From contig OZ253580.1 of NCBI GenBank assembly GCA_965263035.1, forward strand, positions 1 to 64,000: DNA of 64,000 nt, in the 5' to 3' direction. How positions within the stretch are numbered: the first letter of the stretch is position 1; each line of letters opens with the position of its first letter. Shown here piece after piece: positions 1 to 64,000 of this stretch. Under the pieces are notes generated by a model. It saw nothing but the letters and a program-made list of their open reading frames with translations. It was not told the DNA's origin and did not search any database. Origin of the DNA: Acidobacteriota bacterium (GTDB taxonomy: Bacteria > Acidobacteriota > UBA6911 > RPQK01 > JAJDTT01). A program made the translations under genes and the position numbers.

Positions 1-223
1 GCTCCGGTGCCCCTCGTCCAGATCGGCCTGCTTGACCCACTTCCGGATCGCCGAAGCCGAGGGCTCGAACTCCCCCGCCAGTGCCTCCGGCGATCGCCCC
101 GAGCGCACCAGCCCTACGATCTCCCGCCGGAACTCCGGCGGATACCGTCTCTGCTTTCTTGCCATCGTGGATCCCTCCTTACTCCCCTACTTTGGATGTG
201 TCCACGAAAGCGGGTCAACTCCA
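1..223 (-). mobile_element. IS3-family element, left end and start of OrfA (runs off window)
   Basis: Reverse complement of 33272-33494; IRL TGGAGTTGACCCGCTTTCGTGGAC starts at 223. Confidence 0.9.
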
Positions 224-1403
224 AATCACTGACGGCGGTCCACTGGTCTTTTTCACTCAGGTCCGCACTCATGTCGAATTCCGCATCGGGCACAACGTCC
301 ACACCCTGCGCATTAGTCTGATCGACCGTGACCCCTCCGCCAACTGAATGCATTTTGGGATCAGTAAGGCCCTCGGGTGCAGGCAGTCGGATTTGTAGTT
401 GCTCGCTCACTACAGGATCATCGGTCAGATGAACTGTCTCGCTAGCTACTCTCCAGGCCGCCCAATGATCATATTCCTCCACAAATCCATCCTCATCGGA
501 GCTGGTACCCGTGAGGAATTCCTCCAGGAACTTGGTATTCCATCCCGCACTTCGAGTCGAAGTATCCGCCGATCTGGTCTGGGCAGATTCTTCGTTTTCG
601 GATTCTGACCCAGAGGAGAAATCGATCGGCGGAATATAATCGAGGGACCGATCCTCGACTAGACTGGGATCCAGCTGCTCCGCAAGTTGGTCATAATAGT
701 CGGTCGTGAGCCCGCCGCGGCGGTCGATTTCCTCGCGAATCTGACGACGAATCGCACTGGGCTGGACCTGTTGACCCCGCACCACGATCGGGATCCAGGG
801 ATCTCCCAGGAAGTGTGCGATCACACGGGCATTCGGATTCTCGCGCTTGATGACCGGATGCAGCTCTTCCAGAGTGTCGACGAAGAATCGCACCAAGTCG
901 TTGACTGCGAGTTGATTCCCTTGGCAGTCGACGAAGACCGAGAAATGCGGTTCGGGGCCGACGATCCAGTTGTCGATCTCCGGAAAACCTCGGATGATGG
1001 TGCCCCACATCTGAGTTCGCAGATCGATCAATCGACGATATTCTTGTCCGCCGAGAGCCGGGATACAGTGAAGCCTGGACTCTGGAACAGCCACGCCGGT
1101 GATATCTAAATGTGGCCCGAAGTCGGGCTCCAGTGCAGCATGCGCAAAGGAGGGAAAGATCCATATTGGCAAGGTGCCGAGTTCGGTGACTCCTGAATCG
1201 GGATTATCCCGGATGACCGAGCGTCTCCGGTTGGACGAGGTCTGATTTAGCGCACCAGGTCCATCCTGGCCATGAAAGAGATCCCTTACAGACAACGTGT
1301 GGGTCCTGTACCGCGCTTTCTTCTGAGCTTGAGTGTTAGAGTTCTCAAGCAACAGGCCTGAAATGACGACGATCATGACGCAGGATGTTGCCTTGAACTT
1401 CAT
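224..1403 (-). pseudogene. Secreted hypothetical protein, C-terminus truncated by IS3
   Basis: Signal-peptide-like start MKFKATSCVMIVVISGLLL after GGAGG; the frame runs into the IS3 end at 223. Confidence 0.6.
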
Positions 1404-1438
1404 GGGGTTTCCTCCCTGTTTGCACTCGAGGTCGCAAC

Positions 1439-4400
1439 TCATGGGTCTCCACAGCGGCAGTTGCGACGAATAAAAACCGTCATTGTTACGGTTGTTGAGC
1501 GCACGGTCTGCCCGCTAGTACCTGTGACGGTAAATCTCATCGTGCCCTCACTCACCGTTGAGTTAGCGACAATGGTGAGGGTGGAAGGCGGATAGGAAGA
1601 CTGTAGGATGCCCCGCTCCAGATTGACGGTACTGGGAGAAAAGGAACCCGTTACACCCGTCCCCAGGCCAGACACGGTCAGCTCTACTGGCGAAGAGAAT
1701 CCTCTTAGGCGATTCACCATCACCGTGTAGGTCTGAGAACAGTAGTGTGTGTCTGCGCAGTTTGGATCTCCCGAGGGAGCCCGTGCCACGTCCCTGCTCC
1801 AGGGCAACACAGATAAGGAGAAATCCGGCCCGGGCACTGCGATGTTGATCGTAGTGGTGCGGGTCAGAGTCCCGCCTGTTCCGGTAATGGTGAGTTGATG
1901 GTTGCCCGGAGTCGCACTGTCAGAGACTTTGACTTTCAGATGAACATCGCCGTCCCCGTCGGGAAGCGTGAACGTCGGGTTCGAGGTGGTGGCTGAGTCG
2001 GCCGGCAGCAATTCATTGGAGAAGCCACCGGTGAGTCCCGAACCGAGGCCGGAGACACTCAACTCCACGGCGGAGCTGAAGCTGGTGTTTCGGTCCACCG
2101 TCACGTGATAGATCCGGAAGGCGCCTGGTTCGATGGTGTTGCTTTCAGGCGAGACGGAGAGTTGGAAATCAGGAGGTTCGGGCACTTCGGCGACGGCGGT
2201 GACGGCGGTGACGGCTTGGCGGGTGGGCGATCCGGTTCTGGGGGTGGCGGTGGCGTTGATGATGAAGGTTTCCTCGCCGGGGGCGGCGTTAGCAAGGGCG
2301 GTGATGGTGAGGACCGAGGAGTTGCCGATGTTGATGGGGTCGTCCGAGAACTCGCCTCGGAATCCCGCGTCCAGATCCCGCAGGCTCAGGGAGACGGGAT
2401 CGTTCCGGCCGCGTATCGGCGCGATGCGCACGGTGTAGGTTTTGGATGCGTCCGGGGCGATGGTGCGGCGAGTGGGCGAGACCGTCAGTTGGAAGTCATT
2501 GGCCCCCGGACTCCGGACGTTCACGTTGGCAGTGACGGAATCCGTCACCCCGGCCGCACTGCCGGTGATGGTGAACTGGTCGTTGCCGGTACTGGCTGGT
2601 TCGCCGACCACCACCGTGAGCCGGGAGCTGTTCTCCGAATCCGAATTCGGGACCGGGTTGACCGAAAAGGAGGGGGTGTTGCGGCTCGACAGGCGTGACA
2701 CGGAAAGCGTCACGGGAGCCGAGAATCCGCCGGTGCGATTCACCGTCACCGTGAAGGAGCCCCGGTCTCCCTTCGTGACATTCCTCCTTTCGGGAGAGAC
2801 CGAGAGGGTGAAGCTGCCGGTTTGCTGGGCCTCGGCCACCACGACCGTCGCTGGGAGCTCCCGGGTCAGGGAGCCGCCCGTGGCGGTGATGATGAAACCG
2901 TAGCTGCCGGCCGTAGCGTCGGCCGTGGCGCTGACGGTCAGCGTGGAAGCCGGGTTCGGGTTCGCCGTCGTGGGCGTCACCGAGGTGGGCGAGAAGATGC
3001 CGGTCACCCCCGCGGGCAGGCCCGAGGTCCCCAGGGTCACCTCAGAGGAGAACCCCCCCGTGGCGGTTACCGTCACCTGAGACGTCTGTGGCGTGTCCGA
3101 ATCGACGTTGACCGTCGTCGGGTTGGCCGAGAGCGTGAACCCGGCGCTGGAGACCTGGATCATCCCGGTCCCCGTGCAGCTGCCCCGGGTCCCCGTCGCC
3201 GTGACGGTGAAACTGCCGGATGCGGCCGGAGCCGTCGAGGACGCCCTCAGGGTCAGCGTCGAGTCCGAATCACTGTTCGTCACCGTGACGGGATTGAACT
3301 GTCCCGTCACTCCGGTGGGGAGCCCCGAGACGCCGAGGTCAAACGAAAAGGCGCTCCCGACCACGGAATTCAGCCTCGCGGAGACCGCCACGGTCCCGGA
3401 GGATCCCGTCGCCACTCGCAGGCTCGTCGGGTCCAGCGTCAGGATGCAGGCCGGTGTGCTGGTCACCACGACCGTGTCCGTGTCCGAAGCGCTCAGAGTC
3501 CCGCTGGTCCCGGTCACGGTGAAGTCCGCCCCTCCGAGAGTGGCGTCCGAGGCGGCCGTCAGCGTCAGCACCGAGGTCCAGGCCGGCGTCGAGCCCGAAG
3601 TTGCCGGGTTGGGGGAGAAGTCGCCCGTCACGCCCGTGGGCAGATCCGAGACCGCAAGCGCCACGTTCGACGTGAACCCATCATCCGGCGTCACCGTGAC
3701 CGTGTAGGCGGCCGTGGCGCCCCGCTGCAGGTTGGCGCTCTCGGGAGTGACCGCCACCCGGAACGCGGGACGCGTGATCTCGATAGGCACCATGATGGAT
3801 CGTGGACAGCCGTGCGCCGTCCCCGTCACCGTGATATCCGCCTCGCCCAGGTCCGCAGTCGATATGGCCGTCAACGTCAGCGTCGAGGCCGAACCCGTGG
3901 ACGTGGGAGACAACGTCCCCGTCACTCCCGCGGGCAGATCCGAGACCGACAAGCATCACGTTCGACGTGAATCCCGCATCCGGCGTCACCGTGATCGTGT
4001 CTCCGGCCGAGCTCCCCTGCGCCACTCGTATCCTCTCCGCCGGCGGCGACAGCGAGAACCCCTTCACCACGACGACGTCCGAATCGGAGTCCGCCGCGCC
4101 GCCGCCGGTACCCCTGACGGTGAACGTGTCCGACCCCAGAGATGCATTGCAACTGGTGGTGACCGTCAGCACCGAGGTCCAGGCCGGTGTCGAGTCCGAC
4201 GTCGCCGGATTGGGGGAGAAGCTCCCCGTCAACCCCGTCCCCAGACCCGAGACGGCCAGCGTCACGTTCGACGTGAAACTCTCTTCCGGGTCCACCTCCA
4301 CGTCGTAGGTCCGCGACGAGCCCCGATCCACGTCCCCACTCTCCGGCGTCATCAACACCTCGAACCCGGGATCCGGATCTGTCGGCGAGTCGACAACGAC

Positions 4401-6026
4401 CACTTCGTCGGTGTCCGAGTCGCTACACCCGCCGCCGGTGCCCTCCACGGTGAACTGGATCGCATCCAAATCCGTGTCGGTGTCGGCACTCAGGGTCAGC
4501 GTCGCGGTCCCGGTGGCCGATATCGAGGTGCGGGACCACTCGTGCGGCACGTCTGAAGGCAGCCCCGTGACCCGCAGCCGGACCGAGGACGAGAATCCCG
4601 AATCCACAGTCACGGTGGTCGTGTAGTGGACCGAGGCCCCCCGCTCCAGATTCTGGGTCTCCGGGGAGTTGGACACCGAGAAGCCTTTGACATCCACCGT
4701 GGCCGAGTCGCTGTGACTGAATCCCCCTCCCGTCCCCGTCACCGTGAAGGAGTCCGGACCTCGGGTGGCGCTGCAACTGGCACTGATCGTCAGATCCACT
4801 GTGTCCCGGGGCGTGATCGGATTGCGGGAGAAGCTCCACGTCAGACCCGTCCCCAAACCCGAGACGCTCAACGTCACCGGCCTCGAGAAGCCGTCGATCG
4901 AATGGACCGTCACCGTGAAGTGACGCGACGAGCCTCGATCCACGTTCGCCCGTGTCGGCGTCACCTCCACCTCGAAACTCGGCACCACCAGATAGCCCGT
5001 CGCCGTGCGCGTCTTCCCTCCCCCCGTGCCCGTCACCGTGAACGTATGCCGCCCCGGCCGGGACGACGAACCGACGTCAATCGTCAGCCTCGAGGTCCCC
5101 GTCGGCGTGACCGATGTCGGCGAAAAGCTCCCCGTCACCCCCGAAGGGAGACCGGAGACACTCAAGGAAACCGACGAGGAGAATCCGTGAAGGGCCGTCA
5201 CCGTCACCGTCGTCGTCCCGTTGTCCCCCCGATACGCCGTCACGTGGTTCGGGCTCACCGAGACCTCGAAATCCGGCGGGTCCGGCGGCGGCAAGGGAGG
5301 CTTGACGACCAGGTTCACACTGCTCGTGAACCACGTGCTCGCCTGCGTGTTCTTGTACCCCGTGAACACATAGCTTCCCACCTGGCTGTCCAGCGTCGGC
5401 GTCGCGCTCGCCCGGCCGTTGGCGTCCAGCGTCGGCCAGCCCGTGATCGTCTGCACCGCGCCCCCGTCCTTGCGGTAGCGCAGATCCAGCGTAATGTTCG
5501 CCGCGTTGCCCGCACTCATCGTGTAGGCCTCGTTCAGCCGCACCATGCCCGGTGAGATCGAAAACGACGTCGGCTGGCGGGCCGTCACCGTCACCCTCCC
5601 CGAGGCCGTGCGCTCCAGCCCGTTGTCCGCGGTCCCGGTTACCGTGAAGTCGGAACTGCCCAGCGTTGCACTGTTGCCGGCCGTGATCGTGAACGTCGTT
5701 GAGGTGTCCGACGAGGACAACGTCCCCAGTGAGGAACTCGTCAGACCCGTTCCCAACCCGCTGATCGTCAGAGAGATCTCGTCGTCGAACCCGTCCCCTT
5801 CGATGGAGACCTCCACCGTGTAGGTCCGAGACGACCGCTGCACCACGCTCCCCGTCGAAGGCGAGATCGTCAACGTGAAATCATGCACGACGCGCTCGTC
5901 GTTATCCCCGTCCCCGCCCTCTTGGCCCAGGACGCCGCCCACGGCCATCAGGCCCAGCAGCACCAGAACCAGGACATGTCTCGGCCACAGGGTCAGGGGC
6001 GAACACCCCGTCCAGACGTGCATCAT
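1439..6026 (-). pseudogene. Large secreted Ser/Thr-rich Ig-like repeat surface protein, frameshifted near 3950
   Basis: ORFs 3681-6026 and 1439-3952 share the repeat FxLSVSP...V.LSVSGLP.G.TG.FSP...FTVTGT; one extra base at ~3949 relative to the sister repeat at ~3650; signal peptide present. Confidence 0.8.
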
Positions 6027-6644
6027 CGGTCCTTCCCTCGATCTTCGCTGCGGGAGGCGGGTCCGGAGCCCTGAACTCGGCCGCCACGGGGCGCAATGGC
6101 CCTACGAATGCGCGGTCCGAGAGTGGCGCCTGGGCTGGGGTCCGCACCTCGAAACCCGGCCGGCGCCCCCGGTGATCCATCACCGAAAACGCCGGCCTCG
6201 CTGAGACGTAAACGCCCCGGGCCGGAGAAAAAACAGAGATAGTAGTGGAATAGAATGGCTACCAGGTTGACTCCTCCTCCGACATAGGACGAGTTGGCTT
6301 AGAGCCTGTCACGTGCGTCACCACTCGGCAGGCTCGCCTACAAGAACGAGAGGTTAGACCAGCGGCCTGACATTACTTTCTGGAGGCCGGGAATCCAGGG
6401 GCCAAACAGGGCCCCGGTCTTTAGGGGGAAGCTCCCGAAATGCCCTGCTATAGCGGGAACAACGAGTACCTTGCAGGACCCCGGAAACCCCGCCTGACCG
6501 CTTCCCTGCCCCGTCTCAGGAAGAGTTCTGACGAGGAGGGCAGCGGAAGAACTACCGGAAGGTGAGCGAGAACCGGGAAGACGCCGGGACCGGTTCCTGG
6601 ACGCGGCGGATGGCCGTCGCCACCCGGAGGCGCGACGGCTGACC

Positions 6645-7867
6645 TAGTACCCCATAACATGTAATTGGTCGTATGCTATAGTAGGAGGCTGGAGAACTCG
6701 GAAGGAGGGGTTCTCATGGCACCACGCTATCGTGTCACGCTCACTGTGGAAGAGCGCGCGGAATTGAAGGCATTGACCCGGGCCGCGACCAAGACCACCG
6801 GCAAGCGGTTCCTGTACGCACGGGCTCTATTGTTGTGCGACCGCGGGTCGGAGGGGCCGGGATGGACCGTGGCCCGGGTGGCCGAGGCGCTGGGCGTCTC
6901 AGTCCGCACGGTCGAGCGCTTGAAACGGCGGTTTGTGGAGCAGGGTCTGGAGTTCGCCTTGGAGCGCAAGCGGCGGGTGCGGCCGCCGCGGGAAGTCATC
7001 TTCGACGGCGTGTTCGAGGCTCGCTTGGTCGCCTTGGCCTGTTCCCAGGCCCCGCCGGGGCGGAAGCGCTGGACCCTGCGCCTGCTGGCGGAGAAAGCAG
7101 TGGAACTGGGCTGGGTCGAACGGGTGTCGGTGATGACGGTGCAGCGGACGCTAAAAAAAACCAACTACAGCCTCATCGGAAGAAGTATTGGCGGATCCCG
7201 CCGCGGGGCAGCGCCGCATTTGTAGCCTGCATGGAGGACGTTTTGGAAGTCTATGCCCGTGCCTACCATCCCCGTCGGCCGGTGGTCTGCATGGATGAGA
7301 CCCACAAGCAGTTGATCGGCGAAGTGCGGGAGCCGCTGCCCGTGGAGCCGGGCCAGCCGGAGCGGATCGAGCACGAGTACGTGCGCAACGGGGTCGCGCA
7401 GATCTTCCTGGAGGTGGAGCCGCTGACCGGCCGCAGCCATGTGGAGGCGGGCGAGCGGCGTACGCGCCAGGATTGGGCCCGCTGGATTGAGGGCATGCTG
7501 GAGAGGCGATATCCGGAGGCCGAGCGGGTGGTCCTGGTCATGGACAACCTGAACACGCACGGAATCGAATCGCTGTACGCGACCTACGAGCCCCGACACG
7601 CTCGCCAACTGGCGGAACGACTCGAAATCCATTACACGCCGAAGCACGGGAGCTGGCTCAACATTGCGGAAATCGAACTGAGCACGCTGTGCGGACAATG
7701 CCTCGACCGCCGCATTCCAAGCTTGGCCCAGATGCAACGCGAGATCGAGGCTTGGGTCGGCGATCGGAATCAACGGCAAACCGAGATCAACTGGCAATTC
7801 AAGACGGAGGATGCACGGATCAAGCTGAAGAGCCTGTACCCGAAGCTTTAAGTGTTAGTAGGTACTA
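6645..7867 (+). mobile_element. IS630-family element
   Basis: TA duplication at a CTAG site; imperfect TIRs GTACCCCATAACA / GTACCTACTAACA. Confidence 0.9.
6716..7851 (+). CDS. IS630 transposase, two frames joined at an A8 run (~7153-7160)
   Basis: N-terminal HTH ORF plus DDE ORF (VVCMDE, VMDNLNTH, SWLNIAEIE). Confidence 0.9.
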
Positions 7868-7873
7868 GCTTCG

Positions 7874-8533
7874 TTGATGGACGCCCTCCTGTCCAGGCCG
7901 GAGGGCGTCGCTTGGTCTGTGCTGGTCGCGAAAGCCAAGGCGTACAGCGACAAGCACGGGTTGACCACTTCTGTCACGGTCGGTCTCTGCCGCGCGCACG
8001 CGAAGTTCCGGGCGCGCAAAGATGGCGTCACTTTCGTCGATGATGGTGAGATTGGAAAGCTCGTCCTGAATTCGGATCATCCACTGGGGCGGAAGGAACT
8101 CGTCGAGCGGGTCGCGGGAACACGCCGGAACAGGAGAGATCTTCCTGGTACTGCTCCGGTCAAGTATGAGCCAAAAGACTACGATATAGGGGATGGGTGC
8201 AGCTATGTGTATGCCTACTACTTTCCCGAATACCGCAAAAAGGGGGAGGTTGATTTCCCGATCAAGATAGGACGCTCGATCGAGTATCGAGGACGGATCG
8301 AAACCCAAAGTCGAGCAACGGGGATGCCAGAAGAACCAGAGGTCGCAGTAGTGTGGCGAACGGACAAGCCAGTGGCGGCGGAGAGGCTGTTGCACGAACA
8401 CTTGAAATTCCGTGGCAAGCACAAAACTGATTCTCCAGGGACCGAATGGTTCCAGACATCACCCGATGAAATCCGACAAATCATTGAGAGCATTCACCCC
8501 GGCGTGAGTATCCGGAGCATCCTGCCGGCTTAG
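7874..8533 (+). CDS. T5orf172/GIY-YIG-like domain protein (5' end possibly clipped by IS630)
   Basis: YVYAY...IKIGRS...AERLLHEHL...GTEWF motifs. Confidence 0.75.
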   Translation: MMDALLSRPEGVAWSVLVAKAKAYSDKHGLTTSVTVGLCRAHAKFRARKDGVTFVDDGEIGKLVLNSDHPLGRKELVERVAGTRRNRRDLPGTAPVKYEPKDYDIGDGCSYVYAYYFPEYRKKGEVDFPIKIGRSIEYRGRIETQSRATGMPEEPEVAVVWRTDKPVAAERLLHEHLKFRGKHKTDSPGTEWFQTSPDEIRQIIESIHPGVSIRSILPA

Positions 8534-8544
8534 GAGACTTAGAC

Positions 8545-8711
8545 CTAGGAGCCTGCGCCGCAGAAATTGATCTACTGCGAAAGCGGTAGAATCGGTCCAT
8601 ATTTCCTCGATTTCTCGGCGAATAGAACAACTATGCACCTCCAAATCGAGAAAATCCGGCCTCGATTCCCCACTTTCTCGCTACGATCATTTCTACCGCG
8701 CAGACTCCTAG
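8545..8711. mobile_element. MITE-A copy 1
   Basis: 167 bp including flanks; TIRs GGAGCCTGCGC/GCGCAGACTCC; TA duplication at CTAG; no ORF; 5 near-identical copies in window. Confidence 0.9.
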
Positions 8712-8721
8712 CGGGGAAACC

Positions 8722-8749
8722 AGAAAAAGGGGACAGTTACCTTCTTTAC
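8722..8749 (-). repeat. GTAG-type REP-like palindrome (also 11976-12002, 52407-52432, 56717-56742)
   Basis: Consensus GTARARAAGRKRACTGTCCCCTTYTY; AGAAGG...CCTTCT stem after GTAG/GTAA. Confidence 0.6.
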
Positions 8750-8912
8750 TCCCGCCCTCGTTCATTCGGCGAACTCGGATCAGCCCTATCCCCCACCCCT
8801 GACCCCCGCTTTCCCGCTCGGGACGTGACTTTGTGCCGTCACTCTCTTTCCCAACCCGGCGAGCCCATGTCTGTGCCGCCTCCTGTGGGACTCCATCGCG
8901 GATGCAGGGTCC

Positions 8913-11268
8913 TCACAGGTCGCCCGGTCTGGGCATGCGGTAGCCGACTTGGCGCTCGGTGAAGATGTAGGCTGGACTGGCCGCGTCATCGCCCAGCTTG
9001 CGGCGGAGCCTCTTCACGAAGGCGTGCACCACCCGATGGTCGCCGGATTCCCGCCGGTCCCAGACTTGGCGCAGCAGGGAATCGTACGTCAGGATCCGGC
9101 CCGCGTTGACCGAGAGTGCTCGGAGCAGCTCGTATTCGGTAGCCGTAAGTTGCACCGGCCGGCCACCGTCACCCGGCGGGCCTCATAGTGGATGGCCAGA
9201 TCCCGCAACCGAAAGGGTTCCGGCGGCTCGTGCCGCCGGCGCAGGGCCGCGCGGACTCTTGCCGTCAACTCCGTCGGCGAGAAAGGCTTGACGATGTAAT
9301 CGACGGCTCCGGCCTCGAAGGCCCTTGCAATCGTCTCGTCCCTCCCGTAGCCGGAGATGAAGATGACCGGCAAATCAGCCAGCTCGGGGACATGCTCCAT
9401 CAATTCGATTCCATCGGTCCCGGGAAGCATCAGGTCCAACAGGACCAGGCGGGGCTTCTCCGTCTTGATGAGGTCGGATACCTCGCGCGGGTCGCCCGTC
9501 ACGAGCGGCACGTATCCTGCCCCCATCAAAGCGTCACGAACGTACCGGAGCGTCTGCGGGTCGTCGTCCACCACCAGGATGCGCGTTCGTTCCTGGCCGT
9601 CCCGAGACGCGTTGGACGAACTCCGGGCGAAGCCGGACCCGGCTCCGGGGCCGGCCTCGTGGACCACTGGAATCGTGAAGGTGAACCGTGTTCCCAGGCC
9701 CACCCCGCCACTCTCGGCCCGGATGCGCCCCCCGTGCGCCTCCACCAGACCCTTGCAGATGGCCAGCCCCAGGCCGGACCCGCCGATCCCGCGATTGTCG
9801 CCGCTCACGCGCGCGTGCTTCCGGAAGGCAGGTGCGGCAACAGTTCCGGCGGCACTCCCAGGCCTTCGTCGGCGACGGAGATCGCCACGTGGACGCCATC
9901 CCGGGCCGCGACGACCCGGATGGGGGACGACTCGGGAGAGTGCCTGGAAGCGTTGGACAAGAGATTGTTCAAGACTTGGATGATCCGCCGCTTGTCGGCC
10001 ATCACCCGGGGCAGGTCCGGAGGCAGGTCGATGCGGATAGTGTGCCGGCCGCCGCCACTCAGGAACGTGTTTCTGGCCTGGTCCACCAGGCCGGCCACGT
10101 CGGTGGGATCGGGGGTGACCGACAGCGTGCCCGTCTCGATGCGCCCCGCATCCAACAGGTCGCTGATCAGGCCGCGCATGTGATCGGCCTGCTCGTCGAT
10201 GATGCGGAAGAACTGGAGCAATTCGGCCGGGTCGGGCGCCGGAGACGCCCCGAGTACCGTAGCGGTCGAGCCCTTGATGGAGGTCAGCGGAGCCCGCAGC
10301 TCGTGGCTCACCATGCCCAGGAACTCGGCCCGCAACCGCTCCAACTCCTCCAGAGGAGCCAAATCCTGCATAGTGACGACCACCGACTCGATCGTGCCGT
10401 CCTCGGAACGGATTGGCGCAGCGTTCATCAGCGTCGTGACACTCCGGCCGTCGGGCACCTGAAGGACGATCTCCTCGGCGCGGATCGTCGAAGCGTTGCT
10501 CATCGCCTGAGCTGCGGGAAATTCTTCCAGCGAGATTTCCCATCCGTCAGGGCGGCGCAACGTCACTACCTCCAGCAGATCCTCCACGCCGCGGCCCGGC
10601 GAGAGCAGGCCTCCGACAATCCGCTTTACCTCCCGATTGAACGACACCGCCTTGCCGGACTTGGCATCGAAGACCGCGACGCCCACGGGCGAGATGTCGA
10701 CCAAGGCCTCCAGGTCGGCCCGGGCCCGCTGTTCGTTTCGGAAGGCGCGGGCGTTCGCAATCGCCGTCGCCGCCTGCGCCGCGAACAACACCAGGACCTC
10801 TTCATCCTCGCTCGTGAACCCCTGTCCGTCTTCCTTCCCAGCGAGAAAGAAATTGCCGACTTGGACGCCCTGATGATGCATTGGAGTACCCTGGAAGGTG
10901 GACGGCGGCAGCACATCCAGGGAATAGCCGAGCGATCGGACGAAACCGTGCAGGTCCCGGAGTCTCAGAGGTCCCGGAAGATCACGTAGGTGCTCGAAGA
11001 AACGCCAATTATCGGGCCAGTCCAGCATCCGCCGATGGTCGTCGGGAGTCAGGCCGGATAAGACGAAGTCCTGGGGCTGTCTAGATTCGTCGAGGATCGT
11101 GATGGCTCCGTAGCGAGCGCCGGTGAGCTCGCGGGCGCTTTCCACAACCTCGCGCAGGACGGTGTTGAGGTCCAGGCTCGAGCTGATGCGCAGGCTGGCG
11201 GCGCTCAGCTTGGAGATGCGATCCCGCAGCGCCTCCATCCCTCGCCTCAGTTCGTCTGGACTCTGCAT
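8913..11268 (-). pseudogene. Hybrid sensor kinase/response regulator (GAF-PAS-HisKA-HATPase-REC-wHTH) with two frameshifts (~9830, ~9150)
   Basis: [13 protein letters not shown]-box, NNLLSNA N-box, [11 protein letters not shown]-box, ILVVDDD REC, OmpR-type C-terminus, spread over three ORFs. Confidence 0.85.
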
Positions 11269-11589
11269 TCGCCCTTCTTTTTCGGCCCCTGGACCGAGCC
11301 CCGTTCAGCGTCCCCAGGCATCGACTCGATGGAGGAGCCGGGTTGGAGACACATTGACTCTGTGGGATCCAATAATAGGGTCTTCGGATGATAATTCACG
11401 GTATTGGCAGTAGATACACCCCTATTGTCATCTAAAGTTCACTTATTTGCTGTATATTTCTGAAGGTGGCTTTCCATTCAGTGCTGTGGGTGACGTTTTG
11501 TCCCGCTATCTTCTGCGGAGAACCCATCACCATTGCATAGAGATCACAAGTCACCCCGGAGGGAACTAGAAAGTAGGGCTCCGAGGAAA

Positions 11590-11796
11590 ATGACGAAAGC
11601 GAAGGGATCTCCTGTCATTAGAGAGTCGCCGGATCAACAGATCGCCAAGACCGGTGAGCCTTGTAAGGTCCCCGGCTTATACGAATCGGACTGCCGCCAT
11701 CGGGAAAGGAAGCTGATCCGCCAAGGGGCGGCATTCCCCTGCTGCATGGCGGGTCGGCACGTCGTCTCCTGGCATCTGGTCAGGTCGATTCGTTAA
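11590..11796 (+). CDS. Small YjzC-like Cys-containing protein
   Basis: KTGEPCKVPGLYESDC...GAAFPCC pattern; SD GAGG; paralog at 15674. Confidence 0.6.
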   Translation: MTKAKGSPVIRESPDQQIAKTGEPCKVPGLYESDCRHRERKLIRQGAAFPCCMAGRHVVSWHLVRSIR

Positions 11797-12402
11797 GAGG
11801 CCCGTTAATCCCTCTTGCGACAACGCTAACGGCATCGCGTCGTTGCAACGCCGCGGCGAGTTCTCGAAGGCGATCGATCCGACCGCCGCCCCCTCCCAGC
11901 CATGCAGGTAGTGTGGTGGGTTCCTGATCAGCCGACCTCCTGTTCCGTACGTTCCCGGTCTTGCGCGGTAGTGGTGTAGAAAAGGTAACTGTCCCCTTCT
12001 CCCGCTTTTCTCCCCTTCTCCCGCTTTTCCTATCTTAGCCGGTAGGGATCCACGACCTCGCTGCTGACCGTAACCTTGTGTGGGGGTCTGCTGGCCGCGC
12101 TGGAGCCAGCCACGGGCAAGCTGGAGAAGATCGATCCGGGCCGAGGGAAGATAAGTTTCAGCTCCATCATGATGCCGCCCGGCTCCCGGGCGACCTCCTT
12201 TCCCGGTTGGGGCTTCGCAGGCCGAGGCGAGGGGAAGGGGTACTGGGCTCGCTAAAGCGAACCCCATCCAGAGCGGCCACGATTCTGGCGACTGCTGCCA
12301 ACTGAACCTTGAGATTCATCCGCCCAATACTGGGTGAAGACAATCTCATCGAGTATTCCCAGCGCCGTAACACGGCCTGTCAAGTTGAATCGTGCAGAAC
12401 TG

Positions 12403-14190
12403 TTATTTGCCATCCTCAGGTTCTCCGGCCGTCTTCTTGAGGATGCTCAGAACCAGTCCCTCTGGTCCGTGCCTCCAGGCGTATGTACAGTCCGAGTCTT
12501 CCCGCCCGGCGGTCTCATAGACTGTGTAGGCATGAGGATAGATCTGAGACGCTGGAATGGTTGGTCCAGGCCTCCAAGTCCAACCGTACCAAAGTCCTGA
12601 GGGGCTTTCCTTTTCGCGCCACCGGCCGCTGATCGTTTCCGAGGCGAAGTCCCCCCAGGCAATGTAGGGCATGAAACAAAACCAGCCTCGTTCCCAGGAC
12701 AGCAGAGGAATCTCATCGAACACCAGGTCACATCCGGCCGGTGGAGGTCCTGCTTCGCGCAGGGCCGACACCCACTGACGGCACAGTTCGGCCTTCCCGG
12801 GAATGGGAGCGTCCATGTTCGAATTAGAAAAGGCCCGATCGCGCTGAAACACGCTCCAGCAGAGAAAGAGACCCAGCAGTACCAGAAAGGACCAGCGTGT
12901 CAGATCGGTGCGTCGGAGTGGTTCCCAGAGCGAGGCCGCCGCCCAGCCCAGGGCTGCCGTGGCGACACTTAAGTAGTGAGGCGCAGCCGAAGGTACGAAC
13001 AGGGTTGGAACAAACGACAGGAATGCGAGCGCCGTCAAGCCTCCGAGTTGCCGGGCCAGAGACCTGCGCTGTTCGGGCGAAGTCAGACAACAGATCCAGA
13101 TGAGAATCAACGGCAGCAGGATGGCCACGGCGTCCAGTTTCGGTGACATCCACTGCAAATAGGTCAGGATCTTCGAAGCCATCAGATTCAAACTCAGTCC
13201 GAATTCGTAAGTGCCGACACCTTCGGGCAGACCAAACCCCAAGACCCAGAATCGAAGCCCCAGATAAGCGGACAGGAGAACCCAGAAAGGGACAAGCTCG
13301 AAGCAGGTCTGCTTCCGGAAGAACGGGCGAGCCAACCCAAAGAGCCACGAGAACACGGTGACGATTGCAGGCAGCATGACGGCATCTTCCTTGCTCAGGA
13401 AAGCTGCGGCCGCCGCTACCCAAGCTCCCAGGCGCCAGTACCGCCCCCAACGGTCCTCGTCTTTTCTGGACCAGCAATAGAGGACGGAGAGCAGACAGAA
13501 GACGAACCCGGATTGGCTGATCCCGGAAACCCAGAAGACCTCGTAGAAATGAGCCGGATGAAACCAGAACAGGGCCGCGGCGATCCAAGCCGACCCCGGA
13601 GAAATCCAGCGGAGCGCCAACCAGAACACCAGCAAGCCGTTCACCAGGTGGACCAGGAGATTCGACAGGTGGTGCCCGGTCGGGTCCAGATCGAAGAGGA
13701 GTTGATTGAAGTAGAAGTAGAAATGTTGCGTGAGGGGGCGATACGCGAGCGGATTTCCCATCACGAAGAACTCCCACGGCGAGACCCAGCCGGGGCGACT
13801 GCTGGCCAGCAGCGGGAAATCGTCCTGGGAGAAATAAATGGAAAGTGCTGGAAAGTGGAACCAGGCGTAAAAGAGAGTCAGGACGATCAGGGGAAGGTGG
13901 GGGTTCCGTAGCGCGATGAGTCTGCAACAACGCCGTGTACGGGCAGTTCTCGGAAAATGACAAACTGAGGGCGAGTTAGAAGCCACGTACCAACTGATGC
14001 ATGACGGCATGGATTTGGCGGAGAAGGAAATACCATTGGCTGGCAACGGACAGGCAGCCCGGTTCATCCACGAGTTGTTTGCCCAGGCCGTGACCTCCGA
14101 CTTCGAGGGATCGGTGCGCTGCACCGCGCCAAAGGACGGGAGGTTCTCGGGAGTGGACCTGGAGATGGACGCCGGCAACCGCGTCTTCAC
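12403..14190 (-). CDS. GT-C-fold polytopic membrane glycosyltransferase (true start probably ~13900)
   Basis: QDDF, YRPL, HLSNLLVHLVN, FHPAH, SKE motifs; many TM segments. Confidence 0.65.
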   Translation of the reverse strand: MKTRLPASISRSTPENLPSFGAVQRTDPSKSEVTAWANNSWMNRAACPLPANGISFSAKSMPSCISWYVASNSPSVCHFPRTARTRRCCRLIALRNPHLPLIVLTLFYAWFHFPALSIYFSQDDFPLLASSRPGWVSPWEFFVMGNPLAYRPLTQHFYFYFNQLLFDLDPTGHHLSNLLVHLVNGLLVFWLALRWISPGSAWIAAALFWFHPAHFYEVFWVSGISQSGFVFCLLSVLYCWSRKDEDRWGRYWRLGAWVAAAAAFLSKEDAVMLPAIVTVFSWLFGLARPFFRKQTCFELVPFWVLLSAYLGLRFWVLGFGLPEGVGTYEFGLSLNLMASKILTYLQWMSPKLDAVAILLPLILIWICCLTSPEQRRSLARQLGGLTALAFLSFVPTLFVPSAAPHYLSVATAALGWAAASLWEPLRRTDLTRWSFLVLLGLFLCWSVFQRDRAFSNSNMDAPIPGKAELCRQWVSALREAGPPPAGCDLVFDEIPLLSWERGWFCFMPYIAWGDFASETISGRWREKESPSGLWYGWTWRPGPTIPASQIYPHAYTVYETAGREDSDCTYAWRHGPEGLVLSILKKTAGEPEDGK

Positions 14191-14526
14191 GAAGTTGCCC
14201 GTGGCGCCGGTTCGACGATGAGCTACCGAGAACGGGTGGAGACGGCGAAACTCTGGATTACGTCGGGTAACTGAGATTAGAGGGCGTCGACTACCCTGCC
14301 ACCTGTGAATCGAAACTCAAGACGCCGTGTCCGTTCCCGGTCTCGGTGAGCCCATTCCGGCGAAAAACTCACATTGGTTGATGCGTACCTTCTGCCCTCT
14401 GTGGGGGCGGCCCACGGAGGTGGGAGACTGATGATTCGATGATGCCGTGATCGTCCCCGAATAGGGCCGACGGCACTCGGATTGAGAAGGAGGGGCCATG
14501 ATGACAATGCCAACGATGAAAGAGCA

Positions 14527-15350
14527 GGCCTCCGAGAATCCGATTCACCTCCCGATTGAACGACACCGCCTTGCCGGACTTGGCATCGAAGACCGCGACG
14601 CCCACGGGCGAGATGTCGACCAAGGCCTCCAGGTCGGCCCGGGCCCGCTGTTCGTTTCGGAAGGCGCGGGCGTTCGCAATCGCCGTCGCCGCTTGCGCCG
14701 CGAACAACACCAGGACCTCTTCATCCTCGCTCGTGAACCCCCGTCCGTCTTCCTTCCCAGCGAGAAAGAAATTGCCGACTTGGACGCCCTGATGATGCAT
14801 TGGAGTACCCTGGAAGGTGGACGGCGGCAGCACATCCAGGGAATAGCCGAGCGATCGGACGAAACCGTGCAGGTCCCGGAGTCTCAGTGGTCCCGGAAGA
14901 TCACGTAGGTGCTCGAAGAAACGCCAATTATCGGGCCAGTCCAGCATCCGCCGGTGGTCGTCGGGAGTCAGGCCGGAAGTGACGATGTCCTGGGGCTGTC
15001 TAGGAGCCTGCGCCGCAGAAATTGATCTACTGCGAAAGCGGTAGAATCGGTCCATATTTCCCCGATTTCTCGGCGAATAGAACAACTATGCACCTCAAAA
15101 TCGAGAACATCTGGCCTCGATTCCCCACTTTCTCGCTACGATCATTTCTACCGCGCAGACTCCTAGAGTCGTCGATGATCGTGATGGCTCCGTAGCGAGC
15201 GCCGGTGAGCTCGCGGGCGCTTTCCACAACCTCGCGCAGGACGGTGTTGAGGTCCAGGCTCGAGCTGATGCGCAGGCTGGCGGCGCTCAGCTTGGAGATG
15301 CGCTCCCGCAGCGCTTCGATCTCTCGCCTCAGTTCGTCGGGACTCTGCAC
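14527..15350 (-). pseudogene. Truncated paralog of the sensor kinase (GAF-PAS part), interrupted by MITE-A
   Basis: Near-identical to 10610-11268; MITE sits in the CTAG equivalent to 11081. Confidence 0.85.
15000..15166. mobile_element. MITE-A copy 2
   Basis: Same sequence as copy 1; empty site visible in the paralog at 11081. Confidence 0.92.
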
Positions 15351-15673
15351 TCGCCTTTCCTTGTCGGTTCCCGGATCGAGCCCCGGTTCAGCGTCCCGGT
15401 GCATCGACTCGATGGAGGAGCCGGGTTTGAGACACATTGGACTCTGTGGGATCCAATAATAGGGTCTTCGGACAATAACTCACAGTATTATCACTAGATA
15501 TGCCCCTATTATCATATAAAAATCACTTATTCACTGTATATTTTTAGAAGTGGCGTTCCATTCGGTGCTGTGGGTGGCGTTTTGTCCGGCTATCTTCTGC
15601 GGCGAACCCATCACCATTGCATAAAGATCACAAGTCACCCCGGAGGGAACCAGGAAGCAGGGGTCCAAGGAAA

Positions 15674-15880
15674 ATGACGAAAGCGAAGGGATTTCCTGTC
15701 ATAAGAGAGTCGGCGGATCTGCAGATCGCCAAGTCCGGGGAGCGTTGTGAAATCTCCGGCATATACGAATCGGAATGCCGCCATCGGGAGAGGAAGCTGA
15801 TCCACCAAGGGGCGGCATTCCCCTGCTGCATGGCAGGTCGGCACGTCATCTCCTGGCATCTGGTCAAATCGGTTCGTTAA
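15674..15880 (+). CDS. Small YjzC-like protein, second copy
   Basis: Paralog of 11590-11796. Confidence 0.6.
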   Translation: MTKAKGFPVIRESADLQIAKSGERCEISGIYESECRHRERKLIHQGAAFPCCMAGRHVISWHLVKSVR

Positions 15881-16113
15881 GAGGCCCGTCAATCCCTCTT
15901 GCGACAACGCTGACGGCGTCGCGTCGTTGCAACGTCGCGACGAGTTCTCGAAGGCGATCGATCCGACCGCCGCCCCCTCCCAGCCATGCAGGTAGTGTGG
16001 TGGGTTCCTGATCAGCCGACCTCCTGTTCCTTTGCCGATGAACGGTGGCTTTCCGCCCGCCGAACCTCCCGCCGTCATCGGGGAATGGGGGACAAGACTG
16101 CCCCCCCTCCAAT

Positions 16114-17170
16114 TCACCCCGTCGGGTAGTCCGTTCCCGGTTCGCTTTGCGAGCAGGAGTCATCCCATGCCTGGAGCTCTCGCTTCATCGAGGCAGCCAG
16201 TTCAGGCAGGTCCGCGACCAGGTTGTGCCGCTCCCCCGGGTCGACGGCCAGGTCGAAGAGCATGTCGTCCCCGACGCGCTCCTGGTCGAGATAGGACAGG
16301 AACTTGTAGCGATCGCCGATCAAGGCATGGTCAGGCGATCCCAGCCGGCTCTGCATCCCCCTCTCGCCGCTATCCGGGGTCTGGAAGGCGATGCGCTTCC
16401 CGCGTTTTTGCATGCCGCCGTCGACGAGGGACAGCAGGCTGATCCCGTCCACAGGGCGGTCATCCGAAGGCACATCCAAGCCCAGCGCGGCGGCCACGGT
16501 CGGAACGTAGTCGCTCGTCGAGCAGGGCACCGCGGTCGACCTGCCCGCTTCCACCCGACCCGGCCATTCCAGGATCCCCGGCACCCGGATGCACCCCTCG
16601 AAGAGGCTGCGCTTGCGACCCCGGAGACCTCCGCTCGATCCACGATCGTTCCCGGATTGAGGCGTCCTCCCCTCGGGGCCGTTGTCGCTGCAGTACCAGA
16701 GCATCGTGTTCCCCGAGATTCCCAGTTGCCTCAATTCCCCACGCAAACGGCCGACCTGCTCGTCGAGCGCGGTGATGCAGCCGTAGTAGTGCTGCTCGCC
16801 CTCGCTGAACCCGGCGTACAGCTCGCGGTTGCGAGGGCCGGCCAGCACCGGACTATGGGGAGTGTGAAACCAGATCACCGCGAAGAACGGGGTTCCGCTC
16901 CGGACGGCCTTGCGAATGAACGGGACGGCGCGATCCATGATGACCCGCGAATCATCGCCGTCGAGGATAGGAGCCTGCGCCGCAGAAATTGATCTACTGC
17001 GAAAGCGGTAGAATCGGTCCATATTCCCTCGATTTCTCGGCGAATAGAACAACTATGCACCTCCAAATCGAGAAAATCTGGACTCGATTTCCCACTTTCT
17101 CGCTACGATCATTTCTACCGCGCAGACTCCTATCGGTCGCGTACTCGCCGGGGCCGGTCCAGTACTTGGA
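16114..17170 (-). pseudogene. Sulfatase, C-terminal part (interrupted by MITE-A)
   Basis: PFFAVIWFHTPH, YCSDNG, LRGRKRSLFEGCIRVPG, LFDLAVDPGE; removing the MITE restores YWTGPGEYATDILDGDDS. Confidence 0.85.
16967..17133. mobile_element. MITE-A copy 3
   Basis: Inserted at ATAT with a TA duplication. Confidence 0.92.
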
Positions 17171-17291
17171 GGGAAATACCAGACAATATTTTTGGGGCCG
17201 GTCCAGTATTTCACTGGGACCGATCCGGTGTTTCTGTAGGGCCGATCCCGTGATTTTAGATCGACGAAGGATCATAGGTATGGAAGAAGGA

Positions 17292-18350
17292 ATGAGCCAG
17301 CCAAATCAATTCAACCAGACGTCGTTCACCTTGGCGCAGAAGGTGGTGGCTGATGCCAAACGGTGGAGACAGCGGTTAGACCTGGAAGAGATCAAGCTGC
17401 ATGATGCAGATGCCGAGTTCATCCTGGTCCGTGAGGCCCTTCGAAGCCTTGCCAAGCCTACCCGCGTGAATTACAGGTCCGCGTTACGAAGGATCGATGC
17501 GTGGCTCGGGGAGAGACCGCTCACGGACTCCACTCTGGCCGCCTACGTCATGGAATTGCACCGGCTGGGCAAAGCACCGGCGACCATCGGTCAGGCCGTG
17601 ATAGCCGTGAAGTTCAGGGAAAAGGTCTTCGACCACCCGTCTCCCGCCGGAAAGCATACCGAGCAGGCGCTCCGGGCCGTCAGGCGGGAGGGCTCCGACC
17701 GCCGCAAGGGCAGTGCGCCGGGTCTGACACTCGATCAGGTGGAGTCGATCATCCAGGCGGCTGAGCAGGACGGGACCGTTTGGGGTCTGAGAGACAGCGC
17801 GATTATCGCCACGGCCTTCTACACTGGTCTGCGAGTCGGTGAAGCTGCTGCCATCCGGGTTTCGGATCTGACATTTTTCAATGACGGAACGGGAATATTG
17901 AGAGTACGGCAGAGTAAGACAGATCAGTTCGGCGTCGGGACCCAGCTCGGTCTTGCCACAGATGCAGTGCGGCGGATCGTGGCGTGGTTGGAGAGAGCCC
18001 AAATCCGTAGCGGCGTCGCCTTTCGGGCTGTCCAGTGCAACGGGTTCGACGGAAGCTACGTCGTGACATCCAGAGCAATGTCGAGTGGCCACGTCGCCGA
18101 GATCGTCAAAGCGCGGGCCAAGGATGTAGGAATCCGCTGCACGTCACACAGCCTAAGAAGGGCATTCGCTCAGCATTTGACCCGTGAGGGGGTGTCAATC
18201 CAAGCGGTGGCGGCTGCGGGCCGATGGTCCGACCCGGCCCAGGTTGTCCGATATGTCCAGAATGAACAGCAGTCTCAATCGTTGGTCGTTTCGATCTTCG
18301 ACCGGAAGCAACGGGAGAAGAAGCGTCGCCGCCGTGCTGGACGTGTTTGA
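17292..18350 (+). CDS. Tyrosine recombinase/integrase (Cre-like)
   Basis: RDSAII...GLRVGE, SKTDQ, HSLRR, GRW...VRY catalytic motifs. Confidence 0.9.
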   Translation: MSQPNQFNQTSFTLAQKVVADAKRWRQRLDLEEIKLHDADAEFILVREALRSLAKPTRVNYRSALRRIDAWLGERPLTDSTLAAYVMELHRLGKAPATIGQAVIAVKFREKVFDHPSPAGKHTEQALRAVRREGSDRRKGSAPGLTLDQVESIIQAAEQDGTVWGLRDSAIIATAFYTGLRVGEAAAIRVSDLTFFNDGTGILRVRQSKTDQFGVGTQLGLATDAVRRIVAWLERAQIRSGVAFRAVQCNGFDGSYVVTSRAMSSGHVAEIVKARAKDVGIRCTSHSLRRAFAQHLTREGVSIQAVAAAGRWSDPAQVVRYVQNEQQSQSLVVSIFDRKQREKKRRRRAGRV

Positions 18351-18365
18351 AAAGAGGAAGAACTC

Positions 18366-18638
18366 ATGAATACCAAATTCGAGCAATGGTCCGAGGAAGA
18401 TCAGTCCGCTTTTATCGCTCGCATGGAATGCGCCGTCCTGTTGGGTCGGTGTGTTCAGGCTTTTGGCAAAGAGACGAAAGCAAGGCGGCGAGAGTTGGAC
18501 CGCTTCGCCGAAACTTTGTTACAGGTGGTTGAATGGACGATGGATCGTTCCCCCGAAAACAAGGCAGTCTTGACCCGCTCACTCGATGTCATAGTTCAAG
18601 TCACGGCGACTGAGGCGCAGCGCAGGGGCAACGAGTAG
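18366..18638 (+). CDS. Hypothetical protein
   Basis: SD GAGG; 90 aa directly after the integrase. Confidence 0.55.
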   Translation: MNTKFEQWSEEDQSAFIARMECAVLLGRCVQAFGKETKARRRELDRFAETLLQVVEWTMDRSPENKAVLTRSLDVIVQVTATEAQRRGNE

Positions 18639-18648
18639 GCTACAAACG

Positions 18649-19637
18649 TCAGCTCAGACCCGCCAAGCGCTCGGCGTCCGCTTGGCTCCACCCTTCCTTT
18701 TTGAGACGGGCGGCGGCACCGATTCTTGGTCCGATCGGAACGATTCGCGCCAGTGCCGGTTCCAGATTCAACCGAACCGGACGCTCCAAAACCCTTGTCA
18801 GTTCATCCCGGAGAGTGTTTACCCAACCGTTCCCGGTTGTCGCAATCCAAGCCCGGAGCACGTCCACTCTGGAAACTTGGCCAGTGGATCCGACACCAAG
18901 AAGGGCGCGACTGATTCCCAAAGACTCGGCAAGTTCCCCGGAGACGGTTTCTTGAGCCTGTCGGAGCTGCGCCAAATCGTTCGGTTCCAAACGGACAGGG
19001 TGCGGACTCGGGCCGGGATTCTCACCTTGCCGCTAGGAGCCTGCGCCGCAGAAATTGATCTACTGCGAAAGCAGTAGAATCGGTCCATATTTCCTCGATT
19101 TCTCGGCGAATAGAACAACTATGCACCTCCAAATCGAGAAAATCTGGCCTCGATTCCCCACTTTCTCGCTACGATCATTTCTACCGCGCAGACTCCTAGC
19201 AAGGGATGCGAACTCAGTCCACCTTTCAACCGCATCAAGGCGGACATGAGTTTGGTAAGGCGTTGCGGAGACTCAGCGGAGACAGTCGGTAGCAATGTGC
19301 CACGAGGCGCGCCCGCGTCTTGGTGGATTGCGTCGTCTATGGAGGCGAGTTGTTGGACCGCATACCCGCCGGACACCCGCCAACTTTCTCCCCTCCAAGG
19401 TTGGAGACTGGAAGGGCGCGTGATGGCATGGATAACTTGGTCCGGTTGTAGGTTCCGGTACTCGAACGAACGGGAAGGGCCGGAGACCGTCACAAGCCGA
19501 TAGACTCTGTTATCAGCGGACCCTTGCAGGTCGTATCCCGTGACCGGGCGCAGGTTCAAACCGTCGTCCAGCAATAGAACGCACTCGCCATTCTCCACAA
19601 GTTGCCGAGATATCCACGGGAGCAAACCCGCCAGCAC
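18649..19637 (-). pseudogene. Phage portal-like protein remnant
   Basis: RQLVENGECVLLL, QVIH, PWRGES, ELAESLGISRALLG resemble HK97-type portals; MITE insertion and frameshift. Confidence 0.55.
19033..19199. mobile_element. MITE-A copy 4
   Basis: Same sequence; CTAG flanks. Confidence 0.92.
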
Positions 19638-19639
19638 GG

Positions 19640-19821
19640 GGTCCGCCGTGCCGGATCAATAGGTCCATGCCCTCCACAGGCCACGTGACGGCACCGGGAA
19701 CGAATAGCTCCCGGCGTCCGCCAGTTGCGGCCCTTCCTTCCTGGAGGATCACCCCGGACAGGGTTTGCCCATTGTCGCTTTCCCGGATTTCCACCGGGAC
19801 TGTGAGTAGTTTTTCACTCAT
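19640..19821 (-). pseudogene. HK97-type prohead protease, N-terminal fragment
   Basis: VEIRE...LSGVIL...RELFVPGA...LLIRH; fused to the portal remnant. Confidence 0.55.
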
Positions 19822-19827
19822 GGCGAC

Positions 19828-21022
19828 TCAGGCCAGTTTGACTTTGAGGCGTCCAAAACCCGCAGAGCGAAGCACGGAAAGCCCGTACAGAGCAACGGCG
19901 GTCAGCTGAACTTGTCCGTTTGCGGCTTTGGTGACGCGGTCCGGGATCAGCGTGATTCCCCGCCACAGGGGCATAACGGCATGGAGAGCACTCGGACGCC
20001 GTACCGCAATCAAGCCCTGGATGTTGGCGCTCGGTGCCACAACGTGCGAACTAATGCGCACGCCGCCGGACTTCCTCACCAAAAGCTCATAACTGCTCTC
20101 GTTGACGCCGCCATTTGCCGCCAGAACGCGATAGAGCGTCTCCATGTGGGTGTAGGTTTTCGAGCCGATCAACATACGAACTTGGTCCGGCATGGAGGCA
20201 TAATGCCCGTCGACCTGGTTCGTCAGAAGCCCCTTGTATCCAGGCCAGTCAACCACGGAAGAGGGGTCGTTGGGCGCAGTCAGTCCGCCACCAAGCAAAC
20301 CGGCGGTGCTGTCGTTCAACAAGATATTGTCGAACTTGCTACTCAAAGCCTGTGTCAGGTTGCTTCTCAGAGCATCTTCCATCCCCGCCAGCCTCGCCTC
20401 GTCCTCGATGCTCCAGAAAAATGACGCCTGCGCCCGCTTGGGAGACAGTACCGAAGCACTGAAAGCACCCGTCGTTTCGGCGGCGGCGGAACTCTTTGCC
20501 GGAGTGTGGACGGTTGCACCCGTGGTCTAAACCGTGTAGGTTGCTTCCCCAACTCCGACAGTCGGCATTCCGACGCCCAAGAACGAAGCGACGCCGTCCG
20601 GGAAAATCGCCGGGATAATAGGCTGCTGACTTGATCCCACGTCCGAAGGTGCCGGCAGTGACGGCGCGTGTCTCCAACTGTTCCAGTGCGATTTGATTCG
20701 CGGCGAGTCCAAAATGCTGCTGCAATTCGGCTTCCGCTCCATCCGTGGAACGTTGAGAGAGTGCCGCCGTCAAGACGCGCCCGACTGTAGAGCGTGACAG
20801 AAGTTCGTCAAACTCCCGCGTCTCTCCATCCCGCACAGTCACTCTCGGTTCCACGGTGGGCTCCAAGGCGGTGCGGTATTCCTTCTCCAATTCCTTATGT
20901 TTGTTCCTGAGCTCCGTGAGCTTCTGGTCTTCTTCAGGGGTCCGGTCAGCCTTGGCCGCTAGGTCGTTGGCGGCCTCCCGGCTGGTTGACAATTTCAATT
21001 GTGCTTTTTGTAGCGGGGTCAT
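19828..21022 (-). pseudogene. HK97-fold major capsid protein, frameshifted
   Basis: N-terminal coiled scaffold-like region; C-terminal ITLIPDRVTKAANGQVQLTAVALYGLSVLR; split over 3 frames. Confidence 0.7.
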
Positions 21023-21330
21023 TCGTAAGATTCCTCCAAATATTGCGCCCATGCCCTACGCGCGGGCGGTAACGTTTTCATCCACTCATTGCGATGGATC
21101 AACCGGTGACAATTCACACATAAAAGGCGCACATTCCCCGGTACATGGAATCCGCCTTGAGATAGGGGCACCACGTGGTGCAGTTCGCATCGCCTTGATC
21201 CCAACCGGCTGACTCGGCCAGCAGTGATCCTATGCCCGCATTTCTCGCGGCGGAAGCGAGCCCGAGTGGTCAGGATCTTCCTTCTAAGTCGCCCCTGATC
21301 GTCACCGAGCTTGGTGTGGTGCTTCGACAT
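21019..21330 (-). CDS. HNH endonuclease (phage packaging type)
   Basis: ELHHVVPLSQGG...NVRLLCVNCHRLIH; ATGA overlap with the capsid start. Confidence 0.85.
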   Translation of the reverse strand: MSKHHTKLGDDQGRLRRKILTTRARFRREKCGHRITAGRVSRLGSRRCELHHVVPLSQGGFHVPGNVRLLCVNCHRLIHRNEWMKTLPPARRAWAQYLEESYE

Positions 21331-21435
21331 GTCAAGATCTAATACAGTAATTCTGCCTAGTAAGTATACACTATACTGACTAATCGGTGGACATAGAATG
21401 TCCATGTTATCGACATTACCTGATAGAATGGAGCG

Positions 21436-21729
21436 ATGGTAGCCGAGGAAAGATGGCTATGGTCCGCCGTGCTCCAGTCCGCGGTGCTGGACTATTTGGG
21501 GCGCAGACGGGTGCTGAAGGATCAGATCCAACATCGCGAAATTGATGAGCGGGCACAGATCGAGTTGGCCCGCGAATGGCTCTGGGATGATGAGTCGCGG
21601 GATGTCGGCTCCCTCCGCTGGATCGGCGACGTTCTTGGATTCGATCCTGATCACCTCCGGCAAGCCCTGATTCGGTGGGAGAAGAGCGGAGCGAAGGGTG
21701 AGATCCCATGGAATCGAATCCGCCGGTAA
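21436..21729 (+). CDS. Small phage-type hypothetical protein
   Basis: LWSAVLQSAVLD...AREWL...GSLRWIGDVLGFDP; TAGAAT and GGAG upstream; weaker relative at 21753-21959. Confidence 0.65.
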   Translation: MVAEERWLWSAVLQSAVLDYLGRRRVLKDQIQHREIDERAQIELAREWLWDDESRDVGSLRWIGDVLGFDPDHLRQALIRWEKSGAKGEIPWNRIRR

Positions 21730-22089
21730 TTTGTACAACAAACTAAAATAGAATGATAATAAACGGCAGGGACTCCGTTGAAACGCCGCCCTTCCCAGCC
21801 TCCATATCGGATGCCGTAGATGTAGGGACATATCGCTGGGTATGTGACCTTTTGGGATACGACTATGCATATTCCAGGCAGTGCATATATGAGAACATAT
21901 CGATAAACGAGATACTTAATGCTTATTACATTCACAAGAGGGGCTCCCCCAAGGCATAGGGGCATATGTCCGAAACCGTATTGGCACCCCAACTCCAAAT
22001 AAAAGTGTTACAATGAACTGGAAACACAACAGGTTGATAAATTTAAGAAGGTTTCAGAGTCAGTTCTTAAAAAAGCCTTTTCCCCTGGT

Positions 22090-22693
22090 ATGTTAACGTC
22101 ATGTCTATCAACGCAACGCGGTCAAGGAAAGTCTACGTTAGCGGCATGGCCCGCCCTACAAACCCTCACTCCGGGGAGTCCATTGTTCGAGGCGGGGTCA
22201 GAAAATCACGTAGTCGGATCAAGTCTTGGTCAATCGAGGCGGACAACGTTCGGAATTTTGCGGAGAATGGTAGAGTCTTTGCCCAACTTTGGATCCGATT
22301 ACAGGGTCAGTGATAATTCCCTTATGTGCCGGATTCGGCACCCGAAAACCCGGACGGAAGTGACAGTGCTCCCGGCAAGTGGAAAATCCGCCATGGGACT
22401 CGTGAACGCCCGTCTTGTGATTGCGGATGAACCGGGAAGTTGGAAACCCGCTGATGGTCTGCTGATGCATGATGCCTTACAAGGTGCTCACGGCAAGCCG
22501 GGAAGCGCTTTGCGCGTCTTGTATGTCGGCACTGTGGCACCCGCCGTTTCTCCCCATTGGTGGGCCGATCTTGTTGAAGGGGGGCATCGAGATCAGTCCA
22601 CGTCACCCTCTACCAAGGAAACCCGGACAAGTGGGATCGGTGGCACACTATCCGGGCGGCAAACCCGTTCATGAGCCACTTCCCGGAGTCTAG
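22090..22693 (+). pseudogene. Terminase large subunit, 5' part
   Basis: Walker A RGQGKST, Walker B LVIADE; frameshift near 22580, then ...TIRAANPFMSHFPES. Confidence 0.8.
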
Positions 22694-24458
22694 CCCGGAT
22701 ATCTCAAAAGAAAGATTGATAAAGGCCGCGTTTTCTGCTATAAGTGTTGTGTAATCAATAACTTACAAAGCAGAAGGGACGCGACCTTATGACCGCAGAG
22801 TGTACCAGAATAAAGCTCAGATTTCAGGGCCTGGACGGACGGGATGTCGTGGGCCGGTTCGACGGCGGCGAGATCACCTCCGACGCCGGTGGCGTGCTCC
22901 TGCGCGAAGTGGAGCAGCGGACCCGGATTCTGGGTCGTCTGAGCGAATGCTTCACCGACTATCGAGACTCGGATCGAGTCGAACACCCGGTGGAGGCGTT
23001 GATCAAACAGCGGGTGCTGGGGCTGTGCCTGGGCTACGAGGACCTCAACGACCACGACGAGTTGTGCCGGGACCGGCTCTTGGCGCTGTTGTGTGATCGA
23101 GATGATCTGACGGGGGAGTTCCGGCGCGTGGAGTCGGATCGAGGCAAGCCGCTGGCAGGCAAGAGCACCCTGAACCGACTGGAGCGGACTCCGTTGGAGG
23201 GACCGGAGGGCGCGTACAAGAAGATCGTGGCCGACCCGGCGGGGATGGACGAGCTGCTGCTGGAGGTGTTTGTGGAAGCGCATCCGGAGCCCCCGGAGGA
23301 GGTGATCCTGGATGTAGACGCCACGGACGATCCGCTGCATGGGAAGCAGGAGGGACGGTTCTTCCACGGCTATTACAAACGCTACTGCTACCTGCCGCTG
23401 TACGTCTTCTGTGGGGAACATCTGTTGTGTGCGCGGCTGCGCACGGCGGATCGAGGCGCGGCCCACGGGGTGGTGGCGGAGTTGGAACCGATCGTGAGGC
23501 GGCTGCGTGAAGCGTGGCCCCAGGTGCGGATCACGGTTCGAGGGGACAGTGCCTTCTCCAACGACGAGTTGATGGTCTGGTGCGAGAAGGAAGGGATCGA
23601 TTACGTCCTGGGGTTGGCGCAGAACGATCGGCTGAAGCGGAGGATCGCGACCCGGATGGAGACCGTCCGGCAGTTGCAGCGGGCGATCGGGAAGGCCGTG
23701 AGGCAGTTCCAGGAACTGCGCTATCAGACGCACAAGAGTTGGTCGTGCGAGCGCCGGGTGGTGGCGAAGGTGGAGCACCTGCCCCGGGGAAAGAACCCGC
23801 GATTCATCGTGACTTCGGTCCCGGTCCAGGAATGCGATGGGCGAAGATTGTACGAGGAGGTCTACTGCGCGCGGGGAGACATGGAGAATCGGATAAAGGA
23901 ACAGCAGATGGGTCTGTTTGCGGACCGCACGTCGACCCGGAAGCTGGCGGGGAATCAACTGCGGTTGTATTTCTCGGCATTCGCCTACGTGATGATGGAG
24001 ACGTTGCGACGGGTGGGGCTGGCGGGGACGAAGCTGGCGCGGGCGCAGAGCTGGACCCTGCGGGTGAGATTGCTGAAGATCGGGGCACAGGTCCGAATCA
24101 CCAGCCGCAAGGTCTGGTTGTCCTTTTCCGAGAGCTATCCGTATGCGGCGCTGTTGAGGACGGCTCTGACGCAAGTGCAAGCCCTCCCGCTTCGCTGTTA
24201 GCAACGGATGGAAAGAACTCTTTGGACGATGGCGACTTGGGAGTCCCCAGGATGGACTGCGCCCCGGAGTGGGCACCGGGTCGAGAGTCGTCGCTCAGAA
24301 GCGCAGGATGGGCGTCAAAAGGCTCTGGAGAAGCGCTGCATCTGGCCGTTGGTCGGCACGTTCGAGCACGAAAACTGCCTCTTGAACTCGTATGGATAAA
24401 GAATCACCCAGACGACGGTTCAACTTCCGTTTATTGTTCTACTGATGAGAAATGCAGG
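22694..24458 (+). mobile_element. IS1380-family element
   Basis: TIRs CCCGGATATCTCA / CCTGCATTTCTCA; CTAG on both sides. Confidence 0.9.
22789..24201 (+). CDS. IS1380 transposase
   Basis: FDGGEITSDAG, LDVDATDDPLHG, RGDSAF, RGDMENRIKE. Confidence 0.95.
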   Translation: MTAECTRIKLRFQGLDGRDVVGRFDGGEITSDAGGVLLREVEQRTRILGRLSECFTDYRDSDRVEHPVEALIKQRVLGLCLGYEDLNDHDELCRDRLLALLCDRDDLTGEFRRVESDRGKPLAGKSTLNRLERTPLEGPEGAYKKIVADPAGMDELLLEVFVEAHPEPPEEVILDVDATDDPLHGKQEGRFFHGYYKRYCYLPLYVFCGEHLLCARLRTADRGAAHGVVAELEPIVRRLREAWPQVRITVRGDSAFSNDELMVWCEKEGIDYVLGLAQNDRLKRRIATRMETVRQLQRAIGKAVRQFQELRYQTHKSWSCERRVVAKVEHLPRGKNPRFIVTSVPVQECDGRRLYEEVYCARGDMENRIKEQQMGLFADRTSTRKLAGNQLRLYFSAFAYVMMETLRRVGLAGTKLARAQSWTLRVRLLKIGAQVRITSRKVWLSFSESYPYAALLRTALTQVQALPLRC

Positions 24459-24625
24459 CTAGGAGCCTGCGCCGCAGAAATTGATCTACTGCGAAAGCGG
24501 TAGAATCGGTCCATATTTCCTCGATTTCTCGGCGAATAGAACAACTATGCACCTCAAAATCGAGAAAATCTGGCCTCGATTCCCCACTTTCTCGCTACGA
24601 TCATTTCTACCGCGCAGACTCCTAG
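24459..24625. mobile_element. MITE-A copy 5
   Basis: Same sequence; abuts IS1380 and MITE-B. Confidence 0.92.
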
Positions 24626-24738
24626 GAGGCTGTCCGAGAATGCGATTTTCGTCCAAATCGAAAGATTTAAGTTATTGATTTATAAGGAGATAGGTTTTAC
24701 GGGATCGTGAGTTTTGGAGTTCTCGGACAGCCTCCTAG
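24622..24738. mobile_element. MITE-B copy 1
   Basis: Perfect 16-bp TIR GGAGGCTGTCCGAGAA; CTAG flanks; internal IHF consensus. Confidence 0.85.
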
Positions 24739-27700
24739 AGGATGGGGGGTCCTCCGCGATTCGTGACGAGACCAACCTCGAACCGCTCGTAGATGGAGGC
24801 TTCCAGGCTCACCGCACCACCCACCTCTACAGCGCACCTCACAGACCTTGCTGACTCAAAGTTGGGAATCTCTTCATTGTCCTCGTTCAAGGGAGGGGTG
24901 AACGCGGAGAAGTAATCTGGAAGTCTTCCTTCCCACCTAGCTCCAGATCCAGCAATAAGCTTCCCGAACTCATCCCTGGAATGGCAACCTATGAGATATG
25001 GAGCATCTCTATACTTCCTTGAATCCTGTGTCCTGGGTGACCATTTCAAGGTGCATCGGGACAGAGAACCTCCTGGGTAGATGTCGCAGTCAATAAAGAT
25101 CGCGGAGTGGGCTTCTGCGTTTTCCTTGAACTTCCGATCATATTTGATTGGATCTGGGAGAGGCGTCGGAGGCGTAGGATCAGGATCATCCCATCCCAGC
25201 ACAATGCCGCTGGGCCCGCGCAACCCTGTGGTGACGAGGTCTTCCACCTGGGACCCGTCCAGATTGGCCCGCTGGATCTTTTCCGTCCCGTAGTCCGTCC
25301 AGTACATCTTGCCGGCACCCGGGTCCAGCACAATGCCGCTGGGCCCGCGCAACCCTGTGGTGACGAGGTCTTCCACCTGGGACCCGTCCAGGTTCGCCCG
25401 CTGGATCTTTTCCGTCCCGTAGTCCGTCCAGTACATCTTGCCGGCACCCGGGTCCAGCACAATGCCGCTGGGCCCGCGCAACCCTGTGGTGACGAGGTCT
25501 TCCACCTGGGACTCGTCCAGATTGGCCCGCTGGATCTTTTCCGTCCCGTAGTCCGTCCAGTACATCTTGCCGGCACCCGGGTCCAGCACAATGCCGCTGG
25601 GCCCGCGCAACCCTGTGGTGACGAGGTCTTCCACCTGGGACCCGTCCAGATTGGCCCGCTGGATCTTTTCCGTCCCGTAGTCCGTCCAGTACATCTTGCC
25701 GGCACCCGGGTCCAGCACAATGCCGCTGGGCCCGCGCAACCCTGTGGTGACGAGGTCTTCCACCTGGGACCCGTCCAGATTGGCCCGCTGGATCTTTTCC
25801 GTCCCGTAGTCCGTCCAGTACATCTTGCCGGCACCCGGGTCCAGGGCAATGCCGCTGGGCCCGCGCAACCCTGTGGTGACGAGGTCTTCCACCTGGGACC
25901 CGTCCAGGTTCGCCCGCTGGATCTTTTCCGTCGCCACGTCCGTCCAGTAGATCTTCGTCGAAACCGGGCTGGGGGGAGGAGGAGCACCCAATCCGACCCG
26001 CTCGAAGACCACGATCCCTTGATCTTCGGTGTCCAGGTAGGCGTGTCTGCCGTCGGGACTCGCCGCCAGATTCCGAGTGGGTCCGAAATCGGGAACAGGG
26101 TGATTGAAGCGGTCCTGCTGCCACGGCGCAACGAAGTCGGTCACCGCCAGAGCATCGGATTCCGGCTGCCATTGGACGGCGAAGGCCACGTCCTGGCAGA
26201 AGACATCGACCGCCGGGATTCCCCTTCGCGCACTGGCGAATCGGCACTGGTTTCTCCAACCGTACGACCACGGCCGGGCCCAAAACTGCGGCAACCTGTC
26301 GAGCGCACTCGGATTGGAAGGGTTCTGTTCCAAATCATACACGTTCGTCCTGGTTCCGTCGCCGTCGAAGACGAACAGGTACCGGTCGTCGCTGGTGATC
26401 GCCAATGCTTCGGCGCGCCACGTCAGACTTGCGCGATACGCCGTCTGCGTGAGTCGACTCGTGTTGGCGTCACGTCGGAAGACGACCAGGTAGAAGTCCG
26501 TGACCGCGTAGACATGGCTGCCGCCATTGGAGATCACGGCTCGTTTGAGTCCGTGGACCTCCAAGGTCTGGACATGCCGCAGATCTCCCTCCGCATCCAA
26601 GGCCAGGACCTGCAACCGACCTGCGGAGGGAAGAACCGCGTTCAGGAACGAGCCTCCACCGTCCATAAAGACGTCGCCGAATACGCCGACTCCGCACTCG
26701 GAGGCGTCCGGCGGATCCCCGCTGACCGAAATCGTCCCCTCGTCCTCAAGTTCCTGTTGGGTTTCATCGAGCGGTGCGAACCTGCGCCAAGTCCCACAGC
26801 GATGGGCGTAGAGTTGGTCTCGATGCGGGTCCCAGATCAGAGAGGCGTCTTCGAGACCGTCGTCTTCCAATAGTTGAACAAACGTGAGGCCTCCGGTCCT
26901 CGGATCTCGTTCGAAGACTTGCAGTCCCAGCTTCGACGCCACGTACAGAGCCGTGCCGCGGTCGTTGAATGCCAAACTGGACGGCCCGCTGAGCTGCACC
27001 GAAGTTCCGCTGGCGTCCAGGTCGCCGTCGGCCAGGCGTGCAGCGTACTTGAGCCAGACCGGCGGTTCGGTTTCTCCCCAGTGCATCGTGAAATCGCCGC
27101 CGCCCCCACGGCCGCGGCCCCCCAGCCGAATCGTGTAGCGTTCCCTTTCTTCGGCATGAACGATCACCTCGATCCCGTCGGTCTCGACCCCTTCCGGCTG
27201 ATGGCTGCTCCTGACGAACTCCAGACCTCCGAACCCGTCCCCGCCTTCCCTGTAAACGGCTAGCACCCACGATCCGTCCGGATCGTCCACCCAGAATCGA
27301 TGCCAACCGGTCGCGGTGGCTTCGTAGGTCCACCAGAGCGACGAATGACCCAGCACGGAGCCCCGTTCACCGCGCTCGAGAGTCGCGAAACGATTCGAAC
27401 CCGAGAGGGACCCGGCGGCTCCCGTCAGCGTCGCGGCACGGGCCAGATGATTGTTGTCGGGAGTCGGTCCCCAGGTCATACTGGCGCACGAATTACTGGT
27501 TGAATACGCCGCGATGTCTCCTGTCGGAAAACCGACGGTGAGCCAGTATCGGTGCCCGCCTCTTGCCTGCAATACGAAATCGGACGGCACGGTATCGGGT
27601 CCGGTCCGGGACAGGAACTGCAGATCTTCGGACGACGGCCCGGTGAACACCGTCAACTGCAACTTGGGGTAGTGCGGGTCCCCCTGGCCACCATCTTCGA

Positions 27701-30700
27701 GCCGCCAGGTATACCGTCCGGATGCCGGCGCCTCCCACACCCACCACCTCGTCCTGACTCCGGTCTCGAGGGGTTCGCCCGGCTCCACCGTCGTTGAACT
27801 GCCGGTGCAGACGATGTGTTGGGAAGAGGGCTCACTCTCGATCTCCTCCGCGTCAACGATATCGTCGTTGGCCGGAAAGTACCGATTTGAGGATTTCCAA
27901 CTCAATTCATACGGACCGCCGGACTCGTAAGCGTTCCGGTCGGCGACGGCGACGTGATAATCTCGGCCAGCGCCAGCGGGGAAGGACACGTATGAACCAC
28001 GGTAGTCAGAAACCAGCCGGAGTGTGCTAATGTCGTCCCCCTCGAATACGAAGATATATTTGAAAGGCTCGCTCGAGAATGCCCACCGGCCGTCGTCGGG
28101 AGCCGTCCACCGGTGCCAGGTGGTGCCTGCGAACCCGCCGAACCACTCGCCGGGCTCCAGCGTGGCGCCCTGGGTGGTCCCCTCAACCTCGCCCGCGTCC
28201 CCCTCCAGATCGGTGGCCCGCGCGAAATTGTCGTTCACCGGACGGTCCCCCTGAGACCAGCGGAGATCGACGGGCGTCCCCCGGCCCAGATGGCTCACCC
28301 GGATTCGATAGGATTGTTCCTTCTTGGCAAAAAATTGTGTCCGCCACTGATTGGAAGAGACCGTTTCCAAGGTCGAGATTCGATCGCCGCGGAAAACGTC
28401 GACGCGATCGTCGCGTCCGTCTCCGCTCTTCTCCGGCGGGTGGAGGTTGAAACGAACCGCACCGTCCGCCGGCGCCGTCCACCGGTACCAGACCGATCCG
28501 GCGGGCCGACCTTGACGGGAAGTGAACGACGGTTCCCCCGGCTCGGGGGTCGCCAGCACCAGGTCCACCTCATGCGAGCCCTGTTGCCCTCCGATGACCG
28601 CTGCCGAAGCGAATTCGTCGTGGGCGGGGCTTTGGGCCCTCCCGGGACCACGGCCTCCATTCGGCGCCACTTCCACCGAGACGGAGGCCGCCGTGGCATT
28701 CCACGCGCTCGCCGTGAAGTAGAGGCGGACCGGATCCATCGGGACGGACGAAACGCCGAACCGGACTTCCTGAGTCTCGCCGGCCGCGACCTCACCGAGC
28801 GGGATCGACACGCCCGGACGGATCAGCGGGCCCACTTCATCCGTCAGATCGACTGAAACCCCATCCTCGCGAGACACGGCCATGGAATCGATGCGGAGCT
28901 GCTCACACCCGGAGGTCTCCCCTGTATCCCGGCAATCCAGGTGCAGCCGGCTCCCGGCCGCCACGTATTCGTCTGCGGTCACCGTTACGGTCAGATCCTG
29001 CTCCCCATCGCCCACAAGACGGGTCCGGTCGGTGTCGATCACCAAGTTCGGAGTGGACGCCCCCCGGATCACCGTCCACGCCAGCGCCGCCCGAGGAGGT
29101 GCGGTGTAGACCCGCCGCGCCACCACCTTCGCCCGGTACGTGCCCGGCCGCGGATTCCTCACGATGATCCACTCCACGTTGTCCACCCGGGACGCGGAAG
29201 AGTGCTCTCCGCACGCTCCGTCGCCGCAGTTGCCGTCCCGGTCCAGCCAAAGGTCCAGATCGTTCAACACCGTGCTGGTGACGGTGTCCGCCGGGGGTTC
29301 GTCCCAGGTCATCACCAGGTCGAGGCGGCTGGCGCCCACCGGTACCTCGATGTCCACTTCGCCGATCTCTCCCTCCGTTAGCGCGCCCCACGCTCCGCCG
29401 CCGTGCCAGCCGCCGCGACCAGACCGATTCAGCACGCTGGTGCGTGCCGACACCTTGCCCAGGCCGTACTGCGCCTGCAGGGAGCCGGGTCCACCAGTGT
29501 TGGTCGAAGGGAAGGCGTCCGGCGCATCCAGCCAGGGATCCGGCCGGATGGCGCCGGCCATGAGCCGGGCCCGGGCCAACGCCGGCCGTTCCCGGTGCTC
29601 GGGGGCCACATCCATGAGCAGGGCGGCCACCCCCGCCACCGTGGGCGAAGCCATGCTGGTGCCGCTGAGCGCGACATATTCCCCGCGGCTCCCGTCACCG
29701 CGGGTCGAGTGGACGCGGACGCCCGTGGCGACGACCTGAGGTGCCAGGCGTCCGTCCGCCGTGGGCCCGTGGCTGCTGAACCCCACGAGGTCGCCGCTGT
29801 CCAGGGCGGCGCCCACCGAAAGCGAGCTTTTGGCGGTACCGAAGTTGGAGAAACCGTTGATGTTGGCGTTCGACTGCGCAACGACATAAAGCTGGCGGTG
29901 GCTCCAGACGATGGAGTCGAGCTTGCGTTCGGAGGATCCCCGGCCCTCCCACGTCCTGGACGTTGCGGCCAGGCTCATGTTGACGATCAGGGGCTTGACG
30001 GCTACGGAGGATCGGCCCTCCTCGGCACACCCGGTCGCTTCGGCCAGGAAGTCCATCCCGCGAAAGATGCCCTCAAATGACCCATAACCAAGAAGTGACA
30101 GCACTTTAGCGAAGCGGATATGCCTCACAGCGGGCGCCATGCCTGCGAAACGCGGCTGGACGGTACCGTTGCCGCCAATGGTCCCAGTGACGTGGGTCCC
30201 GTGGCCACCCTCATCGATCCACAAATCCTCGGCCTCGCGGAACGTTCCGTCGGGTCCCCCGACATACCACACGAAGTTGGCGCCGCAGATGCTCTCTCGG
30301 TTCGACGAGATGTCCAGGTGATTGACGTTGAGCCCCGTGTCCATGACGCCGATAGGGACGGAAGCGCCACCCATCCCGGAAAAGATCCCGGGAGAACCGT
30401 CGTAAGCACGCAGGACATCCGCCCCCATGGCGGGAACGGCTGTATCGTGCGCCGGCCGGACGATGCCGACCCGCTCGATGGCCAGCACGTAATCCAAAGT
30501 GGCGATGGATTCCACCTGGTCGTAGGCCAGGCTGGCCGTGTAGGCCCGCAGGTCCGGATCGAACCGGGCCACCACCACGCCCTGGTCCTCCAATGACCGC
30601 CGCCACCGGCCGTCGGGATCGTCCGTCATCAGGGTTATGAATACCGGTGCCTGTTCCTGCGGAGGCGCCTCCCGGGCCTCGCGGACGAACCTCTCGGAGA

Positions 30701-31400
30701 GCTTCCTGTCTACGGGCACAGCGCCCAGTCCATCGACTTCCGGCAAGGCCGCGATCTCCTGCAACAGGGCCGGTTCGCCCGGCAGTTGCGCGCGCACGAG
30801 ATGGCCCGAGGAACCGAGGGCGGTCGCGCCGAACTTGGAGAGCAGCCCGGTCACCTCGTTCGGCTTCGCGTCCTCGGCCAGCCGGACCCAGCCGAAGGAC
30901 CAGTCCCGTCCGGCGGCAGACGCCTGGGTGGCGAGGACCTCGATGGAAGTGACCGCGTCCAGCCAGTCCGGACCAGGCCCCGCCGGCTCGTCTCCAGCGT
31001 CGACCTCGACTGCGATTCGTGCCCGGGGCATCTCTCCGTGGTAGGAGACGAAGGAATATCCTTCGGGCGGCGAGTGCACCGTCTCCTCCGCGGAGCCGTC
31101 GAGGAGGGGCGGCGTTTCAGAAGATCGGGGCGGGGCCTGGAGCTGCGGCTCCAAGACGATTCCTCGGCTCTCGGCTTCGATTCGGGCCAGGGCAGCGCGC
31201 GACGCCTTGGCCTCCCCGGTCAGGGACACGGCTCCGGCCTCTTCTCCGGGCGCCCGGTAGTAGACGATCAACCCCGCCAGGCTCGCGACCAAGGCCAACG
31301 ACACCAAGACGTCGGAGTAGTCTCTTGTTTTTTTTGGCCTGTGCCTCTGAGGTCCCGAGCCGGCACTGTCGTTTCTGTAAGGAGTTCTGATCGTGATCAT
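24735..31400 (-). CDS. S8 subtilisin-like protease with beta-propeller and YWTD (LDL-receptor class B) repeats
   Basis: Triad GVMDTG / GHGTHV / SGTSMA; N-terminal TM segment; six YWTD repeats. Confidence 0.9.
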   Translation of the reverse strand: MITIRTPYRNDSAGSGPQRHRPKKTRDYSDVLVSLALVASLAGLIVYYRAPGEEAGAVSLTGEAKASRAALARIEAESRGIVLEPQLQAPPRSSETPPLLDGSAEETVHSPPEGYSFVSYHGEMPRARIAVEVDAGDEPAGPGPDWLDAVTSIEVLATQASAAGRDWSFGWVRLAEDAKPNEVTGLLSKFGATALGSSGHLVRAQLPGEPALLQEIAALPEVDGLGAVPVDRKLSERFVREAREAPPQEQAPVFITLMTDDPDGRWRRSLEDQGVVVARFDPDLRAYTASLAYDQVESIATLDYVLAIERVGIVRPAHDTAVPAMGADVLRAYDGSPGIFSGMGGASVPIGVMDTGLNVNHLDISSNRESICGANFVWYVGGPDGTFREAEDLWIDEGGHGTHVTGTIGGNGTVQPRFAGMAPAVRHIRFAKVLSLLGYGSFEGIFRGMDFLAEATGCAEEGRSSVAVKPLIVNMSLAATSRTWEGRGSSERKLDSIVWSHRQLYVVAQSNANINGFSNFGTAKSSLSVGAALDSGDLVGFSSHGPTADGRLAPQVVATGVRVHSTRGDGSRGEYVALSGTSMASPTVAGVAALLMDVAPEHRERPALARARLMAGAIRPDPWLDAPDAFPSTNTGGPGSLQAQYGLGKVSARTSVLNRSGRGGWHGGGAWGALTEGEIGEVDIEVPVGASRLDLVMTWDEPPADTVTSTVLNDLDLWLDRDGNCGDGACGEHSSASRVDNVEWIIVRNPRPGTYRAKVVARRVYTAPPRAALAWTVIRGASTPNLVIDTDRTRLVGDGEQDLTVTVTADEYVAAGSRLHLDCRDTGETSGCEQLRIDSMAVSREDGVSVDLTDEVGPLIRPGVSIPLGEVAAGETQEVRFGVSSVPMDPVRLYFTASAWNATAASVSVEVAPNGGRGPGRAQSPAHDEFASAAVIGGQQGSHEVDLVLATPEPGEPSFTSRQGRPAGSVWYRWTAPADGAVRFNLHPPEKSGDGRDDRVDVFRGDRISTLETVSSNQWRTQFFAKKEQSYRIRVSHLGRGTPVDLRWSQGDRPVNDNFARATDLEGDAGEVEGTTQGATLEPGEWFGGFAGTTWHRWTAPDDGRWAFSSEPFKYIFVFEGDDISTLRLVSDYRGSYVSFPAGAGRDYHVAVADRNAYESGGPYELSWKSSNRYFPANDDIVDAEEIESEPSSQHIVCTGSSTTVEPGEPLETGVRTRWWVWEAPASGRYTWRLEDGGQGDPHYPKLQLTVFTGPSSEDLQFLSRTGPDTVPSDFVLQARGGHRYWLTVGFPTGDIAAYSTSNSCASMTWGPTPDNNHLARAATLTGAAGSLSGSNRFATLERGERGSVLGHSSLWWTYEATATGWHRFWVDDPDGSWVLAVYREGGDGFGGLEFVRSSHQPEGVETDGIEVIVHAEERERYTIRLGGRGRGGGGDFTMHWGETEPPVWLKYAARLADGDLDASGTSVQLSGPSSLAFNDRGTALYVASKLGLQVFERDPRTGGLTFVQLLEDDGLEDASLIWDPHRDQLYAHRCGTWRRFAPLDETQQELEDEGTISVSGDPPDASECGVGVFGDVFMDGGGSFLNAVLPSAGRLQVLALDAEGDLRHVQTLEVHGLKRAVISNGGSHVYAVTDFYLVVFRRDANTSRLTQTAYRASLTWRAEALAITSDDRYLFVFDGDGTRTNVYDLEQNPSNPSALDRLPQFWARPWSYGWRNQCRFASARRGIPAVDVFCQDVAFAVQWQPESDALAVTDFVAPWQQDRFNHPVPDFGPTRNLAASPDGRHAYLDTEDQGIVVFERVGLGAPPPPSPVSTKIYWTDVATEKIQRANLDGSQVEDLVTTGLRGPSGIALDPGAGKMYWTDYGTEKIQRANLDGSQVEDLVTTGLRGPSGIVLDPGAGKMYWTDYGTEKIQRANLDGSQVEDLVTTGLRGPSGIVLDPGAGKMYWTDYGTEKIQRANLDESQVEDLVTTGLRGPSGIVLDPGAGKMYWTDYGTEKIQRANLDGSQVEDLVTTGLRGPSGIVLDPGAGKMYWTDYGTEKIQRANLDGSQVEDLVTTGLRGPSGIVLGWDDPDPTPPTPLPDPIKYDRKFKENAEAHSAIFIDCDIYPGGSLSRCTLKWSPRTQDSRKYRDAPYLIGCHSRDEFGKLIAGSGARWEGRLPDYFSAFTPPLNEDNEEIPNFESARSVRCAVEVGGAVSLEASIYERFEVGLVTNRGGPPIL
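25198..25956 (-). repeat. Six near-identical 129-bp (43-aa) YWTD tandem repeats
   Basis: Unit recurs at 25201, 25330, 25459, 25588, 25717, 25846. Confidence 0.95.
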
Positions 31401-32497
31401 AACTCCTTATCCAGGGTGAAATCGGATGGGCTCACTCTCCGAAGCCGCGATCCGGCGGACTTGGAGCTTGATCGCCGCCGGGAGGCTTGTCGTCGCCAAC
31501 GATCCTCCGGCGCAAGAATTTAGAGTAGCAGCAGACGGGAAAACGGGAAAATATGAAGGCACAAGCTACCTTACACGACTCACGTGATATTAAGGTGAAT
31601 TTACAGTCTAATATGGTGAAATATTAGTGAAATCTTGCCTCAATGCGCGATCCGTGCCGCTTACCGGGTTCGGTACGGCTCGAACTCGGTCCCTCCATCG
31701 AGCCGGCGGATGGCGACGCTGAACCGGGTTTCGCCCCGGGGTCCGACGAGGTTGGACCATGGAAGAGGGCCGAAGAACTGAGGCGAGAGAACCCGACTCC
31801 CACAACAGAGGGCGCATGAGCACCTGAGAGGGAGGCCCGGAGACGCGCCATCCACTCCTCACAGCTAAGCGGTGGCTTCACAGTTCACCCCCCCTAAAAG
31901 CCGCTTGGTCTGACCGGTACGGTCACGCGTCAGTTAAGGATTGCGGACTTCTCCGCACGGCGCTTGCGGCGGGCTTGGGCGGAGACCTTTCCCATCCGCG
32001 TGTTCTTATCGTAGGCCCGTTGGAGTGAAGAACATGACGCTGTAGCAAAGCACGTCGAGCGGCTCCCAGCCGTGATCTTCGGCGAAGCGCTCCACGGCCT
32101 CGACCATCTGGGGCGGGAACACCTCGTTTTCCGGGTCTACTTCAGGCGGGAAACCCCACACGGCCAAGAGCATCCTGTAACTCCCTATCGTTCGCTTTGT
32201 TGAGCGTGTCCCGATTCGTCATGTCCTTCCCCCCCAGACCCCCTCTTCCATCCCAAAACCAACTCCAAATGCGGACCGAAGACGGACCAACCCACTCCCC
32301 ATCCACAGGGGATCCATCCAGGGCCTACCCCCCCCCGTGGAAAATCAGAGATTTCCCACCGGGTGCTACGGCGCGCTTCATAGGCCAACGAGAACCGAAG
32401 ACCAACAAATTAAACTCTCCAAGAGAAAGAAAGTCCGGACCCGAGCACTGTCAAAAGTTTGGACGATTTCAGCCCAAAAACCGGCCCGGCCCCAGGA

Positions 32498-33271
32498 CTA
32501 ACCTGTGTAGTTCATGTAACACCCCGAAAGAGCGGAGCGTCCCGGTGGACAATATGGTGGACGGATCACCCTGACACCCCGTGCAGGCGAGCCAGAGAGC
32601 GTATCGAGGCTCCGCTTAGCCAAGCCTGGACGGGGGATGGCCTGGTCGCGATCCTGCGTCCGCTTACGGCGGGTCTGGCCGCTTCTAATGCCCCGCTCCC
32701 GGCCCCAGTTCGTCCGCTCCGCATCACCCGGGGCCCCGAACTGACCCCGCTTGATCCACTTGCGCCGGTAGCGCTCTACCGATCGCGAGATCCCGGCGAC
32801 TTCCGGCGGGTCCAGAGGGACCAGAAAGGCGTCATTGATCCGGTGGGCCTCGTTAAAGACCGGCAGGCCGAGGTTCGTTGGGGAACCAGCCCACTTCATG
32901 CAGTGGCAGAAGACGTCGCAGTTCCGGCCCGCCGCCGTGCGGCTCACCTTTGGCCTGCGCCAGCGGAAAGGGATGTAATCACCCAGCTCGCCCAGGGTGT
33001 ACGGCTTCCGGCGGAGCCAATGCGTCTTGAAGCCCCGGAGCTGGGCGTCCTCCATGGGATTGTGTGTCAGGACGCCCGTATAACCCGCGTCGGCTCCCAA
33101 CACGGCGGCGTGATACTCGGAGATGCGGGCCCAGCGCCGCAAAGACGATACCCGCGCATCATCACCACTGTGGACCGGAGTCGCCAGCGTCCAGACCCCA
33201 TGAATCCCGCCCGCCGCCCAGTAGACTGCGCACACCTTCCACAGCGGGCCGGGACTTTTGCACGCATAAAC
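32498..33271 (-). pseudogene. ColE2-type replicase/PriCT-1 remnant, interrupted by IS3
   Basis: HGVWTLATPV, YTGVLTHNP, GRNCDVF...WA, PLDPPEVAGISRSV. Confidence 0.7.
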
Positions 33272-35055
33272 TGGAGTTGACCCGCTTTCGTGGACACATC
33301 CAAAGTAGGGGAGTAAGGAGGGATCCACGATGGCAAGAAAGCAGAGACGGTATCCGCCGGAGTTCCGGCGGGAGATCGTAGGGCTGGTGCGCTCGGGGCG
33401 ATCGCCGGAGGCACTGGCGGGGGAGTTCGAGCCCTCGGCTTCGGCGATCCGGAAGTGGGTCAAGCAGGCCGATCTGGACGAGGGGCACCGGAGCGACGGG
33501 TTGACGACGTTCGAGCGCCAGGAGTTGCGTCAGGCGAGGCGGGAGATCAAGCGCCTGCGGATGGAGCGGGACATCCTAAAAAAAGCCGCGGCTTGGTTCG
33601 CCCGGGAGAGCGACTCGATCCCAGGAAAGGATTCGAGTTCGTAAAGGCGCACCGGGCCCAGTTTCCGATTCGGGTGATGTGCCGCGTGTTGGGTCTCTCC
33701 CCCAGTGGGTACTACGCCTGGTTGAAACGTCTGCCCTCGAATCGAGCTCGCCAGGACCAGGCGCTTCGGGAAAAGATCGTGCAGATCTGGAACGAGAACC
33801 GGAGAGTTTACGGTCGGCCTCGTCTGCATGCCGAACTGAGAGCTCGAGGGGAACGGACGAGCCCGAAGCGTGTCGGTCGATTGATGCGGGAAGCCGGGAT
33901 TCAGGGGGCGAGCCGGAGACACCGGAAGGCCGGGCTCACCCGGAGGGACCGGGAGGCCCGTCCAGCACCGGACTTGGTGAACCGGAACTTCGCGGCTGAG
34001 GGACCGGATCAGCTCTGGGTGGCGGACCTGACGTATGTCCGCACGAAGGCGGGCTGGTTGTATGTGGCCGTGGTCCTGGACGCTTGGAGCCGCTTGGTCG
34101 TGGGCTGGGCGATGGAGACCCATCTGCGGTCCGAACTGGTCGAGAAGGCGCTCGCCATGGCGGTGATACGGCGGCAGCCGAAGCAGGTGATCCACCACTC
34201 GGACCAAGGGGCGCAGTACACCTCGACTGCCTTCGGGAAGAGATGCCGGGAGGCCGGGGTGCGGCCGTCGATGGGCTCGGTGGGGGACGCTTACGACAAC
34301 GCCATGTGCGAGAGCTTCTTCGCGACGCTGGAGTGCGAGTTGCTGGACCGTCACCAGTTCCGGAATCCGAATCAGGCGAGGCGGGCCGTCTTCGACTTCA
34401 TTGAGGGATTCTACAACCGGCGCCGCCGACACTCGGCGCTGGGCTACGAGTCGCCGGTCCGCTACGAGCAGCAGGCAGCGTAGGACCCACGGCGTCGTCG
34501 AAACTCGATCCGGACGACGAGATCCTCGATTCGTGCTCTCGCCGAGTGCAGTGATGACCTGCTGGGGTCGTCTTTCCTGCCTCCAATGCCGGTCCTGCGG
34601 GCCGGGAGGCTCAGAAGGACTGACGCCGCCTCACGAACCGGTTCGTTTTCGCGCTGCTCGACCACGAAGCCAGCACCATCACCGTCGCACCAAGCGTCGC
34701 GCGCGACACGATTGAAGAGGGCAGGGGGGCGCTGCCCCCCTGAGACCCCCGGATGCAAAGAGATACACACCACTCTTAAATCCCTGGAAAGAGAGCGCCG
34801 AGGCCCCCTCGTTACGCGGTATCCCATTGTGGAAAATCAGAGATTTCCCACAACGTGAGCCCTTTTGCTGACGCCTCCATCAGTCCCCCCCCAAAGAAGA
34901 AAGAACGCTCTGTCAATGGTCAACACCCTGACATTTTCTATGGCCATTGACATTCAGCGGGAGGAAGTCTTGCTCCCCAACGACAGAAGGAGTATTACAA
35001 CCTAGACCAACGTAAACCGCACTAATAAATCGTCCACGAAAACGGGACACCTTCA
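33272..35055 (+). mobile_element. IS3-family element, complete, with long 3' non-coding tail
   Basis: TG...CA ends; IRs TGGAGTTGACCCGCTTTCGTGGAC / TGAAGGTGTCCCGTTTTCGTGGAC; 4-bp TSD AAAC. Confidence 0.92.
33330..34483 (+). CDS. IS3 transposase OrfA/OrfB with -1 frameshift site (A7G, ~33580)
   Basis: OrfA HTH and leucine zipper; OrfB WVADLTY, HHSDQG, ESFF. Confidence 0.93.
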
Positions 35056-35153
35056 AAACACCCTCACACTCTTTAAGACAGGAAGTTAGTTACAAGAAGT
35101 AATCCCGGCGGGCTGTGGAAACCGAAGGAGGGGGAACGGTGGCTAATGGACCC

Positions 35154-35270
35154 CTAGGAGGCTGTCCGAGAACTCGAAAAATCATAGTCTTTAAAAACTT
35201 AAACCTTTATAAATCAATAGTTTACAAACAAGACTGTTTGAAAAAAGTCTATTCTCGGACAGCCTCCTAG
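35154..35270. mobile_element. MITE-B copy 2 (inverted, diverged interior)
   Basis: Same 16-bp TIRs and same length as copy 1; IHF consensus AATCAATAGTTTA. Confidence 0.85.
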
Positions 35271-35450
35271 GGCCGTGCTACTGGCCGAAAGGGACGCGGC
35301 AAGGCGGGATTCCAGACTCCGGGCGCGGTTCCTGAGCTACCGATTGAACGCTCCGGCAAGGGACGAATCCGCCGTCTTGTTACAGGTTGCGGACTGGAAA
35401 CGGACTCTCGTCCGTACTCTCCCGGAACGTGACGGCGCTCCGGCCGTCCT
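35267..35450 (+). pseudogene. Terminase large subunit, continuation
   Basis: RAVLLAERDAARRDSRLRARFLSYRLN joins in frame to ...FPES at 22690. Confidence 0.75.
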
Positions 35451-35895
35451 CCTGGTCGTTGGTCAGGGTGCCCAGGTGCCATTTCCCGAAGTGCCCCGTC
35501 GTGTAGCCTCTCTGCTTCAGCATTTCCGCGAGAGTGACTTCCTGGTCGCGGATGTGACCGGTGTTGGCAAACGGGATCCCGTACCGGTAGGGATGGCGCC
35601 CGGTCAGCGCGCTGCCTCGGGTCGGCGAACACACCGGTGCTGCCGAATAGAACCGGTCGAAGCGAAGTCCGGCCGCGCTCATCCCATCGAGGTTCGGCGT
35701 CTTGAGGAACGGATGGAACGGATGCCCGTTGTAGCCGGTGTCGCCCCATCCCTGGTCGTCGGACATGCACAGGATCACGTTCGGCGTCGTGGGCGGTTCT
35801 CCGGGGCCGGTGGCCGACACGCACCCCGCAAGGGGAACTGCGGCGACGGCCAGCGAGCCGTGCAGGAACTCCCGGCGGCTCGGTCTGTCTGCCAT
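35445..35895 (-). pseudogene. Sulfatase, N-terminal part with Tat signal
   Basis: [32 protein letters not shown]. Confidence 0.88.
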
Positions 35896-35946
35896 CCCGG
35901 TTCCCTCTTCCTACCGTCTCGGCGACTCGAATGGAGATCGCGGCGG

Positions 35947-37410
35947 TCAGCGGTGGACGGCCGGAGCGTCGGCCGAACTCTCATCAATCGACGCGATCCC
36001 TGTGGACGCGCCGAAGCAATAGAGCCGGCTTGTCGTTCGAATGAGGAGACACCCGCCGGCAATCGCCGGCGTCGCGTACACGTCCTCGTTCAAGTCGTTC
36101 GTCTGCAGCACCTTCCAGTCCGGACCGGGCTCGAGCACGACGGCTTTTCCGGCGTCGCTCACCATGTAGATCTTGCCGTCTCCAGCCACGGGCGAGGCGT
36201 AGAAGCCGTCGAGCGCATCCTGCAGCCTGCCCTGCTTGAGAACCTTTCCGCTGGCCGGATCCAACGCCGTCACGATGCCGCCGTTGCGCACCAGGTAGAG
36301 CACGCCGCGATAGAGGATCGGCGAAGCCACATCGGGGAGCGACTTCTGATGGCGCCAGATCAGGTGAGACTTGGTCACGTTCCCCCGGCCACCGAGGCGG
36401 ATTGCCATGCAGCCGTTCTCGGAGACCCGGCGGGCCCGGTAGTGCTCCCAATCCCGTGCGTTCATGGTGCCGTTCTTGTTCCGGTCGTGCATCTCCCAAC
36501 TGCCGGGCAGCCATTCTGCGGGGATCTCCTGCTTGGTCAGTTCCGAATCGCCGTTCGTGTCGAACCGGTCGCGCATCTCCTCGAACGGCAGCAACTCTAG
36601 GCGAGCCGTCGGCTCTCCCCCGGGAGCCCACCCATTGAAATAGAGCCGGTCCCCGTCAACAACAGGTACGGACTTGACCTGGTAGGTCAGTCCGTCGAGC
36701 CGCCAGAGTTCGCGGCCGTCTGCGGCGTAGCCGGTCATACGGTACGAGCCCGGCACGATGATCTCGGGGCTTCCCTGTCCCCGGTCGTGGACGACGGGCG
36801 TGGAGAAGCTGTGCACGACGTCGGGGCGCGCCTGCTTCCAGAGAATTTCGCCGTCGGCCGGGTCCACGGCGATGACGAAGGCGTCGAGGTCCTGGTCGCA
36901 GACTTGGACGAGCTTGCCGTCGACCAGGATCGGGGACGCCCCCATGCCGTGGAAATTGGTGAACGGTCCCAGCGGCCGCGTCCAGAGCTCGGTTCCGTCC
37001 GCGCCGTAGGCGACGAGACCGTACCCGCCGAAGAACGCGTAGACGTTCGTCCCGTCGGTGACCGGAGTCGGCGCGGCCTCGTCGTTCAGACGGTGCATTT
37101 TCTCGGTTCTTGTGGAGGGCGCGGCCCGGCGCCAGATCTCCTTGCCGGTCGAGCGGTCGAGGGCCATGGTGAGAAGCTTTCCGTCGTGGTGTGCCGTCAG
37201 GAAGATTCTGGTTTCCGTAACGATCGGTGAGGACTTGCCCGGAGGCAGACTCGTTTCCCAGATCACGTTGGAGCCGGGTCCGAAGACCGCGGGCAGCGGG
37301 CCCTCTTCAGCGACGCCGGTTCCGTTCGGCCCGCGGAACCGCGTCCAGTCCGACGCGATTGCGACGCAGGTGAAAACCAGCAAAGACAGGACTGACTTGG
37401 CCAACGGCAT
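35947..37410 (-). CDS. Secreted PQQ-like beta-propeller repeat protein
   Basis: Signal peptide; DWTRFRGPNG; repeated SSP/ASP...G.ELW units. Confidence 0.85.
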   Translation of the reverse strand: MPLAKSVLSLLVFTCVAIASDWTRFRGPNGTGVAEEGPLPAVFGPGSNVIWETSLPPGKSSPIVTETRIFLTAHHDGKLLTMALDRSTGKEIWRRAAPSTRTEKMHRLNDEAAPTPVTDGTNVYAFFGGYGLVAYGADGTELWTRPLGPFTNFHGMGASPILVDGKLVQVCDQDLDAFVIAVDPADGEILWKQARPDVVHSFSTPVVHDRGQGSPEIIVPGSYRMTGYAADGRELWRLDGLTYQVKSVPVVDGDRLYFNGWAPGGEPTARLELLPFEEMRDRFDTNGDSELTKQEIPAEWLPGSWEMHDRNKNGTMNARDWEHYRARRVSENGCMAIRLGGRGNVTKSHLIWRHQKSLPDVASPILYRGVLYLVRNGGIVTALDPASGKVLKQGRLQDALDGFYASPVAGDGKIYMVSDAGKAVVLEPGPDWKVLQTNDLNEDVYATPAIAGGCLLIRTTSRLYCFGASTGIASIDESSADAPAVHR

Positions 37411-37527
37411 GGCTAAAGACTACCCGATTTCGACAGACCATGGTCCGGAAGGAGGGGCGATTTCCAATCGCCCATTCCCCGCTTACCCAACTCTCCTCCG
37501 GTGTTCGGCGGCTGGAAACCGCCGCTC

Positions 37528-38157
37528 GTGCGCCCGACATGGGCTGTATCTAAGGGATGAAAGATCCCAAGGGAGGTGATGGGACCAACCCTAGCCGAAC
37601 CGCAAGGCGTAGCCGCGAGGTGAAGCTGAAGGAAGCGGAAGGCAAACCCACGACCGCAGGAACACGAACCGGCAGTGAGGCCGGGTGCGGGCGGTGAGCT
37701 GGCGAGCAACAGCGAAACCCGAACCCCATCCAGACGCATCAGGTAGAGCCGGGCGGCCCGGGGGGAAAGATGCAGCACCTTACTCGGGGAGATCTCAAGG
37801 GTGAGAGCCCTTGAGAAGTCAGCAGAGGTCGTAGTAGCGAAGAAGCTGGGTAATGCCGGTGGAGCGAAGGACCGAAGGAGTCGGACTGGCCCTATGGTGG
37901 ACTCGTCAGCGGGATCGCAACTACCTCCGAAAACGGGCCGTGGGGAGGCCCCTCGGACCCGGCATGGAAGGCCCACGGGTGGAGCCCGGCAAGCCGGAAG
38001 GGCGGAGATCAAGTCTCAGCGGCGGCGGAAACCGGAAAGAAAGGCCCTGTACGAGGCTCGAAAGAGCCTCGGGTGACTCCAACCGCCGGATACTGAAAAC
38101 GGTATGTCCGGTGGTGTGGGAGGGTGCAGGGGCGCAATCCCCTGCACTCGACCCGAT
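37528..38157 (+). ncRNA. ORF-less group IIC intron
   Basis: 5' GTGCGCCCG; AGAAGTCAGCAGAGG..GTAGTA; short DV with CGC triad (AACCGCCGGATAC...GTCCGGTGGTGT); DVI hairpin; 3' CCCGAT; no RT ORF. Confidence 0.9.
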
Positions 38158-38419
38158 CGGCTCGGCGGTTGGAAATCGTTGCTCCAATCCTTGGAGAACA
38201 CCGACGGGCCGGCAGCGCATTGACAGCGTCATCGCGGTGTACGGCCGGACCTGCATCCCGGCGGACTTCATAGCTCCCCGGTCACATACGGGCTAGAATG
38301 CTCCCTTGGCGCATTTGGTCCGGCGAGCCGGGTCCCGGTTACGGGGGACGGTCACCACGGAAGGATTCCGAGGCGGGATTGCCGAAGCCAAAGGCTCAAC
38401 GATCTGCGGAGGATCCGTG

Positions 38420-40927
38420 ATGATGACGAATACCCGTTGGCTTGTGGCCCCGATCTTGGTCTGCCTGTGCCTGTCACAGAATGTGCGTTCCCAGGACTCG
38501 CCCACTCCGGTGGATCTGACTCCCTATCTCGTGCAGCCGAAAGCACAGGAATCGGGTCCGTCCGGATTCCAGTTGGCGTTCGCCGGCGAGGCCAGTCACC
38601 GGCTCCAGTTCCAGTATGGAGCCGAGGAGGCCGTCGAGCTGCAGGTGTCGGTGGGGTACCCGGCGGGAGGAGCTCGAACCCTGCGTCAGCTTCTGGACCC
38701 GGGTGCGGAAGGCCGTGAGGTCGGTTTCGATCTGGGGCCCCTGCTGGCCCACGGACCCTATCGTCCGATCCCCGCCTACACTCGCAAGGGTCCCCAGGCG
38801 AAGACTTGGCGTCCCTTGCGCACCGGCTGGTGGGTCGATACCCAGGATCCGGGCAAATATCTCGTGACCGTCATGGGAAGACGGGTGCGGGACGGCCAGA
38901 CCCTGTTTACGACCGACCTTCGGATCCCGGTCCAGAACTGGGTGGGGGCAGATCTGGACCGCTTGGCCTACATCGACGACAACGCGGCCGAGGCGGAGCT
39001 CTGGCTGGAGAAAGGCGCACCCGTCACGGAGCTGCCGGTCGAAGTGGATCTCGTGGAAGCCCGGACCGGCAGCCGGCGATCCTCCTCCACTCCGGTCCGC
39101 CTGACCCGGGACAAGATCCGGGTGGCCTTCGACCTGAGGGACCTGGAGTCAGCGACCTATCACGTTCGGGTCCGGCCTCGTATCGACGGCCGTCTCTGGG
39201 ACGACGGTGTCCGCCGGGCTCTCTACGTGTTCCGGAACGGGCCGCCGCCAAAACCGGAGCCACCTATCGAGATTCCGGTGGCTCCCCAGTTGTTCCTGGA
39301 CGACTTCCTGATCGATGAGCAGCGGAATCTCCAGAGGGTCTTCCATCCGGCTCGCAAGCTGGATGCTCAACCGATTGTCCGGGCGGACCGGCCCTGGGAG
39401 GGGCACGCGGTCATGGTGCCCAAGGGCTCGAGATACGAATTCAACGAGAAGCAGAACCGTTACGAACTGGAATACATTAGCCTGAGCCGCTATCGGTTGC
39501 TGGCCGTCTCCAGTGACGGAGTGCGTTGGACCAAGCCGGATCTGGGCCTGGTGGAGTTCGAGGGATCCCGGGCCAACAACATTCTGGAGATCGTTCCCCG
39601 CGGGAGCAACGTGGAAGCGGACGGCCGCTTCGGGGGACTGTGGGATTACAGGACTCGCGGGGTGCCTGATCTCCGGACCGCCAGCATGGTCTACACCCCC
39701 AAGACCGAAGACATGTTCTTCCTCCGGGGGACGTACCTGGTGGTCCGGGACTCGGACGGTGTCCGGTATCTCACCACGGAACGGCCCTTCATGCGGCATC
39801 ACTCGCAGTTGGAGTCGTTGGACAACCCCAACGACAACCTGGGGCCCATGTTCTACGACGAGCGGACGGGTGAGCTGGTGCTGTACTTCGCGCCGCATCC
39901 TCCGGCCAAGGGGCGGGGACTGGTGCGTTACGACAACAAGTGGGCGGTCTCGCGGAACCTGGGACGCATGACCACGCGAGACGGCGTGAACTGGCACCGG
40001 AGCTACATCTGGGCGCCGCCGCGGGAACATCCGAAGCACCAGAGTTACGGAATGCAGCGGGTGAAGCAGATCGGCGACCTGTACGTGGCGTTCTTTCCTC
40101 TCTACGACTGCGGGACGCAGCAGATGGACGTCCATATCTGGGTGAGCCGGAACGGGATTCACTGGGAGGATGTTGGAGGGGACCAAGCCTGGATCCCCAA
40201 CGGACCCGACGGCAGCTTCGATCATGGGATCGTCTACAGCCTCATCGACGGGCCGGTGGAGGGGGACCGGTCCGAGGCCTTCTACCACGGGACGAACACC
40301 CTGCACTTCAACGCCTGGATCCTGAGCCGGTTGAGGGGGGGATTGGATGATCCTCCAGTGCCAGCCTCCAAGATCTTCGACGAGAAGACCTACAACGGGC
40401 GGCCTTATCTGTCGCCGCCGGCGCCGGTGGGGCCGGGGTGGGCCATGTACGACTGCATCTGGAGTTGGCGGCGGCCTCGCTGCAGCCAGACCATGGAGGA
40501 AGTACGGGAAGCCTTCTGGGCCGAGGTGGAGGCGAACACGGGGCAGAATCGAAGCAACCACGTGGAGAAGAGCCGTGAGTACGAGATCGTGCCGTTCCGG
40601 GTGGAGTTTCGCACCAATGGGTTCGCGTCGAGACGGGCCGGGGAGCAGGAGGGCGTGTTGACGACCCATCCCTTGATCTTCCAAGGGAGCCGTCTGACGG
40701 TGAATGCCGCGGCAAGTGTGGGTCGAGTGGCTGTAGAGGTCTTGGACGAATGGGGTAGTCCCCTGCCCGGTTACGGCCGAAAGGAGTGCCGGCTCGAGGC
40801 CTTCGACAGCATTCAGCAGGAGGTCACATGGCGCGGACAATCGACTCTGGATACATTACGAGGCCACCCGGTTCGTCTCCGATTCTACGTTCACAAAGCT
40901 GACATTTACGGATTTCAAATACATTGA
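38420..40927 (+). CDS. Secreted hypothetical protein, glycosidase-like beta-propeller
   Basis: Signal peptide; LFLDD; Asp-box-like SSDGVRW, TRDGVNW, SRNGIHW; C-terminal LRF...IYGFQ. Confidence 0.7.
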   Translation: MMTNTRWLVAPILVCLCLSQNVRSQDSPTPVDLTPYLVQPKAQESGPSGFQLAFAGEASHRLQFQYGAEEAVELQVSVGYPAGGARTLRQLLDPGAEGREVGFDLGPLLAHGPYRPIPAYTRKGPQAKTWRPLRTGWWVDTQDPGKYLVTVMGRRVRDGQTLFTTDLRIPVQNWVGADLDRLAYIDDNAAEAELWLEKGAPVTELPVEVDLVEARTGSRRSSSTPVRLTRDKIRVAFDLRDLESATYHVRVRPRIDGRLWDDGVRRALYVFRNGPPPKPEPPIEIPVAPQLFLDDFLIDEQRNLQRVFHPARKLDAQPIVRADRPWEGHAVMVPKGSRYEFNEKQNRYELEYISLSRYRLLAVSSDGVRWTKPDLGLVEFEGSRANNILEIVPRGSNVEADGRFGGLWDYRTRGVPDLRTASMVYTPKTEDMFFLRGTYLVVRDSDGVRYLTTERPFMRHHSQLESLDNPNDNLGPMFYDERTGELVLYFAPHPPAKGRGLVRYDNKWAVSRNLGRMTTRDGVNWHRSYIWAPPREHPKHQSYGMQRVKQIGDLYVAFFPLYDCGTQQMDVHIWVSRNGIHWEDVGGDQAWIPNGPDGSFDHGIVYSLIDGPVEGDRSEAFYHGTNTLHFNAWILSRLRGGLDDPPVPASKIFDEKTYNGRPYLSPPAPVGPGWAMYDCIWSWRRPRCSQTMEEVREAFWAEVEANTGQNRSNHVEKSREYEIVPFRVEFRTNGFASRRAGEQEGVLTTHPLIFQGSRLTVNAAASVGRVAVEVLDEWGSPLPGYGRKECRLEAFDSIQQEVTWRGQSTLDTLRGHPVRLRFYVHKADIYGFQIH

Positions 40928-41270
40928 CCAGCAGGGTTCATATGGAGCTTCGCCGATAGAGCAGAGGCCGGACCCTGAGGTGCCGCAGATGAGGGAGTGT
41001 CGGTGTGGATAGATTACATATTGTGCTGTGTCACGTCACCGCTTCTTGTATCCTTTTAACGATGGTATTAGACGGGTTGAACCAATCTCAGCAACGAAGA
41101 TCATTACCCTCTTCTAGACACTAGGTCCAACTGCCATTCGCAGGCCCGCATTATGGAACCCAATGCCCCCACATTCCCATCACGCAGAGTTCGAATCTTG
41201 GGAGTACTCACATCAACCATCGTCATCATCCTTGTATAGATACCACAAAATATCATTAAGGTAAGATTCA

Positions 41271-42442
41271 ATGTCTAGTTACACCTCCAATTTCGCCGTC
41301 CGTCTATTCTACAGTTATAGCCACAAAGACAGTCATTTTCGCGACTCTATGGAAGACTCGCTTTCATTGCTCAAACAACGTGGATTGCTCGATGACTGGT
41401 CAGATGTAAAGATTTTACCCGGAGGAAAGATCTCGAAAACCAACAGGAAGAAGATGGATAACGCTGACATCATGGTGTTTCTTCTCAGCCGGAACTTCAT
41501 TGCTTCGACCGAGTGCATGAAGGAATGGGAGTACGCAAAGCGTCGTACTAATGAAAAAGTGCTCGTCCGCATTCCAATAATTCTATCCGATTGTGCGTGG
41601 CTAGATTTGCTTGGGAGCGACGACATCAAAGCATTGCCGCGAGATGGCAAACCTATCATGCGATTTGCCGATGACGGTGGCGCCTGGCAACAGGTATATG
41701 AGGGCATTAAAGTCGTTGTAGACAACTTACGAACAACTTTCACTCCAAAACAGGAATTCTTGGAGATAATGGAGAAAACCGATTTCTTGTCCGTACAACA
41801 CATTAGACTACAGGACATTTTTATATTTTTAAGATTGTCCTGTTACGCACCTCATGCAAGGGGGGAACATCCACCAAAAGAACAGGTTGACACCATAGAG
41901 GAGCTATTAAAGAATAAATATACGATAGTCCACGGTGACGAGATGAGTGGCAAGACAGCTCTCGGGCGCTTTCTGTTTCTTTCTCTGACAAAGGAGTTGG
42001 AACCTGTTCTGCATATAGATTTGCAACATCTTCCTAGACGTCCCCTTCGAGAAGAAACCTTTCGCCATACATATCACCGGCAGTTTAATGGCGATTATTC
42101 TCTCTGGAAGCGACAGCCTTCAAAAACCCTTATATTGGACAACTTGCAGCCAACTCCTCAATTAGTTAAATTTATTGTACTCTCCAAGGATTATTTCGAT
42201 AAAATAATAGTTACTTTATCGTCTGATATATTCAACTCGTTTTTCAGGGACGAAGAGCGTCTGGCCGAATTCTATGAAATGGAAATTGAACCGCTTACTC
42301 ACCGACAGCAAGAGACGTTGATTAGAAATAGACTCCGATTGTCGGATCGTAGCGAAACAATCACCGACGGCGTCGTCGATCAAATAGAAAACCGAGTGAA
42401 TTCCATAATCATTTCTAACAGGATCGTACCACGGTATCCATT
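41271..42442 (+). pseudogene. TIR-domain P-loop NTPase, 5' half
   Basis: FYSYSHKD...SRNFIASTECMKEW TIR; GDEMSGKT Walker A; ends at the TSD. Confidence 0.88.
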
Positions 42443-42493
42443 GGGGACTACACAGATGTCTAGGCACGCCCAAATGCGCCAAATCAGAGACTA

Positions 42494-42580
42494 TCAATCT
42501 CGCACGAAAGTGCTAGAATAGGAAGAGGGGAGCACAACAACCAAGGGCCACACCATCACAACTGCAAGGCCATCAGTCAT
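42494..42580 (-). CDS. 28-aa hydrophobic peptide (type I toxin-like)
   Basis: MTDGLAVVMVWPLVVVLPSSYSSTFVRD; SD GGAG; paralog adjacent. Confidence 0.45.
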   Translation of the reverse strand: MTDGLAVVMVWPLVVVLPSSYSSTFVRD

Positions 42581-42604
42581 CTTAAGGCTCCCCTGCCCCA
42601 TTGC

Positions 42605-42688
42605 CTACCGAATCAGGTAGAATGGCGGGGAGGGGAGCATAAAAACCAAGGCCGACACTAACACAATTAGATCAGCGGCATCAGTCAT
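42605..42688 (-). CDS. 27-aa hydrophobic peptide (type I toxin-like)
   Basis: MTDAADLIVLVSALVFMLPSPPFYLIR; SD GGAG; TATAAT upstream. Confidence 0.45.
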   Translation of the reverse strand: MTDAADLIVLVSALVFMLPSPPFYLIR

Positions 42689-42766
42689 CTTAAGGCTCCC
42701 CTCCATCATTTCATTATACTGCTTGCCTGTAAGATCAGACCCACGAAAGTGCTAGAATGGGATGGA

Positions 42767-42857
42767 GGCGGGTTGCCCGACTTTGGATGATGGGGCCTGT
42801 TTCAGAAACAGGTTGGTCCTTATGGCCACGGAGGTTCGAGTCCTCCACCCGCCTCCA
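42767..42857 (+). tRNA. Atypical tRNA, anticodon CAG, long variable arm, U73, CCA encoded
   Basis: GGCGGGT/ACCCGCC acceptor; CCTGT-TTCAGAA-ACAGG; GGAGG-TTCGAGT-CCTCC. Confidence 0.8.
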
Positions 42858-42904
42858 TCAGGGTTATTGTACTGCTTGCCTGTAAGATCAGACCCACGAA
42901 AGTG

Positions 42905-43159
42905 CTACAAGCCCTGTCGGTGAGACCTTTCTTTTGGAGTCAATGCCCATTCGACACCTCTCGGTTGATGGACTTTCCCTTGGTCCCTTAACAGTTTGAG
43001 TTGTCCTGTAGTAATTGCATTGAACCCCTGCTCTGGCAAACCGAGCTTTTCAGTAATTGGACTTAACGACAACCCCTCCTCGTATTTCTCCAATAGATTC
43101 AAGATTCCAGCTTGGATCAAGCGTTCTCCCATCTCTGCAAGCATTCTAGCCTCTGCCAT
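42905..43159 (-). CDS. Small winged-HTH-like protein
   Basis: ILNLL...GLSLSPITEKLG...LKLLRDQGKV...WALT; SD AGGAGG. Confidence 0.6.
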   Translation of the reverse strand: MAEARMLAEMGERLIQAGILNLLEKYEEGLSLSPITEKLGLPEQGFNAITTGQLKLLRDQGKVHQPRGVEWALTPKERSHRQGL

Positions 43160-43185
43160 CTGCTTCCTCCTAAGTAAAATACATC

Positions 43186-43485
43186 ATGGAACTAGGATTC
43201 ACACTTCCACCCACCCGACCCCGCCCAAAGATCCCTCTACAGCAAACGTGTAAGAGGTGTGGGCAACCAGACAAGTTCGACTTCCACGTACCAGATCATC
43301 TTTGGAAGTCTATAGTCCCAAAGTCCCATCGGAACCTTGCTATGTGTCTGTATTGCTTCGATGAGGAGGCCGCCGCTAAAGGTATTCCCTACGCGTGGGC
43401 CATCACTGAGTTTTGTTTTGCAGGCCGCGGAGCCACATTTGGCTTCACGGTGTCACGATACGTTGAAAAGAGGCAACTGATCTAG
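43186..43485 (+). CDS. Small CxxC...CxxC protein
   Basis: CKRC and CLYC motifs. Confidence 0.55.
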   Translation: MELGFTLPPTRPRPKIPLQQTCKRCGQPDKFDFHVPDHLWKSIVPKSHRNLAMCLYCFDEEAAAKGIPYAWAITEFCFAGRGATFGFTVSRYVEKRQLI

Positions 43486-43649
43486 TCGTCACAGTCGCCG
43501 TCCTTTTCTTTGGCCTGGCACTGATTGCAAAGTTCCCCGCTGGTCGGCTTCGCGTTCCTGCTAACGTAGTCGTCCGTTGGCCAGTTGGAACAGTTGCGGC
43601 AATAGTGCCACGTATCGCTCGTTCTTCGCTTTCGGTATTGTCTCGCCAT
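43482..43649 (-). CDS. Small zinc-finger-like protein
   Basis: TWHYCRNCSNWP...GELCNQC; SD GGGG. Confidence 0.6.
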   Translation of the reverse strand: MARQYRKRRTSDTWHYCRNCSNWPTDDYVSRNAKPTSGELCNQCQAKEKDGDCDD

Positions 43650-43766
43650 GCTTTTCACCCCCTTTCTGGCTAGTCGTGATCCCATTAAGGAAGGAATCAG
43701 AGGAGCTTGATAAGAGACTTCAAATATAGCTTGAGTGCACGCCCAAATGCGCCAAATCGGATATTC

Positions 43767-43979
43767 TCAATCGTCAATCTGAGAGGCAGCGAACTCCAAG
43801 ACTCGGGCTAGTTCTCGGGCTTGGTTAGTACTCATATATGAGTAAACATTACCGTTTTCAATCCTCAGTTCCAGTGGGTAAGTCTCTTTGCAATCTTCCT
43901 CGTGAGGGTATCGAAGGCGAACTTCCCTGGTGGGGTACGCGCTCAATGTGATCTCAAATTCTTTCTTACTGTCTATCAT
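43767..43979 (-). CDS. Hypothetical protein (preceded by a 36-aa ORF at 43992-44102)
   Basis: Strong SD GAGGAG; 70 aa. Confidence 0.6.
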   Translation of the reverse strand: MIDSKKEFEITLSAYPTREVRLRYPHEEDCKETYPLELRIENGNVYSYMSTNQARELARVLEFAASQIDD

Positions 43980-44548
43980 GGTCCTCTCCTCCTATAGTCC
44001 CAACATTCGAGCAAACTGCTCCTTGGTCATGCCGTCATAAATGCTGCGTTTCGGCCTGAAGAAGTTATTTAGATGTTGCAGTACAATAATGACAATTGCC
44101 ATTGGTTTACATCTCCATAGTTATTTCATTGGCAACGGCCAGGGGGTTTGGGAGTTCTTCCCCCTGGCCACTAACCTTCCTCAGATATCATACCACAGAA
44201 TCAGGAAAAGGGAACGGCGGGGAAGAGCGGAGGAGTCTGACGGCTCCGAAGCGACACACTACGCATCAGATCCGACACCCGGCTTTCCAGTGTGTCACAG
44301 GCTCCCTTGCGTGCGTGAGCAAGTAGGCAAGGAGTTCATCCTCCGCTCCTCTGTCCTCTTATTGTACTCCGTGTGCAATACGTGGAGGATTTAGGAGGCG
44401 GCGCGGCTCCAACATGGAGCAAAGGGTTTTGTGTAGCCAGTTCAGTTAGGCAAAAACGCGCCGCCCTGGTAAATGCCTACCATGATATTCGATGGAGTGC
44501 AACCTGTGATCTGGATTTCTTGTCACAGGTGGTCTACGATGCGGTGGA

Positions 44549-44652
44549 GGAGGGGTGGCAGAATTGGCATTGCACTCGAATTTAAACTCGTAGGTCAGTA
44601 GGCGTTGCACCACAGCGCACCTGTACGGGTTCAAATCCCGTCCCCTCCTCCA
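44549..44652 (+). tRNA. Degenerate tRNA-like gene; very long variable arm, irregular anticodon arm (loop around TTTAAA)
   Basis: GGAGGGG/CCCCTCC-TCCA acceptor; ACGGG-TTCAAAT-CCCGT T-arm; D-loop TGG. Confidence 0.6.
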
Positions 44653-44662
44653 TTGTGATGTC

Positions 44663-44751
44663 GGGAGCGTGGCCGAGTTGGATTATGGCGCCCGGCTGAA
44701 AACCGGGTGGGTGTAACAGCCCCGCAGGTTCGACACCTGCCGCTCCCGCCA
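44663..44751 (+). tRNA. Atypical tRNA: Ser-like body with GAA (Phe) anticodon
   Basis: GGGAGCG/CGCTCCC-GCCA; CCCGG-CTGAAAA-CCGGG; long variable arm; G73. Confidence 0.85.
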
Positions 44752-44773
44752 TCAATTCATAATACTCGGAGCA

Positions 44774-45223
44774 TCAAAAAAGCCTTTGACTTCGTTGGAG
44801 CAGGCCATCGAGTCTTCCTTTCGGAAGTTTTCCAACAGATTCCCAAATCGTCTCTCCAAAAACCGCCTCATACGATCCTGATTCGATGAACTCAGTAGCG
44901 TTTAGCGAGAGGATGACCCCAACACAGTCCGCCAGTATCAGTGCGGCCAGCGCCTCACGTCGGACCATCCCTCCAAAACCATTACGGGCACCAAAATCAA
45001 TTAGGACTAGTCGATACCCTTTAAGTTCAGGAGAGCTAGACGCGATCGTTTTTATTACTGTAGTGCTGTACACCTCCAGGCTGTTAGGGTCTGTCAACTT
45101 CTGTTGAATCTGCTCGTTTAGACCCGGAACACTGCCGTCTGAACTCATGCAATTAGACCCACTCGACGGCGTACAATTGGCGGTCAGAAGCACAAGAAGC
45201 AAAACGGTGCAGGAGTTTTCCAT
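44774..45223 (-). CDS. Putative lipoprotein
   Basis: LLLVLLTANC lipobox-like; FGARNGFGGMVR motif. Confidence 0.6.
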   Translation of the reverse strand: MENSCTVLLLVLLTANCTPSSGSNCMSSDGSVPGLNEQIQQKLTDPNSLEVYSTTVIKTIASSSPELKGYRLVLIDFGARNGFGGMVRREALAALILADCVGVILSLNATEFIESGSYEAVFGETIWESVGKLPKGRLDGLLQRSQRLF

Positions 45224-45254
45224 AACTCAATCTTTAATTAGAATAGATGTAGAC

Positions 45255-45345
45255 GGCGGGTTGCCCGACTTTTGGATGATGGGGCCTGTTTCAGAAACAG
45301 GTTGGTCCTTGTGGCCACGGAGGTTCGAGTCCTCCACCCGCCGCC
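45255..45345 (+). tRNA. Atypical tRNA, anticodon CAG, long variable arm, G73
   Basis: Near-identical to 42767-42857 except the discriminator; TAGAAT upstream. Confidence 0.8.
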
Positions 45346-45477
45346 CTTGCAATGAAGGAGGATGAGAACCGAAACCGTGCCTTCCCTAACTTCACACTGC
45401 CGACTAGAGCAGCTTAAAAGAAGGCGAGTAACGAACCGAAAAGCTCATCCTCCTCCATCAATTTATAATACTTTGAC

Positions 45478-46755
45478 CTAAAGTCCTGGCACAGAACTGC
45501 ACTTCGATGGAACGATCACAGGATCATCCGATTCCTCAGACTCTCGGTACCTAATAGACCCTCTTTGCGACCAGGGGAGGTTAGGCACATCGGGCAGTTC
45601 AATCTCTGTTCTAGTACCGCCTACGAATCCCTTATCTGGCACCAGTACCCATTCACCACGCCTGTACCAGATGTGAGATCGTGCCCAGACCCGCGAGTAC
45701 CTAATATCGATCGGATCATCTTCGGACATACGTCGGTGGAAAGCGCCGATGTTTGGATTAGGTTTAGAGCTACTAGAAAAGGAACTCGTCCAACTCAGCT
45801 TTCCAGAGAAATTCAACCTGGCCGTAGCGACACATCGACCTGGTCTTTCTTCAAATACCTGGTGGATCTGGTATCCTTGTGCAGTATCAGGCAACTCATA
45901 TCCGCCATCAGAGGTACGGGTTCTACCACCTCCTGCAGGAACCACTGACATCCCATTCTCCAGAGCAGGAGGGATCCCTTGGTAGTCAGCACGTGCTGCC
46001 TTCCCATAGATGCCTTCTATTGTGGTGTCAAAAGCTCCCTTTTCCCGTATTACAATGTCTCTCCAGTCACCAGGGGGACAGTCACCTTCCGTCACGTCTG
46101 GAGGGCCTTCATACAATCGCTCCCACTGTGCTTCATGCCACCGGGCGTTTCCATACTCCGGAGCAAAAGACTCAACTACCATCAAGGTGTAATCGAGCCC
46201 TGTCCCTGACTCTGGGTCGTCCACTTTGACAAGCCAACGCTTGAACTCATCTACAACTCGCCGATTCATGTCGGAGTAGCTTTTGACTCCGACAATGTGC
46301 CCACGGAAGTACTCGGTCCCAGAGAACGAATCAGAGAGAACACGTATACATTCCTCTGTCTTGAGGACTTCATGGGCATCTTGAATGGGCGCTTCGGTGA
46401 GCTCCACTGATTCGCACTCGAGTTCGTCTTTGAATCTAAAGGAGTCTGTTGGGTCCTTGTCTCCATAGATGAGTACAAGAGGGTCGGGAAGAGGAACGAC
46501 CATTGCAGCAAAGAACTTCCCTGACTCGTACTCTGTGACTCTCCACTCATAGATGTGACCACAATGGATCGCATCAAAAAATTCTAGGTTGATGATCTGA
46601 CCGTCGTGGGGAGGCTCTGAAAGACTCACCTCAACGCGACAATCTGGACAGGCGTTAGGGATAAATCCGTATGGAGTGTCGAATCCCCACTTCTCCTCGG
46701 CTTGTACATTCGCCAGGAATGCAGCAAAGGCCATTAGCACAATTACTTTTCTCAT
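45478..46755 (-). CDS. Secreted hypothetical protein
   Basis: MRKVIVLMAFAAFLANVQA signal peptide; SD AGGAGG. Confidence 0.75.
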   Translation of the reverse strand: MRKVIVLMAFAAFLANVQAEEKWGFDTPYGFIPNACPDCRVEVSLSEPPHDGQIINLEFFDAIHCGHIYEWRVTEYESGKFFAAMVVPLPDPLVLIYGDKDPTDSFRFKDELECESVELTEAPIQDAHEVLKTEECIRVLSDSFSGTEYFRGHIVGVKSYSDMNRRVVDEFKRWLVKVDDPESGTGLDYTLMVVESFAPEYGNARWHEAQWERLYEGPPDVTEGDCPPGDWRDIVIREKGAFDTTIEGIYGKAARADYQGIPPALENGMSVVPAGGGRTRTSDGGYELPDTAQGYQIHQVFEERPGRCVATARLNFSGKLSWTSSFSSSSKPNPNIGAFHRRMSEDDPIDIRYSRVWARSHIWYRRGEWVLVPDKGFVGGTRTEIELPDVPNLPWSQRGSIRYRESEESDDPVIVPSKCSSVPGL

Positions 46756-46783
46756 AGCGTACCTCCTTACTCTGTATTCAGAT

Positions 46784-47128
46784 TCAGAATCCCAATGCCT
46801 TGCGGGCGAACTTCTGGATCTGTTTCCACATAATGACCTGATCGAAGTGATGGTCAACGCCGTAATGGTCAGTGTGCGTTATACCATCCTTCAAAATCTC
46901 GCCTGCAATGGGGAGCACGGAGTCGGGAGTCCACCGAGTCAGAACGTCCGAAGGATCGTCCGTCCGGCACAGGTACATCTGTGCTGTAATAACGATCATG
47001 TAGTCGCCTGTGTCGGACGGAATCACGAACAGTGCGTTTGGAGGAGTCTCCACCTCCGTGTTCCAAGGGTGTCCCACACCAAACGCGACGGATAGAATTG
47101 TGATAGCGATTAGCAATGTGTTTCTCAT
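46784..47128 (-). CDS. Secreted hypothetical protein
   Basis: Signal peptide; SD AGGAGG; TATAAT upstream. Confidence 0.65.
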   Translation of the reverse strand: MRNTLLIAITILSVAFGVGHPWNTEVETPPNALFVIPSDTGDYMIVITAQMYLCRTDDPSDVLTRWTPDSVLPIAGEILKDGITHTDHYGVDHHFDQVIMWKQIQKFARKALGF

Positions 47129-47991
47129 AATGCCTCCTTCTCGTACCTTGTGTACGACTTGTTGATTTATGACATCGGTGACCGACGCATTTAGTACACT
47201 ATTATATCACATTATAATAGATGCACAAAGCAAGACGACCAAGGAATTAAGGAAGTATTCGGAAGGGGCGGGACAATAACAAACCGCCCCTTCGAACATC
47301 GCTCCGGGGTCGGGTGAAAGTAGTAAAGCCCTCCCCCATGTGGGAGCGATTACCGGGGTGGCCGAATCAAAGCTACACCTTCATCGTCGTACTGTCCGAC
47401 CCAATTATCGTGGGACAGACGATGTCGGGCGTGCGATCTCAACTGTGCCCGAGTTGCCGGGAGGAGCAGACCCATGAGGCGCGTCTGATCCTGAGCGAGG
47501 GGCAACAACGCTTCCCAGGTAATGCCTCCTGGCGCAGTCATCAAGTGATCGAGGTATCCGGCGTAGGTGCTGAAATTGCGGGGCATCGCGGGTCCCTCCT
47601 GGGGGAGGGTCCCGTATCAGAGGCGTAGCAAGCTGACAACGTATCGGGTAAACTGTCTGACAGGCTGACTTTCCTCCAACACAGGACCAGTTGGCTCAGA
47701 GTCCGTTGGGTGCTGATATCACCTGACGGACTCACCTTTTCAGAGTACTCGGCCTAGCTACAAGGAGCACTCGTTCCCTTGTAAGGGAGCCGGGTCTGAG
47801 TGCTCATCGAACAGCGATGCTGATGGAAGAGTTGCTTATTCACCCGGCGCGGTTCATGAGGCCACGCTTTACCAGGTTGTTTTATTCAGCAAGAGACCCG
47901 ACACAAGCGAATCACTGCCGAGAGCACTGAGGCGGGATTGTGCCGGATAAATAATTGGTAGTCAATAGAAGGGAGAAAATTATCTCAACTC

Positions 47992-48219
47992 TCAGCGGAG
48001 GGTGTCCACCACGGCATTCCGTACCGATTCCATCCAGGTCTCAATCTCCCGCTGGTGTTGGACCAGGGCCTTTACCTTGTCGTCCACAATCCGCAGCCGT
48101 CGGATAATGAGCAGGTGAGAGACGATGATGAGGAATAGGACCAGGAGCAAGGCGAAGGCGTACCAGTGTTGATCGACGATGGGAGGGATTCGGGAGAGTA
48201 ATGAGTTGAGCTGTTCCAT
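47992..48219 (-). CDS. Small single-TM protein
   Basis: FALLLVLFLIIVSHLLII followed by a coiled segment. Confidence 0.55.
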   Translation of the reverse strand: MEQLNSLLSRIPPIVDQHWYAFALLLVLFLIIVSHLLIIRRLRIVDDKVKALVQHQREIETWMESVRNAVVDTLR

Positions 48220-48272
48220 GCTTCAATCTTCCTGCTTTGCCGAAGTATAATACATACATGGCGGAGGGTTGA

Positions 48273-48348
48273 TGGACGCAGCGGGCTTCGGACCCGCGTC
48301 TCCCGGTTTTCAGCCGGGTGTGTTATCCGGGATAAACACTATGCGCCC
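48273..48348 (-). tRNA. Atypical tRNA: G3:U70/A73 (Ala identity) with GAA (Phe) anticodon
   Basis: GGGCGCA/TGCGTCC-A; GTGT/ACAC D-stem; CCCGG-CTGAAAA-CCGGG; GCGGG-TCCGAAG-CCCGC; no encoded CCA. Confidence 0.75.
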
Positions 48349-48475
48349 TCGGTTTGCTTTTCCCTCCGCCATTCTAAACATCTTGCCAAGGTCAGGGGTC
48401 TTTGGTATTTTGGCCTCTCTCGCGCATGATTGTAGGCAATCAATATTATGTGTTATCATGTGTTCTTCAATGATG

Positions 48476-48551
48476 TGGAGCCGGTGCCAGGAATCGAACC
48501 TGGACACGAGGACTTGCTGGGCCCCGGCGTTTGCCATTCCGCCACACCGGC
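48476..48551 (-). tRNA. Atypical tRNA, anticodon AGC, C3-G70, U73, CCA encoded
   Basis: GCCGGTG/CACCGGC-TCCA; GGGGC-CCAGCAA-GTCCT; CCAGG-TTCGATT-CCTGG. Confidence 0.75.
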
Positions 48552-48575
48552 TCCCTTCATTATAGACCGTCAGAG

Positions 48576-48651
48576 GGGAGCCGGTGCCAGGAATTGAACC
48601 TGGAAACAAGGAATTGCGAGTCCCCGACCTTGGCCACTCAGTCACACCGGC
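48576..48651 (-). tRNA. Atypical tRNA, anticodon CGC, C3-G70, U73
   Basis: Same body; GGGGA-CTCGCAA-TTCCT. Confidence 0.75.
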
Positions 48652-48675
48652 TCCCTTCATTATAGACCGTCAGAA

Positions 48676-48751
48676 GGGAGCCGGTGCCAGGAATCGAACC
48701 TGGAAACAAGGAATTGCCACTCCCCGACCTTGGCCACTCGGCCACACCGGC
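48676..48751 (-). tRNA. Atypical tRNA, anticodon GGC, C3-G70, U73
   Basis: Same body; GGGGA-GTGGCAA-TTCCT. Confidence 0.75.
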
Positions 48752-48871
48752 TCCCTTCATTTTAGCACAGGGGGACTATCGTGAAAAAACGACCTCGCAA
48801 GCCCGTGGACATCCTAGCCCTGGCAATGCGCCGGGCTTATGAGCAAACTAGGGGCGGAGAAGCCGAATCCC

Positions 48872-49843
48872 TCAATGAAGATCGTCCGCCTTGTCGGAAA
48901 CCAGATCGAGATACAGCAGACGACGACCGACCATCCCCGCCACGATGTGCTTCATCTGGTCAATAGTATCCAGTTCCCGGATGTTGTGACGCTTGACAAA
49001 CTCGTTGACGTAGCGGTGCAGGTGCTTCACGCTCAAGCTGTGGAACGTCCCCATGTAGCCCCGCTTCAACATCGACCAGAAGGATTCGATGCCATTTGTG
49101 TGTACTATGCCGTCAACGTACTGTTGAGCGCTGTGTCTCACAGACTTGCGATTTGAGCCCATCCAGGCGTAAGCCTGATTCTCGTCCGTGTACGACTTCA
49201 CTCCGAAAGTGGAGCTGTCCAAAATGAACCGGGCAAGAGTCTCCTTTGTCGTGTCCGGCACCACCCTGGCCCTGATTTGATTCGTAGGCCGGTCCTTCAT
49301 GCCTACCACTGCGGTCTTGCCTGAGGGTCCACGACCGGAAAACATCGCCCGTCGCTTCTTGCTCATGTTCCTCCGCTTGCCTCCCATATAAGTCTCGTCG
49401 ATTTCCACGGGACCGATCAGAGCTTCCAAATCGTCCTTGTCCAAGGACTCGCGGAGTCGGTGCAACATGAACCACGCCGTATTCTGCGTCACGTCGATGT
49501 CTCGATGGAGTTTCATCGAGGAGACTCCCTTGAGGTTCGTGACGTAGATGAAAATGGCGTAGGCCCATTTTCGGAGCGGAACCTTGGATCTTGTCAAGGC
49601 CGTGCCAGTGCGGACGCTGAAATACCTACGGCAGTCCGAACACCAGTACGGCTGCGGATATCGGTTTGGCGTCTCATTCGTCTTGACGCTGCCGCAATGA
49701 CCACAGCACCGTTCCTCGGGCCAGAGAACATCCTCAAACCATTTCGTCGCGGCTTCCTCCGTGGGGAACATCTCCGCGAGTTGGATCATTGAGATCCCTT
49801 GTCGGTAGAACTTTCCGGGGGCTTTCCCCTTGCACTTGTCCAT
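48872..49843 (-). CDS. IS1595-family (ISXO2-like) transposase
   Basis: Zn ribbon CGHC/CSDC; VEIDETYMGG, YTDE, HTNGIESFWS. Confidence 0.95.
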   Translation of the reverse strand: MDKCKGKAPGKFYRQGISMIQLAEMFPTEEAATKWFEDVLWPEERCCGHCGSVKTNETPNRYPQPYWCSDCRRYFSVRTGTALTRSKVPLRKWAYAIFIYVTNLKGVSSMKLHRDIDVTQNTAWFMLHRLRESLDKDDLEALIGPVEIDETYMGGKRRNMSKKRRAMFSGRGPSGKTAVVGMKDRPTNQIRARVVPDTTKETLARFILDSSTFGVKSYTDENQAYAWMGSNRKSVRHSAQQYVDGIVHTNGIESFWSMLKRGYMGTFHSLSVKHLHRYVNEFVKRHNIRELDTIDQMKHIVAGMVGRRLLYLDLVSDKADDLH

Positions 49844-50152
49844 GGTGGGCCTTTCGTGGTAGGATTCTCGGGACGCGGCTGAACCGAGGAACCCACGGCC
49901 TGGCAACCTCCGTTTGTAAGTGAGAGACCAGAGCGCAGGACCTGCTTCGAAACCGCGTCCAATTCAATTATATCACACCTTTATAGATGGTGTTTTTATC
50001 AGCCTTACTCTCCTTTAATTCCCTGTAATTATGCCATCGGACCCTGACATTTTTCTGTCATAAATCCTTTGTTTAGTTTAAGGTTACGAAGATTTAATTG
50101 ACCTTTTGTGTGATTGTGTGGTAAAATTATTGGGTTAATGTGAACAGGAGGC

Positions 50153-50332
50153 ATGATGACTAAGAAGGAACTCAACGGATTCACAGAGGCAGTTCGAACG
50201 GTTGTCCGAGAGGAATTAAAGCCGATTGAGCAGCGTCTCGACAAACGCCTTGACGACTTGAAGAAGGAAATCCCTGGTCTAGTTGCGGACGTGATCGCAC
50301 AACGATTTCCAACCCTGTTCCCACACTCATAG
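50153..50332 (+). CDS. Small coiled-coil protein
   Basis: MMTKKELNGFTEAVRTVVREELKP...; SD AGGAGG; paralog of 50427. Confidence 0.6.
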   Translation: MMTKKELNGFTEAVRTVVREELKPIEQRLDKRLDDLKKEIPGLVADVIAQRFPTLFPHS

Positions 50333-50426
50333 GCTGCCAGATCAATTAGGAGGAAGGTTACGAAGATTTAATTGACCTTTTGTGTGATTGTGTGGTAAAA
50401 TTATTGGGTTAATGTGAACAGGAGGC

Positions 50427-50705
50427 ATGATGACTAAGGAAGAACTCAACGGTTATGTCAACGCCGTCAGGCTCGTGGTCCAGGAGGAACTTGAGCCCGT
50501 CAAATCTCAGATTACAACCCTGACTCTTCGAATGGGAGATGTGGAACTGAGGTTGGGAGAGGTTGAAGCCAGAATGGGCACGTTGGAGTCTCGCATGGGA
50601 ACGGTCGAGGCCAGAATGGGGACATTGACTCAGAGAATGGGTGATGTTGAGACTAAGGTAGGGGCGTTGACTCAGAGAATGGGTGATGTTGAAGCCAAAT
50701 TGTAG
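50427..50705 (+). CDS. Small heptad-repeat coiled-coil protein
   Basis: (A/S/Q)RMG(T/D)(V/L)E heptads; duplicated 85-bp promoter/RBS block. Confidence 0.65.
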   Translation: MMTKEELNGYVNAVRLVVQEELEPVKSQITTLTLRMGDVELRLGEVEARMGTLESRMGTVEARMGTLTQRMGDVETKVGALTQRMGDVEAKL

Positions 50706-51073
50706 GATGGGGTGATGGAGGAGAACGACTAGACGTAGTTGTAGGGGTAGGTGACTACTGCCCCTCCGGGGGGAGCGATGGAGTTAGTCAAACTACCACT
50801 CCCTCTGTCCCCTCCATCATTTAATTATACTCCCCACGAAAGTGTAGAATGGGATGATGGAGGAGGGAAACCAATCCTGCCGTCCCATGTATTAACACCA
50901 CAATCGGCAGGGCTACCGTTGAGGCACACCCCAAGGCGGTAGGCTGCTCAGCGATAGTGTGTCTTCCACTGGGTCCAGCCATCGCCCTCCTCCATCATGT
51001 GATTGTACTCCCCACGAATGTAAGGCCCAGTTCAATGACCCTGGAGGCGTGCCTAGACATCTGTGTAAGCCCC

Positions 51074-52387
51074 TATCCATTCTACGTACTCTCAATACTC
51101 CAAACCTACGAGGCCTTTATGCCTAGTGAGCTCTCTATTACTTCCTACGGTCACTGTTACTATGTCCTTATTATTGCCAACTTAGTTAAGGCAGGCATAC
51201 CTCGTAGCGACGATCAACTAAATACATGTTTTTACTTTGCAGAACGCTTAGCATTTGAAATTTATCGGATTGCAAGGAAATCCAACTCGGGGTCGTTGGA
51301 TTTTGACAAGTTTGTGGCGGACTACAGAAATCAATATATAATTTCGCGATCGGTCCTGAGTAGGTTGATGCATCCCGATTTTGGAATCATCAATACAGAA
51401 GGTCAATTCAAAACAGCGTACATGTACTACTTCTTTCTGGGCAGGTTCCTCTCGAAGAACCGCAGCACACACATATCCATAATTGAGAATATGTGTGAAA
51501 ATAGCCACGTGACTTCGAACCACCTGACGCTTCTTTTCGTTATTCATCATACTGATGATAGACAAATAATTGATGACATATTGCTTAGGACAATGTGCAC
51601 ACTGGACACTGTGCAACCCGCGGTTCTAGATCGAACGGAAACTCGGAGATTCAAGGATATCATTGCCGGGCTCCCCACAAATATACTCTCCAATGATAGT
51701 GTGGTGAAGGAAAGGAAAAGACAGAGGGATGGTCGCGACTTGACCGAGAAGCAAGACGGGTACGATGGTGATACGGATGGCATCGATCAACAAAGCCTGG
51801 TTAACGACATTTACAAAATCTTTAAAAATAACGAGATTATGGGGCAAATTCTACGAACCAAATACGGAACGTTAAAAAAAGAGACGATTGTGGAAATCAT
51901 CGAGACGATTGCGGACAGTGGGCTACGCCTTGTCAACTTTGTCCTCAAGGATGAAAAGGAAATAGCCGATACCGCCCACTACCTTCATGCGAAATATCCG
52001 AAGGATGATATAAAGAAGATAAAAAACTATCTTCAATTCTTTTCTTTTTTCTGGACGATAGTAAATGTTGAAAAAGTTGCTAGAGCCATAAATGTTCCAG
52101 AGATTATTGAAACGGTCGATTCAGTCGTTACGCGGAAGGGGTCGCCGGCGTACGATCTTATTGGATACTTCAGCCTGCTCGACAGTTCTCCGGAAATCTC
52201 AAGGAAAGTTAATAAACGACTAGGATACCTATTGAACACTCACAAGGACCTGTTTGTTAAGTGGGTGTTGTCAATTAGAACGCAATACTATATGAATACC
52301 CACGATAGTGGGGCATCGATGGAGCAATCGGTCTGTTCGTTGTTAGATATCAAGTATTCCTCAGCCCATCGTTCCTTACGACGGTAA
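51074..52387 (+). pseudogene. TIR-domain NTPase, 3' half
   Basis: Removing the transposon and one TSD gives in-frame NRIVPRYP|FYVLSILQ; 825 aa in total. Confidence 0.88.
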
Positions 52388-52599
52388 GTGGTAGAGTCAT
52401 ACGCGCGTAAAGAAGAGAACTGTCCCCCTTCTCCCGGTAGTGCAACTCTTGGAACTGCCTAAATGGCTCCCTGCTCGCCAACAACGGCTGCCGGGCTACC
52501 TCCATCGCCTTTTTGATTCGGGCTTCAGCCGGTGCTTCCTCGCCGGCTCGAGTACGTATTTGTCGTGTTCCTCCTCCCACCACACCATTGACTCGTCAT

Positions 52600-54337
52600 C
52601 CCAGATTATTCATGGAACATGTTGATAAGAGCTTCCAACCCGGCGTTTTCGTGCGATCGGAGCCCGGTTTCTCTTGAACCTCTGTCGATTCGACTGAATC
52701 GGCTCGAAAACAGGACGATTGAACCAGTCATTAACCGTTTACCGGCCAGGGGGACCGTCACCCGCCGACAGGTTGACTTTCCGGTGAGAAATCCCCACCG
52801 TTTCGGTCCCTTCCACGGGCCCGTTTTCTCCTCCGTCCACTATCCCGGCGCCCAGGACACCCGCGCCAGTCTCTGCCACAACCGCTTCCAGTCCGTCGCC
52901 CCTTGACTGATGACGAAAATCAATCGCCTCCCCTGACGCAGCGCCCGACTCGCCACTCGCAACACCCGCTCGCGAAAACGACGCAGACTCCAGCCCCGAC
53001 GCGTCGCCTGCTCCATCAGCACCCGACCCAGGTGCAGGATCTCGTACCCCAGCAGATTCAGCAGGAACCGGACTTCGTTGTGGGGTCGAACGCCGGCCTC
53101 CGTCCTCGCTTCCGGCTTGGCTTCCGACTTCAGCGGTTGGCCCCGATAGTGCGTCTTGGGCCGGCTCGCGGAGGACAAGGCCGGATCGAGCACGTCCATG
53201 AACTCCCCCATGTGGCCTTCCGCCTTCCCCCGCTTTCGATACTGTGCCAGCAACTCCTGAGCCTCGTATCGTTTCCGGCTCAGGCTCGTCAGCAACCAGA
53301 AATGATCCGGATACAACTCCCCCGGTCGCTCCCGCACCACCAGCACCACCCGGAGCGTCAACTTCAGCGCCTTTTTCCCCAGGTAGCTGGCTCCCGGAAA
53401 AATCTCCCCGTCGATCAGGTCCCCCGTCTCGGCACAACTCGCCACCAACCCGTGGTACATCCGCTGGCGATAGTATCCGTTCCATTCGCTTCCCGGGGGA
53501 TGCCCATGGACCTCGACCGGGAGACCGTCCACGTCCAGGTACATCGTCTTTTTCCGTCTCTTCTTCCGTGGGGTCTTTTTCCCCCGTTTTCGCCGCTGGC
53601 CTTCGATCATCTCGATCCGACGGCACGCCAGCTCCGTCACCGCCTGGTGCAGGACCGGAAGGTTCTCCTCCCGGCTGAGCGTGTCCAGCAGTCGGGACAA
53701 GGTCGGCTGCGACGCCAGCCCCTGGCCCTCCTCCAAGGCCGCCGTGCCCCGACGAGTCCGGCTCGCCACCCGCAAGCTCGGATCCTGACGCAGGCGGTCG
53801 GCGTCGGACTGGTCGCGCCAGCCCTGACCCAGCAGCAGGAGTCGAGTCCGCAGCAGATCCGACAGCGGATAGCGGATCGAACTCGGGTGTCGCGGATCGT
53901 GCAACCGCCCGGTCAACCAGTCGATGAGGCCGCTGCGATCCATCAGCTCCCGCTGCACCAGGGCTCCCGTGTCCGCACTGAGCAACTCGGGGCGGGTCTC
54001 GAGGCGGAGGGATCGGTTGAATGAGGGCCGGATCTGCGGTATCGTCTCAGGCATGGCGTGCTCCGTTCTTTGTGGTTGTTTCTTAGCACTATAATCATAC
54101 CACAAATGACGGGCACGCCGTCTCTTTATGCCGCCCTTGGAGGGGACGAAAACCGTGGAAATGCTTGGGTTTCGGCCCCCCTTGAATCCTGGGGTTAAAC
54201 CGACGTTGAAAACAAATATAGCGTTTCACCCAGGTCGGATCCCATCCGTTTTCTGTGGGTATCCGGTAACCCTCTGATCCGACTCGACATGACGGGCACG
54301 CTTGCTCATTTTATGTTTGCGTGATGAATAATCTGGG
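52600..54337 (-). mobile_element. IS1380-family element; transposase 52840-54054, possibly internally deleted
   Basis: Perfect TIR CCCAGATTATTCA; LSADTG, LASQPTLSR, LDVDG, YRKRGKAE. Confidence 0.85.
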
Positions 54338-54342
54338 ATTAA

Positions 54343-55686
54343 GGGGATTATCTACCAAACTATACAAATCCCCTATCACTTCGGCTTCTTATGGACACGA
54401 ATAGACGGGTCCGGTCGCTTGGCGTTGGCGAACATCCTACGGGCAACTTCCTCCGGTGTGGCATCCAATTTGATGATGCGGGTGACAGGGCGTCCACCTT
54501 TGTTCTTAGGTTTGGGTTTCTTCGCCATTCTCACGTTTCCCGAATGGACATATATCTCCGCTTTTTATTCTCTTTTCGCAAACCGATCAGTGTGTAGACG
54601 TTGGACTTGAGCCGGTTACACGGACCGCATCAATGGGCTGTGGACGGTTACTAGGCTCACGCAATCAAATCCCGGTAGTGTAGGAGCTTCCTGTCCATTC
54701 TCCGGACTATGAAGCCCATCTGTGTGTCCATTTCCCGGATGTTCTGTCTTCCAGCGAACTCCCGAACGTATTTGTGAGTGGGCTTGGACGAGAAGTGATG
54801 GAACGTCCCAACGTATCCCGGCTTGAGCATGCTCCACAGGGACTCGATGCCATTGGTATGAACTTGGCCCTTCACTTACTCTTGGGCGCTATGATTGACC
54901 GAATCGTGGGAGTATTCCTTCAGGCCGATGTAGGCGGGCGAGTCATCCGTGTAGACTTCCGACTCCGGGACCACAGTCTCACGTACGAACTTTACGAACT
55001 TCAGGAGGGTCTTTCCCTTGGGGTTCGGGACCACCTTGGGCGCCACCCGCTTGGTCTGCCGGTCTTTTATCCCGACGACAGCCGTCTTTCCCACGGCCCC
55101 ACGTCCTTCCATCTGGGCTCTCTTGGCCTTTGGCATGTTCTTCCGCTTCCCGCCCATGTAGTTTTCGTCCACTTCGACTGGACCCGGCATAACTGTTGGA
55201 TCACCGAAGAACTCCTCACGGATTCTCTGCATGAGATACCAGGCCGTCTTCTGCGTGATTCCCAGCCCCCTGTGGAGCTTCATCGAAGAGGTGCCCTTCA
55301 GTCCCGTAGTCATCATGTAGATGGCGAGGGCTCACTTCTGGAGGCCGATCTTGCTGGACTGCATGACCATGCCCTTGCGGACGCTGAAGTAACGTCGACA
55401 ATCCCGGCAGTGGTAAGGCATGGGTTTCCGGGACTTCACGGCCTTCGTATTGACTGAGCCGCAATCTGGGCAACATCTCTCGTTGCCCCAACGCTGCTCT
55501 TCAAACCACTTCTCGGCGGCCGTATCGTCGGGAAACATCCGAAGCAACTGGATGATGGTCAACCCTTCTCTATGGGCCTTTCCGGGGGCTTTCTTCGCTG
55601 TTCTCTTTGTTCCTTTCATGTGTAGTATTCGACCAGAATCCACTGACACTTTTCAACGGATTAGTGTAGTATGGTATATAATCTCC
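54343..55686 (-). mobile_element. Second IS1595-family element, frameshifted transposase, essentially no cargo
   Basis: TIRs GGGGATTATCTACCAAACTA / GGAGATTATATACCATACTA; ATTAA remnant of TSD; fragments 55332-55619, 54876-55316, 54657-54875 (VEVDE, YTDD, HTNGIES). Confidence 0.85.
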
Positions 55687-55776
55687 CAAATTAAGGTAGG
55701 GAAAGTAGACTCCGAATGTTGAAATTGCACCCTCAAATCCATGACACATGGCTCCGCTGAGCGACGCCCGTTTGCA

Positions 55777-56925
55777 TGTCACCAGCACGTGAACTTGTCC
55801 GGTTTTATGACACGTGATCTGTCCGGTCGGTGAAAATGTGAACCCCCTCCTCGCGTCGCCTGGGGGCCGTCTGTGAGACTTCCGGTCAGACTTGGCCGGA
55901 AGCTTGACCCGACGCTTCCCAGGGCGCATCCGGCTCTCTGGAGTCCCGACTTCACGCCGCCTCCCTCCCTTGGTGCGCTTCCCCTGGGGTCCGCCCACCC
56001 AGCGCCGAGTGAGGCCGCTCCCCGTTGTAGAACTCCATCCACTCCCCGATCACCCGCTCGGCCTCGAATCCGTCCGCCAGTTCACGCAGGTAAACCGCTT
56101 CGTACTTCAGCTACCGCCAAACCCTTTGATGAACACGTTGTCCAGACAACGACCGCGACCGTCCATCGAGCACTGTGCCCCGGACGCCTGCACCCACTCG
56201 GTGAACGCCCGGCTCGTGAACTGCGCTCCCTGATCCGTGTTGAAGATCGTCGGTAGCCCTTGTGAGAGCGCCCTTTCCAGAGCCTCGACACAGAACTCGC
56301 TGTCCATCGTGTTGGACAACCGCCACGACAGCACGTACCGACTGCCCCAGTCCTTCACCGCCACCAAGTACAAATACCCCTTTTAGACAGGGATATACGT
56401 GATGTCAGGGCACCAGACCTGATGGGGCTCGTCGATCTTCAGGCCCCGGAGTAGGTAGGGGTAGACGCGGTGTTCCGATCGGGCAACGCTGGTTCTCGGC
56501 TTCGGGTAGATGGCCTCCAAACCCAGGAGCCGCATCAACCGACGAATCCGGTGCCGACCGACGAGGACCCCTTCGCGGCGCAGGTGGCGCCTCAGCTGCC
56601 GGCTGCCGTAGAACGGATACTGAAGAGACAACTCGTCCATGCGGCGCATCAGTGCGAAGTTCTCCGGGCCCTCCCCCTTCGGCGTGTAATACAGCGACGA
56701 TCGACTGATCCCCAAAGTAGAGAAGGTGACTGTCCCCTTCTCCTCCAGGAGGCTTTCATGACACGGTTCCCCCGGCGGCGAGAGATTCCGCAGGTCTTCG
56801 GTCGGCGCCCGGAAGGATCGCCTTGAAGAACTCGGCGTGGCGGCACATCCGATAGCTGTTGCCCCGGATGTTGACAATGTGGCAGCGGTGGAGCAACCGG
56901 GCCAAGAGCGCGGCGGCCATCACCT
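55777..56925 (-). mobile_element. IS21-family remnant (IstB C-terminus and right end) containing an IS3-family fragment (55872-56716)
   Basis: VMAAALLARLLHRCHIVNIRGNSYRM; repeated CCGGACA end motif ending TGACA; IS3 YLVAV.DW.SRYVLSW, FNTDQG. Confidence 0.7.
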
Positions 56926-56971
56926 CCTTCGGGATCTTTCATCCCTTAGATACAGCCCATTTCGGGCACCC
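56917..56971 (-). ncRNA. 5' fragment of the same group IIC intron family
   Basis: ATGGGCTGTATCTAAGGGATGAAAGATCCC identical to 37539-37568; preceded by a similar GGCGGCTGGAAA REP-like motif. Confidence 0.8.
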
Positions 56972-57086
56972 GAGGGGCGCCTTTCCAGCCGCCCGCCCGC
57001 ATCGGACTGGTTCAACTTACGTCTCACGGCCGAAACGAGGGGTCCTTCCGGTCCATGAGCCGCACCAGACCTCGACCTCCAGTTGG

Positions 57087-57300
57087 CTAAGTTGGAGGCA
57101 TGCTGGCCGAATGCCTCCATTTGCTCCGCCGACCGCCTGACGACCAACTCGGAGGGGGCACCAAGTTCTGCCGATAGGCCATGGCGTCGACCTGGACTTG
57201 ACAGGCCCTCTCCAATCGGTAGATGTAGAGAAACGCCGCCGCGACGGTTCGCTCCACGGTCAACAGACCATGATTGCGCAGGATCATGGTATTTGCATCC
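57087..57300 (-). pseudogene. Class II aldolase/adducin C-terminal fragment
   Basis: MILRNHGLLTV...AF...LERACQVQ. Confidence 0.75.
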
Positions 57301-57303
57301 TTT

Positions 57304-58377
57304 TCAAAAACTGCTGCGTCCTAGTAAATCGAGGGCAGTTTGCGGCCGTAATGGCTCGATATGGGCGAGTGCATTGCGCGCCTTGCGCAGCTGCCGGACG
57401 CCTCTGCGCAGGGCCCAAGTTCCTCCTCGCCGTACCACCGAATGTAGTTCCCCAATTTCCAAGTCATCAGGGTTCCTGGAGGCCATGCCATTTCGACGTA
57501 AGTGACGCCTAATCTCAGAAGCATTACGTCGCACGATCACACCGCGCCATGATTCAATTCGTGGAAGTAACACCGATGCTTGCGCACTCCATACCCGGCG
57601 GTTGATCTCACGCGGCGGTTCGTCGAGCGCGGCAAGGGCTGCGTGCACTTTACCCGATCCAGACGCGGTACCGAATCTCCACTCGGAAGGTGTTGCGATC
57701 GTCCAACCTCTATCGTGTGCAAACAAACGAAGTATCTCACACGGAGCCAGGATCGCGTTGATGTCCTCATCGACCAAGAGCTCGGCGGTTTCGAACTCCC
57801 AAGCCGCCACACGGGCGATTGTCATCGCCAACAAAACTGCTTCCGACTCAGCTATCCCCCGTCGCAAGAGACATTCATGCGCCCAGAACAGAATATCCAT
57901 TTCGCCAACTACGTTGTTCCAGTCGTGAACAGACATGCACACATCTGTATCCGGTGGATTCCCCAGCGGTGCACCCTCCAACGGCGCTACAAACAGAGTC
58001 CGTCCCAACGCCGATACGCTACGACAAGCGTGAGCGTACTTCGCGAGAAAGTCACGCCAGCAAAGCCAATTACTCGACGTCAAGTCGTCCAACCAGATTA
58101 GCCTTCCGCGGAATGCATCGTTTTCACAAATTACTGGCAAATCGTCGTCATGCATAGAAGAACCAGGCGCATACTGATTACATAATGACTCAAACGGAGA
58201 ATCGCCGGCGCTGAACCTGTTCATGACCAGAACATGATCCAATTTCGCCATCACGGAGTCGCAGAACCCATTCGGCATGGCGCCTGGGAACCTCGCAACT
58301 ACGTTGACTCCGTTGCGAAGAGATCGCTCCACCGCTTCCACGAATCGTACCGGACCTGGCAAGTCCCATAGTCTCAT
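57304..58377 (-). CDS. Hypothetical protein translationally coupled to the giant NTPase
   Basis: ATGA overlap; 357 aa; LIWLDD and C-terminal RNALAH motifs. Confidence 0.8.
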   Translation of the reverse strand: MRLWDLPGPVRFVEAVERSLRNGVNVVARFPGAMPNGFCDSVMAKLDHVLVMNRFSAGDSPFESLCNQYAPGSSMHDDDLPVICENDAFRGRLIWLDDLTSSNWLCWRDFLAKYAHACRSVSALGRTLFVAPLEGAPLGNPPDTDVCMSVHDWNNVVGEMDILFWAHECLLRRGIAESEAVLLAMTIARVAAWEFETAELLVDEDINAILAPCEILRLFAHDRGWTIATPSEWRFGTASGSGKVHAALAALDEPPREINRRVWSAQASVLLPRIESWRGVIVRRNASEIRRHLRRNGMASRNPDDLEIGELHSVVRRGGTWALRRGVRQLRKARNALAHIEPLRPQTALDLLGRSSF

Positions 58378-61300
58378 TTTGAGTTACGTTCTTTTAGAAG
58401 TCGCTTCAAAAGCGAATTGTAAGACCAATGGCCGTCGTCACGCCGCTCCAACAGATGTAGATGTTTCATCCAAGTAAAACGCCGCTTCAACGTGGTTTTT
58501 TCAAAAACGTTTTCGGAGGGACCGGCATCTTCGGCCAACTCCTGTGCAAGGGTGTTTGCTTGACTGATCGATTGGACGTTGTAGTCGACAAGTGTTTGTA
58601 CTTCGCGTTCAACCTGCTTCGAGTCAATTCCCAAGCGTTTCAGCCACTCTTCCCGATTATCGTTGACCATATTTTTGAGTGCATCCATGCGCGCCGGTCG
58701 CGAAAGTATTGACAGTTTATACTTCTCCACGACGGCTGACCAGCCACCAGAAACCTTCAACAACTCCTCCATCTCCTTGTTGTCTTGCAAATTATGGTCC
58801 GCACTCCACTGGCGTACAAAGGTTCGGTGCCACGGGCCCAATTCGGCCCACTCAACATTGTCAATACCCCGACAACCCTCGTCAATGTCGATAAGTGTTC
58901 TCCAGAGCGTATGCGGTTTTGCGACGAATACAACACGAATATAACGTCTATTCGTCATACGACGCCAAGCGTCCAGAGTTAGCTTTAACCACCGACAAGA
59001 CCACGGCGTGTCCAACGGAACCAGATAAATGTGTGTACCGCGTTTGGGATCCGGCCGGAGCTTCGTTATCTCCCGTTTGAATTGTTGCGCGTCTGCGTGG
59101 GGTGGCAACTTCCTGTACATCTCCGGATCAAACCGTCCCTTCAAGAAGATACTAATATGTTCGACCTTCGTTGCATCCACGCCCGACACAACCGTAACGC
59201 CGCCGCGCCGCTTCAGACGTCCCTCCTGTTCCGATGTCAGCGGACCACGTCTTCGTGACGAGTGATCACCATAGTAACGCCCATGAAACAATGCCGGCTC
59301 ATAGATCGCCGGCAGTTCACGATCTTCTCTGAGAAGCGTATCCGCAATAACGTTCTTGCTGCCCAGAAGCGCCCGAACATTCGGATTTCTAAGTGTGTAT
59401 CGTTTTTCGTCCCATTGACTCTTCTGGACTGCCCTCAATACACCCAAACCAACCATCTCATCAAGGAGTGCGCCGAACTCAGCGGCTGTTGAACTAAAGC
59501 CGGCGTCCCACCAACCTCGCGCCTCCTGCATGATCTCTGAACGATTCAACGCCTTCGCCAAGTTAGCACCATGACCTTCCAATTCCCGAGCAGTCTCGTG
59601 TGCAATCGCGTAGGCAATGACTTCATACCGCGGATCGAGTTTCAACGTTGCTAGAAATCGATCAAGAATATTCTGCCGTAGGTCATCCTTCCTGAATACG
59701 GTATAGACGTCATCCACCGTAATCTTGTACGGAAAACCTTTGTTCGAATCCCGCAAATACTCCACGAGCTTTGCTCCATAGAGTTGGATCAACGACGGGA
59801 AATAGTTTGTGCGAGCCAATATGTGGGTAACAATGTTTTCACGCTCGAAGCGGCAACCAATTACTGCCAACGGATCGCTGATCAGTTGTCTCGCCTCCTG
59901 CCATTCCCCGTTTGAAAGCAGCGGTCCGACACAAACAGGATTGCCGAGATGAATCAAAGGATGATTTGCCCTTTCTGTAGTACGCAGCACGTTGTGTAAT
60001 CCAGAGAACACCACCTTGAATTTTCGTTCAGTATCATCCATAAGACCCTTGAGGCGCGTGGACTCGGGAAAATCGTTCCTCGCATCAAGCTTGAGGAAGT
60101 TGTCTGCTTCGTCCAGAAGCAGCAGTAACTGCCTTTCATTGTCTTCGTTTATCCAATTCTTGACGGCTTGCATAAACTTCTCGATCACACTTGAATTGCT
60201 CCTAGGTGCTGTAGTGCCTTCGGGAAAAAGATCGTCACTAAGCTCGCGCCAAAGTAGGCGCCAGATATCCTCCGGTTGCTTATCCTCGCCGATCCCGCGC
60301 GATTTCAGATCGATCCATTTGGCGACTTTCCGTGCGCTGGGGTTGTGAAACTCCGCCTCGGCAGAACGGAGCAGCGCCGTCTTTCCAAGCTGACGGCCCC
60401 CGTATACAAAACAGCTGCCATAACGATCCTTTACCTTCTCGAGTTCCCTGCTGCGTCCAAAAAACATTTCAGGCGGCACCAAACTTGAGGTGGTCACGAA
60501 TGGTTCTGCCGCTGTAAACGGTGCGGCGCAACGGAATAACGTTGGTAAGCGTCCTGAGGGAATTACCGATAAGTACAGCACAAGCGTTTCATCTACTATC
60601 AACATGTGCCTCTGGGATTCCCTCGTTGCCCACTTGCGCAACAGCTCCCGATCCTCACCGAGACGGCCAAAGTGCAATACAATCGTTGGATGACTTCTTG
60701 CATCGCCGACCGACTGAATGATGGAGTCTCGGGCCGGCGTTCTCCAATTCAGCACAAACCTATATTTCCCATTTGCCGAGGAGCCATATATGTGCAACGG
60801 GCAAAGCGTTCGTTGTCGAAGGGGTTTTGTGGTCACCAATAATGATCCATCAGGCTTCTCTTCGACATCTTTCACGTCAAAACCCAGCATCTTCAAAAGC
60901 TTGACGATGGATTCATTGTGGACTCGGCCGCAGAGTGCTATCTCATACCACGTTGCCAAAATTTCTTCCGCTTGCTGTGCCTCATCCTCGGACATGGAGC
61001 TAAAGCTGATGCCTGCGATGTCGGTACGGCTTTCGGCTGCGCGAACAATATCGTCAGGTCCTGGACGTTCCGGACCGGCGAATAATTTCTCGATCCTGCC
61101 GGTTGCGGTCATGAATGAGTTGAAGTGATCAGGTTCGTGTCCGATGGCTGCGATGGGTTCACCGTCCCGCAATCGCCCCACCTGCTCAGCTACAGTCCTC
61201 CAGTCGCGGGACTCAATGGCTTCGCGAACCCGTTCCAGTTCTGCTTGGGAGAGATTCCGGTCCATCTCCTCCAAATCGTCCTCGTACTTCCTTTTAATCT

Positions 61301-64000
61301 CCCCGTGGCACTGGTTCAACCGATCACGGATTGCCTTGAACCTGCTTTCTATTTCCACGAGCGCGCCGCCGCGATCAGTGATTCTCCCATTTGGCGGCAA
61401 GGTCTCCACCATGTCATCCCGCTCAGTATCCGTGAGTGCATTGAAGTAGTAGCAGATTTCAATCTCTTCCGTTAGTTCGACCCACACCTTCCACAACTCA
61501 TGGAGTTTATTGCGTTCCACGCCGTTTAATGTTTCAATACATGAATCTTCATCGGGGTCCCCAACGACTCCCATTTCATCACACGCAAATGCAGCACCTG
61601 CCAGATCACCTCGTGCGAGTCGTGCATCGAAAGCCGCCTTCAATGTACTTGCGTGGTCATCGAAATTGGTCAAGAGTCGTAGCAATTCAGGGTTCCGTGC
61701 TACAGCCCCGGACTCCATGTCATAGTCTAAATCAGTTACGAACAAAAGATCTTTCGAAAGCAATAGCGCGGGTGTGTTGACGTGACGGAACGTCTCGACA
61801 ATTTCCCCTTCAAATACGTTGATCAGTGCCTTAATAGACGCCCGGCCTCTCACAAGAGCCGCCGATAATGGTAGTGAAGTCTCCAGCGTGTTCCCGGCGG
61901 CATCTATGGCATCTAGCGCACCTGAGCCGTGCCGTGCAAGGTCTTGTGCAAGATCCTTTACCTTACTCTCGATGAAGCCGTCCGGATTCGGTATTGTCTT
62001 CATAAGCCGGAGCCACTCTTTGGCCAATCCGATTATGGGCTCTACACTTCTTCCCAGCTGAGTTAGGGCCCGAGCCTCGATGTTGCTGCCGGTATTTCGC
62101 CCCAAGTCATTTCGGTCGGTATTGTGGACCAGTTCCTTGAATCTGCGCTCCTCCTCAAGTTCTTTTAGAATTTCACGGACTCTTGGGGCCGCAGCCTTGT
62201 CTCCCTTGCAGCAGCGTCCTGCCAGTTCATTCAGTATCCCTCGTCCACGCTGCCAAAAACGCCAGACCCGCTGTGCTGGACCAAATAAAACTCTTCTTGC
62301 AGAGGCCTCCTCACGCCAAGTCTCCACTCGATTCACAAGATCCTCGAGACTGGCCGTCCATGCAGTCTCATCAAGCGCACTTTGTAGCTCGCGAACCCCG
62401 AAGTGTGCAGTCTGTAACGGTTGTGCCCCCCGAACGATGGCATCGACGAAATCGGATACACGAGAGAATCTAGTGGATACGTCGAACCGACGTAGCATCG
62501 AGAGAGCTCCGGTCGCCGGCGCAAACAGCGTTGGGAACAATGCCGCCGGCAACAACATCAGGTTCAAAGCGTCCTGTAGATCCTCATCGTTCCGTTTAAG
62601 AGAATTCTCACCGACAGCCGACAAACACTTCGCGAGAGGCTGCAGCAAGTTACCTTCGTAATTGTTCACGGAATCTCCCATAGCCGCTGCCGCGATGAGA
62701 TCGGACGGGGGAATATCTGCGCCGTCAGTTGCATCTTCCTGCGCCAACAATGCGATATGGTACGCGATCCCGAGTCGATCCTGTGCGATTGCGCGCCATA
62801 AAGCAGTTGAGAATGAAACATAGGAAGAACCAGCTTGCTCCATCTGTTCAAGACGGGCTGCCCGCGGGAGTTCTTTGTCTGTCTCGTGGGTGTGCCGTTG
62901 TCCTATAGGCAGGCACTTGGACGCTAGCGGTATTGATGGGTCCGCGGGTCCAGGTTCCGAGCCTGTTGCAACAACCTCATTATCGTTTCCCTGTTCGTCG
63001 CGATTCTGAGCAGCTTCCTGTGTTTTCCTGGCTGAGTGTGGTATGATTTCTTCTTCGTCGGTCTCGGATGGCTCGCTCTGGTCTTGTGGCGTGACGTCGG
63101 GCTCGTGAACTGTTGGCGATGCAACCTTGAGCACTTTCGCCATGGCTCGGTCCTGTTGCGTCATCGCCTTGTGAAGACTACTGAAGAGTTTTGCAGTTCG
63201 TTTAACCGCCTTGATTCGATGCGTACGGTCTTGTGAAATAGACGCTTGCGCCTGGTCAGCCTCACACTCACGCTCCAATCGGGTTACTTCATTGGTAGCT
63301 TCAAACCAGCCGCTAATTGTTTCCGGCAGTTCAAGCTTCACCCGTTTGATGTCTGACTGGAGTTGGTCAATGTCGGCGGATTCGTGGGGATATGCTCGCT
63401 TCCACAATTCATGGATCTTATGGGACTCATCAAGTTCCTGCGCCAAGCTTGGCACATCCGATGTGCGCTCCTTGATCGTTTGTGCAACATCGTAGAGTAG
63501 ATCTTCAGCGCTCGGAGTGAGAAAGGCCAAGACCGGTTTACGTAAACGTAGCACGTCGTCGACTTGATTTGATAGATTGTTGAATAATATCGTAGCCACT
63601 GCTACTGACGATACTTCAACCAGCTTCGATGCTGTATCCGCAAGTTCGGAACATGCATCACGGAAATCGTCTGCGATTCGTTCCTGACTGCGGAGCGATT
63701 CGACAGGTTCGTCGGTATCTTCATCCTGTTCAGGCGATTGATTCAGGGCAAAGCTGAACTCATTCGCAAAGACATCGATCTTATTGGTTGCCTCTATTAT
63801 CAACCGGGCATCATCGAGTATCGTAGCCACGGCGAAGGCCACCAGTACTACTTGTTCTTGTCTTTCCGAATCCAGCTTCGCCCAATTCAAAATGTCGTTG
63901 CGGACGACTGGAAGTACGGCCAGGGCCGGACACTGCCAGTCAATCGATTTCGCAGCTGTATCGAAGAGATCCTGGCAGTCCAAGAGCGCATCTTCATCGA
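58374..64000 (-). CDS. Giant (>1870 aa) P-loop NTPase, STAND-like; 5' end outside window
   Basis: FFGRSREL, YGGRQLGKT, LLLLDEAD; the frame is open to the window edge. Confidence 0.85.
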   Translation of the reverse strand, partial: DEDALLDCQDLFDTAAKSIDWQCPALAVLPVVRNDILNWAKLDSERQEQVVLVAFAVATILDDARLIIEATNKIDVFANEFSFALNQSPEQDEDTDEPVESLRSQERIADDFRDACSELADTASKLVEVSSVAVATILFNNLSNQVDDVLRLRKPVLAFLTPSAEDLLYDVAQTIKERTSDVPSLAQELDESHKIHELWKRAYPHESADIDQLQSDIKRVKLELPETISGWFEATNEVTRLERECEADQAQASISQDRTHRIKAVKRTAKLFSSLHKAMTQQDRAMAKVLKVASPTVHEPDVTPQDQSEPSETDEEEIIPHSARKTQEAAQNRDEQGNDNEVVATGSEPGPADPSIPLASKCLPIGQRHTHETDKELPRAARLEQMEQAGSSYVSFSTALWRAIAQDRLGIAYHIALLAQEDATDGADIPPSDLIAAAAMGDSVNNYEGNLLQPLAKCLSAVGENSLKRNDEDLQDALNLMLLPAALFPTLFAPATGALSMLRRFDVSTRFSRVSDFVDAIVRGAQPLQTAHFGVRELQSALDETAWTASLEDLVNRVETWREEASARRVLFGPAQRVWRFWQRGRGILNELAGRCCKGDKAAAPRVREILKELEEERRFKELVHNTDRNDLGRNTGSNIEARALTQLGRSVEPIIGLAKEWLRLMKTIPNPDGFIESKVKDLAQDLARHGSGALDAIDAAGNTLETSLPLSAALVRGRASIKALINVFEGEIVETFRHVNTPALLLSKDLLFVTDLDYDMESGAVARNPELLRLLTNFDDHASTLKAAFDARLARGDLAGAAFACDEMGVVGDPDEDSCIETLNGVERNKLHELWKVWVELTEEIEICYYFNALTDTERDDMVETLPPNGRITDRGGALVEIESRFKAIRDRLNQCHGEIKRKYEDDLEEMDRNLSQAELERVREAIESRDWRTVAEQVGRLRDGEPIAAIGHEPDHFNSFMTATGRIEKLFAGPERPGPDDIVRAAESRTDIAGISFSSMSEDEAQQAEEILATWYEIALCGRVHNESIVKLLKMLGFDVKDVEEKPDGSLLVTTKPLRQRTLCPLHIYGSSANGKYRFVLNWRTPARDSIIQSVGDARSHPTIVLHFGRLGEDRELLRKWATRESQRHMLIVDETLVLYLSVIPSGRLPTLFRCAAPFTAAEPFVTTSSLVPPEMFFGRSRELEKVKDRYGSCFVYGGRQLGKTALLRSAEAEFHNPSARKVAKWIDLKSRGIGEDKQPEDIWRLLWRELSDDLFPEGTTAPRSNSSVIEKFMQAVKNWINEDNERQLLLLLDEADNFLKLDARNDFPESTRLKGLMDDTERKFKVVFSGLHNVLRTTERANHPLIHLGNPVCVGPLLSNGEWQEARQLISDPLAVIGCRFERENIVTHILARTNYFPSLIQLYGAKLVEYLRDSNKGFPYKITVDDVYTVFRKDDLRQNILDRFLATLKLDPRYEVIAYAIAHETARELEGHGANLAKALNRSEIMQEARGWWDAGFSSTAAEFGALLDEMVGLGVLRAVQKSQWDEKRYTLRNPNVRALLGSKNVIADTLLREDRELPAIYEPALFHGRYYGDHSSRRRGPLTSEQEGRLKRRGGVTVVSGVDATKVEHISIFLKGRFDPEMYRKLPPHADAQQFKREITKLRPDPKRGTHIYLVPLDTPWSCRWLKLTLDAWRRMTNRRYIRVVFVAKPHTLWRTLIDIDEGCRGIDNVEWAELGPWHRTFVRQWSADHNLQDNKEMEELLKVSGGWSAVVEKYKLSILSRPARMDALKNMVNDNREEWLKRLGIDSKQVEREVQTLVDYNVQSISQANTLAQELAEDAGPSENVFEKTTLKRRFTWMKHLHLLERRDDGHWSYNSLLKRLLKERNSK

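Follow-up and report, generated by a model that had tools for sequence, protein, structure and literature searches.

A serine-like class II tRNA gene with a phenylalanine anticodon on an IS1595-family transposon of an Acidobacteriota bacterium

What is a tRNA gene for, if its body resembles that of a serine tRNA and its anticodon is that of phenylalanine? Such a gene, here called tRNA (c), lies in the window, the stretch of 64,000 nucleotides that we analyzed as a whole. A preliminary description, made from the letters of the window, had taken it for a serine-type tRNA that inserts serine at UUC and UUU. To our knowledge, there are few natural tRNAs that break the genetic code on purpose, namely the CUG tRNAs of yeast, the allo-tRNAs and tRNAProX. 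We therefore sought to establish whether the gene and its anticodon are real, on what kind of DNA the gene travels, which of its features are conserved, and which amino acid it would be expected to carry.

The gene and its anticodon

The presence of a well-formed tRNA gene at this position is confirmed, and its sequence is best explained as an elongator tRNA gene that looks functional and is hybrid in identity, in which a serine-type class II body is joined to the phenylalanine anticodon GAA.

44663..44751, forward strand: tRNA (c), class II, with a 7/5 acceptor/T arrangement, anticodon GAA at 44698-44700, G73 and encoded CCA

The gene is 89 nt long and is one of six tRNAs called by ARAGORN in the window, where it received the label 'tRNA-Phe(gaa)'. 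Its score against the Rfam tRNA model was 52.9 bits (E 3.1e-9, with model positions 1-71 covered in full), which falls among the scores of the class II tRNAs native to the host (45.3-63.2 bits). The class II cloverleaf is also the minimum-free-energy fold of the strand alone (-42.4 kcal/mol). It consists of a 7-bp acceptor stem (GGGAGCG/CGCUCCC), a D arm (GCCG-AGUUGGAUUA-UGGC) in which G13 is paired to U22, an anticodon arm (CCCGG-CUGAAAA-CCGGG) whose 7-nt loop has U33 and A37, a variable region of 16 nt with a 4-bp stem, and a T arm with a 5-bp stem (GCAGG-UUCGACA-CCUGC). U8, A14, G18G19, U54-U55-C56, A58 and G53:C61 are present. The clean cloverleaf, long variable arm, G73-CCA end and CU-GAA-AA loop of the preliminary description were thus all seen again, by ARAGORN, by Rfam and by direct reading. 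Its position for the anticodon, 44696-44698, needs correction, as those bases are C32-U33-G34 and the true anticodon lies two bases rightward. It had also noticed the anticodon arm a second time in the window, and the 17-nt arm CCCGGCUGAAAACCGGG indeed has an exact second copy (inverted repeat I3, 100% identical) in tRNA (e), at 48273-48348 on the reverse strand.

A sequencing or assembly error for GGA would be the simplest way to such a gene: one base separates GAA from GGA, and serine tRNAs with single-base loop changes do occur in metagenome contigs. Against an error stand Logan contigs from three studies, four runs in all (X1; X2 and X5; X6). Each covers 42878-45300 unbroken, over 2,423 nt, without a single differing letter, and the depths in the three studies are about 4, 30-57 and 2, although these runs perhaps include the source strain and their independence is then not full. 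Because contigs from three studies show no difference, GAA is not a one-off assembly error. The loop is moreover identical in a homologue from another genome, at 75% overall identity, and the arm occurs twice in the window. The preliminary description had argued against a sequencing error and had proposed a check of the anticodon; run at contig level, that check returned GAA, and GGA was found in none of the contigs from the three studies. An assembly error at GAA is excluded at contig level, and we regard the possibility of any such error as very small.

The carrier transposon and its cargo

tRNA (c) is cargo of an 8.6-kb IS1595-family transposon that is inserted in an anti-phage gene.

41271..42442, forward strand: TIR-STAND anti-phage gene, N-terminal part (Pfam TIR_2; NCBIfam DS8_antiphage positions 311-560; PADLOC ThsB-like TIR)
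42443..51073, no strand assigned: IS1595-family transposon of 8,631 bp, carrying tRNAs (a)-(h) and the hairpins
48872..49906, reverse strand: transposase (Pfam DDE_Tnp_IS1595, PF12762, E 1.8e-34, and Zn_ribbon_IS1595, PF12760)
51082..52387, forward strand: TIR-STAND anti-phage gene, C-terminal part (DS8_antiphage positions 554-994, E 5.1e-68; PADLOC PDC-S60)

The inverted ends of the element, 28 bp each and alike at 26 of 28 positions, lie at 42443-42470 and 51046-51073. They are flanked by an 8-bp direct repeat, TATCCATT, at 42435-42442 and 51074-51081; a target duplication of 8 bp is typical of the IS1595 family. In silico removal of the 8,631 bp together with one repeat copy yields one frame of 825 aa. 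The two halves of the gene, whose open frames run from 41271 to 42521 (front) and from 50957 to 52387 (back), align to residues 18-407 and 402-832 of the best intact homologue, P0001. There are 87 longer homologues of the split gene, and the closest of them (down to about 34% identity) have 834-918 aa, most with TIR domains.

Both transposase and element are single copy in the genome, where 17 other tblastn matches to the transposase were found, most at about 50% identity. The GC content of the element is 51.8%, as compared to 62.1% for the genome. Its other frames comprise small proteins of zinc-ribbon-like or helix-turn-helix-like type, as well as two proteins whose starts resemble signal peptides, and had no family match in Pfam, NCBIfam or PADLOC. 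Searches of the element frames against the same three collections, in which most frames match nothing, revealed no synthetase, toxin or transferase domains.

Eight Rfam-scoring tRNAs were found in the 40-52 kb region, all between 42.5 and 48.8 kb, and in these the acceptor features and the anticodons are in disagreement. Besides tRNA (c), the tRNAs and tRNA-like hairpins are:

about 42526-42606, forward strand: hairpin, first copy, GGGGAGC...GCUCCCC, with a longer tail before CCA (z = -0.67)
about 42631-42711, forward strand: hairpin, second copy, GGGGAGC...GCUCCCC, ending U-CCA-UCA (z = -3.67)
42767..42857, forward strand: tRNA (a), class II, anticodon CAG, U73-CCA, with a TAGAAT box about 10 nt upstream (ARAGORN, Rfam)
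44549..44652, forward strand: tRNA (b), irregular, U73-CCA, 10 nt upstream of tRNA (c) (Rfam 39.4 bits, not called by ARAGORN)
45255..45345, forward strand: tRNA (d), an about 97% copy of (a), anticodon CAG, G73, no encoded CCA (repeats D2, D11)
45361..45457, forward strand: tRNA-like hairpin RNA, ending UCCA-UCA, with conserved internal motifs and with copies in G010, a genome of a sister genus
48273..48348, reverse strand: tRNA (e), class I, anticodon GAA, G3:U70, A73 (Rfam 50.6 bits, missed by ARAGORN)
48476..48752, reverse strand: tRNAs (f) AGC, (g) CGC and (h) GGC, three tandem 100-bp units (repeat D1)

tRNA (b), which is probably co-transcribed with tRNA (c), is normal in its acceptor, D and T arms; about 50 nt, with no clean anticodon arm, separate the latter two. 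tRNA (e) has a 12-nt D loop and the T loop UCCGAAG, and its G3:U70 and A73 are what we take to be the alanine marks. tRNAs (f), (g) and (h), each behind a TATAAT-like box, have one T arm and one acceptor (GCCGGUG/CACCGGC, U73, without G3:U70), which matches that of the host tRNA-Thr(CGU) at six of seven pairs. Only their anticodons differ; with AGC, CGC and GGC on one body the alanine box is covered, giving the three genes the look of a designed set.

Both hairpins in 42526..42711 stand behind a TGCTAGAAT box (repeats D5, D7, D8). All three hairpins have single-stranded, CCA-bearing 3' tails, of which two end U-CCA-UCA, and a 3' tail of the form CCA-UCA...AUAAUACU is recurrent on the element (repeat D4). 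Most units lie about 7-10 nt downstream of a TAGAAT- or TATAAT-like box, several with TG before it. Promoter-like sites in the element number 13, compared to 7.4 +/- 2.7 in shuffles, an excess that falls short of being decisive.

Conservation and amino acid identity

The closest transposase at the DNA level within the order (76% over 924 nt) belongs to G004, a congener, and has 78% amino-acid identity to the transposase of the window. The G004 element measures 4,799 bp, with ends at L201:6161-6188 and 10932-10959 (22-23 of 28 positions like those of G000, the genome of the window) and the target duplication AATTGAAT. It encodes homologues of a 425-aa secreted protein and of a 78-aa frame of the window element, both at about 35%. 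Of its three tRNAs, one is homologous to tRNA (c); another is of e-type, with C3·U70 and an anticodon loop enlarged by a 36-nt insert; and the third, an odd class I tRNA, has G73 and a loop of 6 nt. In the sister genus, G010 has a transposase of 57% identity and an e-type tRNA with G3:U70, A73 and the loop CCUAGAA; the hairpin found at 45361 occurs there in two copies or more. Given these relatives in G004 and G010, the window element belongs to a lineage of IS1595-family transposons with tRNA cargo. The 5' strand of the GAA arm, CCCGG, also occurs in the G004 e-type tRNA, and the G010 e-type tRNA has CCCGU. Because e-type bodies carry these strands in all three genomes, the shared anticodon arm was probably transferred from an e-type body into the Ser-type body.

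The homologue of tRNA (c) in G004 (L201:8183-8272, forward strand) is about 75% identical, with an Rfam score of 44 bits. Its body is class II, its loop is again CUGAAAA, on a stem CCCGA/UCGGG, and it has the acceptor GGCAGGG/CCCUGCC, a CCA-UCA end and a TAGAAT box about 10 nt upstream. Its discriminator is A73 and not G73, and position 11:24 is A-U, as compared to C11:G24 in tRNA (c). In the two-sequence alignment, both partners have been replaced in six of the 25 predicted pairs (3:70, 6:67, 11:24, 31:39, 51:63 and one in the variable stem) and one partner in a single further pair, and no pair is broken. Compensatory change around an unchanged loop suggests selection on both the cloverleaf and the GAA anticodon; at least, they look selected. 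With a covariance model built from the pair (R1), the G004 copy scored 114.5 bits and the window copy 107.4 bits, while nothing else in 76 genomes of the order exceeded 72.6 bits. The family thus has two members among these genomes and is absent from the other 74, G016 among them. The next scores in G000 were those of Ser(GGA) and Ser(UGA), at 69.3 bits, followed by tRNA (a) at 63.4 and Leu(CAA) at 63.1.

Bacterial A73 goes with leucine, tyrosine or phenylalanine rather than with serine. Since the G004 copy has A73, serine identity is not conserved across the family; as judged from the two copies, what is kept is a class II body plus GAA, not serine. In G004, A73 would point to leucine or phenylalanine, and the homologue weakens the serine-insertion reading. 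A like discriminator toggle is seen between tRNA (a), with U73, and tRNA (d), with G73.

We also surveyed wider collections for similar genes. BLAST of 44540-44760 against 40 relatives gave no match, and BLAST of the 6.4-kb cargo against 400 genomes of the phylum, with two candidates scored per genome, gave short weak matches only. Among the 120 loci listed for the pattern YTGAAAA in genome contigs, 111 were Ser(UGA) and three were class II GAA tRNAs (L051, L073, L076), but the pattern also fits the normal Ser(UGA) loop one base out of register and no frequency can be derived from it. The pattern CTGAAAA matched none of 400 other genomes of the phylum; with a GGA control that gave matches in only 5 of 60, its sensitivity is low and this zero is weak. 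A pattern scan of metagenomes gave 56 loci, which ARAGORN read as 38 class II GAA tRNAs, 5 Ser(tga), 2 unreadable and 11 with nothing, and none of the class II GAA tRNAs at these 56 loci is close to tRNA (c). Perfect stems with G73 were found in L132/L175 (with CCA), L138, L147 and L129, and G3:U70 with A73-CCA in L153. In one group, which recurs in soil, a TAGAAT-like box is present and the acceptor stem is broken by a conserved 3' end. In 20 of these metagenome loci the GAA tRNA was solitary, a weak negative since it was obtained in the 'gathering' mode of Rfam, which missed the 44-bit G004 homologue seen in 'evalue' mode. Of the frames near the GAA tRNAs in the 20 loci selected for this purpose, 45 of 89 were scanned, with housekeeping genes in L163, L138 and L147 and transposase- or defence-like genes in L149, L124 and L156. 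Pattern scans of viral contigs found nothing, and a plasmid collection held no match. Class II GAA tRNAs recur but are rare, as far as these imperfect surveys go.

The identity of tRNA (c) is best assessed against the tRNAs of its host. The host genome is a single 6.2-Mb contig with a full ordinary tRNA set, in which tRNA-Phe(GAA) (class I, A73), tRNA-Ser(GGA) (G73) and tRNA-Leu(CAG) (A73) have single genes, and tRNA (c) is therefore an extra. It shares the GAA anticodon of a tRNA-Phe and lacks the class I body and A73. In the host tRNA-Phe, at 3042190, the variable loop has 5 nt and position 73 is A, in agreement with the short arm and A73 that the preliminary description gave for phenylalanine tRNAs. 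GAA is not a serine anticodon (NGA or GCU), and it differs from the leucine anticodons UAA and CAA at position 34 only. Among the host class II tRNAs, G73 is restricted to the four serine tRNAs, and leucine and tyrosine tRNAs have A73. At the variable-arm junctions of tRNA (c), a single base is unpaired on either side, a pattern shared with the host serine tRNAs and not with host leucine and tyrosine tRNAs, which have two and three unpaired bases, respectively, on the 3' side of the arm. G73, G1:C72, G2:C71 and C11:G24, all carried by tRNA (c), make up the list of serine identity marks that comes from E. coli work. Its variable arm, however, has 16 nt as compared to 18 nt or more in the host serine tRNAs, and its D loop has one extra base ahead of G18G19, like that of the host leucine tRNAs. 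Only one sequence in the phage and plasmid collections matched tRNA (c), at 77% over 83 nt: a phage gene annotated as tRNA-Ser(gga) (hit H2), whose 16-nt variable arm is the same.

The window copy is best assigned to serine, because its discriminator, arm junctions, three identity pairs, nearest model scores and nearest annotated sequence are all of serine type. The label of serine-type tRNA thus stands for the class II body with G73-CCA in the window, and is qualified by the A73 of the homologue, by the short variable arm and by the Leu-like base of the D loop. PheRS reads the anticodon, and GAA with A73 is its main mark; some charging of tRNA (c) with phenylalanine is possible for this reason. 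SerRS does not read the anticodon (PMC7609411; PMC11415595), as the preliminary description had also stated.

The element genes themselves bear on the meaning of UUY. Against nine distinct paralogues, the transposase agrees in 115 of 143 conserved columns. The 28 that differ include F/Y, F/L and L/F, and in none of the 143 does F face S. The 425-aa secreted protein aligns to its G004 homologue over 399 residues, of which 158 are identical, and its F positions face F (8), Y (3), I (3), L (2) and S (0). We rejected a change of code, as UUY in the element corresponds to phenylalanine or another hydrophobic residue in relatives, and never to serine. With UUY read as ordinary phenylalanine, nothing on the element needs serine at these codons.

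Possible activity and significance

On these features, tRNA (c) may be a missense tRNA that can be charged by SerRS and that competes with the host tRNA-Phe, inserting serine at UUC and UUU. We offer this reading tentatively, and rate its chances a little short of even. Transcription would start from the -10-like box just upstream of tRNA (b) and be followed by processing. SerRS, blind to the anticodon, would then charge tRNA (c) with serine, and EF-Tu would deliver it to UUC and UUU codons, in rivalry with the single host tRNA-Phe. The predicted outcome is a partial substitution of serine for phenylalanine across the proteome, with no change of code; it would probably be low or conditional, and low activity is argued by the strain's tolerance of the gene. 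Among the companions, tRNA (e), with G3:U70, A73 and the same GAA arm, would replace phenylalanine by alanine, tRNA (d), as a class II CAG tRNA with G73, leucine by serine, and the Thr-like U73 tRNAs (f), (g) and (h), with their NGC anticodons, alanine by threonine.

Much of this depends on the charging enzyme. Were tRNA (c) charged by PheRS, through the anticodon, or by LeuRS, it would be a class II decoder of UUY, either a spare or nuclease-resistant tRNA-Phe or a tRNA that replaces phenylalanine by leucine. The family's retention of GAA and the class II body without G73, the A73-CCA end of the G004 copy, the joining of GAA with A73 in the companion tRNA (e), the single position that separates GAA from the leucine anticodons, and the Leu-like D-loop spacing of tRNA (c) are all consistent with such charging. 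We nevertheless consider it unlikely for the window copy, which has the G73 that is Ser-only in this host and Ser-like variable-arm junctions, and whose family model ranks serine tRNAs above those of leucine.

It is also conceivable, though improbable in our judgment, that the structured RNA has a role outside decoding, as a decoy or sponge that occupies a tRNA-targeting toxin or some modification enzyme, as a donor for transferases that depend on tRNA, or as a processing or regulatory element of the transposon. The irregular cargo is in keeping with this (the ~50-nt gap of tRNA (b), the T loop of tRNA (e), the 36-nt insert of the G004 e-type tRNA and 6-nt loops), as is the variable discriminator, and one anticodon arm on two bodies could mean a shared binding partner. 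Irregular G-1 tRNAs from soil were charged, yet did not decode in E. coli (PMC5389517). tRNA (c), however, lacks nothing that a working elongator needs (U33 and A37 in a loop of 7 nt, G18G19 with U55-C56, and encoded CCA), compensatory change has preserved the acceptor and T stems, which are important for charging and EF-Tu, and no transferase, toxin or synthetase domain was found in the element frames searched, most of which match nothing in Pfam, NCBIfam or PADLOC. More doubtful still is an inert passenger, that is, a mutated serine tRNA gene that came in with the transposon, not long ago, and is now silent or without activity in its host. Such a history would fit a single-copy element of foreign GC content inside a broken gene, its absence from 74 of the 76 genomes, and the frequently broken acceptor stems of the solitary class II GAA tRNAs in metagenomes. 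Six both-sided changes with no broken pair and a constant loop at 75% identity would be unexpected for a decaying gene, and a promoter-like box and encoded CCA are kept in both copies.

Returning to the missense reading, the closest functional parallel is with the allo-tRNAs of bacteria, which bear serine identity marks, mostly have non-serine anticodons and are often near transposable elements or toxin-antitoxin genes (Mukai et al., 2017; PMC5389517). A phenylalanine anticodon occurs among them once, and two of them put serine at leucine codons in E. coli and were toxic (PMC5389517). tRNA (c) resembles them in combining serine identity marks with a non-serine anticodon and in its proposed function, but has a 7/5 split, backed by covariation, where the allo-tRNAs are defined by an 8/4 or 9/3 split of acceptor and T stems, and it is thus not an allo-tRNA by that definition. 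It also differs in having a defined IS1595-family carrier and a GAA anticodon conserved in a homologue. The nearest described thing to the array as a whole, likened by description and not by sequence, comes from forest and peat soil metatranscriptomes, in which polycistrons of irregular 7/5 and 8/4 tRNAs resemble missense or nonsense suppressors and include species with extra loops and U73 species judged to be poor substrates of ThrRS and GlyRS (PMC5389517). These are metatranscriptome contigs without a defined element, whereas here the ends of the element are mapped, most genes have their own -10-like box, and tRNA (c) is regular.

The natural tRNAProX of Streptomyces and Kitasatospora, which is paired with ProRSx, also joins an anticodon for one amino acid to an acceptor identity for a different one (PMC11415595). 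Its anticodons include AGC, with A34, which tRNA (f) has too. It has, however, proline identity and a dedicated synthetase paralogue, while tRNA (c) is Ser-like and the window element has no match to an aminoacyl-tRNA synthetase family. In humans, the G35A variant of tRNA-Ser-AGA-2-3 likewise has a phenylalanine anticodon one base from that of serine and reportedly puts serine at phenylalanine codons (PMC12993449); it is a point variant that segregates within a eukaryotic population, and not a conserved mobile bacterial gene family as described here. The phage tRNA matched above, from a Microbacterium phage (H2), has the same 16-nt variable arm, a similar T arm and G73, with an acceptor that differs at two pairs. 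Unlike tRNA (c), it has GGA on a different anticodon stem and is a normal serine tRNA. In the literature covered, we found no bacterial 7/5 Ser-type tRNA with GAA and no tRNA cargo on IS1595 elements; the supplementary sequences of PMC5389517, which lay outside the comparison, may hold relatives.

The array as a whole invites a broader and distinctly speculative proposal, which we hold to be doubtful. The IS1595 lineage might spread a kit of mis-decoding tRNAs (phenylalanine to serine, alanine or leucine; leucine to serine; alanine to threonine), each with its own minimal promoter, which would be switched on conditionally, for example under phage attack or stress, and would scramble or diversify the proteome. 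The discriminator would then be an evolvable switch of the inserted amino acid.

What sets this locus apart is that mobile DNA carries a standard-shaped Ser-type tRNA with a phenylalanine anticodon whose conservation is backed by covariation, in the company of Ala-type, Thr-like and other mismatched tRNAs. If these RNAs are inactive in decoding, they would represent an unknown use of tRNA shapes by transposons. If they are active, mistranslation of sense codons would become a trait that can be transferred, the two homologues with G73 and A73 would amount to an experiment of nature in identity switching, and the element would offer compact promoter-tRNA cassettes for engineering.

Further tRNAs and a hairpin RNA in the transposon cargo

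One tRNA family, here called e-type, is common to three related transposons, found in the genome under study (G000), in its congener (G004) and in a sister genus (G010):

window 48273-48348, (-), e-type tRNA of the G000 transposon
L188:9744-9819, e-type tRNA of the G010 element
L201:10567-10676, (-), e-type tRNA of the G004 transposon

These tRNAs combine a class I body with a 12-nt D loop, A73 and non-standard T loops. G3:U70 occurs in two of the three copies, with C3·U70 in that of G004, and the anticodon loops differ among all three (GAA, CCUAGAA or a 36-nt insert). The anticodon loop is thus free to vary, and the e-type tRNA looks like an alanine-type acceptor placed on a changeable reader.

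Nearby lies a tandem array:

window 48476-48752, (-), three tandem tRNAs (f), (g) and (h) with Ala anticodons AGC, CGC and GGC

Their acceptor stem is Thr-like with U73, and class II-like D arms accompany a short variable loop; (f) has C33 and A34. At positions 35-37, all three carry GCA, the Cys anticodon, which recalls the off-by-one His triplet reported for irregular soil tRNAs (PMC5389517).

The transposon also encodes a hairpin RNA, placed after a tRNA in G000 and G010 alike:

window 45361-45457, hairpin RNA of ~95 nt, G000
L188:9903-10090 and about 16547-16597, hairpin RNA copies, G010

Its internal motifs CCGAAACCG ... GUAACGAACCGAAA are conserved, its tail reads CCA-UCA, and it matched no Rfam family.

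Class II tRNAs in the host genome and in soil

Extra class II genes resembling tRNA-Leu(taa) are present elsewhere in the host genome:

G000:C1 2101850-2101936, tRNA-Leu(taa)-like gene
G000:C1 2914932-2915018, tRNA-Leu(taa)-like gene
G000:C1 5348837-5348922, tRNA-Leu(taa)-like gene
G000:C1 5672126-5672212, tRNA-Leu(taa)-like gene

All four share an unusual C1:G72 acceptor (CCCCGG.../...CCGGGG), A73 and an upstream motif. Two are identical, flanks included. Another IS1595-type transposase is located at a distance of 2.35 kb from one of the four. Rfam scores are low for three (37.8-41.6 bits), and the copy at 5348837 is absent from the Rfam listing.

In metagenomes, a group of soil class II GAA tRNAs (loci L149, L163, L165, L166, L173, L177, L124, L156 and L161) has two features in common: a TAGAAT-like box that precedes the tRNA by ~9 nt, and a conserved ...UCCCUA 3' end that leaves positions 1-2 unpaired. 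Their T stems vary, and the group is therefore not a single clone. An IS1595 transposase fragment lies near the tRNA at L149, and Acido-Lenti-1 RNA also occurs on L163 and L166.

Genomic setting, a contig end in run X6 and probable cargo growth

The entire window (1-64000) is a plasticity zone, with four additional transposases, a phage-type integrase, a gene of the replicase family, and T5orf172 and HNH genes. It also encodes a STAND-like ATPase of 1,869 aa and a 2,221-aa subtilase that contains LDL-receptor-type repeats. Many frames in the window lack a family match.

Sequencing run X6 spans only the left half of the transposon (42400-45910), and one of its contigs ends at window ~45761 in 22 letters foreign to the genome, which resemble a common cDNA-amplification adaptor. 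This end would hint at transcription only if X6 were a cDNA library.

Within the transposon, 1.27 kb from its left end, window 43737-43772 is a 36-nt copy (89%) of 42464-42499, the sequence just inside that end. Promoter-plus-leader modules are also duplicated (repeats D3 and D5). From these repeats, the transposon cargo seems to have grown through cassette duplication.
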